Part shown: positions 1 to 64,000 of the stretch, one piece after another
Numbering within the stretch: the stretch's first letter is position 1
How the letters are laid out: each line of letters opens with the position of its first letter
Assembly (NCBI RefSeq): GCF_902713615.1
Contig: NC_052151.1
Location: 64,390,375-64,454,374, forward strand
Source: Scyliorhinus canicula
Taxonomy: Eukaryota
Direction of reading: 5' to 3'
DNA length: 64,000 bases
Notes under the pieces: model-generated
Told to the model about the DNA's origin: nothing
What the model saw: only the letters and a program-made list of their open reading frames with translations
Databases searched by the model: none
Made by a program: the position numbers and the translations under genes

Positions 1-386
1 TTATATTCCACAGGAAGCGACTAATCACTAGTCGCACATTGAGGTAACATTGGGGCGGTATAAAACACTGATTCTACTGTCTTGAAATTCAAGGAAAATG
101 GAGGTGTCTGAAAATAATAATCATCTTTATTGTCACAGGTAGGCTTACGTTAACACTGTTTGTTTGCACTGGAGTGCTGAACTTGGTGCATTTGAGTGCT
201 ACAGTGAGAGTTTGGTGACTGAGGGAGTTAGATGAGGAGGGAGCAAGGTGCTCCTTTCATTTCATTTCCGCAAAGAGCGTGAAGGGAGCCGGGAGTTTAC
301 AGAGAGTGCAGCTGACTGGGAGCAGAGTCGGAGGGCGGAGGTCCAGTTGGTCTACAGAAGAGCTATATTCTGTAAAGTAAGAGGGG

Positions 387-1324
387 ATGGAGGCTAGGGC
401 AGTTGCATGCTCCTCCTGTAGGATGTGGGTGGTGAGGGATACCACCGGTGTCCCCGCTGACTATACCTGCAGGAAGTGCACCCAACTCCAGCTCCTCAGA
501 GACCGTGTTAAGGAACTGGAGCTGGAGCTGGATGAACTTCGGATCATCCAGGAGGCAGAGGGGGTTATAGAGAAGAGTTACAGGGAGGTAGCCACACCCA
601 AGGACAAGAGTAGATGGGTTACAGTTAGGGGAAAGAAAACTAACAGGCAGACAGTGCAGAGATCCCTCGTGGCCGTTCCCCTTCAAAACAAGTATACCGT
701 TTTGGATGATGTTGGGGGGGGGGGGGAGGTGACCTACCGGGGGAAGGCCCTAGCTGCCAGGTCTCTGGCACTGAGTCTGGCTCTAGGGCTCAGAAGGGAA
801 GGGGGGAGAATAGAAAAGCAATCGTATTAGGAGATTCAACGGTTAGGGGAATAGATAGGAGATTCTGTGGTCGCAAGCGAGACTCCCGGAAGGTATGTTG
901 CCTCCCGGGTGCCAGGGCCAGGGATGTCTCCGATCGTGTCTTCAGGATCCTGAAGGGGGAGGGTGAGAAGCCAGAAGTCGTGGTGCACATTGGTACCAAC
1001 GACGTAGGTAGGAAAAGAGGTGTGGAGGTAATAAACAAGTTTAGGGAGTTAGGCTGGAAGTTAAAGGCCAGGACAGACAGAGTTGTCATCTCTGGTTTGT
1101 TGCTGGTGCCATGTGATAGTGAGGCTAGGAATAGGGAGAGAGTGCAGTTGAACACGTGGCTGCAGGAATGGTGTAGGAGGGAGGGCTTCAGGTATTTGGA
1201 TAATTGTAGTGCATTCTGGGGAAGGTGGGACCTGTACAAGCAGGACGGGTTGCATCTGAACCAGAGGGGCACCAATATCCTGGGAGGGAGGTTTTCTCAT
1301 AGTCTTCAGGAGGGTTTAAACTAA
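387..1324 (+). pseudogene. CR1 ORF1: CxxC..CxxC zinc finger, coiled coil, SGNH esterase domain; frameshifted near the G13 run (714-726)
   Basis: CSSC...CRKC, LELELDELR coiled coil, IVLGDS, VHIGTND, DGLHL. Confidence 0.9.
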
Positions 1325-3752
1325 TTTGGCAGGGGAATGGGAACTGGATTTGTAGTCCAGCAACTAAGGAAGCCGATATTCAGGACGCCAAAGTGTGTAG
1401 TGAAGCAGTGGGGAAGGTAACACTGACAAAGGAGAATACTTGCAGGCAAGGAGATGGGTTGAAGTGTGTATACTTCAATGCAAGAAGCATCAAGAATAAG
1501 GTGGGTGAACTTAAGGCATGGATCAGTACTTGGGACTACGATGTGGTGGCCATCACGGAAACTTGGATAGAAGAGGGGCTTATGGTTGTTGGAGTTCCCT
1601 GGTTATAGATGTTTCAATAAGGTTAGGGAGGATGGTAAAAGAGGTGGGGGTGTGGCATTGTTAATTAGAGATAGTATAGCTGCAGAAAGGCAGTTCGAAG
1701 AGGATCTGCCTACTGAGGTAGTGTGGGTTGAAGTCAGAAATAGGAAAGGAGCAGTCACCTTGTTGGGAGTTTTCTATAGCCCCCCCAATAGCAGCAGAGA
1801 TGTAGAGGAACAGATTGGAAAACAGATTTTGGAAAGGTGCAGAAGTCACAGGGTAATAGTCATGGGTGACTTCAACTTCCCAAACATTGAGTGGAAACTC
1901 TTTAGATAAAATAGTTTGGATGGGGTGGTGTTTGTGCAGTGTGTCCAGGAAGCTTTTCTAACACAGTATGTAGATTGTCTTACCAGAGGGGAGGCCATAT
2001 TGGATTTGGTACTTGGTAATGAGCCAGGCAGGTGATAGATTTGTTAGTGGGGGAGCATTTTGGAGGTAGTGACCACAATTCTGTGACTTTCACTTTAGTA
2101 ATGGAGAGGGATAGTTGCGTGCGACAGGGCAAGGTTTACAATTGGGGGAAGGGTAAATACAATGCTGTCAGACAAGAATTGAAGTGCATAAGTTGGGAAC
2201 ATAGGCTGTCAGGGAAGGACACAAGTGAAATGTGGAACTTGTTCAAGGAACAGGTACTGCGTGCCTTTGATATGTATGTCCCTGTCAGGCAGGGAAGAGA
2301 TGGTCGAGTGAGGGAACCATGGTTGACAAGAGAGGTTGAATGTCTTGTTAAGAGGAAGAAGGAGACTTATGTAAGGCTGAGGAAACAAGGTTCAGACAGG
2401 GCGCTGGAGGGATACAAGATAGCCAGGAGGGAACTGAAGAAGGGGATTAGGAGAGCTAAGAGAGTGCATGAAAAATCTTTGGCGGGAGGGATCAAGGAAA
2501 ACCCCAAGGCCTTTTACACATATGTGGGAAATATGAGAATGACTAGAGCGAGGGTAGATCCGATCAAGGACAGTAGTGGGAGATTGTGTATTGAGTCTGA
2601 AGAGATAGGAGAGGTCTTGAACGAGTACTTTTCTTCAGTATTTACAAACGAGAGGGGCCATATTGTTGGAGAGGACAGTATGAAACAGACTGGTAAGCTC
2701 GAGGAGATACTTTTTAGGAAGGAAGATGTGTTGGGCGTTTTGAAAAACTTGAGGATAGACAAGTCCCCCGGGCCTGACGGGATATATCCAAGGATTCTAT
2801 GGGAAGCAAGAAATGAAATTGCAGAGCCGTTGGCAATAATCTTTTCGTCCTCACTGACAACAGGGGGGGGTACCAGGGATTGGAGAGTGGCAAATGGCGT
2901 GTCCCTGTTCAAAAAAGGGAATAGGGATAACCCTGGGAATTACAGGCCAGTTAGTCTTACTTCGGTGGAAGGCAAAGTAATGGAAAGAGTACTGAGGGAT
3001 AGGATTTCTGAGCATCTGGAAAAGCATTGCTTGATTAGGGATAGTCAGCACGGATTTGTGAGGGGTAGGTCTTGCCTTACAAGTCTTATTGACTTATTTG
3101 AGGAGGTGACCAAGCATGTGGATGAAAGTAAAGCAGTGGATGTGGTGAACATGGATTTTACATGGAACATTTGATAAGGTTCCCCATGATAGGCTTATGC
3201 AGAAAGTAAGGAGGCATGAGATAGTGGGATATTTGGCCAGTTGGATAACAAACTGGCTAACCGATAGAAGACAGAGAGTGGTGGTGGTTGGCAAATATTC
3301 AGCCTGGAGCCCAGTTACCAGTGGCGTACCGCAGGGATCAGTTCTGGGTCCTCTGCTGTTTGTGATTTTCATTAATGACTTGGATGAGGGAGTTGAAGGG
3401 TGGGTCAGTAAATTTGCAGATGATACGAAGATTGGTGGAATTGTGGACAGTGAGGAGGGCTGTTGTCGGCTGCAAAGAGGCATAGATAGGATGCAGAGCT
3501 GGGCTGAGCAGTGGTAGATGGAGTTTAACCCAGACAAGTGTGAGGTTGTCCATTTTGGAAGGACAAATCTGAATGCGGAATACAGGGTTAACGGTAGGGT
3601 TCTTGGCAATGTAGAGGAACAGAGAGACATTGGGGTCGATGTTCATAGATCTTTAAAAGTTGCCACTCAAGTGGATAGAGCTGTGAAGAAGGCCTATGGT
3701 GTGCTAGCGTTCATTAGCAGAGAGATTGAGTTTAAGAGCCGTGAGGTGATGA

Positions 3753-3886
3753 TAGATAGATAGAGAAATACAGCACAGAACAGGCCCTTCGGCCCACGAT
3801 GTTGCGCCGAACTTTTGTCCTTGGTTAATCATAGAATTTTGGACAATTTTTCATGGCCAATCCACCCAACCTGCACATCTTTGGAC
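3753..3886 (-). mobile_element. 5'-truncated copy of the SINE/CR1 chimeric tail inserted into CR1 ORF2
   Basis: Reverse complement is near-identical to 4532-4666; ends in (CTAT)n. Confidence 0.9.
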
Positions 3887-4380
3887 AAAGATGCAGCTGT
3901 ACGAAACCTTGGTAAGGCCACAATTGGAGTACTGTGTGCAGTTCTGTTCACCTCATTTTAGGAAGGATGTGGAAGCTTTGGAAAAGGTGCAAAGGAGATT
4001 TACCAGGATGTTGCCTGGAATGGAGAGTAGGTCTTACGAGGAAAGGTTGAGGGTGCTAGGCCTTTTCTCATTAGAACGGAGAAGGATGAGGTGCGACTTG
4101 ATAGAGGTTTATAAGATGATCAGGGAATAGATAGAGTAGACAGTCAGAGACTTTTTCCCTGGGTGGAACAAACCATTACAAGGGGACATAAATTTAAGGT
4201 AAATGGTGGAAGATATAGGGGGGATGTCAGAGGTAGGTTCTTTACCCAGTGAGTAGTGGGGCATGGAATGCACTGCCTGGGGAAGTAGTTGAGTCGGAAA
4301 TGTTAGGGACCTTCAAACGGCTATTGGATAGGTACATGGATTATGGTAGAATAATGGAGTGTAGATGAATTTGTTCTTAA

Positions 4381-4666
4381 GGGCAGCACGGTAGCATTGT
4401 GGATAGCACAATTGCCTCACAGCTCCAGGGTCCCAGGTTCGATTTCGGCTTGGGTCACTGTCTGTGTGGAGCCTGCACATCTTCCCTGTGTGTGCGTTGG
4501 TTTCCTCTGGGTGCTCCGGTTTCCTCCCACAGTCCAAAGATGTGCAGGTTGGGTGGATTGGCCATGATAAATTGCCCTTAGTGTCCAAAATTCTATGATT
4601 AACCTAGGACAAAAGTTCGGCACAACATGGTGGGCCGAAGGGCCTGTTCTGTGCTGTATTTCTCTA
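4381..4666 (+). mobile_element. tRNA-derived SINE (HE1/V-SINE-like) head and body fused to the CR1 tail
   Basis: GGGCAGCACGGTAGC head, B-box GGTTCGATT, GGGTGCTCCGGTTTCCTCCCAC core. Confidence 0.9.
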
Positions 4667-4928
4667 TAACACTGCAATGAAGTTATTGTGAAAAGCCCCC
4701 GGTCACCACATTCCAATGCCTGTTCGGGTACACAGAGGGAGAATTCAGAATGTCTAAATTACCTAACAGAACGTCTTTCGGGACATGTGGGAGGTAACCG
4801 GAGCACCTGGAGGAAACCCACACAAACACAGGAAGAACGTGCAGACTCCAAACAGACAGTGACCCAAGCCGGTAATCGAACCTGGTGCGTGAAGCAACAG
4901 TGCTCACCGCTGTGCTACCATGCTGCCC
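4667..4928 (-). mobile_element. SINE split by the CR1 insertion; its tail lies at 111-158
   Basis: 111-158 joined to 4675-4928 is colinear with the intact copy at 61308-61615. Confidence 0.85.
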
Positions 4929-5099
4929 AATTTGGACATTTAGCAGACTCTTTTACTGACCTATGACAAAAGTGTGAATTTGTTGTCCAGTTAACTTGTT
5001 ATTGACTGTCGCTAATGCAAGAATGCTTTGGCATTAAAATTTTAAACAGTGGTGCATTGTTTTTCAACTTAGATCCAAAACTTGGGAGCAATATATTTT

Positions 5100-6134
5100 T
5101 TAAATAGTCGCACATTTATTGCAAACTCAATCTTATTTCAGGAATGTGTACATTTCAAAACAAATTAAAATTATAATCTATTGTACAGAAAAAAAATTTA
5201 CATTACTGGCAATGTCTTAAATATACACATTAAAACTAGTGCAGCAACAGATCACAACATACAGATATCTTTACATATGCACAGCTGAAATGAGACGACC
5301 ATTAAAATCTGGAATGTAGTAGAAACAAAAACAAAGTTATTTTATACGTATGGGATTACTAGCACATAGAAGCCAGTTGGTAGTTTTAAGACAGACTCCA
5401 CAATGGGGCATTTTGGTCCTAGAAACAAAATTTATAGTTCTACCTATAGCAGCAATGCTTCAAGCATATTGTAGTGAACTATTTTAGAGGTTAATTATGT
5501 GTGTGTGTGTGTGTGTGCACACACATTTGTGTATGGAGCAGATGGGTTAAATTATACAGAGATGGTTTGGCGACATTTCATCTCATGTGATGAATATCTG
5601 TCACAGTGTAGTGTCCTGCTGTGACGATCAAAAACTCTCGAGTCAATATTTAAACCACAGAGCAATCATCAAGTCCAGTGGCCAAGATTAAACACACTTG
5701 TACTATTGTTCTCTTTCTATCTGTTGCGTCACAATTCTTGAATGTGGCCACTCCAGTGCCTGCAACCTGGTTGATAGCAGAAGGCACGTGTAGCTGAAAG
5801 AACAGTCTTCAGACAATCGCCATCTTCTAGTCAGGTTTAAATAGCAGTTCTTCAAATGGTGGGTGGATGACAAAAAAGTTCTTTCTCTGTCCCTTTGATT
5901 AATGGACTTTCTTCTGGCGTGCAGCAGCGTAGCGCCATGGCTGCCGTCTCCCAGACTCACTGAGCAACATATGCTCCTCGAACACTTCAGCAACCCCTCA
6001 GAAATGGAATCGAAGGCCAGGCAGCTGCCAATGAGATGTATATTTTTCCTTCCAGCCAAGTCCCATTTCTTGGTAAACCGAACGTAGAGCTCAGTTAAGG
6101 TAAACCCGATGAGACAATTCAGTTTAATGATTCA
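5100..6134 (-). other. SGK1: SGK1 3' UTR (~1 kb, AU-rich, TE-free) with a (TG)10 tract at 5498-5517
   Basis: Runs from the stop codon to AATAAA at 5120-5115; the 3' end is approximate. Confidence 0.75.
5115..5120 (-). terminator. Polyadenylation signal AATAAA of SGK1
   Basis: TTTATT on the + strand, in GTTTGCAATAAA context, ~1 kb after the stop. Confidence 0.75.
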
Positions 6135-11593
<5,459 letters not shown>

Positions 11594-11689
11594 GGCTAAA
11601 AGGCTGATCACTTTGTCTGTTCCTGTATTATCCTTGTACGATCCGTGCCCAGTTAGAGATTGCAAAAAGCACAGAGCGCCCTCTCGCCT

Positions 11690-11780
11690 GTATATATATA
11701 CACACAGGGAGAGAGGAGATTGGGGGCGGTGGTATGTGAGCTATGTGCTCCTGCCGGGCGGTTCTGACCTCCCTGAGTCA
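11690..11780 (-). promoter_or_regulatory. SGK1 proximal promoter: TATA (11691-11700), CCAAT (11719-11723), GC box (11723-11729), AP-1 TGAGTCA (11774-11780)
   Basis: Motifs read directly, ~100-190 nt upstream of the exon 1 ATG in CpG-rich sequence. Confidence 0.7.
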
Positions 11781-11795
11781 GCCTGTCACTCTCAC

Positions 11796-11892
11796 CCTGG
11801 GCTTCCTCCCGGAACGCCAGCGTCACACTGAGCAGTGAACTGGCGCTCTGTGCTTTCTCCGAGAGCACATTCATTCCCACCTGCTCCCCCAT
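11796..11892 (-). CDS. SGK1: Candidate alternative first coding exon of SGK1, MGEQVGMNVLSEKAQSASSLLSVTLAFREEAQ(A)
   Basis: 97 nt, CAGG|GTGAGA donor, phase 1. Confidence 0.3.
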
Positions 11893-11987
11893 CAGATCAC
11901 CTCGCAGGGTCCACACGGGGAGACAAATCCCTTTTGTTTGCTCAGAACAGCTCCGGGTAACTGAGTGGCGTTTGCATACTTGGCCGT

Positions 11988-12157
11988 AGAATTCCCAGAG
12001 TGCAGAAGGCGGCCATTCGGCCCGTCGGAGTCTGCACCGACCCTCTGAAAGAGAACCCCACTTAGACCCACTCCCCTGCCCCATCCCCTTAACCCCACCT
12101 GATCTTTAGGGGCAATTTAGCATGGCTACTCCACTTAACCAGCACATCTTTGGACTG
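11988..12157 (-). mobile_element. SINE 3' fragment upstream of the SGK1 promoter
   Basis: GTGCAGAAGG.GGCCATTCGGCCC tail and GGGGCAATTTAGCATGGC. Confidence 0.8.
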
Positions 12158-12873
12158 TAGATACATGGGAGTTGTTCAACTGCATTTAGCCACAGAATCA
12201 AACTTTGCTGTATTTGTTTTGTTGTTGTTGCAACTTCCGTTATCATACAAAAGTTCAGGAGATCAGTTCAGTTTCAGCAGGATTAAGGCAAGCTGTCTTC
12301 TGTGGGGTGGGGGGTGGGGGGGATGTGTCATCAGCCGAGCAGTCATGTTGGAGGAATGCTCAATTTCACAATTGGGAAACGATTCCTCACTGCTAATACA
12401 AGCGGTTAGTGATTTTCCAGCCAGTAAAATGCCAGTTTCTGGCTGATTCCTTTCTGTGTGTGGGGGCTGGAATTGCAGTGTGAACTAAATGACTCGCACA
12501 ATTACATTGAAATGACCACTGGAGTCACTGATAACATAAACATTATCACAGTCAGATCTGTGAAAAGTTGGCTGTGCAGAGGGGAGAAACTTTGTCACTC
12601 CGGTCTCCGAAATGGGTTGCGTTTAAGAGTTAAGCGGCCAGATGCAATAAAAAGATCAACTCAGCCTGTGAATTACTTGCAAATCACACATTCCCAGCAA
12701 ATATTTATTTCCACAACATTTAGTCCGCCCTCCCTCCATCACCCCCTCGCTGATTTTCGACGTGGCAATCTGGACCCACCAGGGTCTCTCCTCCCGGGAG
12801 CTGAATCCACCACAAAGCGGCTCCTTCATCCTCAGGAAGCACAGCCGGGATCGGATCCCAAAGTGTGGATGTG

Positions 12874-13058
12874 CCCCCCGGGCACAGAGCAAACTGCTGG
12901 GTTCCCCCCGGGCACAGAGCAAACTGCTGGGTTCCCCCCGGGCACAGAGCAAACTGCTGGGTTCCCCCCGGGCACAGAGCAAACTGCTGGGTTCCCCCCG
13001 GGCACAGAGCAAACTGCTGGGTTCCCCCCGGGCACAGAGCAAACTGCTGGGTTCCCCC
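12874..13058. repeat. Minisatellite, 6 perfect copies of 30-bp CCCCCCGGGCACAGAGCAAACTGCTGGGTT
   Basis: Units start at 12874, 12904, 12934, 12964, 12994 and 13024. Confidence 0.98.
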
Positions 13059-13173
13059 TCCCCCTCAAAGCCAGCCCTTCTTCCCCACCGTCACCAACAC
13101 CAAGGATTGCCCCTGCCAGTCCCGGTTACATAGTACAGCGGTCAACTCACCCCAACACGGAAATACATCTAAC

Positions 13174-13207
13174 CTGTGAAAGAAATCTTCTCCGTTAAAG
13201 TTTTCAT
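13174..13207 (-). CDS. SGK1: Candidate alternative first coding exon of SGK1, MKTLTEKISFT(A)
   Basis: ATG + 11 codons + 1 nt, CAG|GTTAGA donor, phase 1 compatible with exon 2; TATATATTAAA ~75 nt upstream. Confidence 0.6.
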
Positions 13208-14219
13208 AGTCGCCAGCGCTTTGTCAAAGTTTGTGGAGCGAGCCCACACTATCCACTGAACTCGCTGGCAGAAAGAGCTTTAATATATAGGCGAGGTGCC
13301 TTTAATTAAACAATTTACATAGATAACTTATCACTGAGCGTCGGTTATAAATTCCACAACGTAAATGGGCCGATTGCTTTACTAATGATTAAAAGAACTC
13401 CAATGATGATATGCACTTGATCTCCACTTGGTAATTACATTTCTTTAAAGCAAAAAAAAATCCTGTTTCATTTAAGCTAACGGTTGTTGTTGGCAGCCCC
13501 TTGCTAACATGTCTAGCTTTATTTGACTTTTTGAGGAGGAAGTGGACGAACAGTGATTGAGGTGTGTGTGCGCGCCACTGTGGTGACTGTGGTGTCAGCA
13601 GTCACCACAGACAGCAGCTTCTGCTGGCGCCTGAGATGTCTCCCCTTCCAGGACTCGGGGCACCGAAGCGATTGCGTGGAAGGGACTTGTTGAGACTGCT
13701 TCCAAAGGGACCGGATACCTCCAGGGCGGAGGAGGCGCCCCTTGCTAATTCCTCACATCCACCACAGGTTTCCTTCAAGGAAGACAGTCGCCCACAAGTG
13801 GGGCTGGTTCAGAGAACCAATTTGTTAAACTGCAGTTATCTTGTCTTCTTGTGCCTCTCCAGTGTCCGGTGTCAGGGCTCCACATTTTGTAAACGATTAC
13901 AGATTTTTTGTTTTGTTGCCATTAAGTATTCGACGCAAAGAACTTGGAATATGCGCGTTGGTTCTTTATTGTGCCCGAGAGGTTAATCAAAGGAAATACT
14001 TGTATCTGCCATGTAGCAGTGAAATAGTTCCCTGATAAATGAGATTCATCATCCCGTGAACATCATCATTTATAGTGGTCCTTACCCCTAACATGAAATA
14101 AAGTCGTCACATAAATTAAACATATATTTACAAAATAAAGAGATACCAAAAAAACATTTAGATCATCTGAGCTTTGCAGACACCAGGAGTATGTGCAGAT
14201 TTCACACATGCAAATGAAC

Positions 14220-14545
14220 CATAGAATAGAATTCCTACAGTGCAGAAGGAGGTCATTTGGCCCATCACGTCTGAGAGCATCCTACCCAGGCCCACACCCC
14301 GCCCTATCCCGGCAACCCCACCTAACCTGCACATCTTTGGACACAAAAGGGAAATTTAGCATGGTCAATCCACCTAACCTGCATTTCTTTGAGCTGTGGG
14401 AGGAAACCGGAGCAACCGGAGGAAACCCACGCAGGCATGGAGAGAAAGTTCAAACTCCGCACAGACAGTGGCCCGAGGCTGGAATTGAACTCGGGTCTCT
14501 GGCATCGTGAGGCAGATGTGCTAATTATTGTGACACCATGCCACC
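14220..14545 (-). mobile_element. HE1-like SINE; similar copies at ~16351-16682(-), 18620-18925(-), 22288-22612(+), 27018-27349(-), 33448-33780(-), 43026-43365(+), 44208-44567(-), 55039-55358(-), 63820-64000(+)
   Basis: Shared core GGAGGAAACCGGAGCACCCGGAGGAAACCCACGCA (reverse complement) and CR1-like tails. Confidence 0.9.
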
Positions 14546-16940
14546 CACGGAAACAGCATAATAATAAGTATAAATCATTTAGGTTTGAGTTCTGGATTTG
14601 TAATATGATTTGAATCATTGTGCTTGGCTGCTAGATTATCTTGTAATCACTGCTTTCTGTCCAGAAGACCTCTAGACTGGATTAGCTGGTGTGATTCTAT
14701 AGGGGGAGTGAGAGAGCAAGGAAACCGCTGCACAGGCCACCTTCATTCCATTTTCAGCAGGTTTTATTGTCAGCCATTCATGTCCCTCAGTGACAGCCAC
14801 AATGACATTTTTTTTAATGAACTTCATGCTTTTTTACATTGCAACTTGTATTACATTGATATGTTTCATTGTGCTGTGTTTTACAAATAAATTATAAACC
14901 CTGGTTCCTTTATTCGATTAAAACAAAACGCTGCCTGAAAGTGGTTCAACAGTAATCTCATTCAGATGATTCAGTTAGCTAAAGCTTCCCTGATGGATTT
15001 CGCTGGTAACTGTATTTTCTGGTGTGGTAAAGAAAAATCAAGGTAGCATCAGCAACAAGTGAGACGAGTGATCAGATAATCAGCTTTTTTCGTCATTGTT
15101 TTTTGGGATGTGGACATATCACTGGCAGGGTCTGCATTGGTTGCCCATCCCTTATTGCTCCAGAACTGAGTGGCTTGCCGTTTCAGAGTCAAATCATTTT
15201 ACTGTTGGTCTGGAGTCACATGTAGGCCAGATCAGGTAAAGACGGCAGATTTCCTTCCCTAAAGGACATGAGCGAATGAGATGGGGTTTTACTGCAATGG
15301 TTTCATAGTCACCATCACTGAGACACATATTTTTATATTCCAGATTTCTTAATTAAATTTAAATTCCACCAGCTCCGCCACGATAGGATCTGAGCCTGTG
15401 TCCCAAGATTGGTAGTCTCAGCCCCTGGGTACTAGTCCACTCACATTACTGCTATATCACCATTTCCCCTTAATGATGTCGAGTGAGGGGAAAATATGGG
15501 TCAGGGCATCAGGGAAAGCATTTTGCTCTCTTTTTAAATAGTGCTATGGAATTAGTCTATATCCTGTACTTAAATCTACGTTGAGCTTAAATTCATAAGC
15601 TCTAGCTCAGAGGCAAGAATACTACCAACAAAATCAAGCCGGCACTTCATATTCTGAACCATTTATACTAGAAGGATCTAGCTTCATGCTGATTTAGCCA
15701 AACTCAGTTGGAGCGTTAGTGTGCATGCTGGAGCATCCTTGTGCTAAGAAGGGGAAAGCAGCCTGGATATAATCATTACCCTGAGACATCTTGTGGGAGG
15801 TGAATGCATATGGATTTTGAGTGGGAACAGAATCAAGTTTGATGAGGGTGACTCCAAATGCTCATTTTTCAGGCTATGGGTGAGCTCTCCGACACCAAGA
15901 ACTTCACCCCAACACCGATCACCATTATAATATCAGGAGAAAAGAAAGCAAGAGGAGACTTTTAGAGAGAAGCCTGAAGAGAAAAACTAATCCCTGAAGC
16001 CCAAATGAAATTATAGCGTTGATATGACTCATGTCAGATAATCTTTTACAATATGTACTGTAGAGTCTGTGCTGATGGTCCTTTTTATGTCAGCACTGAG
16101 TGTTAGGGACACATACAATCAGTCCATTCCATTAAGTTAAGATGATAGGGAAGGGCCTTCTAAAAATTGCTGCCACTTTTCACCAAATTGTGGAACACCC
16201 AAGAAAATATTAAACAAGATTTTCAGAATGATAAAATGTAATTTTACCCAATAAACTCTTATGATTGGCCTTATCCAAGGGACAAGTTTAGCAAAGAGTA
16301 AATTAAGATTAATTTCCAGAAAATAACATAATAGTTATCTTTCTAATAACCACAGAATCCCTGCAGTGCAGAATGAGGCCATTCGGCCCATCAAGTCTTC
16401 ACCGACCCTCTGAAATAGCACCCTACCTAGGCCCACACCCCTACTCTATCCCCATAACCACACCTAACCTACACATCTTTGGACTGAAAGGGCAATTTTA
16501 GTATGGCCAAACCACCTAATCTGCACAAGTTTGGACTGTGGAAGGAAACCGGAGCACCCAGCGGAAACCCACGCAGGCACGGGGAGAAAGTACAAACTCC
16601 ACATAGACAGTCACCCAAAGCTGGAATTGAACTAGGGTCCCTGACGCTGTGAGGCAGCAGTGCTAACCACTGTGCCACCCACATTTTATGGATTTTTCAT
16701 TATCATCAAAACCCTGAGCAGTGAGTTTGACCTTAATGTTTTCATCCCAATTGGGATTGTTTAAGTATGTCTCTCTCATTTTTGATTGTATTATTTTGGT
16801 TAGCTTCTACTTTTGTTATTTATCAACAAAGCCTGTAAAATCTCCCTCTCTGATTTCAGTTCTCTCCCATCACATTCTGGCAAATGAATTTCTTCGAAAG
16901 ACCATTGACGGTTCCTCGTGACAATTCCTCACGTGCTCTC

Positions 16941-17113
16941 TTTTTAAAAAATAATTTTAAAGTACCCAATTCATTTTTTTTCCAATTAAGGGGCAATTTA
17001 ACATGACCAATCCACCTTCGCTGCACATCTTTGGGTTGTGGAGGTGTGATCCATGCAGACATGGGGAGAATGTGCAAACTCCACACGGACAGTGACCCGA
17101 GGCCAGGATCGAA
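16941..17113 (-). mobile_element. 5'-truncated SINE with 14-bp TSD CCTCACGTGCTCTC; same A-rich-tail subfamily at ~19470-19692, 20796-21022, 21733-21912, 25785-25942, 34632-34862, 34893-35118, 57706-57941, 59446-59670, 61777-62011
   Basis: TSD at 16927-16940 and 17114-17127; several other copies also show 14-17 bp TSDs. Confidence 0.88.
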
Positions 17114-18174
17114 CCTCACGTGCTCTCATGCATTTCCATAAAAATTCCTTCTCAAGGGCAATTAAGGGTGGGCAATAAATGCTGGCCTTGCCAGTGATAC
17201 TCACATCCCAAGAACAATTTTTTAACAAATCTGTTATCTGACAAGCACATCAGAAAGAAACATTTGGAAAAAGACAAACTGGTCCCAACAACTTACAGTT
17301 TTCCCCCTACACTATAAGCAAAATACACCTTTGCCTGCATCCTTCATTTTAATGTGTAGGAGTCCAGACGGAAATACAATTAATATAATAATAAATTAAA
17401 CTATTTTTCTATGGGAGTTATCAAATTGTATATACACTTGTACCATAAGCAATCTACTCACTTATAAGCTGTTGATACAGATTTTATTGTCAGACTGGTA
17501 GCTGTGATCAGTGTGGAGGTGGAGGGGTAGCAGGGGCTGGCAGAAGCCTGTTATTCTCATCTTTACATTTGGGTGCATAAACATCTACTTTGTTGATTGT
17601 GGCCTGCAGCAGTCCCTTTAAAGACCTCCTGTTGGCCACCTGGAGACTCCGTTTTTCGGAGTGAAAAGAACATTGGCTGGGTACCATCTATTGATTTTGT
17701 GACTTCCACAAAAATGGTGGACAGTACTCTTCTAGTTCATATCAAGCGTGCTCTTCCTACCCACCAAATTGGAGGTTTAGGATGCCAATTGGTGCCTGAG
17801 GAATGGGCACTGAACGGATTAATTTCTAGATCCACCATTTAGGTTTTTTAAAAAGTAGAATTTCAACTTTCAGTTTACTTTTGTGTATTATGGTCAGCCA
17901 GCATAATTCCTGATATTTTTAACTGAATATTTACTGGCAGGAAATTAAACATGAGAACTCAAACTACAAGCCAAACCCTTGCCCCACTTGCTTCCGACTC
18001 CAGATTGCAATTTGGAACTGCTACACTTGTATCCAGGTCACAGGAAATGCTAATACAGAGATGATTTAACTGCAAATACCAACCATATATTTGATACGTT
18101 TAACACCTTTAGTGCTGGATCAAAGTGAAATTATGCGGAACAATGTCCCTTCCCTTAATGTACCTGATTAAGCA

Positions 18175-19865
18175 CACAACCTAGGCTGACACTTCAGTGC
18201 GGTGCTACAGAATTGCTGCTCTGTTGAAGGTGTTGACATTTGAATGTGGTATTAAATTGATCAATTTATATATTTATTGGCATGTGTACCAAGGTACAGT
18301 GAAACGTATTGCTCTGCTTACAGTCCTGGCGTATTGTTCCATATATAAATATCTAATAATAATAATCCTTTTTAGTATCTTAAACTAGTGTCTTAGTAGG
18401 CTTACATTAACACTGCAATGAAGTTACTGTGAAAATCCCCTCGTCACCACACTCCGGAGCCTGTTCGGGTACACTGAGGGAGAATTCAATATTCGCCGAA
18501 CAGCATGTCTTTCGGGCTTTGTGGGGGAAACCGGAGCACCCGGAGGAAACCCACACAGACACAGACAGCTCGCAGAAAGTGGCCACACTCCGGCACCGTC
18601 TTGATAATATAGCTATATTCATAGAAATTACAGTGCAGAAGGAGGCCATTTGGCCCATCAAGTCTGCACCGGCCCTTGGAAAGTGCACCACAGTTAAGCC
18701 CACCCCATTCCTGTAACCCAGTAACCCTACCTAACCTTTCTTTGGAGACTAATCCACTTAACCTGCACATCTTTGGAATGTGGGAGGAAACCGGAGCACC
18801 CGGAGGAAACCCACGCAGACACGGAGAGAACGTGCAGACTCCGCACAGACACTGAACCAAGCAGCGAATCGAACCTTGGAGCTGTGAAGCAACTGTGCTA
18901 ACCCCTGTGCTACTGTGCTGCCCACCGTGGCTAGCGCCTTGCCACCGCCAAACCGGTCCCAACCTTCCCAGCGGCCCTTGCCGCCCAGCAAGCCTGACGG
19001 ACTGATCTCCACCGTCTGCTGGAAGCAGCCCAGGCACAGTGAGTGTCCGCATGGTGGCGTCACTGGCTCCACCAGCCGCTCCCTGCAAACCAGGCACAGG
19101 CACTTGTCCAAGCTGAGGGCCGGAGCCAGGGTCTGAGGCAAGGCCTCAGGCTCAGACAGGCCGTCCCGTCTCTTTCATCCCATTGTGGCCACTCCAGTGC
19201 AGCTTGGGAACAGTTTCACTTTCCATCACCCTCCAAGAGAAATTATGGAGAGGGACCTGACCCTGCCAGGCCCTCCCCCACCTTTCCTCAGCCCGGGTAA
19301 GGGGAAACTCCCGGCAACCACCGCCTTCCTTCAAATAAATTGAGGTCCCCACCATCCTCTGAGTTGAATGTTAAAAATCCCATGGCACTGATCAAACTAA
19401 AGCTAAAGGGTTCTCCTTGATGTCCTGGCCAACACCTCTCCCTTAACGAACATCATTAAAACAGATTATGGTGGCACAGTGGCGCAGTGGTTAGCACTGC
19501 TGCCTAAGGTGCTGAGGATCCAAGTCCGATCCCGCCCCGGGTCACTGTGTTTGTGGAGTTTGTACATTCTCCCCGTGTCTGGTTGGTTTTGCCCCCACAA
19601 CCTAAAGGTGTGCAGGTTATGTGGATTGGCCGCGCTAAATTGCCCCTTAATTGGAAAAAAAGAATTGGGTACTCTAAATTAGAAAAAAAAATCATCTGGA
19701 CAATATCTTCATTGTTGTTTGTGGGAGCTTGCTGTGAACAATTTGGCTGCCACATTTCCTAAACTAGGTCAGTCACTGCATTTCAAAAGCACTCCATTGG
19801 CCGCAGAGGACTTTGGGACTTGCTGATGTTCTTAAAGGCGCTGGACAAATGCAGGTCTCTTTTCT
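18175..19865 (+). mobile_element. Old DeuSINE/SacSINE1-like element broken by insertions at 18261-19335 and 19470-19692; further fragments at ~15040-15630(-) and 30900-31040(+)
   Basis: CTAGGCTGACAC..AGTGC, AAATCCCATGGCACT, TGTCCTGGCCAA, AAAACAGATTAT, TGTTTGTGGGA, AAAGGCGCT..AAATGCA occur in the order I recall for the Deu-domain SINE. Confidence 0.7.
18995..19141 (-). pseudogene. Truncated RING-finger gene fragment, RNF168-like
   Basis: SLDKCLCLVCRERLVEPVTPPCGHSLCLGCFQQTVE resembles the N-terminal C3HC4 RING of RNF168; the last CxxC pair and an in-frame ATG are missing. Confidence 0.75.
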
Positions 19866-20518
19866 GATGCAGCAAGTAAATTGTGGAAAGAATCAGGGAA
19901 AAGTGAACAGGAGGAATAAGGAAATAGATTTGTTTCTTAACTGGAAATTTGCTTCTGGAATTCAAAGGAGCCAGACACACCCTGTGGACTGGAGGGAAAA
20001 TTCCATTGTCCTGACTAAAATAAAATACACAATGTGGAGAGAGGTTAGGGGAAGGAGAGCTGGGGTGAGGTTCCAATGGGGGACATTATTCAGGGTGGGA
20101 CCCCAATCCACTTGGTTTCGTCTTACATAATTTGTCCAACAAATTGCACTTTGGGGATGGATGCCTGCTTTTGCTACTTTGAAAACTATCTGTGGGCCTG
20201 GGCCATGGCATTTCAGGACCAGTCTAACAATTCTCACTCCCCTGATGTGGTACCAAGGTGTGCTGAGGTGCAACTTCCTTTGGCCGACTGAAGATTCCAA
20301 GAAGCAGCAAAATTGTTTTTCAATACTCTAATTAGCTGCCCCAGTTCCTTGAAGGGTACCATAAAAGTTTACGCCGTTTTTTTTTCTTCAGCCTGATATC
20401 GGTGTCAGATGCCCTTTGGAACTACAGGAGCCGCTAAACTCCCCACCTCCTCAGCAAAGCAAGTAGCTCTGTTTCCTGATTGCAGGGCCAGCATCAAAAC
20501 CAAATATTCCAATTACTG

Positions 20519-20790
20519 TGTAATATCCTCCACAGGACCTACGGGGTGGGAATGATTATCTTACCAGTGGGTCACACGGAGTACGAGCCGTTCCCCCTGC
20601 CCCATCCCCTCCCTGTTAGGGATAGGTGAACTCTAATCAACCAATGTATATAAGATCGGTCAGTAAGGCACTGAGGAGAAAGAGACGATCGCGCTAGGAA
20701 GCTATCGGGCAGTGTATATAACATATTGTAAATAAATCTAGCTTGTTACCTTACTTAGTGTGGAGTTCCCTTGTCCTTATTAAAGAACTC
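20519..20790 (+). mobile_element. Probable solo LTR
   Basis: TGTAAT start, TATATAA, then TTGTAAATAAA near the 3' end, ~270 bp; terminal CA and TSD not clear. Confidence 0.45.
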
Positions 20791-23700
20791 ACCCGGGGTG
20801 GCATGCTGGCGCAGTAGTTAACACAGCTGCCTCACAGCGCCAAGGACCCGGGTTCGATCCTGGCCCGAGGTCACTGTCCGTGTGGAGTTTGCACATTCTC
20901 CTCGTGTCTGCGTGGGTCTCATCCTCAAACCTAAAAACGATGTGCAGGCTAGGTGGATTGGCCATGCTAAATTGCCCCTTAATTGGAAGAAAAAATTGGG
21001 TCCTCTAAATTTACTTTTAAAAAGACCCGATGCCTGGGATTTGGAAGGGGATCAGCAGCAAGTCAAAACAGCAGGTGAAGGTTCTCTGACCACTCCTCTT
21101 CTACCCTTTTAAAGAGCATTTGTCAAATTTCTACTCTAAGCTGTTTAAAAGAGCTGTTTGGCTGAAATAATACACTCTTGTGCACCTTTTGTAAGCACCA
21201 AGCATTTTGTTTTAGCAATTTTATTATATAATAAAAACATTTCATCTGGCACATGTCCAAAGCTTCCATATGATATGGGAAAGTGTTAATGTGTCCATGA
21301 GAGACATGAGAGTGTCTACAGAGTGTGGGAAAGTGACGTATTGGTAAAGTGTGAGAAAATCTGTGTGTTGTGGGAAAGTAACTGTCTGCCGTGTGTGTAG
21401 GGCACAGAGTATGCTGGTTGATTCAAATTTCACATTCTCTATAAAACAATTAATCAAACTCAGCACCCATAAATAAAAAGCCTAATTTGCTTAAACAAGT
21501 TAACCAATGATCCAAGCAGAAGTCTGGAACAGAAATTCAAAGTCCTTTGAGCAGGAGCTTCCTAATCCACCCCATTAAACACTTCTCAAGTTTGTAACAA
21601 CATCAGCAAATACCACATTTCACCATTTCTTTCTGAAATTAGAAATTAATTGAAACACTGACAAAAATAGCTCCTAGCCGACCTGTCAGATTTTCCCTCC
21701 TCGCATCTTTCCCTCAGATGTGCCGCTCCTTGGTGGCACAGTGGTTAGCGCTGATGCCTCACAGCGCCGGGACCCGGATTCGATCCCGGCCCCTGGTCAT
21801 GCATGGAGTTTGCACATTCTCCCCTGTCTGTGTGGGACTCAACCTCACAATCCAAAGATGTGCAGGATAAGCGGACAGGCCACGCTAAATTGCCCCTTAA
21901 TTTAATAAAACAAAGATGTGCCGCTCCAAACTGAATGACTCAAGTTTATAATTTGCACCAAACCTAATAATAATAATAATAATTGCTTATTGTCACAAGT
22001 AGGCGTCAGTGAAGTTACTGTGAAAAGCCCCTAGTCGCCACATTCCAGCGCCTATTCAGGGAGGCCGGTACCCGCGCTGAATGAACCCGCGCTGCTGGCC
22101 TTGTTCACCGTTACAAGCCAGCTTTTTAGCCCACTGTGCTAAACCAGCTCTATTGTGAAGAGTCAATCGTAGAAACATTGGTTTCCAGCCAATCTGCTTT
22201 TAGATTGCCTGGTCTCGCTAACTCCTCCAATGCACCAAATGCTTATAGATTCCAGTTATAGCAAGCACTTGTAAAGAGCAATGTGTTGGGCAGCACGGTA
22301 GCACAAGCGGCTAGCACTGTGACTTCACAGCGCCAGGGTCCCAGGTTCGATTCCCCGTTGGGACACTGTCTGCGCGGAGTCTGCACATTCTCCCCGTGTC
22401 TGCGTTGGTTTCCTCCGGGTGCTCCAGTTTCCTCCCACTGTCCAAAGATGTGCAGGTTAGGTGGATTGGCCATGATAAATTGCCCATAGTGTCCAAAAAA
22501 ATGTGAGGAGGGGTTATTGGGTTACGGGGATAGGGTGGAAGTGAGTGCTTATGTGGGTTGGTGCAGACTCGATGGGACGAATGGCCTCCTTCTGCATTAT
22601 ATGTTCTATGTACCTCATGTTCTGACTGTAATCTACTCTACTGTAATCTGACCACCTTTATACAAAATAACCCAACCATCACTCAATCCTTCATAATTTC
22701 AAACCCTGACAGCTTCTAAACTGTAGCAGCTAGAGAGGACTTTCATACCTGACACCAACATTACCAGCCCGCTCCTAAATAATCACTGATCTAAAATTCC
22801 AGTCTTCTTCTTGCCCAATGTCTCACAGCGGATCTCTCCACCCCACCTAATGTTCACGTCTGAACTTGGTAATGTCTTCCCAAGTGTCAGATGCAAGTTC
22901 TGCCACACTCCACCTCCCCTCTGAGTCGGCCAAATTCCCGAATGTGCATAGTGCTCACTGAGATAGCATCGTACCCACCCTTGCTTCCTACATGTCATCA
23001 ACAGCCTACTCCCACCCCTCCAACCCCCATCCCAACCATAATTCTTGACCCATCATTTTCTCTTTCAGCCTCACCTACACCTCCCCTCCCCCCATAGACT
23101 TTCCAAGCTGTGCACCAACCAGCAATATGCTGACTCCCGTCTTTCATCAAATGCTGGGCTTTCAAAATGTCAAGAGACAGTTAAAGAGTGGCACAAAGAG
23201 ATTATGAGGTACGTAGAAGAGAGAAGGCCAACAGCTTTTGACAAAGCGTGAGAAAAGGAATGCATACGAAATAGAGAGACAGGTACACATACCATGTGTG
23301 ACAGCCAGCAGAGGGACGTAAGAAAGGAAAACAAGCACCGAAGCAACGAAAGCTCTTTTCTCTTTAAAAATCGCAGTGAACCAGAAAAAACCTCTCTTCC
23401 TGGCTGCGTTCTCATGTATAAATGATTTGGTTTTCCTGCTGCATTAGAGATGCACTTTTTCCTGGATCTTTGAACAAGGCTGTGTGGGTTGTATGGACGT
23501 GATTAATATTTGCATGGCCACATTTATTGCCAATCATGAGTGGTGGGTCTTCTTCTTGAAGTTCTGAGGGGCACGCAGTACAGTAGCAAAGTGGTTATGT
23601 TACTGGACTGCTAATCCAGAGGGCTACATTAATGATCAAATCCCAATGTGGCATGTGGGAAATTTAAGTTGAATTACAATAGATTCTGGAATTAAAGACG

Positions 23701-24454
23701 TAGTATCAGTATTGGTGATTTGGATTGTCTTAACAGCAAATCTGGTTCACGGATGTCCATTTAGGAAAGGAAATCTTCCATCCTTCCCAGGCTTGGCTGA
23801 TAAGTGACTCCAGATCCACAGCAATATTGCTGGCTTTAAAATGACTGAGCAAACCGCGCAGTTGTATGGGGATGGATAATAAATGCTGGCCTTTCCATCA
23901 ACACTCACATCCCATAAATGAATTGAAAAAAGGGCATTAGGTCACGAGGTTGATGTGTCACTGAAGTGGCAGATGGTCACTAGGGGGCAGGGCTTTGAAT
24001 TTGGGGTCAGGATCCCAATGTCAGGGTCAAACGTGGGTCCTGAAGCCTTAATGTAGGGAGCAGTCACCTGACATCAATTTTGCCTCGTTTAGCCAATTAG
24101 AGACCAGAGGGTGCACTTGCCGTCCAATTAAGCTGCACCAAAGGAGTTCAGCCTTCCATCGTGGATAAAGGGAGAGAGAGGATGCTTCTATCTTGAGGTG
24201 CCCTCTCAGCAAACTCACAAAATCTAAAATTAAAAATGGCCGCAGCCTGAGGACCACCATTACGGAAGGGAAACCCGTCACAAACAGCCTGTGGCTGCAG
24301 CTATCACCAGGTAGGCTGGGGTATGGAGGGGTGGGGGTGGCGTCAAGCCTGGAGATCTGACTCCCCTTTCTGACACCTAGAGACCACTTCCATGCAGCTG
24401 GCTTATTCCCAGTGCTGTGGAGGCCCACATGCTGACTGGAGAATTCCACAGCAG

Positions 24455-25140
24455 CCGGTAGCACAAGTGGATAGCACTGGCTTCACAGCACCAGGATCCC
24501 AGGTTCGATTCACCCACTGGGTCACTGTCTGTGCGGAGTCGGCACATTCCCCCCCTGTCTGCCTGGGTTTCCTCCGGGTGCTCCGGTTTCCTCCCATAGT
24601 CCAAAGGTGTGCAGGTCAGGTGGATTGGCTATGTTAAATTGCTCTTAGTGACCAAAAAGGTTAGGAGGGGTTATTGGGTTGTGGGGATAGGGTGGAACAT
24701 AGAACAGTACAGCACAGAACAGGCCCTTCGGCCCTCAATGTTGTGCCGAGCCATGATCACCCTACTCAAACCCACGTATCTACCCTATACCCGTAACCCA
24801 ACAACCCCCCCCCCCCCCCGCTTAACCTTACTTTACACTATGGGCAATTTAGCATGGCCAATCCACCTAACCCGCACATCTTTGGACTGTGGGAGGAAAC
24901 CGGAGCACCCGGAGGAAACCCACGCACACAGGGGGAGGACGTGCAGACTCCACACAGACAGTGACCCAGCCGGGAATCGAACTTGGGACCCTGGAGCTGT
25001 GAAGCATTTATGCTAACCACCATGCTACCCTGCTGCCCGTAACACTTGGAAGTGGGCCGTAAGGCCCGTAAGGAAGTGAGGGCTTAAGTGCAGACTCGAT
25101 GGGCCAAATAGCCTCCTTCTGCACTGTATGTTCTATGCTC
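24455..25140 (+). mobile_element. SINE (+) with a second SINE (-, ~24696-25038) nested in its tail
   Basis: Two opposed SINE cores; the host tail resumes at ~25074. Confidence 0.85.
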
Positions 25141-28100
25141 TAATGACATCAAATAATTAGCCAGAATTGTCCTTAAAATTACCATAAATACCCTGCGGAT
25201 GAGTAGCCGTTCAATCTCTGACCCAGCATCCAGGGGGAAGGCTCTGGGATAGGATGGCGCTAGCAAACTGGCAAGCTGGCACACAGACCAATGGCACAAA
25301 TGTATGCTCCAGTCAGCTTCCATTGCTGCCCCATTTTGGGGTGAAAACCCTGCTCTGGGTATGGGCAGCAGTTTCCTTTGCCCTGGACATGAGCAAACCA
25401 GCTAATGTTTGACAACTCTCCCATTTTGCGGCACACTTCACGATCACCTTTATTCACACCAGATTTCTGTTTAAAACTGAATGCATGGGATTTGAACTGA
25501 CGTCATTCGGCTTATCACACACTGAGTTGCAACAGAGATTGTGCCGCCTCCTTGCACATACACATTTTCCATGGGAAGGTGCAACAACTTTACTCAAACA
25601 GACGGGTGCTTCATTGAAATATTAGTTTGGGTATCTGTGCTCTGTAAGCTGTTTCCTCCTTGTGCAGTGTTGAGGAAACCCAAGGTAAACCGTGTCCATT
25701 TGAAATGGGACATTCACAGGTTACTCGGTTAAAACGTGTATCATGGAAATCAGAGAAGTAATGCATCAACTTAAGGGTCAGATTATTTTTTTTTTTTTTT
25801 TTTATAAATTTAGCGTACCCAATTATTTTTTCAATTAAGGGGCAATTTAGCGTAGCCAATCCACCTACCCTGCACATCTTTGGGTTGTGGGGGCGAAACC
25901 CACGCAGACACGGGGAGAATGTGCAAACTCCTCACGGACAGTGAAGGGTCAGATTATTTTAAACCTTTCCGAATCTTTTTCTGTTTTCACCTTGGTAGCA
26001 GGTGAAGCTTTTTGTTGTTGCAAAATTATTTATTTTCTCCCGCACCTCCATTACTCACACCATTGGGTTTCCCATTGTTTGGAAGAGGAGGAGCATGGAA
26101 GGGTGCCAGGCATGTCAGGCTGCACAACAAATCCCCTATGCGTGCTGGCACCCACAGCTGCTCACTGACAAACACCCAAACACAGTTTTCCATGTTTGTA
26201 AGAAGGCACGCCAGGTTAATCGCAGGCCAGCGCTGCCTGATTAGCCACACCTACCAAAATAGCAGCAGCCAACAGGGTGCTGCACATTTACTTGACTATA
26301 TCCAGGATGAACTATCATCCCAGACTAGGGAGCTGCAGTGCTGTGCCATCTGCTACCAGGACTCCTGTAGCTACCATGCAGTGATACATCCAATGAAAAT
26401 AACTATCTGTTGCAGCCTCATAAATGCTTCCAGCCTCCTTCCTTTCAGGTCGACTTCAACCTTTACACCTGGCTCCAATGTGGTGGCACTGAGAAGCATT
26501 TTTGTGCCAATCACCTTACACAGCACCACCTACACTTCAGCAGTAAACAAGTAGGACTTCCTGCATCGAACAGCATCTTGACTTGCTTGCAGATTAGTGT
26601 CTATCTTTAAATGTCTTTGCTCCCTATTTCTGAATCTCTTTTTGCAGTCTCCGACCTCTTCAGCCGCAGCAATAGTTGATAAAACAAAGTGCTTTTCCAG
26701 GTTCTCCGATATCTTTAAACATTTTCATCATCCTACTGCGACACCCCTTAAAACTTCATTTGCATCCAACCTTCTTCCCCCAAAATAAGTGTATTTCCTA
26801 CCCCTGTCAGGACCTGGCCAGAGAACTAGGTGTACAATGGCAAAGTCCCACTACATGGGACCTGGCTTCAAATCTAAGCCAAATGGGTAAGATAGAAGCT
26901 TTCTTTGTCTGCTGTCCAAATGGTGGGGGAGGTAGTGCGCTCTGGTAATTGAGATGGGTGGTCTTACCAAAGACCCGGGTGCGCATCGCCCTTCATCACA
27001 AACTGTCTGTAAGTTATCATAGAATCACAGAATGTACAGTGCAGAAGGAGGCCATTCGGCTCATCGAGTCTGCACTGGCCCTTGGAAAGAGCACTCTACC
27101 TAAGCCCGCACCTCCACCCTGTCCCCTAAACCTTTTTTTGTTGGACACTAGGGGCAATTTAGCTTAGTCAATCTACCTAACCGGCACATCTTTGGACTAT
27201 CGGAGGCAACCAAAGCACCCGGAGAAAACCCACGCAGACACGGGGAGAACATGCAGACGCCGCACAGACAGTGACCCAAGCCGGGAATTGAACCTTGGAC
27301 CCTGGAGATGTGCTGCAACTGTGCTAACCACTGCGCTACCGTGATGCCCAACACATCTTGTAGGTGGTAAACATGGCAGCCATGGTGCACCAGTGATGGA
27401 GGGAGTGAATATTTAAGGCAGTGGAATTGGGGTGTCGATCAAGCGAGCTGCTATATCTTGACTGGGGTTGAGCTACTTGAACATATTTCCAGTCGCACTC
27501 AAGCAGGCAAGTAGGGAGTATTCCAACGCAAGTCTTTGGGAAGTAAGCAGAGAAGTCAATGCCTGGAACTTGTGTGGCATAAATATTACTTGCCAATTAT
27601 GAATCCAAAGCTGAATGTTGTACAGTTCTTGCTGCATGTGGCCATGTATATCCTTCATCAATGCTGGGTCAAAGTCCTGGAACTTTCTCCCTGGCGGAAC
27701 TGTGGGAATACCTTCACCACAAGCACTGAAATGGTTTAGGGAGGCGGCTCACCACCACCTCCTCTCGGGAAATTATGGATGGATAATACATCCTTGCCTT
27801 GGCAGTAATGCCCACATCCTGTGAGCAAATTTTTTTTAAAATCACTAAAACAAACACTGCAAATGGATAGAACTGGAATCTGTGGTAAATTGCGTCAGAT
27901 CTCGCATGCCACTCCTTGACATGGAACTGCATCTCAACCCAAGGCAATGTCTTCTGACAAAATTGGAATAAATAAAGATAAAGAGGATTACTCATTTCTT
28001 TTTAGCGACGTCTTCTTTTCACTGCAGTAGTGTTCAAAACAAAATGATCTCACCATGTGACAGGCATGACTAACGGTCATGATCGCTTGCTAAGAGCCTG

Positions 28101-29657
28101 TTATTAAAATCACACCCACTAATTTATCAATAAAAAAAGAAAAGTACCTCTTTTCAGCATGACAAATATAAAATCCGGCTGTCCAAAACCAATGCAGATC
28201 TTCAACACAAATTGTTCTTCCTTGCTTTCCCCAGTCTGATATTTCTGATCGCCAAATACACACTGATGCTTCAGATGAAATTATGTAACAGCAGGCCGGA
28301 TAAATGTGCTACCATAGCAACCAATAAACTTGTAAACAAGCCTTCTCCGAAATAAGTGTCATTATATACGATGATTAGTTAATTACAAAATGTATCCAAT
28401 TTCCCAAATGCGGGTAGCATATGTCACACGCGCTGCGTAAAATCTGCACTTTATTTATATCATTTGAGCTCCCCTGTGGGTTTTTTTATGGGTTTTTTTA
28501 TGGACAGCATTTCTAAATGATTGAATATTTTTCAAATTGTGCCGAAACTTGTTAATGATCAAACTGGACGGATATCAGCTGGGGAAAACAGGTCATTTCA
28601 AAAGACACCACTGGTGAACCAAAGAAATGAAATGAAAATCGCTTATTGTCACAAGTAGGCTTCAAATGAAGTTACTGTGAAAAGCCCCTAGTCGCCACAT
28701 TCCGGCGCCTGTTCGGGGAGGCTGGTACAGGAATCGAACCGTGCTGCTGGCCTGCCTTGGTCTGCTTTCAAAGCCAGCGAATTAGCCCTGTGCTAAACAG
28801 CCCCTGTTTAGGAAGGAAAGGAGAACAAATATTTATATATTCTTAACATCAGAACGTCTGAAAACACTTCATCGCCAGTGGAGAACTTTCAAAGGATAGT
28901 CTCTGTGTTCCCCTGATTTCTGATTTTGTATGTATGAGTGCTATCAGAATAACGTATCCAGTGGGTATTGCCACCTAACCAGATATTAGAAATTTATATG
29001 GCACACAGACATCTTAATTGCTTTGTTACACTTTTTAAATAAAAAAACTCATATGGCCATCAAGTGACAATGGAGAGACTATGGGAGCCTGCCAATAATG
29101 GCAATAATTTTACTTGTTTAATTTTCCCTTTGGAATCTTCCTTCCGCATTGGAAGAATTGTGCTCTGAATAGCTGATCATTCCCAAGAGCCATTTTCCCA
29201 GGCATGGGAGTACCTGAACCTGAGAGATTGATATATCTGTCACAGACATAACCAGATCAGTCCTTGACGGATGTAAAATGTTAAACACAGCCCTATTCTA
29301 CAGGATTACCACACTCACTGTGCTACAATTGTCCTCAATGCAGATGAATTAGCGAAGGGAAAAAGGTCACCAAGCTTCTTGATTGTTATACAGTGACTTT
29401 TATTGGAAAGTGCTGTTTGGCTGTCGGGTTCAGTCTCAGTTATGAAACCTTCGCAGTCAGAGAGCCTGCGAGTAACCATCGCCTTGGTCCACGCATGAGG
29501 CAGCAAAGAGTGGCTGGAACCCTCAGAACCTTTCACTAATGTGAGTAGTGGGGAAGGGAGACAACTGGAGAGAAGTAACAAAATAATCTGCTTTAGATAA
29601 TTATGTACATAAAAAAAGTGTATGCATGTATACTTTTGATTTAAAATTGTAGTTTAG

Positions 29658-30458
29658 AAAGGCTTTGGTGGCTGGGAGTAAGAGGTCGGAATACTAGGCA
29701 ATTGCAGTGTCAGATCATGCTCCGCATTGGGTGGATATGGTACTGGAGGAGGGGTTAGCGCAGAGGCCGGGGTGGAAATTAGATGTGGGACTTTTGGAGG
29801 ACCAAGTGTTCTGTGACAAAATTGAAAAGGTAATTAAGGAATATGTTTATTTTTCAATGCCTGCCGATTTTCCTGCCAAAGGCTTTTTTCAGAAAGATTG
29901 AGGGAAGGATTGAGGGAAGTTCATATGGGGAGGGAAGGTGGCCAGAGTTAGAAAGGTGCTGCTACAGAGGGTAAGGCAGGCCGGGGGTTTGGGTCTCCTG
30001 AACCTGATGTATTACCACTGGGCGGCGAATGTGGAGAAGGTGCGGAGCTGGGTAAGAGGGGTTGATTCCCCAGTGGAGAGTGGCGGGGGACCTATTAGAA
30101 TTCTTGACTCTTGCGAAGGTTAAGTTTGGAAGGATGGAGGGTTTTTACAATTCATGGGCATTATTCATTATGCACTTTCAAGAACTGGGTTAATTGAACA
30201 TTAGTTGGAGGGGGGTGGGTGGGAGGGTTAGGGGGAGGGGTGCAGTGTGTGTTCATGGCGACTATGGGTAATTCATGATTCCTTTTTGTCATTTATTTGT
30301 GTGAACATGCAGGCTGATGTTTGGGGTTTGGTGGGAGGATGGGATTGTTGTTATTCATATGGGGATTGACATATTTGTTACTGATTATTGGTTATTGTTG
30401 GTGAGTGTAAATTTGGGAGAAAATGTGAAAGAGGAGGAGAATAAAAAAATATTTTAAA
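29658..30458 (+). mobile_element. Internally deleted L1-clade element with ~15-bp TSD
   Basis: SDHAP endonuclease end; FQCLPIFLPK and GGLGLLNLMYYHWAAN; G/T-rich 3' UTR and A-tail; TSD AAAATT(G/A)TAGTTTAG at 29643-29657 and 30459-30473. Confidence 0.85.
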
Positions 30459-33209
30459 AAAATTATAGTTTAGCATATCACATTCATCGTATTTTATTCA
30501 ACAGTGTAATTTGCATTGAGTATTAACTTAACCTTTGATCTGCAGAGGCTGAGTAAAGTTTTGCAATAACTTTTAACCTTTGGATTCCTGGAAGATTGGA
30601 AACAGGCATTTCTTGATTAGTAGACTAATCTACCAACAAATTTTCCACCAAAAGCACTGGATCTAGTAGGCGAAAGCTATTCATCTGGCAGGCTGTTCCC
30701 GTAACAGCCTCCCTGAACAGGCACTGGAATGTGGCGACTAGGGGCTTTTCACAGTAACTTCATTTGAAGCCTACTCGTGACAATAAGCGATTTTCATTTT
30801 TTCATTTCAGGTGAACGTGACAAGTGTGCATTTTCAGTGTATTTTCAAGAGCACAATGTTCCTTCATCCATACCTTATTTACATTTGTACAATACAACCA
30901 AGATGACCAAAACAGATTAAATGCTTGTTCATCTCATTTGCTCTTTGTGGGACAATGCCGTGCAAAAATTGGCTGCAGTCACTACGCCTCCAAAGTAATT
31001 TATTAGTTGTGAAGAATTATGGGATGTGTCCACAGATGTTCATAGCATGCTCCACACCTGATTGATGAGGCCCAAGGCTGTCTAGATTTTGCGCATCAGA
31101 CGACGGCCAGGATTTTGTCAATTATTCCCGATATCATAACTGGATCTGTGCGTCACTTCCGCATTCTGTCCTTTTGCTATTTCCCACATGATTGTCATTA
31201 AAATTCAAGTGCTATGCAGCGGCCTGCATGCAAGAAACATTTGATTTAACGGCAGAGGAATTTTCCAGTGGTACGACCTGCTGTCAACTGACAATGCAGC
31301 AGGTACAGGTGGATTATGGAAGAGCCTCCTGGTCAAACAGGGAGACTCGGCATCATGGCTACAACTTTCCTGCCCAACACATTGACATTAACATAAGACC
31401 TATTGAGAGCACAAAGGAATTTATTTTTTTTATTGCAAATGTTTTGCATTTCCTTGCTTTCACTTTGTTCATTTATGCATGATTGCTATTTGTTGAGACT
31501 ATCTTACTCAGAGAGCTAAATATTCTGCCATTCCTCATGTTTAGCATGCATTGAATGTTACAAAAGAGTTAGGGACCTTTCCTTTATTGTGGAAGAAACA
31601 ATAAATTGCTTTTTTTAAAAATTCACTCTTAATAAATGTTCATGTTCGTGTCCAGTGTTGTATTTGTCACTGCGGAACACGGGTGAACTTGCCGGCTCAG
31701 CTGCCTTTCACTTTTAAGCATTGTAAAGGATATTACCTGGGAGAAATCTCAGTGGGGATAATTGAAATGTTGTGGGTGAATTCAAAGCCCTGTGATGCAC
31801 CCTGCCAGCCAACACCCTGAGATGTACCCACATTTGGAGAGTACTGACACAACCTTTTAGGCTCCTCATTTTCTTACCATGATTGACTGTTCCCACCACC
31901 CCTTCCCCCACACACCCAAGACACCAGGACCTTCCCACTTCACTCCTCATTGCCTCCGACCCCAACCGCGGCCCACCCCACCACCCCTCTTTCATAATCA
32001 ACTCACCCTGTTCGGTTCCAAGTCGGTATGCATGCATTCATTTTCCTGCTCCTTTTGTATGACCATATAACTTCACATTTCCCTGTATTACACTGCATCT
32101 GCCACTGTGGGGGGTGTGCAGTCTTGAGGGCTCCCTTAATGGCTTAATTGCATCTTTTGGGGGGGGGTCAGATCGGGGTGGGGGGGGGGGAGTTGAGAGA
32201 TGGGGTGCCATATACAAATGATGTCCTGATCTCCTCCTGTGCACTGAGGAGTTCCAGCGAGTGTAGCTCCTCAGTGCAGGAAACAGGACTAAGTGAGGCT
32301 TTGATGAGGCCCCAGATCACAACAGTCCCATTAGATAACGTGGTGTTACTAGGTGCTGTGAGCACTGGGAAACACCCAGGTAAATGTGCTCAACACATGT
32401 CTCTGTTGCGATTGGGTTAGATCAGGCCCAATAGTTCTAGCTTGGCTGTTTTGCCACTCCTTTCTTTATTGCTATGATGAATCCACTAATGACTAATACT
32501 TTGGCTGGAGATAATAAACTAGACTTCAACTTAAAACAGTTCTTCAGAGTTACTGGAAATTAATCTCAAAAAATGCTTCTTAATTTGAGGTTTGAGAGGA
32601 GGTCAATATACTTCAAATAAATAGTACCTGGTTTGCAGTTGTTTGTGACGGGTTTCTCTGAGGGATCTTTCTGATGTTCACCTTGGCACTGCTTCTTTGC
32701 CTGCAGTAATATTAACAGTGTTAGTTGTCATTTTCTGCCATTTACTCTTTCAGTTCACTAAAGAATATGATACTGTCAATTATGAAGCAATCAGTCAGAA
32801 TCACCTTATCCGTTTTCATTTTACCTATGCCATGTTTAGAGCACATACACACACAGTCAATATGTTGTTTTCCATGTAAGAATTGCCACTCCTGCTTGAA
32901 GAGGCTGAGAAAAGGTTGGAAACTGAGGCCTCTATGGAGGGAAAAGAGTCTATTATAAAGACCTCGAGACCCATGCCCTCTTCTCCTTGCAGGTCCTTGG
33001 GCTCAGCAGAGACAGCGACGATACAATTGGGAAATGAGGTGGCTTACCAGCCCTACCTCTGCACCGACATTTACATGTGGTCAACCAGCCAGGTGTGAAG
33101 GAACAAAATTGTGGTGCGGGGTGGCATTCTTTGTCTGATTTCCCCACAGGTATTCCAACTAATTTTTCACCTAAGTGCGTCATACAAATGTAGTGAGGCC
33201 TGCTTTCTG

Positions 33210-36200
33210 GAGTCATGGTCATACAGCACAGAAAGAGGGCCATCGGCCCATTGCGTCCGCACCAACCATCAAGCACCTATCTAATCTAATCCCATTTTCC
33301 AGCACTTGGTCTTGTATCCTATGGCATTTCAGGTGCTCACCTAAAAGTTGTGAAGGTCCCTGTCTCCATCACCCTTTCGGACAATGAGTTCCAAATTGCA
33401 ACCACCCTCTGGGTGTAAAGGTTTTTCCTTACGTCTCCTCTCCTCTAAACATAGAACATAGAACAGTACAGCACAGAACAGGCCCTTCGGCCCTCGATGT
33501 TGTGCCGAACAATGATCACCCCACTTAAACCCACGTAACCCGTATACCCATAACCCAACAATCCCCCCATTAACCTTACACTACGGGCAATTTAGCATGG
33601 CCAATCCACCTAACCCGCACATCTTTGGACTGTGGGAGGAAACCGGAGCACCCGGAGGAAACCCACGCACACACGGGGAGGACGTGCAGACTCCACACAG
33701 ACAGTGACCCAGCCGGGAATCGAACCTGGGACCCTGGAGCTGTGAAGCATTGATGCTAACCACCATGCTACCGTGAGGCCCCAAAAAATGAAGTTACTGT
33801 GAAAAGCCCCTAGTCGCCACATTCCGGCGCCTGTCCAGGGAGGCTGGTACGGGAATCGAACCGTGCTGCTGGCCTGCTTGGTCTGCTTTAAAAGCCAGCG
33901 ATTTAGCCTGGTGAGTTAAACCAGCCCCTGTATACCTCCTGCCCCTTCCCATAAAATCTATGCTTTCTGGTTATTGACCCCTCCACTAAGGGAAAAAGTA
34001 CCTTCCTGTCCACCCTATCTATGGCCCTCATCATTTTCTACACCTTAATCAGGTCCCCCCTCAGCCTTCTCTGCTCGAGATGAAACAACCCCAGCCTATC
34101 CAGTGTCTCTCTTGATAGCTGAAATGATCCAGCCCAGGCAACATCCTGGTGAATCTCCTCTGCACTCTCTCTGGTGCGATCACTTCCTTTCTATACTGTG
34201 GTGACCAGACCTGCAAACAGTACTCCAGCTGGGGCCTAGCCACTGTTATCTACAGCTGCAGCATAACCTCCCCACTCTTATATTCAATGCCTCGGTTAAT
34301 AAAGGCAAGAATCCCATAGGCCTTCTTAACCACCTTATCTACCTGGCCTGCTGGCTTCGGAGATCTATGGACATGCACACCAAGGTCCCTTTGATCCTCT
34401 GTAATTCCTAGGATCTGACCATTCATTATATATTCCCTTGTCTTGTTAGTCCTCCCAAAATACATTACTTCCCACTTTCATGGTTAAATTCCATTTGCCA
34501 CTCCTCTGCCCACTTAACCACTATATCGTCTTGTAATCTAAGGCCTTGCTCCTCACTATTTACAGCATCACCAATTTTTGTATCATCTGCAAACTTACTT
34601 ATCATACCTCCTATATTCACATCCAGATCATTTAAAAAAAATTAAATTTAGGGTCCCCAATTCTTTTTTTCCAATTAAGGGGCAATTTAACGCGGCTAAT
34701 TCACTCACCCTGCACATCTTTTGAGTTGTGGGGGTGAGACTCACGCAGACACAGGGAGAAGGTACAAACACCACATGGACAGTGACCCAGGGCCGGGATA
34801 AAATCTGGGTCCTCGGCGGCGAGAGACAGCAGTGCTAACCACTGCTCCACCATGCTGCCCCCACATCCAGATCATTAATGTATACTACAAAAAGGGCAGC
34901 ACGGTGGCCTAGTGGTTAGCACAACCGCCTCACAGCGCTGAGGTCCCAGGTTCGATCCAGGCTCTGGGTCACTATCCGTGTGGAGTTTGCACATTCTCCC
35001 CGTGTCTGCGTGGGTTTTGCCCCCACAACCCAAAAATGTGCAGAGTAGGTGGATTGGCCACGCTAAATTGCCCCTTAATTGGAAAAAATAATTGGGTAAT
35101 CTAAATTTGAAAAAAAAATGTATACACAAACAACAAAGGACCCAGCACCAATCCCTGCGGAACATCCTGGACACAGGCATCCAGTTTCAAAAGCAATCTT
35201 CAACCACCACCCTCTGCTTCTTACCACTAAGCCAGTTTTGGATCCATTTTGCCAAATTACCCTGGATCCCCTGGGCTCTTACCTTCTTCATTAGCCCCCC
35301 ATGTGGGACATTGTCAAATGCCTTACTAAAGTCCATGTAGACTACTTCAACTACACTACCCTCAACTACACACCTAGTCACCCCTCAAAAAATTCAATCA
35401 CGTTTGTAAGACATGGGCTGGGATTCTCCGAGCCCCCGCACTGCAATCACGCCTGGCGCGGGGGTGGACAATGGGGCGTCTGACCCACGACACCTTTGAA
35501 CAATTCTCGGGCGACTGGAGAATCGCCGCCAGCCGCGTGCACATGGTCGACGTGGCGCTGGTCGGGGGCCCTTGAAAGCGGCCCCCATGGTGATTCTCCA
35601 CGGTCGACCGGCCGAATTCCCACCGCCGTGGTTCTCGTACAGTTCCACCCAGCGGGAGCTCAGCGTCGCGGCTGCGGTGGCCGTCCTGTGAGGGTCGGGG
35701 GGATCAGTTTCTGGGTGGGGGGGGTACCACGATAGTTAGGCCCGTGATTGGGAGCCACCGATCGGTGGGTGCACGCGATCTGGGGGAGGCCTACCTTCTT
35801 CCGTGGCAGTCTGTTGTGTGGGTGCGCCATGTCGCGCGGGGTCCGCGCCGCAGTGCGCATACGTGGACCCGCAGCCAGAAGTGCAGGGCCCCGTATCAGC
35901 AGCAGGAGCTGCTCGCTGCACGCCGGGGCCCTGTTAGCCCCCCCTAAAAATGGAGAATCACCCCAGACTTTTTGGAAAAATTCCGGAGTGTTTCTCGCCC
36001 GTTTTCTTGCGGGTGTGGGGACATAGCCCCATTATTGGAGAATCCCAGCCATGATTTCCATTGAGAAAGCCATGCTGACTATCCTTGATTAATCCTTGCC
36101 TCTCCAAGTGAAGATTAATTCTGTCCCTCAGAATTTTGTTCAGTAGATCCCCTACCACTGAAGTTAGACTCACTGACCTGTAATTTTCATGTTTGCACCT

Positions 36201-36525
36201 TCTTTAAAAATGGCATCACATTAGCCACTTTTCATCCTCTGGCACCTCTCCTGTAGCCAGAGAAGATTTGAAATAATTTGTTAGAACTGCTGCAATCTCC
36301 TACCTTGCCTCCCATAGCAGCCTGGAATACATTGCATCTGGACCCGGGGCATTCATCCACTCTTAGGCCTGTTAAAGCTGTTACTACCTACTCCCTCTCA
36401 ATGTTAAGTTGTTCAAGTAAATCACAATGCGCCTCCTTGATTTCTATACCTACGTCATCCTTCTCCTTAGTAAACACAGATGCAAAGTACTCATTTAAAA
36501 CCTCACCTACATCTTCCGGTTTCTA
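33210..36525 (-). mobile_element. Decayed CR1 ORF2 and tail, carrying four nested SINEs and one MITE
   Basis: Minus-strand peptides VYMDFSKAFDNVPH, QRDLGVHVHRS, RPQLEYCLQVWSP, SLTSVVG. Confidence 0.9.
35416..36050. mobile_element. GC-rich MITE, TIR GGCTGGGATTCTCC, 3-bp TSD ATG
   Basis: Perfect 14-bp inverted termini; removing the element restores the CR1 sequence. Confidence 0.85.
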
Positions 36526-38038
36526 CAGGAGTCGAGTAAAAATTCATGCAACCCAATAATGTTATTGCATCAAAAATAAATAGATTATTATTCAATTATG
36601 AATATGTCTCATCCAAATATGCCAAGTGATATGAAAAGCATCTTACATCTACTTTATCATCACTCAGGAAAAAGCAATAACAAAAAAAAGGCAAATTGAC
36701 AGAAACTGGAGTTACTGGTGGTTGGAATGTCAGGTTCGAGATGATTATTCATCAGTTTGTTCTGAAATTCGAGAGAAGTGCTATTTGAATTGAAATCCAA
36801 GTCAGAATATTTGCAGCGATCGTTTTGTCCTTGAAGAACAATAAAGTAAAAGGGGTTGTTTAAACGGTACCTCTTTTAAGTGCTCTCTGCGCAGAAAGGC
36901 CTGGCCTGACTGAAAAGTGGTGCCTGTGCCTAGCCAACCAATGCACACCTCCTGTGTACAATATCACAAAAATCTTTTGAAACTGTCCAAAATAAATCAT
37001 CCCCTCACGAGGAACAAATAAACTATATGCACTCCAGTCAACTGATTAAATTCTACAGATGGTTTTGTTGTTAATACACCTCCTCCTGTATCTGCATGGC
37101 TAGGAATATCACGTTTCAGTACTTCAATTTACATCTTCATGTTATTTTGAAAAGATCTTGTTTTAAGGATTTAGATAGCATTATGGATTCGACCAATATT
37201 TCTGTGCATTCATACGTATTTTATTAAGACATAGTAACTGAGAAATAATACAGAAGTTGGGATTTGTAAATATATTTCTTAGAATATGCTGCTTTGCTTT
37301 CATTGCGCAACTGTAAATTACATTCTGGTGTCTCTAGTTATGTAATAAAGTGAGTGTGTGTCTCGAAAGAATGCAATGACCTATTACTAAAATGTTAAGA
37401 TTTACAAATACAGACCTCTACTTCTGGAACTGGGTCTAGCTCAGACGAGGGAGGAAGGTCAATTCTGATTGATGTTAGTCATCATCAAGGCAGAATTTGC
37501 AAAGAGCAGGTCAGTGACATGAGTACAGAATTATTCTTGACACAAACTAATTCCGCGTGGCAATTTTAAAGTGTTTCAGCTCAGAAGTTAAACGGAAATA
37601 CTTCAGGAAACATTGCCAGTTGTAAACCTTCCCAAGTGTGTCATCTTCTGGAATTGCGTAAACTGTGAGGGAAGACGGGATTTGTGTCTGCTGTAAAACG
37701 TTCAAACGATGCCATCAGAGGCTTGTAAACCAAACATAGTCTGCATTTGATTAGTTTGACTTATAAACTAACACTTTGAATAAACGTTTAGCTTGGCAAA
37801 ACCTTATTGTGCTTGTGGAAGCCACAGTATTTTTCAGAGTGGGAGAGGAAGAAGCAATGTGTTTTCTGGGTGCCTTTTCTAGAAATAAGCAAATGTACAA
37901 AATCAGCCATGAAAAGTCTCCCGAACTATCAGTGTTAAGCTGTGCACCGTCTACAGATATGGCTCACTAATCAGGAATAGAAAATGATAGTGACCTTCTC
38001 ACAATTTTGTACTGGTGCTCTTAAAAGAGCCTCGGGAT

Positions 38039-41000
38039 TGTGGTATAATGGCCTGTCATAGATTAAGCTAATCTGGGACTGAGCACAGTATCACCCACAC
38101 AGTGATGTAAGAGGGATATGACTTGTCCCCAATGTCAGTCCAGTGTTGGACAGGATCATGTGTACCAGCAAGCATAGAGACAGCTCCTAGTTTGTACCCT
38201 TTACTGTATATTTGTAAATAGTTCTAAAGATGTACAGTTAACCTACTATGAAGACTTCTTCAGAACTATTAAACTGTAACCAACACTCTATGCAACATAG
38301 TGGCAGCTTGTGGAAAAACCTAAAGCCTCACAGAGAATGCAGAGAATAACTAAAAATCTGGAAGACTGAGAGGTAAATCAACAAAGCAATCCAACCTAAA
38401 AAGAAGCCCCAGAAGCAGAGGCACAGAGGAAAAACCATCAAGAAAAAGCTTGGACGCTGGAGGTAGAAATGTAAAAATCCTTACTGCAGCAGAAGACTCC
38501 ATTGAATCTCCTTGGGAAGTCCTGCTTCCAATCCCAGAGACCCAGCAGGGGTCAGCTATATATTTTAAAACTCCAGGCTATAGCAAATGCTGAGAAATCT
38601 TTAAATAATTCAGAGTCAGCGATACAGTTTTTTAAAAAACCTGCGGCTAAAAGCCGATTCCTGAGTTGGCCCCTGAACAGTGTCCGAGCTCACTCCCAAA
38701 CTGAAAATAGAATGAATTAAATAACCCGCGAGTATAACAACTTCGAAACTTAGCTGAGAGAAAGCAAAAGCCAGGATTCAACAAATTTGCGACTTTAAAG
38801 TCAAACACTGAGCAATAGAACTCTACAGGCAGTTGATCCAGGCAGCCACTGTTGTAAATTTCATGCTTCAAGTTAAGCGCGATCACCACTGTAGTGGAAC
38901 CCAAAACCAGCATGCATTGGGAAATTCTTTGTCACAAAGTAAATAGTGACGCTGGTGACGCTATTGAAATATTGAAATCTCTGAAAACAGAACTTATACT
39001 CTTAAATATTTAACCATGGATCAGAACTCCGCAATTCAAAATCTATTCGGATTAATCCAAGGCTCAGATCAATCACATGATTTGAAATCTGGAAGAAAAG
39101 ATTCCTAAGATACAGCATCGCTTAAGGTTGAGACAAAATGTTAGAAGCAGATTAGGTTAACACACTGCTTTATTCGGTAGGTCTAATTTCAAATGGCACT
39201 ACCGCAAAAGAGGGAACTAATGAGTCATCTGCTAAATTTGAAGAAGTACTAAAATCTTTTGATGTTTATTTTAATCTAAGAAGCAATAAAATACTCAAAA
39301 GTGCTCCGCTTAATAGACGAGGCCAGCAGCTAGGCGTACCTGTTGATTTCATTCATCAATGATTGGTACATGGTGACAGAAGTTTGCAAATACAGATATT
39401 TAACAGCTGACCTCATCAGAGACAGAACAGTGTTAGGTGTAGCAGACAGCGCACTCTCTGACCACATGCAAGTAAAGGAAGATCTAACCCTGGAAAAGGC
39501 AAACCAGATAGTTAGGCAGTCAGAACTCCATGAGCAGCACAGAATCATTTTAAGGGGAGAAAATAAACTTGTGCAGAGGTCAACCCACAGTTCAGTTGGT
39601 TGAGCAACAATGCAACAGGGGGACTTCAGACAAGGAAAAGGAATACTGGAACCAGCCAGCAGGGCAACCATGCCAACCACTATTGAGCAAGGTCATGTCC
39701 TGCAACTTCAGCTCAATGCTTTCACCATAACAGGAATGGATACTACAGCAAACTGTGCAAAATAATAACTCTGAAATGCACAGAAAGCTCATAGGTCATC
39801 CAAGTGGTCCAGACTGGAAGCCTCGAAAGCACACACCCATGCTTCCTGGGTGAGGTGAAAGGTTATTCTTTGTGGAATGCAAACATTTCAGTCAATGGCT
39901 ATTTAATAAATTTTAAACTAGACACAGGAGCTAGCGTAACAGTCCTCCAGACAAAGAACCATGGCTAAAAGACCTCTAGTTTCGAACAATAGACGCAATA
40001 CTTCATGGGCACAGAGAAATCAACTTTTAGTTATAGGCATGATTCTGGAATCACTAAGGATGGCAGAAAACAAATCTTTATGCTGATATATGGCGTCAGA
40101 ACTAACCTTTCTCCTTCTTGAGCAGGGATATTTGTGCAGCCTTGAGCCTCCTCAAAATGACAGATGTCACAATAACCACTGTTGTTAGTCATACAGAATT
40201 TCAAGTTTCCCCAGTACGCAAACAAAAAAAGAGTATCCTGAATGGTCTTCAGCTTTGAACTGTCTTCTCTCTTTGTGGAGCAAGTTTGTCCATTCTCGGT
40301 ACAGATACTGCAAAACCTACAATGGCCAGAGCAGCCAACCATCCTGGAGGTAACCAATACACTTCAGTGGTGGCCTTAAAAGTGGCTGACCGTGGGTCCG
40401 ATGAAACTCAATCTCCAGCTCCGACGATGGTTCAGGAGGTCAACACTGCAACCACCGAACATACGCTTTAAATCCCAGCCAGCACGTCAATTCTACAAAA
40501 GATGCTAGAACTTGGTCGCAGCCGTCCATTGCCAATGTGAAATGCATAGGTGAGCGTACCACTAAACCTCATTCTAGTCACAAGTATGCTCATCCTCTGC
40601 CACAGAGGACATTGCCATGACCCACACAACAGCAAAAGGGAAAGAAATAACAAGGAGACAAATTCAACATCCGTCCACACCATAAGAAACATATTAGCAT
40701 AGCAACCGCTGACCAGCACATTTTAATGGGAGAAAACAGCCTAACTGACCAACATTAAAGACGGGAAGAAAAGGATGAAAGCATACTCAGATGCCCGAAT
40801 AACCTCCAAACCTACAGAAAAGCAATGGCAGTGACAGAGCCTACCGGTCCTCTCACAGCAGTGCGGACGAGATATCGAATGGTTATAAGACTGCCAGACT
40901 GCCGGAACCTTTGAAGTCAAGTACTTGAAGAGGGGAGATGAAGGGAGGAAATGGGATAGTGATAATGTAGTCATGACAATGTAAGACATAAGGTAAAATA

Positions 41001-41308
41001 TAGTCACTAAAAATACATTGCTTAAAGATTTGGAGGAGGGGTTGTATAAGGATCTGGCACAATAGGGTTAATGTTGGACTGAGTACAGTACTGCCGACAC
41101 AGTGATGTAAGAGAGCACATGGCCCACACCCAGCATCAGTACAGTGATGGACAGAGCTATGTGTGCCAGCAAGCATGGAGACATCTCTTGACTTGTTTAC
41201 TGTATATTTGTAAATAGTTCTAACAATCAATAAAGACTGACTGTTAACCTAAATCTGACTATGAAAATGTCTTCAGGTGTATTGACCTGTAATTAACACC
41301 TCACAACA
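38039..41308 (+). mobile_element. Decayed, internally deleted Ty3/Gypsy LTR retrotransposon
   Basis: Diverged LTRs at 38039-38297 and 41041-41308 (shared ACACAGTGATGTAAGAG and TTTACTGTATATTTGTAAATAGTTCTAA, both end CAACA); PBS-like TGGCAGC; PPT GGAGGAGGGG; gag LIRDRTVLG..DLTLEKA; protease FKLDTGASVT at ~39912; no RT recognisable. Confidence 0.85.
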
Positions 41309-42763
41309 GGCACCACAAATGATATGGGGCAAACTTTACTTCAGCAGTAACTCTTGACAAACCAGCTATTACCTGATGTACCAGCAGGCCTCCATTTGGG
41401 TACTGCTTGATCTTCATTGTCGAATGATGGCTCAGTTGAAAGTCAATTATTTTGCCTTATTTGATCATTCGAAAGAGAAGGCAAGAGAATCTTATTAGAA
41501 AGCAGCATTCCTCTATACCGTGTGAAATTAAAACATTTAACCCTGAACTTCTTCTCATCAGATATCAGCTGATGCTTGTTTTCAAACCAGAGTGCCGCTG
41601 GAAACATTCACCCTTTTCTTTTTCACACAACTATTTGGCCATGTTTGAACTCTTTCATTTCTTTATCAGCAGCCTTCATTCTCACAGTAATTTCTGTTGC
41701 TGTTTTCAAGGTCAGTTTTGCCTCTGTCACAAGTCTCTGTCTTATGGTACATCAACTGAGGCCATGGTGCAATATGATTTGAGAGTGACTCCTAGAAACT
41801 TCCCAGCTCGACAGTCCTCTGATCTCCCAATGTAAATAAAATAAACAATTTGCCTGCTTTTCAAACCTTCTGATTTATAATATACTTAAAAATGTTAAGA
41901 AAAGGCAATTATTTCACACTGAAGACATCTATTTTAAGATCATCAAATTGCTTTCCCAGGTTTTATTACATGTTACTCAATTTCTTATCAGCCTGTAATT
42001 CGAACTTCCAAGGTCCATCAGAGAGATAGCACTATCCTCAGTCTTAATTGCTTCTCTGTATTGTAATTTTCCAGACATAATTTGCTGCTGATGTAACTTC
42101 TTTCCTTTAGCCGCCCCCAAACTTTCCACATCTCCCCCTTGTTGTGTCTTTATGCCTCTATCCTGGAAAGAAAAGAAAGTACCCTTTATCAAACACAGCC
42201 TCCCAGAAAGATCCCAGTACATCATTCTGCTCAAAACATTCAACTATTTGGGCCGCAAACCAAACTACTCTTCTTTGAAAAAGCAGGCAGTTACTGTGAT
42301 ATCAAATCCGAGGAGTGTGTCAGGAATCTGCTTAGCAACAGCAGTAAACTGATTTCACAAAACATAATAGGATGCAATATGTCCAGCAACAGTTAGAAAT
42401 CTACCGAGAGACAGCAGTAGACAGTATTCAAAAGACCCCAATGAGATGCATCTCTCCCCGTAACGGGGTTTAGAAGGCAGTTTAGATAGCAATCAAATGT
42501 CAATAGCTTATGAAGAGAAACAGCTTATAGGCATTTGGGAAGATCAATGAGGTATATATATGTTAATCTATAGTCAAGGAAGTTGATAGGGGCAGACAGC
42601 CGAATACACAGGAGGCATGATCAAAGAGGAACAAAGGTTTAATTGGCTGGACGATCAAGCCAGGGAGGCCAGTTAACATCTATTAGGTTCAAGAAGCAGA
42701 CAAGCTAGTATTCCAGCGAGCAGCCTAGAGGTCCAGTTTACATAAAGCAAGCCTCTCTCAGAG

Positions 42764-43769
42764 CCTCAAGCTTGAGTGCGTCCCTCAGCACGTAGTCCTG
42801 GAACTCGAAATGTGCCAGTCTGCAACACTCGGTTGAGGACAATTCTTTGCACTGGAAGATCAGCAAGTTTCGGGCAGACCAAAGAGCGTCTTTCACCGAG
42901 TTGATGACCTTCCAGCAGCAGTTGATGTTTGTCTCGGTGTGTGTCCCTGGAAACAGTCCGTATAGCACAGAGTCCTATGTCACGGAGCTGCTTGGGATGA
43001 ACCTGGACAAATACCACCGCATTTAGGGCAGCACGGTAGCATAGTGGTTAGCATCAATGCTTCACAGCTCCAGGGTCCCAGGTTCGGTTCCCGGTTGGGT
43101 CACTGTCTGTGCGGAGTCTGCACGTCCTCCCCGTGTGTGCGTGGGTTTCCTCTGGGTGCTCCGGTTTCCTCCCACAGTCCAAAGATGTGCAGGTTAGGTG
43201 GATTGGCCATGCTAAATTGCCCGTAGTGTCCTAAAAAGTAAGGTTAAGGGGGAGTTGTTGGGTTACGGGTATAGGGTGGATACGTGAGTTTGAGTGGGGT
43301 GATCATTGCTCGGCACAACATCGAGGGCCGAAGGGCTGTTCTGTGCTGTACTGTTCTAAATTCTAAATCTCTCTCCAGACCTTCTTTGCAAAGGCACATT
43401 CCACAAGGAGGTGGGTGACCGTCTCAATTCCCCACAGCCACTCAAGCTTGGGGCAGCTGCCGCCAAGGCGCAATGGGGAAAGACCACTGTGTAAGGTCTC
43501 ACCAGCAAATGTACACCGAGGGGTGGGTAACAGTGTAAAACTAGGTCTTCCGTGTCTTCAATACTCCAATGTATAAAAGAAACATGACAATGTAAATATT
43601 TAAGAACTGTAACGTAAAGAAGGATGTGTGTGTAATGTCATCCCAATTGAATGGAAGAAAGACAAGTGAATGTGTAACTTTGATGGAAATGTACAGTCAA
43701 GACAATTTGAAATGTTCTGTAATGTTTATTAGAGATTTTATGAATAAAGTATATTTTTGGGGGAAAAAA
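42764..43769 (+). mobile_element. L1/Tx1-like 3' fragment with inverted 5' part; SINE nested at 43026-43365
   Basis: Minus-strand ...VKDALWSARNLL...YVLRDALKL continues on the plus strand as LKLGAAAAKAQWGKTTV*, then AATAAA and an A-tail; TSD AAGCCTCTCTC(A/G)GAG. Confidence 0.88.
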
Positions 43770-46700
43770 AAGCCTCTCTCGGAGTCAAGGCATGGTAGAC
43801 AACCTTTGTAAAAGCAGTTTAAGTATCTTCGCTGGACCAGGAAAATATGGTCCCCAGAATTGATTATCATCCCTGTGTTGTGTTGCAACTGTCAGCTGGT
43901 TATTTTGGATATTGTTTGGGGAACAGGGGAAGTCAGGTATCGTAGTTCTACATGAACTATGTGTGTTTAGTAATTCATATACCACATTTGACTGAGAGTA
44001 GAACAGTTCTGTTCATGTGTATTTGTATTTTCTTTGCTTTAATAAATAGTCTTTAATAATTCTTACATGCCGACCTGGCTACTTCTTTTTACTGGGGTTT
44101 CACTTGTCACCTCACACAAAACAAAACTATACATCCCCACGATCCGGTGTTAAAAGTTAGGCTACCTCCGCAGATAACATCAGTGTGCTTAGTGATAAGT
44201 GTGAAACTAGAACATAGAACATAGAACATAGAACAGTACAGCGCAGAACAGGCCCTTCGGCCCTCGATGTTGTGCCGAGCAATGATCACCCTACTCAACC
44301 CCACGTATCCACCCTATACCCGTAACCCAACAACCCCCCCCCCCCCCAACCTTACTTTTAAGGACACTACGGGCAATTTAGCATGGCCAATCCACCTAAC
44401 CCGCACATCTTTGGACTGTGGGAGGAAACCGGAGCACCCGGAGGAAACCCACGCACACACGGGGAGGACGTGCAGACTCCGAACAGACAGTGACCCAGCC
44501 GGGAACCGAACCTGGGACCCTGGAGCTGTGAAGCATTTATGCTAACCACCATGCTACCGTGCTGCCCACTAAGGGTAAGAACTTGCAGAGTCATGCCACA
44601 TCTCCGGTATATACAGACCAGTAGCAAGTTTAGCACACTGGGCTAAAGAGCTGGCTTTTAAAGCAGACCAAGGCAGGCCAGCAGCACGGTTCAATTCCCG
44701 AATCAGCCTCCCCGAACAGGCACCGGAATGTGGCGACTCGGGGCTTTTCACAGTAACTTCATTTGAAGCCTACTCGTGACAATGAGCAATTTTCATTTAA
44801 TTTCATACTGGTCTGGATGAAAAAGATTGAAATGTTTTTCTCAGTGGAATCTTGGACTTGTGTGATAAACAAACTGACTGCTGCGTAAGGGAAGGGAAGA
44901 CAACTTTTAATTTGAGCATCACTGAAAGTTGCTAAGTGATGGTGGTAAATATGTATTGTAAATGGACCCATTGCTGAAAGTATTACTGACTGATGTCTGC
45001 CTTTGGGAGCAGTCGGGGCTTTTGCTGCCCCACTGGGCAATATGTTGGGGGTGGGGGGTAATTTTATTCTTGCCTTCCAACTGTGAAACCCAGCCAGCGC
45101 GTGGTGCACCTGTTTAAACCCGGCCCAATGTTACCCTTCACTGACTTCAATGGAGAGTACAATCAGGTCGGGTGTAAAGCCTGTGTGGCACCTCATCCTG
45201 GCTTTATTCTAATGGGTGGGTTCGGGTAAAATTTTCCCACCATGATTCTACTGCTGCTTCATACAATGTAGAGTTTAGATTTGACATCACGCCAATATGT
45301 TGACCAGCCATCATTTGCCCAAGAGATTCTAAACCAAATTATATAGCGTTTTTCAGACATCCCCAGTAGTTATCCAGCATCAGACTGGGCAGTGTGATAT
45401 CCTGAATGCCATTTGGTAATCCGCACAGTAAAGGCTATAGAGACTGTCACAAACATCAGTTACAGCCAAATGCAGAGGTGAACATCTCCCAGCCTCTGTA
45501 TCAGCACAAACAGCATGTCGCAAAGGTCCACCACTCAAACTACCAAACTTCAGTCTGTGAGCTGGAGCCCAGATACTACACCAGTCATGTTAATCTGTAA
45601 ACTTGAAAGTAAGGAATATTGCTGGGACAAGGGGAAGGGAGGGCCATCCGGTGCAGCAAGCGAGTATCAGCAGAGATGAAAAAGATTGAAATAGTTTTTC
45701 CATATGTAAAAAAACAATTGCTTCCCAAGCTGTGTATTAAAAAAACCATTTGAAGTGCAGGCCCTTCATAGTAAAATACCATGGAGGCTGAACAAGTAGC
45801 CACTGTCAGTAGACACAATGTGCAAGTAACCCTCGCCCATTCAGTTTAATACAGGCAGCATGCCCATTGCATGCCACCATTCAATGTCATGTTTGCAGAG
45901 TGCAGCTGCTATTGAGAGGCTTCATCAGGTGCCTAGCACATGTTAAATCGAGCCTGCACTTATTAAGGCCAGCCTGCAGTTTTAAAGTGAAGATGCCTGG
46001 AGCAGGCACCGGTGGGCAGTGCACAAGTTATTCTGGCTTCATTAGCAAATAGTGAGGAATGGCTCAACAAGGCAGAGATATGAATCTCGGAGATGCTCTC
46101 CAAACCTTTTGGCGGCTGCGCTGAAGGCCGTGGTGGAGGAGATGGAAAGGAGGAGAGTTGCATCCCCAGGGAGGAAACAGCCATCCATCCACACGGTTTG
46201 CAGAGCAGGTAGTGGTGACACAGGTTTTAGCACAGAGCTTGGAGCCCATCCTTTCCACCATGAAAGTGGTAGTCAACTATATCATCACATTTCTAAACCA
46301 AACCATGATACAGCAGCTCACACAAGCTCAAGGATCAGCACCTTGGGCGGGATTCTCCGTCCATTCACGGCAGCGGGGTTCCCCTACCTCGCTGCAGTGA
46401 ATGGGAGATTTGGCTGAGCACCATATTCTCCATCCTCGCTGGCAGCGGCAGTGGGGCGGACTCGCAATAGGGAACCCTGGCCCAAATGACCCACTGTTTC
46501 ATGGTGCAAGGCCAAAGCAATGGGTAACGGTACAAGTAAAGAAAGAATAGACATGTCGAGAGGAAGTATGAATAGCAGGATGCTGGGTTTCTGCTGCCTG
46601 AAAGCAAAGTGAAAGAAATAAGAAGCAAAAAGAAGCAGACAAATATGGGGAGTGGTCACAACCTCAAATTGTCAAGTTTAAAAGGCTGTAAAGTTTGTAG

Positions 46701-47340
46701 TCTAAAGGTAAGGGGCTGGATTCTCCGCCGGCAGCCCGGGAGTTTCCCGACGGCGTGTGGCTGCCGCACAATGGGAAACACCATTGACCAGCCGGCCAAA
46801 CGGAGCATCCCGCCGTCATGCTGAACAATAAATCTGACGGGACGGAAAAACCAGCCCATTAACTATGCTTTTCTCTCCCCGAAAGTTGCCAGACCTGCTT
46901 AGAATTTCTAAGATTTTCTGTTTTCATTTGAGATTTTCAGCTGTATTTTGCCTTTCCCTGATGCAGCGTCTGATGATTCATCTCACCTTCCATTGCAGCC
47001 CACGCAACTTTCACCAGATGTTTGGGGTACAGCAGTGGAAGCTCGGACTCAAGTGGTGCCTTGCAAGCTCAGACAAGTGCCATTGTGTTTTAGATACCAG
47101 TGTTCAAACTAGGGGCTTGCAGGGTATAGTCGCAGGAAAGCAATCTGGAAATCTGTCCTCCAACGATTTACTGGGATTGCTTCAGTGCCACCCCATAGTT
47201 GGCTCCTCAGCTGCTCACAGTACAACTGCACTCCATTATAGTGAGGTTGTGCAGTATGCCATGCACAACAGTGCATCCTGACACTCATTCTGCTGAGTAC
47301 TGCGGGGCTCCTGCGGAGTGGTTCAGGCAACAGAAGCATT

Positions 47341-47520
47341 GGGCGAGATTCTCCGCACTCACGACGGTTCGGAGAATAGCGGGCGACGCAAATTTTCACG
47401 GCGACGCTGGTCCGACGCCCTCTCGCTATTCTCCGAACCCCGCACAAACTACACGTCGCCAAACACGGCCGTTTTCACAGCCAACTTCGCGATTTTCCGT
47501 GGGTGCGGAGAATCGCGCCC
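47341..47520. mobile_element. MITE, 18-bp TIR GGGCG(A/C)GATTCTCCGCAC, 3-bp TSD ATT; relatives at 7718-7895, 46345-46483, 46713-46857, 53913-54394
   Basis: 17/18 inverted match; ATT on both sides. Confidence 0.88.
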
Positions 47521-47989
47521 ATTGTTTCAGCTCATCAATGGTCTGCGGTGTGGTGTTTTGTGTGGTGACATGGCTTCCATTCCATGCATGCTGTGCACAT
47601 GTGCATGGGTTATACAGCAGAATTAGGAATCACATGCTCAGCCAATTGCCTTGATTGCCAGTAGCCACCCTTCAGTTTGTCATGGTGGTTGAAAGGCAGC
47701 TAGCACAGAGGGCTGCCGCAGAGTGAAGGTATTGGGACTGCAGCCAGTATCTCAGGCATTGCCCTGCAGAATTCTCAGCCTATGTTAACACACCAATTGG
47801 ATGTTGAGGGAGTAGAATCCGGTAATGGGTAGAGTTGACATGCGGTGTTCACAAAGCAATGCAATTGCAATCACTGACACGTTGCACCTTGGGTAAGATT
47901 GCAATCCCTGTGACGCTGCATGCATGCTCTGTCGCTTTCCTCTGGAAGGAAAGAATGAAGTGTTGGATCTCATAAAATTGAGAGCATCA

Positions 47990-50900
47990 GTGAGAGCAGG
48001 GGGTCAGAAGGTGAAAAAAATTGAGAGAGAACTAGGAAATAGGGCCAGTATGGCCCTGAGGAAGAGCAGACAGGGAGATGTTGCTGAAAACAGCAGAACT
48101 GGTGGCCTGAAGTGCATATGCTTTAATGCAAGAAGTATAACAGGTAAGGCACTTGAACTTAGAGCTTGGATTAGTACTTGGAACTACGATGTTGTTGCCA
48201 TTACAGAGACCTAGTTGAGGGAAGGACAGGATTGGCAGCTAAACATTCTAAGATTTAGATGTTTCAGGCTGGATAGAGCGGGATGTAAAAAGGGTGGAGG
48301 AGTTGCGCTACTGGTGAGGGAGAATATCACAGCTGTACTACGGGAGGACACTTCAGAGGGCAGCGAGTCTATATGGGTAGAGATCAGGAATAAGAAGGGT
48401 GCAGTCACAATGTTGGGGGTTTACTACAGGCCTCCCAACAGCCAGCGGGAGATAGAGGAGCAGAGAGGTAGACAGATTTTGGAAAGGAGTAAAAGCAACA
48501 GGGTTGTTGTGATGGGAGACTTCAACTTCCCCAGTATTGACTGGGACTCACTTAATGCTAGGGGCTTGGATGGGGCAGAAATGTAACGAGCATCCAGGAG
48601 GGCTTTTAGAACATAGAACATTACAGTGCAGTACAGGCCCTTCGGCCCTCGAGTTGCATCGACCTATGAAACCACTCTGAAGCCCATCTACACTATTCCC
48701 TTTGTTTATCCAATGACCATTTAAATGCCCTTAATGTTGGCGAGTCCACTACTTTTTAAAACAATATGTAGATAGTCCAACTAGGGAAGGGGCTATACTG
48801 GACATGGTATTGGGGAATGAGCCCGGCCGGTGGTAGAAGTTTCAGTCGGGGAGCATTTCCGGAACAGTTACCACAATTCAGTAAGTTTTAAAGTGCTGGT
48901 GGACAAGGATAAGAGTGGTCCAAGGGTGAATGTGCTAAATTGGGGGAAGGCGAATTTTAACAATATTAAACTGAAGAACAAAGATTGGGGGCGGTTGTTT
49001 GAGGGTAAATCAAAATCTGACATGTGGGAGGCTTTCAAATGTCAGTTGAAAGGAATTCAGGACCGGCATGTTCCTGTGAAGAAGCAGGATAAATATGGCA
49101 AATTTTGGGAACCTTGGATAACGAGAGATATTGTAGGACTCGTCAAAAAGTAAAAGGTGGCATTTGTCAGGGCTAGAAGGCTGGGAACAGCCGAAGCCTG
49201 TGTGGAATATAAGGAAAGTAGGAAGGAACTTAAGCAAGGAGTCAGGAGGGCTAAAAGGGGTCCCGAAAAGCCATTGGCAAATAGGGTTAAGGAAAATCCC
49301 AAGGCTTTTTACACATACATAAAAAGCAAGAGGGTAGCCAGGGAAAGGGTTGGACCACTAAAGAACAGGGGAGGGAATTTATGTGTGGAGCCAGAGGAAA
49401 TGGGTGAGGTACTAAATGAATACTTTGCATCAGTATTCATCAAATAGAAGGAATTGGTGGATGTTGAGTCTGGAGAGGGGTGTGTAGATAGACTGGGTCA
49501 CATTGAGATCCAAAAAGATAAGGTGTTGGGCGTCTTGAAAAATATTAAGATGGATAAGTCCCCAGGGCCTGATGGGATCTACCCCAGAATACTGAAGGAG
49601 GCAAGAGAGGCAATTGCTGAGGCCCGTACAGAAATCTTTGGATCCTCACTGTCTTCAGGTGATGTCCCGGAGGACTGGAGAATAGCCAATGGTTTTCCTT
49701 TGTTTAAGAAGGGTAGCAAGGATAATCCAGGGAACTACAGGCCGGTGAACCTTACATCAGTGGTAGGGAAATTACTGGAGGGAATTCTTCGAGACAGCAT
49801 CTACTCCCATTTGGAAGCAAGTGGTTGTATTAGCGAAAGTCAGCATGGTTTTGTGAAGGGGAGGTCATGTCTCACTAACTTGGTAGTTTTTTCGAGGAGG
49901 TCACAAAGATGATTGATGCAGGTAGGGCAGTGGATGTTGTCTATATGGACTTCAGTAAGGCCTTTGACAAGGTTCCTCATGGCATGGTACAAAAGGTGAA
50001 GTCTCACGGGATCAGAGCTGGCAAGATGGATACAGAACTGGTTGGGTCATAAAAGGCAGAGAGTAGCAATGGAAAGGTGCTTTTCTGATTGGAGGGCTGT
50101 GACTAGTGGTGTTCCACAGGGATCAGTGCTGGGACCTTTGCTGTTCGTAGTATATATAAATGATTTGGAGGAAAATGTAACTGGTCTGATAAGTACGTTT
50201 GCGGACGACACAAAGGTTGGTGGAATTGCGGATAGCGATGAGGACTGTCAGAGGATACAGCAGGATTTAGATTGTTTGGAGATTTGGGCGGCGAGATGGC
50301 AGATGGATTTTTATCCGGACAAATGTAAGGTAATGCGTTTTGGAAGGTCTATACAGGTAAGGAATATACAGTGAATGGTAGAACCCTCAAGAGTATTGAC
50401 AGTCAGAGAGATCTTGGTGTACAGGTCCACAGGTCACTGAAAGAGGCAACACAGAAGGTAGTCAAGAAGGCATACGGCATGCTTGCCTTCATTGGCCAGG
50501 GCATTGAGTATAAAAATTGGCAAGTCATGTTGCAGCTGTATAGACCCTTAGTTAGGCCACACTTGGAGTATAGTGTTCAATTCTGGTTGCCACACTACCA
50601 GAAGGATGTGGAGGCTTTAGAGAGGGTGCAGAAGAGATTTACCAGGATGTTGCCTGGTATGGAGCTCATTAGCTATGAGGAGAGGTTGAATAAACTTGGT
50701 TTGTTCTCACTGGAATGAAGGAGGTTGAGGAGTGACCTGATAGAGGTCCACAAAACTATGAGGGGCATAGACAGAGTGGATAGTCAGAGACTTTTTCCAA
50801 GGATAGCGGGTCAGTTACTAGGGGGCACAGGTTTAAGGTGCGAGGGGCAAGGTTTAGAGGAGATGTATGAGGCAAGTATTTTACACTGAGGCAAGTGGGT

Positions 50901-51115
50901 GCCTGGAACCCGCTGCCGGAGGAGGTGACGGAAGCAGGTATGATAGTGACGGTTAAGGAGCATCTTGACAAATACATGACTAGGATGGGGATAGAGGGAT
51001 ACGGACCCTGGAAGTGTAGAATATTTTAGTTTTGATGGGCAGCATGGTTGGCGCAGGCTTGGAGGGCCGAAGGGCCTGTTCCTGTGCTGTACTTTTCTTT
51101 GTTCTTTGTTCTTTG
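47990..51115 (+). mobile_element. 5'-truncated CR1 LINE (ORF2 to tail), decayed; antisense CR1 tail inserted at ~48609-48752
   Basis: [35 protein letters not shown]; tail GGCCGAAGGGCCTGTT...(TTCTTTG)n. Confidence 0.95.
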
Positions 51116-52149
51116 TTTGATCATCCTAATGCAGCAGTGGGAGGCAAACTGTAGAATTATGCAAATAGCTCCAGCCTGGAAAGGGTCAGACACCAAGGTC
51201 ACTTACACAACCATTGGCAATGCCCTTGCCCTGCTGTGACATTTCAGCAGGTGACAGATTTCAGTGAGAATGTCCAGACTAAAGCACAAACATTGCCCAC
51301 AATGTTCTCTGCTTAGGTTCGGGTGTGAGAACTGCTCCCCGAACACCCTGGGCAAAGATAGCGTCCTGCCTAGGACCCTTCCCTCCACTTACTCCCAACA
51401 GCTCTCTCTACCATCTGTTCACGCTGTAAAATGAGAGGAATGCTTATTAGTGCTCCCATGTGTAGGAGCAACTGGTGCAGAAGCCTTGAAGCATTTAAAA
51501 AAAAACACCTTCAGCACCTGCCACACCTCTCCCTGGTCAAAGGCACCAAACCTCCACAGCTGGAGGCACCAAACAGTTGTAGAATCAAAGCAACAGGCAG
51601 AAGAATTTGACCAGCAACCAACTTGTATGGAGGTTAGTGCTGCCTTTCAATAGCACTGATGGAGGGTCCACTTGTTGCTGATGCATGTTCAGTTATACAG
51701 GTGAAGAGAGGCGATAACTGGAGCGTTGAGCTCTAAAATGGCGCTGCCACGATCAAATCAGAGTTATACACTGACTGACATTGCAATCTGTGTACTTCAC
51801 TGCGACTGTACCAGCATCTCGCCAATATGACTTCCAGTGAAACATGTGTGTTTGTGCCAGTGGTGCTCGAAACATTCAAACGGTGTACATTACCAATCTG
51901 AAATTGCATCTTTGACAAGAATCTTACAATCAGCACTGTGCAAAGTAACAAGATAAAATCAAATTGTAAACGTGAATGTGAAGCAAATTGCTCGACTGGA
52001 AAATCTGCTTGAATCAGGACAACATTCATCTGGAATCAGTTTATAAAATCACATGATTTGGTAGCAGAAAGAACAACTTTGCAGTTCAAAAAATATATTT
52101 GAGAGTCTGTTAAGGTCCAGCATTTACATCATCACTTGACAATACAGAA

Positions 52150-52710
52150 CTTGAGTGTTTCTGGGAAAAAAAGAGACATGCTGTTGAAGCTTTCTGCCTT
52201 GCACTCATCAGGACAGATCACAAGACTTTGAAATCTCAATGGGAACGATTCATACTGCATGAGAAATGGGTGCTAATTGGTTGTCAAGTGGACTCTGATT
52301 GGTAGAGGCGTGCCAGGGAACAGTTAGCTACGAAGCTTTTGTTTAAATTGAAACCTGGCAAGCTGACTGTAATTGGTCAAGGCAGTGCTGGGGTAATGAA
52401 CCAGAGATATATAGGTTCATGATTAATAAGGCAATCTTGGATTATGGGAGAAGGCAGGAGAATGGGAATGGGGAAAACATATCAGCCATGATTGAATGAT
52501 GGAGCAGATTCGATGGGCGGAATGGTCTAATTCTGCTCCAATAACTTATGGGTCTTATAGAATGGCTTTTCCTGCACGTTCTTGTTTAGTTGAAGAAGGT
52601 GCAAAGTGTGGACCTGCCTTCTGTCTGCAAAGGACAGGCCTCTGTGCATGACAGAGTGAGCCAAGTGTCAGCGAGCCACACTGTGAACTCAACTGGTGAT
52701 CTTAAATAAT
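52150..52710 (-). mobile_element. Probable Penelope-derived remnant, interrupted by a CR1 tail at ~52410-52560
   Basis: Terminal CTGATGA..GAAAGCTT hammerhead-like motif; no coding remnant seen; boundaries approximate. Confidence 0.5.
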
Positions 52711-52964
52711 CTTTTTCAGCAATACATAACTATATTATATCTTTCTTTAATAATTAATGTATGTGTTTAAAATGAAGCCACAAAAGCCACTCTCTCCTCA
52801 ATTCTGTCTTACCGATGACTCTATCCAATGACATTATTGACTCAGTCCTCCACTCACAAGACACGGGCAATTGAAAACTTTAAACATAGGAATTTGTAAC
52901 AGTAGGGAAGCTATATTACTTACTGGGTAAAAGCCAGAATTAAACATTTGCCAAATACACATGC

Positions 52965-53298
52965 AGCGGCGTGGTGGTATTGTCACTGGTCTAGAAAGCC
53001 AGAGACCAAGAGTAATGCTCTGGGGACCCAGGTTCGAATCCCGCCATTGCTGATGGTGAAATTTGAATTCAATAAAAATTTGGAATTAAAAGTCTAATAA
53101 TGACCATGAAACCATTGTCGATTGTCATAAAAACCCATCTGGTTCATTAATGTCCTTCAGGGAAAGAAATCTGCCATCCTTACCTGGTCTGGCCTACATG
53201 TGACTCCAGACCCACAGCAATGTGGTTCATTCTGAACTGCTGCCCCAAATCCAATTAGGGATGGGCACAGCCCACGTCCCGTGAACAAATAAAAAAAA
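52965..53298 (+). mobile_element. Older tRNA-derived SINE family; other copies at ~15105-15465(-) and 23580-23930(+)
   Basis: B-box GGTTCGAATCC; shared CATCTGGTTCA.TAATGTCC..AGGGAA.GAAATCTGCC.TCCTTACCTGGTCTGGCCTACATGTGACTCCAGACC. Confidence 0.8.
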
Positions 53299-56200
53299 TG
53301 AAAACATTTATCAGGGTTTTTCAACAACATGGAATATTGGCCATGTTTTAAGAGAGATTTCTACACAATGACTCTGCCATTAACAAATTCCAAAGTGAAT
53401 ATTTCTGTTTGAAACATCTGTTTCATGTAAAGTCAGATGTCCTTGTGTTTTTTTGGAAATCCTTTTGCTTCATTGAGTTATTTAACAAACGTTCAAGAAA
53501 ATGTTGAGAATTTCTCTTTTGAAATTTTATATCATATTCAAATGCAGGTTCTCAGTGGAATGAAACATGGGGTACTCTGATTAGGAGACTTTTGTACATA
53601 AAATCCTAAATATAGAATGCAATGTGCGATTCCAAATATGTTTCTTTCTAGTCTGGATGGTTAAAGATCCCATGTACCTCACCAGATGGCCATTTGTCAT
53701 GTGTCCAGGTAGCCAGCAGGTTATTTGACCACAGGAGGCTGCATATTCAAGCCAGGCCCCATCCTGAGTAACTCCCCACACTTCACAGCAGGGTTTACTG
53801 AATTATGCTGAAGAGGAGGCTCTCTGGCTGATTGTTTCCTTTTTATGCCATAAGTATTGTGGCTGCTTTCAGCACTACTGCACTGATAGCACTGACAGGC
53901 ATCAGACTTTCCGGGCGGGATTCTCCCTTCTGACGGCAGAGTGTTGACACCGTCATAAAAATTGGAGAGTTTAACGACGGCGTCATCGGTACGCTAAGTG
54001 TCGCAATCCTCTGCACTACAGGAGGCCAGCACGGCACTGGAGCGACCCACGCCGCTCCAGCTGCCGATACTGCCGTCAAATGGGCATCGCGGGTCTGTGC
54101 AGGTGCACAGGTGCACTGCGACCAGCGCGAATGTGTGATAACTTCCTTCTCCGCGCCGGCCCCGACACAACATGACGTAGGGCTTCAGGAGCTGGCGCGG
54201 AGCAAAAGAGGCTCCCACCAGGAGAGGCCGGCCCACTGATCGGTAGGCCCCGTTCGCGAGCCACGCCATGGTGGAGGCCCCCTCCCCACTGGATGGATGC
54301 CGAGGTCCCGCCAAGTAAGACCAGTTGGGAATGCCGCCGGTGGGACTCGGGCTTTTTTAGACGGCCACTTGGCCCATCCCGGGCGGAGAACTGCCAACAG
54401 ATGGTTTACTGAGCCTTGGGAAAGCTGGCAGCTAAATGGGGTGAGGACTGTCAACTCCAGCAGATATGTGCCCTTCAAACCTACCTGTCAGACCAACTAT
54501 ACCAGCCTTGGAACCCCGCCTTCTCTACACTCAGATATCCCCACCCCTCACCATTTCAATCCCTCTCCTCGAAGCCTCCGATTACCTTCTCAGACCTCCA
54601 TCCATCTGCCTGAGGGCTCTGATCTCCGCAGGCCTCCAATCCATCCCCAGGGCCTTCCATCTCTTCTCAGAGGTCTCAAATTCCCTTCCGACCTCTCAGT
54701 CCATTCCTTCCCTGGGCCCTTGAGCCCCTCTCTGAGCCCTGTCTCTGATCATCTTGCTGTGGGTTCTATGGTGGGCAGGGGGTGGGTTAGAATTTGGCTG
54801 AGGTTCAAAAATGGGTTCCACCATGGCGTAAATTTCCCGTGGGATCCTCTGCGTGGGTGTCCGCCATGGTGGATCTGGAAACCAGATCGAGGCCAGTGTA
54901 AAACTGATTTGCATCCCGCTAACAGCATGCAGATGAAGGCCTGACCAGAAACTTCCACCCACGTCCATTCTCTCGGTGATAGCAGGAAAACACTAAACTT
55001 CTGGAGCAATATGGTATGAAGACATTGGGATTCACCTAGAACACAGAACATACAGTGCAGAAGGAGGCCATTCGGCCTATCAAGTCTGCACCGACCCACT
55101 TAAGCTCTCACTTCCACCCTATCCCCAATAACCCCATCTAACCTTTTTTTGGTCACCAAGGGCAATTTTATCATGGCCAATCCACCTAACCTGCACGTCT
55201 TTGGACTGTGAGAGGAAACCGGAGCAGCCGGAGGAAACCCACGCAGACACGGGGAGAACGTGCAGACTCCGCACAGACAGTGGCCCAGCGGGGAATCGAA
55301 CCTGGGACCCTGGCGCTGTCAAGCCACAGTGCTATCCACTTGTGCGACCGTGCTGTCCCCACGGGCTGTGTGGGAGTTTGGGATGAAGGTCACTAATGAA
55401 CCTGGACCCCAGAACACCACAGCAATGTGTGAAGGAAGCACCTATGGGTAGGTATTCCAGATTCAGTGTCATTGAGGAGGTCCATCTTTCAGCCTCATAA
55501 TGTTCCTGGAGATGCATCTTCTTTTTCAAGAGGTCCATATTTATTTCTTCAATCATGAGTCAGTGATGTTGGGTTCCTTTTCAATATGGTGCCCGATTCC
55601 ACAGTGGAGAGGTGCCATCAGGTCTTCCCCACAAGTGACCTACCTCCTGACCTCCACCATCTACAAGGCCCCATTCAGGAGAGTGACGGAATACATCCCA
55701 TTTTCCTGGATGTGTGCAAGTCCAACAACACCTAAGCATGATACCATCCAGGACAAAAGTGTCTATTTGATTAACACCCCTTACACCATCAGCACAGCAT
55801 GTCTGCAGAGAGTACAGCAATTTACCAAGATTCTTTCAATAGCACCTCCCAAACTTGTAACTTCTAGCACTTAGAAAGGCAAAGGCAGAGGTGTATTGGA
55901 ACACCACCTCCTACATATCGCTCCAACTCTCCAACATCGCCCACACTCCCCTTCCAATTAACACACCATTCTGACTTGGAAATATACCACCATTCCTTCA
56001 TAATTCTTGGTCAAAATTCTGGAATTCCCTCATCTAACAACAGTATGAGTGTACCTGCAACAAATGGACTGCATCACATGGACTTGAGTGTTCAAAGAAT
56101 TGGCTCACCACCACCTTCACAAAGTCAAGTAGGATGGATAATAAAGGCTAACCTTGCTCGTGATGCCCATATCCAGCAAGAGTTGGGAAAAAAACTTGAT

Positions 56201-56749
56201 TTCAGATAGCTCAGCGAAGATTTGGGGTTGAGCTTGATGCAGTCCTGGTTTGTGGCTTTGTGTTTACTTGCTGAGTCACTTTTAGTTTGTGAGTTCATTA
56301 GCTCCTTCATGTCCTGCTTGCAGTGATTGTTATCAACATTTTGTTCCTGCTTAAAAATTAGAATGCGACTAGTTTCATGATGCATGACCTGCAGGAGACT
56401 ACGTGCAACAGAAAGGATCTGGAGCTAACAGCATTGTGTGACTGTTGAAACACTGCTAACTTCATCCTAATTAAGGTTTCTACATCAATCAATTTGGAAT
56501 GAATCATTTTTAAAATGAACTCACTTAGCATTTCTTTCAACCTTATGGCTCTCTTCTGAACCCAGCTAATGAACTTCAAACAGCTCTCTTTCAACAGCTC
56601 AGAGTGAAGCTTCCTTTCAATTGTTTTGTTTGAAGTCACTTTCTCTGTAACAATGAGCGTTCATTTCATCTGCTACGTGAATTTTGTTAAATTAATAAAA
56701 TTCCAGTAACTTGATGTTGTCATCGATCCTGGCCCCAGGTCACTTTCCG

Positions 56750-57529
56750 CAGCAAATTACCCAGCCTTCAGAACAGCAACCACAACACCACAAAACCCTG
56801 CCAGGGTAATCTCTGCAAGACATGCCAGATCATCGACATGGACACCACCATTACACGTGGAAACACCACCCACCAGGTACGCGGCGCATACTCGTGCGAC
56901 TCGACCAATGTAGTCTACCTCATACGCTGCAGGAAAGGATGTCCCGAAGCGTGGTACATTGGCGAGACCATGCAGACACTGCGACAACGAATAAACGGGC
57001 ATCGTGCGACTATCAACAGGCAGGACTGTTCCCTTCCAGTTGGGGAACACTTCAGCAGTCAAGGACATTCAGCCTCTGATCTCCGGGTCAGCATTCTACA
57101 AGGAGGCCTTCAGGAGACGCGACAACGCAAAATTGCTGAGCAAAAACTTATAGCTAAGTTCCGCACGCATGAATGCGGACTCAACCGGGATCTGGGATTC
57201 ATGTCGCATTACATTCGGCCCCCACCAACAAGCCTGGACTTGCAGAGGCCTACCGACTGAACTGGCTTGGGACAATTCACACCTCTTTAACCTGGAGTTA
57301 CCTCTCTCTCTGCATCTTTGATGATTTGATTGCCTGCAGGTGCTCGCATTCCGGGGCATCTCTGACTGTGTCTATATAAACATTTCTGGAACAAGCCTTT
57401 CCATTCACCTGAAGAAGGAGCCGTGCTCCGAAAGCTCGTGTTTGAAACAAACCTGTTGGACTTTAACCTGGTGTTGTAAGACTTCTTACTGTGCTCACCC
57501 CAGTCCAACGCCGGCATCTCCACATCATG
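56750..57529 (+). mobile_element. 5'-truncated Penelope-like element: GIY-YIG endonuclease C-terminus plus terminal repeat; TSD ACTTTCCG, inserted in a SINE (56724-57677)
   Basis: YSCDSTNVVYLIRCRKGCPEAWYIGETMQTLRQRINGH...EHF...EQKLI...GLN; TSD at 56742-56749 and 57530-57537. Confidence 0.93.
57406..57440 (+). ncRNA. Minimal type I hammerhead ribozyme motif in the Penelope terminal repeat
   Basis: CAC-CUGAAGA-A-GGAGC-cgu-GCUCC-GAAA-GC-UC-GUG. Confidence 0.65.
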
Positions 57530-58624
57530 ACTTTCCGTGTGGTGTTTGCACTTTCTCCCTGAGTCTGGGTGGGTTTTATCCCCACAACCCAAAGATGTGC
57601 AGGGTAGGGGGATTGGCCATCTGAAATTGACCCTAAATTGGAAAAACGAATTTGGGTACTCTAAAGTTATAAAAAAAAACTTGATGCTGTCATAAAATGG
57701 AAAAAATTTTTTTTTTTTTTTTTTTTAAATTTAGAGTACCCAATTATTTTTTCCAATTAAGGGGCAATTTAGCGTGGCCAATCCACCTATCCTGCACATC
57801 TTTTGGGTTGTGGGGGTGAAACCCACGCAGACACGGGGAGAATGTGCAAACTCCTCACGGACAGTGACCCAGAGCCGGGATTCGAACCCGGGTCCTCAGC
57901 GCCGTAGGCAGCAATGCTAACCACCGTGCCACCGTGCTGCCCATAAAATGGAAAAATTAATCAACTAAATGTGTTAAAGCGTCAGTGACACCTAAGGATG
58001 AATGTGGAGATGGTTCTTTAAACATGTTACAGAGATAAAACAAAGATGACAATTTAACTATTAACACTTCAGGCATTGTTTAAAGATTTTCAAAGGGCTG
58101 TAGATACTACCTTCCCGAACAGTGTATTTTGCCTGCCTATGAGTTCCAATATTAACACCTTTTTTTAACAATTTTGTGGAAAATTCTTACTGTGGGTCCA
58201 TCTCCCTACCCATGTCCTTTTCATGGCCTTATCCGTTCTGTGATCTGATTTAATTTAAGGACATACTCCAGATAGCTCTACAAATTAGTTGGAAGGTTTA
58301 AATTTTGAGGGCACAGATTCAAGTATTGAATCATCTTCTTATACTACATATTGAATACTGCTGTATCTGTTTATGAGAAGCTTTACAGATAACCAGAATG
58401 AATAATGACACAAACTTGTGTTCTGCTAACTCACATAGAAAGAGAAAGAGGAACCGATCTCAGTCAGCCAACAGTTAGAAAACTATCGTTAATCTGGGTC
58501 ATGGAGCAGAACAACATTTAGACCTAGTGTGATTCTTGTCATCATGTAAATGTGTCCACACTGATTTGCCTGCCAGGGTTGGCACTGTAAAATCCATTAG
58601 GGAATAGCTCCATTCCGTTTTGGA

Positions 58625-59330
58625 AATGTATTATTTCATGGGATGTGAGTGTTGCTGGTTAGGCCAGCCCTCAATGCTCATCCCTAATTGCCCGTGAGAA
58701 GGTGATGGTGAACTGCCTTCTTGATCAGCTGCAGTCTATGTGGTGTAGGTGCATCCACAATGCCGTTAGGCTGGGGGTTCCAGGATTTTGACTCCGTGAC
58801 AGTGAAGGAACAGTGATATAGTTTCAAGTCAGGATCGTATTGGGCTTGGAAGGGAATTTGCAGGTAGTGGTGTTCCCATGCATCAACTCCCCACGTCCTT
58901 CTAGATGGTAGAAGTCACGGATTTGGAAGGTTCTGTCGAAGTATCCTTGGTGAGTTGCTGCAGTGGGTCTTGCATTTGGTACACTCTGCTGCCACTATCG
59001 GTGGTAGACGGAGTGAGTGTTTAAGTGGTGGTGGGGTGCCAATCAAGTGGGCTACTTTGTCCTGGATGGTGTTGACCTTCATGGATGTTGTCAAAGCTGC
59101 ACTTATCCAGGCGAGTGGGTGAATCTTATGATTGAGGGAAGGACATGATGAAGCAACTGAGGATGCTGATGAGGAAGCCATGGAGCAAAGTCTTGATGTT
59201 TCAGTTACTGATGCCCAATGACTTTCAGGGACAACTCCAGACAATGGGGGGAGGGGGCACTCTCTTTGACACTCATTAACTCCAATTTTGCTAGGTTTCT
59301 TTTGTTGCTGTATTTACTTTAATACTGCTT
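58625..59330 (-). mobile_element. Old LINE (L2/CR1-group) 3' fragment; related fragments at ~17150-17225, 27350-27835, 55590-56190 and an endonuclease-region piece at 63283-63810
   Basis: Shared tail GGCTCACCACCACCTTCTCAAGGGCAATTAGGGATGGGC..AAATGCTGGCCT..GCCCACATCCC; TIQDK.A.LI.TP peptide. Confidence 0.7.
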
Positions 59331-61079
59331 TGATATTGAAGGCAGCTATTCTCATCTCTCTTGTGGCATTCACCTCCTATATCCATCTCTGGATTAGGTG
59401 TGGAACCAGTTTCTCAATGCATCATCAATGAGTAGCATCTGCTTAGGGGCAGCACGGTGGCGCAGTGGATTAGCCCTGATGCCTCACGGCGCCGAAGTCC
59501 CAGGTTCGATCCCGGCTCTGGGTCACTGTCCGTGTGGCGTTTGCACATTCTCCCCGTGTCTGCGTGGGTCTCACCCCCACATGTGCAGGCTAGGTCGATT
59601 AGCCACGCTAACTTTCCCCTTAATTGGAAAAAAATGAATTGGGTACTCTTAAAAAAAAAAATTTTTTTTAAATGAGTAGCATCTGCTTGAAGACATATTT
59701 AAAATTAATTTGCATGCCATTTTATTGGGGTCTTTAACCTGTTTAAAATAAATAGGTTACTGCCTCAGTTAAAACAACAGTCAAAGGAACTTCAAATGAA
59801 CCCTTTGAGAGTTTATGCATTGATATTAACAGAACGCAAAACTCGATTCTAATGCCTTCACCCAGCAACAGGGAGTGCACGGGGGGGGGGAGGTTAAAAT
59901 CCTTGCAGTGACACGATTAATCCATGTTTCCTGCCGATTTCTGGCCTGTCAGTGAGGCTCTTACACTAGGGTAAGTGCAAAAGTTGGAGCCCAATAATGT
60001 TACTGAGGGCAGATGATGCAATTCAAACACCCACAGCTGCACCCAGTGCTGGTCACATGAAGGAGCAGGACCAAAAGAGGGCCTGCAAAGGTTCCCTTTC
60101 TGGGGTCCAGAATAATATTCTTGCTCCACAAGAAATCTTTGGTTGGGAGCAAGGATAGGCGATTGGTGTTGGGTTTCCCCTTCCCTGACAGGTATCATTT
60201 ACTGCCCCCCTCCACCATTTCCCATCTCACCATCCCTTACCTGACTGCGGGACTGATGTGTGAGGAGAGATTGAATTGGTTAGGCGTGTATTCGCTGGAG
60301 TTCAGATAGGCTAATGAGTTGGATGAATGGCAGAGCAAGGTGAAAGGGCTGAATGGCTTCCTCCTGCTCCTATTTTCTATGTTTCTATGACAGGTAGTAT
60401 TCTGCAGCTCAAAGACAATTCTTGTCTGACTCTCTCACTGGTCTGATATAATGGATTCCAGTTTCAGATGGCAGTCAGGACTGTTATATTTAAATGTGTT
60501 CCAAAAGTTAATACCTCCGGCCTCACATTGGTGAGTTATACTCAGCCAAAACCCACATTTATCCCTCACCCCTAGTAGCTGGGACTATAGCGCTCAGTTC
60601 AAAGAAACTCGGTTCAAGGTTATTTATGAATAGTAAGAATTTCATTTGCACCGTGTTTTGTCTTTATTAATTCCATGCTGCTCAGCTTTCCCAGGCCCAA
60701 GATTATGGTGTTACCGTACTTGATTTTAATACATGTTCGAAATTCCGTGTTTTGTTTCTCTCTCCTTGTGTTAATACTATTCTTTTCTTCTATTTAGGGA
60801 AAATAGTTCATTTTTTGGAATATTTCTAATGTTGCCTGGCTCAGTTTGTCTCTTTGTTTGGATCTGAACTAACACCAGTCCATTAAACTCAGGTCTGAAC
60901 AAAGTGTTCCCCAACTGGCAGTGTATGAAGCTAAACTGGCCTCAGCTCCTTAAAGCTAAAACCCAGATGTAAGTTACATTTATTACAGTAGGATTCAACA
61001 TTATAAGTGAAAATGTGGCTGAGCTCCAAGTGTTTTTCTCCCTTTGACTCCAATCCAATGTGAACCTGAAGAACTCAAC

Positions 61080-62460
61080 AGACAGGGCTGGGGGGAATGG
61101 GCAGCAGAGTGACAGATGCAGTTTAATGCAGAGTTACATGAAGTAATTCATTTTGTTAGAAAAAATGGAGAGAGGCAATATAAAGAGTACATTCTAAAGG
61201 GAGTACAAGAACACAAAGACCTGGTGGTATAAGTGCACAAATCATTGAAAATGGCAGGGCAGGTTGAAGATGTGGTTAAAAAGACATGCAGGAATCTAGG
61301 CTTTATAAATAATAATAATCTATATTAGTGTCACAAGTGGGCTTACATTAACACTGCAATGAAGTTACTGTGACAAGCCCCTAGTCGCTACATTCCGGCG
61401 CCTGTTCGGGTACATTGAGGGAGAATTCAGAATGTCCAATTCACCTAACAGCACGGCTTTCGGGACTTGTGGGAGGAAACTGGAGCACCCGGAGGAAACC
61501 CAAGCAGACATAGGGAGAACGTGCAGACTCTGCACAGGCAGTGACCTAAGTCGGGAATTGAAACCGGGTCCCTGCCACTGTGAAAAAACAGTGCTAACCA
61601 CTGTGCTAGTGTACCACCCATGAAGGCAGAGAGTGCAAAAGCAACTAAGTTATGATGAACCTTTATAAAACTCTGGTTCAGTGTCACCTGCAGTACTTTG
61701 TCCAATTCTGGCACTGCACGTTTGGAAGGATGTGAAGGCTTAGATGGTGCAGAATAGATTTACAAGAATTGTTGCACTTTTTTTTCTTTTAAAAAAAATT
61801 TTGGCTACCCAATTATTTTATCCAATTAAGGGGCTAATTTAGCGTGGCCAATCCACCTATCCTGCACATCATTTGGGTTGTGGGGGTGAAACCCACGCAG
61901 ACACGGGGAGAATGTGCAAACTCCTCACGGACAGTGACCCAGGGCCGGGATCGAACCCAGGTCCTCAGCGGCATAGGCAGTAATGCCAACCATTGTGCCA
62001 CCATGCTGCCCTGAGAATTGTTGCACTTTTGAGGGATTTCAGTTGCGTGAATAGATTGGAGAAACTGCAATTGATCGCTTGAGGGAAGAAGAAATTGAGA
62101 GGAGATTTGGTTGAGGTGTTCAAAACCATGAGAGGACATGACAGAGTAGAGTGGAAGGAAATGCTCCCATTGACAGTAGGGCCTATAATCAGAGGACATC
62201 AATTTCAGGCAATTGGCAACAGAACCCAAGATGACATGAAAAAGAACCTTTCCACACAGTGAATGGTTAGGATCTGGAATGCATAGCCTGAGAGGGAGAG
62301 AGGAGAAGATTCGGTTAAGGCTTTCAAATGGGAACTGAATTGCAGGACTGTGGGGCAAGGGCTGGAGCATGGAATTAGCTGAGTTACTCTTCCAGAGAGC
62401 CATCACAGACTCGACAGGCCATATGACCTCCTTTTCTGCCATAACCATTCTTAAATTCTA
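61080..62460 (+). mobile_element. Old CR1 3' fragment with two nested SINEs (61308-61615, 61777-62011)
   Basis: WQMQFN..EVIHF and KDLVV..HKSLK remnants; CR1-like tail. Confidence 0.75.
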
Positions 62461-64000
62461 TGGTGATATCACCATTTAGCATCAATCCAGGTGGAGTAAT
62501 TTACTGCATCCAAATAACACTTGACTTTCAACAAACAATGGCCTAATAACCTAAGTGCAGATATGCAGTACACAGGGTAAACTCCCTATGCTGCATTCAA
62601 AATTGGTCCTTGGATGTCATTGTCAAATGTAGAAGCTGGAATATATGTGACACCCATAGGATTCCCATAGGATTCAGGAAGACCCCGTGTCCAGCAGGAA
62701 AAAATGTTGTGTTAAAATAAGCCTTGGGTGGGAATGGAGAGGAACTGGACATGCACAAACTAATTTCGGCTGAATGGGGGGAACTAAAATTAGTCTGATA
62801 ATTCTGATTTTATATACCATTTGGTTCATTTACAGATACTTTTGTCTTTTCACTATCCATTTACAGAGGAACAACACACTGCAGTAAAACCTACTGTAAG
62901 GGCTGAGTACATTGTTCATATAGAAGATCTTGAATATAAAGCAAATGGAGACAGATGAAATATGTATGCCTCAATGAGTCATCACTCATTGCACGTTGCC
63001 AGCTTTTTCATGCCTCACAGGGGCTGGTTTAGCTCACTGGGCTAAATCGCTGGCTTTTAAAGCAGACCAAGCAGGCCAGCAGCACGGTTCGATTCTCGTA
63101 CCAGCCTCCCCGGACAGGCGCCGGAATGTGGCGACTAGGGGCTTTTCACAATAACTTCATTGAAGCCTACTCGTGACAATAAGCGATTTTCATTTCATTT
63201 CATGTTTCAGATTCTGTGCAGAGAGAAATCTGACTCCAATTAAAATGAATAAAAACTAAATTAATGGATCAATGATTTGTACTAGACATCATCCTCACCA
63301 ATCTGCTTGCTGCAGATGCATCTGTCCATGACATCTGCACAGAATTTACAGTGCAGAGTGACCACTGCACAGTCCTTCTGGAGACATAGTCTGTTCTTCA
63401 CATTGCAGATACCCTCCATCATGTTCAGTGGCACTACCACCGTGCTAAATGGGATAAACTTTGAACAGATCTAGCAACTCAAGACTGGGCATCCATGAGG
63501 TGCTGTGGGCCATCAGCAGCGGCAAAATTGTACTTAACCGCAGTCTGCAACCTTATGGCCAGCATATTCCACACTCTACCATTACCACCAATCCAGGGGG
63601 TCAACTCTGGTTCAACGAAGAGCGCAGGAGAGCATGCCACGAGCAACACCAGGCATACCAAAATATGAGGTGTCAACCTGGCAAAGCTACAATACAGAAC
63701 TACTTGTGTGCCAAACAGCATAAGCAGCAAGTAATTGTCAGAGCTGGGTAATTCCACAATGAACGCATCAGACCATATCCAGCCGTGAATGTTGGTGGCC
63801 AATTAAACAACTCAACTTAGGCAGCACGGTAGCACAAGTGGATAGCACTGAGGCTTCACAGCGCCAGGGTCCCAGGGTCCCAGGTTCAATTCCCTGCAGG
63901 GTCACTGTCTGTGCGAGTCTGCATGTTCGCCTCGTGTCTGCGTGGGTTTCCTCCGGGTGCTCCGGTTTCCTCCCACAGTCCAAAGAAGTGCAGGTTAGGT

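What the first reader, a model, noticed from the sequence alone, without database searches (positions are those of the whole stretch)
151..4674. A CR1 LINE carrying a tRNA-SINE inside its 3' UTR that moved as one unit
Seen: (a) the CR1 body runs at 4381 straight into a SINE head and core (A/B-box-like), which then runs into a CR1-type tail; (b) the whole unit 159-4666 is bounded by an 8-bp direct repeat TAACACTG that splits an older SINE, whose intact equivalent is at 61308; (c) the same SINE-to-tail junction (GTCCAAAATTCTATGATTAACC.AGGACAAAAGTTCGGC) occurs in an independent truncated copy at 3753-3886; (d) the other CR1 (47990-51115) has an ordinary tail with no SINE. Established: shark HE1-type SINEs share 3' tails with partner CR1-type LINEs. 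Inference: this is a CR1 subfamily whose master copy contains a Pol III promoter, so each full-length LINE insertion would also seed a SINE source gene ending in the LINE's own RT-recognition tail. A single SINE-to-LINE template switch is the alternative.
Basis: partly seen in the sequence, partly recalled or inferred. Interest (0 to 1): 0.75.

Follow-up and report, generated by a model that had tools for sequence, protein, structure and literature searches.

The report
Shark LINE carrying an embedded SINE
A dead jumping gene (a CR1 LINE) in a shark-like genome has a copy of its own parasite, a short SINE element, wedged directly behind its last gene and was pasted into the genome with it as one piece; this is a tidy variant of known mobile-DNA behaviour, and this scan has already noted it several times elsewhere in this genome.

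Summary
A full-length but decayed CR1-group LINE (159-4666) sits between 8-bp duplications (TAACACTG) that split an older SINE. Its ORF2 stop codon is followed directly by a SINE head and core (4381-4598), then by a LINE-type tail.

New here:
- A sibling LINE copy (L010) has the same ORF2 end but runs straight from TTCTTAA into the tail. The SINE block is therefore a secondary insert inside the LINE's own 3' UTR.
- The block is flanked by TTAA on both sides and ends in one CR1 octamer (ATTCTATG).
- The recognition hairpin downstream belongs to the LINE.
- A 5'-truncated, inverted copy nested at 3752-3890 carries the same SINE-to-UTR joint, so the composite 3' end was retrotransposed at least twice.

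I read this as a propagating CR1 sub-lineage with a passenger SINE. I could not retrieve a second copy of the ORF2/SINE-head joint itself.

The "SINE nursery" inference is unsupported:
- No stand-alone SINE with this short link occurs among about 25 SINE copies in the window.
- The abundant young SINE that uses this tail joined it at a different point.

The scan noted the same thing at least seven times on other DNA of this genome. One of those notes was followed up and reached the same verdict.

The parts
151..158 (.). Left copy of the 8-bp target-site duplication TAACACTG
   Evidence: the rejoined flanks align without a gap to the intact older SINE.
115..158 (-). 3' part of the older SINE (minus strand, (ATT)n-type end) that was the insertion target
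   Evidence: collinear with the intact copy at about 61307-61350.
159..386 (+). LINE 5' UTR, true 5' end of the family
   Evidence: table 8. Contigs from two samples start to match exactly at 159. In X2 record 17, 522 other letters precede the match; X1 record 1 behaves the same way.
387..1324 (+). ORF1 (frameshifted): N-terminal coiled-coil/Cys-rich part plus a GDSL-type esterase
   Evidence: ORFs 387-830 and 980-1324. Lipase_GDSL_2, E 1.3e-10.
1315..1321 (+). TTTAAAC heptamer at the ORF1/ORF2 overlap; ORF2 is open in the -1 frame from here
1315..4380 (+). ORF2 (endonuclease plus reverse transcriptase), dead. It has at least five frame changes, in-frame stops and one nested insertion. The family stop codon TAA is at 4378-4380.
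   Evidence: Exo_endo_phos and RVT_1. P0121 and P0122 end MECRLICS.
3752..3890 (-). Nested, 5'-truncated copy of the composite 3' end: SINE core end, the same short link, LINE tail, and a (TCTA)n end
   Evidence: 90.4% over 135 nt.. Absent from L001, L006 and L009 and from laid contigs.
4377..4380 (+). TTAA, left copy of the 4-nt repeat flanking the SINE block (overlaps the ORF2 stop codon)
   Evidence: L010 reads TTCTTAA followed directly by TCTAGGAC.
4381..4598 (+). Embedded SINE block: tRNA-like head (A box 4392-4402, B box 4436-4446), V-type core, ending in one CR1 octamer ATTCTATG (4590-4597). It has no hairpin tail of its own.
   Evidence: 89-90% identity to the young stand-alone copies. 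Octamer motif as given in PMC5729268.
4599..4602 (+). TTAA, right copy of the 4-nt repeat
4603..4666 (+). The LINE's native 3' UTR. A hairpin lies at about 4613-4661, with the apical GGGCC-GAAG-GGCC at 4632-4645. The terminal TCTA repeat is at the very end.
   Evidence: L010 has the same sequence directly after the stop codon. L006 and L007; the same hairpin folds in the window LINE, in L007 and in the other CR1.
4667..4674 (.). Right copy of the target-site duplication TAACACTG
4667..4930 (-). 5' part (head and core) of the older target SINE

Best explanation
This is one dead, full-length copy of a CR1-group LINE sub-lineage (esterase-type ORF1, endonuclease plus reverse-transcriptase ORF2).

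How the SINE got in (inferred). In an ancestral source copy, a V-type (HE1-like) SINE head and core landed at a TTAA directly behind the ORF2 stop codon, upstream of the LINE's own recognition hairpin and terminal repeat. The most likely route is ordinary CR1-type insertion of a SINE RNA that lacked its hairpin tail. Less likely is a pair of template switches.

Why it spread (inferred). The LINE's 3' recognition end stayed intact, so the source copy kept retrotransposing and carried the SINE as an internal passenger.

What is shown. One such event put the whole 4.5-kb unit into an older SINE with an 8-bp duplication. A later event put a 5'-truncated copy of the same composite 3' end, inverted, into this LINE's ORF2. 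The copy then decayed.

What is not shown. The embedded Pol III promoter could in principle make each insertion a SINE source gene. Nothing here shows that it does.
For: One duplication bounds the whole unit, and the target SINE is collinear once rejoined.

The 5' end at 159 coincides with the start of similarity in independent contigs (table 8).

Empty-site control: L010 is a 5'-truncated copy, 89.8% identical over 4157-4380, with the same ORF2 end. It reads TTCTTAA followed directly by TCTAGGACAAAAGTTCGGCACA, which is the window's 4603-4624. L007, an 80% relative, also has a SINE-less native UTR of the same kind.

The block is flanked by TTAA on both sides and ends in ATTCTATG, the CR1 terminal octamer (PMC5729268).

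The hairpin downstream folds alike in three diverged LINEs.

The second copy of the SINE-core/TTAA/UTR joint at 3752-3890 is 90.4% identical, inverted, and has its own (TCTA)n end. It is absent from other LINE copies. For such a joint to land inside a given 4.5-kb element by chance, many elements with this end must have been active.

Weak hints that other copies cross 4380 come. Contigs carrying the family's T at 4367 have 45-54 letters to their nearest end. A 3-nt deletion at 4371 was called in 4, 2 and 1 contigs of three runs.

Leads only: at least seven earlier notes on other DNA of this genome describe the same composite, and one was followed up with the same verdict.
Against: I could not retrieve a second sequence that shows the ORF2-stop/SINE-head joint.
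- The only same-subfamily copy whose UTR I could read (L010) lacks the SINE.
- L001 is cut at 4362 by another element.
- The ENA sample that holds many more copies does not serve DNA.
- Searches with the minus-strand ORF that spans the joint found nothing that crosses it. These blanks are uninformative, because typical SINE heads have stops in that frame.

The read laying tables were truncated and made of contigs, so they give neither counts nor proof that the joint is bridged.

The JGI contigs may come from a different shark species than the window.
Confidence: 0.72

Rival explanations
1. In-situ nesting. A SINE-less LINE like L010 inserted here with the 8-bp duplication. Only afterwards did a SINE insert into its 3' UTR at this locus. 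The unit never moved as one, and the fragment at 3752-3890 is a local derivative of this very copy.
For: SINE-less siblings with the same ORF2 end exist. The block has its own short flanking repeat (TTAA) and a CR1-type end, as a separate insertion would. No second copy of the 5' joint was retrieved.
Against: The fragment at 3752-3890 carries the same SINE/TTAA/UTR joint, has its own (TCTA)n end, and is inverted 0.7 kb upstream. For a daughter of a single locus to land inside its own 4.5-kb parent is about a one-in-a-million event per insertion. The fragment shares none of the host's private tail changes: the host reads ACATGGTGG where the fragment and L007 read ACATCGTGG. Earlier notes report further copies elsewhere (leads only).
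Confidence: 0.1
2. One-off template-switch chimera made during this single integration. The reverse transcriptase hopped between SINE RNA and LINE RNA while inserting here.
For: The SINE starts at its first nucleotide at the joint, as after run-off at an RNA 5' end. Template-switch chimeras of SINEs with pre-tRNAs are noted repeatedly in this genome (leads only). The mechanism is well established for CR1 and L1 (PMC5729268).
Against: The sequence behind the SINE is the LINE's native UTR (L010, L007). Two switches would therefore be needed, leaving and re-entering the LINE RNA at the same TTAA, plus loss of the SINE's own hairpin. The 3' joint is also present in a second insertion, so the event was not unique to this integration.
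Confidence: 0.06
3. SINE nursery, the reader's main inference (an extension of the best explanation, not exclusive of it). The embedded head is an active Pol III promoter, so every composite insertion founds a SINE source gene that already ends in the LINE's recognition tail.
For: A and B boxes are present at the right spacing. [quoted passage not shown] The nested fragment could equally be a truncated copy of such a SINE.
Against: No full-length stand-alone SINE with the short link occurs among about 25 SINE copies of four subfamilies in 64 kb. The abundant young subfamily with this LINE-type tail (95-97% identity among its copies) joins the tail through a link about 70 nt longer, at a different point. 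It therefore did not arise from this composite (loose ends at 4590 and 4617). Each box has a mismatch in this copy. There are no expression data.
Confidence: 0.15

Closest known systems
HE1 V-SINE and its partner LINE HER1 in sharks and rays (Ogiwara et al. 1999, 2002, as tabulated in PMC3747384)
   Same: A tRNA-headed SINE with a conserved central core that depends on a CR1-group LINE and ends in that LINE's tail. The stand-alone copies in this window fit this picture.
   Different: There the SINE and the LINE are separate elements that share only the tail. Here the SINE head and core lie inside the LINE, between the ORF2 stop codon and the LINE's own tail.
TguSINE1/PittSINE of passerine birds (PMC5729268)
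   Same: CR1-mobilised elements with a recognition hairpin plus an ATTCTRTG-type terminal repeat. New combinations arise by reverse-transcriptase template switching and are bounded by one duplication.
   Different: Those are head swaps that make new SINEs. No LINE coding body is involved.
U6/L1 and other LINE-1 chimeric retrocopies (Buzdin et al. 2002, cited in PMC5499810; bioRxiv 10.1101/2025.02.02.635956)
   Same: Two RNAs fused in one insertion with a single duplication, and the small RNA complete at its 5' end.
   Different: Those chimeras are one-off, and the small RNA sits at the 5' side of a truncated LINE 3' end. Here the small element is internal to a full-length LINE, and the joint recurs.
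LINE 3' transduction (established for L1; my own knowledge)
   Same: Foreign sequence carried along by a LINE as cargo.
   Different: Transduced sequence lies downstream of the LINE's own end and comes from read-through. Here the cargo lies upstream of the recognition tail and is part of the element.
SINE modules inside other transposons: the V domain in the MER6 DNA transposon (PMC6887750) and a Ceph-SINE-like piece in the 5' UTR of Ingi-3_AC (PMC5786205)
   Same: A SINE-derived segment hitch-hiking inside an autonomous or different element, attributed to recombination.
   Different: Those are core fragments without the promoter head and sit in other positions. Here a complete head plus core sits directly after the stop codon of the SINE's own partner LINE.

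Membership tests
CR1-group LINE (canonical CR1 type with esterase ORF1) | ORF2 with apurinic-type endonuclease and reverse transcriptase | tested here: met
   Exo_endo_phos (E 1.3e-8) and RVT_1 (E 4.7e-10 and 2.7e-8) on the ORF2 pieces.
CR1-group LINE (canonical CR1 type with esterase ORF1) | ORF1 with an esterase (GDSL/SGNH) domain | tested here: met
   Lipase_GDSL_2, E 1.3e-10, above the curated cut-off. PMC13343379 states that vertebrate canonical CR1s encode an esterase ORF1.
CR1-group LINE (canonical CR1 type with esterase ORF1) | 3' end is a hairpin plus a short terminal repeat, with no poly(A) | tested here: met
   the same hairpin is present in the window LINE, in L007 and in the other CR1, and the terminal repeats are TCTA or TTCTATG. 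The fold z-scores alone are not significant (-0.9 to -1.7).
CR1-group LINE (canonical CR1 type with esterase ORF1) | Placement inside the CR1 clade in a reverse-transcriptase tree | not tested
V-SINE / HE1-type SINE | tRNA-derived head with Pol III A and B boxes | tested here: inconclusive
   both boxes are present with one mismatch each. ARAGORN and Rfam give no tRNA call. Stand-alone copies have TAGCATAGTGG and GGTTCGATTCC.
V-SINE / HE1-type SINE | Conserved central V domain | not tested
   I compared the block only with SINE copies of the window, not with a published V-domain consensus. The name rests on my recall and on earlier notes.
V-SINE / HE1-type SINE | Own LINE-derived 3' tail | tested here: not met
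   The embedded block ends in a single octamer and has no hairpin of its own. The hairpin behind it is the LINE's. The block is therefore a SINE-derived insert, not a complete SINE.
One-off template-switch chimeric retrocopy | Single duplication around both parts, with the small RNA complete at its 5' end | tested here: met
One-off template-switch chimeric retrocopy | The joint is unique to one locus | tested here: not met
   The SINE/UTR joint is present twice in the window, in independent insertions.
LINE 3' transduction | Cargo lies downstream of the element's own 3' end | tested here: not met
   The cargo lies between the stop codon and the native tail.

The most novel reading that the evidence does not exclude
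A CR1 sub-lineage has a working Pol III SINE promoter directly behind its stop codon. Every insertion that retains its last ~290 nt would then be a ready-made SINE gene ending in the currently active LINE's recognition tail. That would give SINEs a route to renew their tails: insert into the partner's 3' UTR, with no RNA-level recombination needed. It would also tie SINE bursts directly to LINE bursts.
Probability: 0.12. Interest if true: 0.7.

Novelty: new variant of a known kind. Interest (0 to 1): 0.42.

Why it matters
SINEs are normally seen as separate parasites that share only a tail with their LINE. Here a LINE lineage carries its parasite's promoter head and core inside itself, and an empty-site sibling shows the state before capture.

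This has three possible uses:
- It is a clean natural example of how SINE and LINE modules get shuffled.
- It gives a concrete, countable test of whether SINEs can obtain new tails by sitting in a LINE's 3' UTR.
- It gives repeat annotators a reason not to split such copies into "LINE plus SINE".

If the lineage is only a passenger-carrying curiosity, the value is mainly descriptive.

Tried and rejected
Microhomology at the 5' joint. The other CR1 has GGGCAGCATGG in its UTR, which suggested a homology-guided switch into the SINE head. Alignment with L007 and L010 shows that this motif corresponds to the window's 4606-4616, downstream of the block. I dropped the idea.

L1-mediated entry of a short poly(A) SINE. 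The flanks are not L1-like, and the block ends in a CR1 octamer.

Scans of viral and prokaryote genome collections for the joint: nothing, as expected.

Word search with the minus-strand ORF across the joint: blank.

Full HMMER search with the same ORF: 346 hits. Most stop within or just past the SINE head (query residues about 66-74), and the few that run further do so at low identity (37-41% in the alignment). The one candidate that seemed to cross the joint (P0191, L011) is an unrelated distant SINE with chance similarity.

Relatives that gave no answer. L001 is cut at 4362 by an L1-like element. L002 is cut at 4314. L008 and L009 end before the UTR. L006 jumps from 4339 straight to the tail, either as a deletion variant or as another 3' form.

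ENA sample ERZ26222911 holds most relatives but serves no DNA.

The search of earlier findings by sequence: blank, which means nothing.

Literature: five searches found no paper describing a LINE lineage with a whole SINE head and core in its 3' UTR. Absence from this open-access library does not prove novelty.
Full report
WHAT IS THERE. Window 159-4666 is a full-length CR1-group LINE.
- It has a 5' UTR (159-386).
- ORF1 (387-1324) carries a GDSL-type esterase domain.
- ORF2 opens in the -1 frame at a TTTAAAC heptamer (1315-1321) and carries endonuclease and reverse-transcriptase domains.
- The copy is dead. ORF2 has to be followed through at least five frame changes, several in-frame stops and a 139-nt nested insertion.
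- Position 159 is the family's real 5' end. Contigs from two independent samples begin to match exactly there, one of them after 522 unrelated letters (table 8).

THE BOUNDARY. TAACACTG occurs at 151-158 and at 4667-4674. When the unit and one copy of the repeat are removed, the two flanks form one older SINE on the minus strand. It aligns without a gap at the rejoined site to the intact copy at about 61307-61610 (81% over 302 nt). This is a genuine target-site duplication, not a chance repeat.

THE 3' END.
- In this copy ORF2 stops at a private TGA (4366-4368).
- In nearly all laid contigs position 4367 is T. Two database proteins from other copies end ...MECRLICS. The family's stop is therefore the TAA at 4378-4380.
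- The next base, 4381, is the first base of a SINE head (GGGCAGCACGG). Its A and B boxes have one mismatch each.
- The head and core run to 4590 and are 89-90% identical to the young stand-alone SINEs of the window. Those young copies are 95-97% identical to each other.
- After the core come one CR1-type octamer ATTCTATG (4590-4597), then TTAA (4599-4602), then 64 nt that end the element.

THE KEY CONTROL. L010 is a contig of shark DNA inside a JGI metagenome. It holds a 5'-truncated copy of the same subfamily, 89.8% identical over 4157-4380, with the same ORF2 end. Its stop codon TTCTTAA is followed directly by TCTAGGACAAAAGTTCGGCACA. That sequence is the window's 4603-4624.
- L007, an 80% relative, also has a SINE-less UTR of the same kind.
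- The stretch behind the SINE is therefore the LINE's own 3' UTR.
- It carries the hairpin around GGGCC-GAAG-GGCC that folds alike in three diverged LINEs.
- The SINE block (4381-4598) is a secondary insert between the stop codon and that UTR, flanked by TTAA on both sides.
- The block has no hairpin tail of its own.
It is a SINE piece sitting inside a LINE UTR.

DID IT MOVE AS A UNIT? The structure alone cannot separate two readings. In one, the composite was inherited from a composite source. In the other, a SINE-less LINE landed here and a SINE nested into it later. The fragment at 3752-3890 decides it.
- It is inverted and 5'-truncated, and it carries its own (TCTA)n end.
- It is absent from L001, L006, L009 and from laid contigs.
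- It contains the same SINE-core/octamer/TTAA/UTR joint at 90.4% identity.
- That joint can only have arisen by the capture event, so the fragment descends from the same capture.
- It does not share the host's private tail change.
- A daughter of a single locus landing inside its own 4.5-kb parent is very improbable. The simpler reading is that many elements with this end were active, both before and after this copy arrived.
- Weak hints in the contig tables point the same way. Contigs with the family's T at 4367 have 45-54 letters to their nearest end. A 3-nt deletion at 4371 was called in contigs of three runs.

WHAT I COULD NOT SHOW. I did not obtain a second sequence with the ORF2-stop/SINE-head joint.
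- The only readable sibling UTR (L010) is SINE-less.
- L001 is cut at 4362 by an L1-like element.
- The ENA sample with most relatives serves no DNA.
- Protein searches with the minus-strand ORF across the joint found only SINE-derived ORFs.
- Read laying returned contigs only, with truncated tables, so it gives no counts.

HOW THE SINE GOT IN (inferred). The 4-nt flanking repeat and the terminal octamer favour ordinary CR1-type insertion of a SINE RNA that had lost its hairpin region into a source LINE copy. Two template switches that leave and re-enter the LINE RNA at the same TTAA are possible but less economical. I rate this about 60:40. No stand-alone SINE of the hairpin-less form is in the window.

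THE SINE-NURSERY INFERENCE. This is not supported.
- The window holds about 25 SINE copies of four subfamilies. They are a young CR1-tailed form with a long link, an older CR1-tailed form, a short A-tailed form, and the old (ATT)n form.
- None is a stand-alone element with the short link.
- The young subfamily that does use this LINE family's tail keeps about 70 nt of older link and joins the tail at a different point (loose ends at 4590 and 4617). It acquired the tail by a separate event.
- A Pol III transcript from 4381 would meet its first TTTT at 4951 and so would contain the hairpin. The idea is mechanistically possible but untested.

COMPARISON WITH WHAT IS KNOWN.
- HE1/HER1-type tail sharing is known (PMC3747384).
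- CR1 hairpin-plus-octamer recognition and template-switch head swaps are known (PMC5729268).
- One-off LINE chimeras are known (PMC5499810 citing Buzdin et al. 2002; bioRxiv 10.1101/2025.02.02.635956).
- SINE modules inside other transposons are known (PMC6887750, PMC5786205).
- I found no paper on a LINE lineage carrying its partner SINE's complete head and core behind its stop codon. The library is limited, so this is not proof of novelty.

EARLIER NOTES OF THIS SCAN. At least seven notes on other DNA of this genome describe the same composite. One was followed up and judged a well-supported curiosity. I treated these as leads. My own evidence agrees with them, and it adds the empty-site sibling and the finding that the tail is the LINE's own.

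VERDICT. The "moved as one unit / sub-lineage" reading is likely (about 0.7). The SINE-source reading is unproven (about 0.12-0.15). This is a new variant of a known kind, of moderate interest.

Noticed in passing
window 1315-1321: TTTAAAC (U_UUA_AAC) lies in the ORF1 frame just before the ORF1 stop, and ORF2 is open in the -1 frame from this point. This looks like a programmed -1 frameshift site between ORF1 and ORF2.
   Followed up: partly
window, e.g. 8598-8790, 17116-16940 (-), 19520-19700, 25944-25790 (-), 34894-35110, 57942-57730 (-), 62011-61800 (-): About ten copies of a short SINE form end in ...TTAATTGGAAAAAA..TTGGGTAC..AAATT plus an A-run, and have no CR1 hairpin tail. This is compatible with mobilisation by a poly(A)-dependent LINE, as earlier notes suggest.
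   Followed up: no
window 4613-4666 versus 24700-24749, 33459-33510, 43310-43358, 44229-44278: The young SINE subfamily (95-97% identity among four copies) carries a tail nearly identical to this LINE family's hairpin region, joined through an older, longer link. This is a separate tail acquisition from the same LINE family.
   Followed up: partly
window 171-229 (joints 223 to 171 and 229 to 177): In other copies of the LINE family, a 53-nt segment of the 5' UTR is tandemly repeated in contigs of several runs. Repeat subunits near the 5' UTR of CR1-group elements are mentioned in PMC13343379.
   Followed up: no
L001 1074-1746: The 5' end of an L1-like element, with a coiled-coil ORF1 of the L1 type, abuts the CR1 copy at the position equal to window 4362.
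   Followed up: no
window 48600-48750: The other CR1 (47990-51115) also carries a small nested insert that contains a CR1-type tail on the minus strand (match at 48648-48614).
   Followed up: no
window 52963-53051 and 63021-63110: ARAGORN calls tRNA-Ser(aga) and tRNA-Phe(aaa). These are probably SINE heads or tRNA pseudogenes and were not examined.
   Followed up: no
L001, L002, L006-L008, L010 (JGI sample 3300026616); ENA sample ERZ26222911: Assemblies filed as metagenomes hold much cartilaginous-fish host DNA, including hundreds of CR1 fragments. L010 begins with a long run of C, probably an assembly artefact.
   Followed up: no
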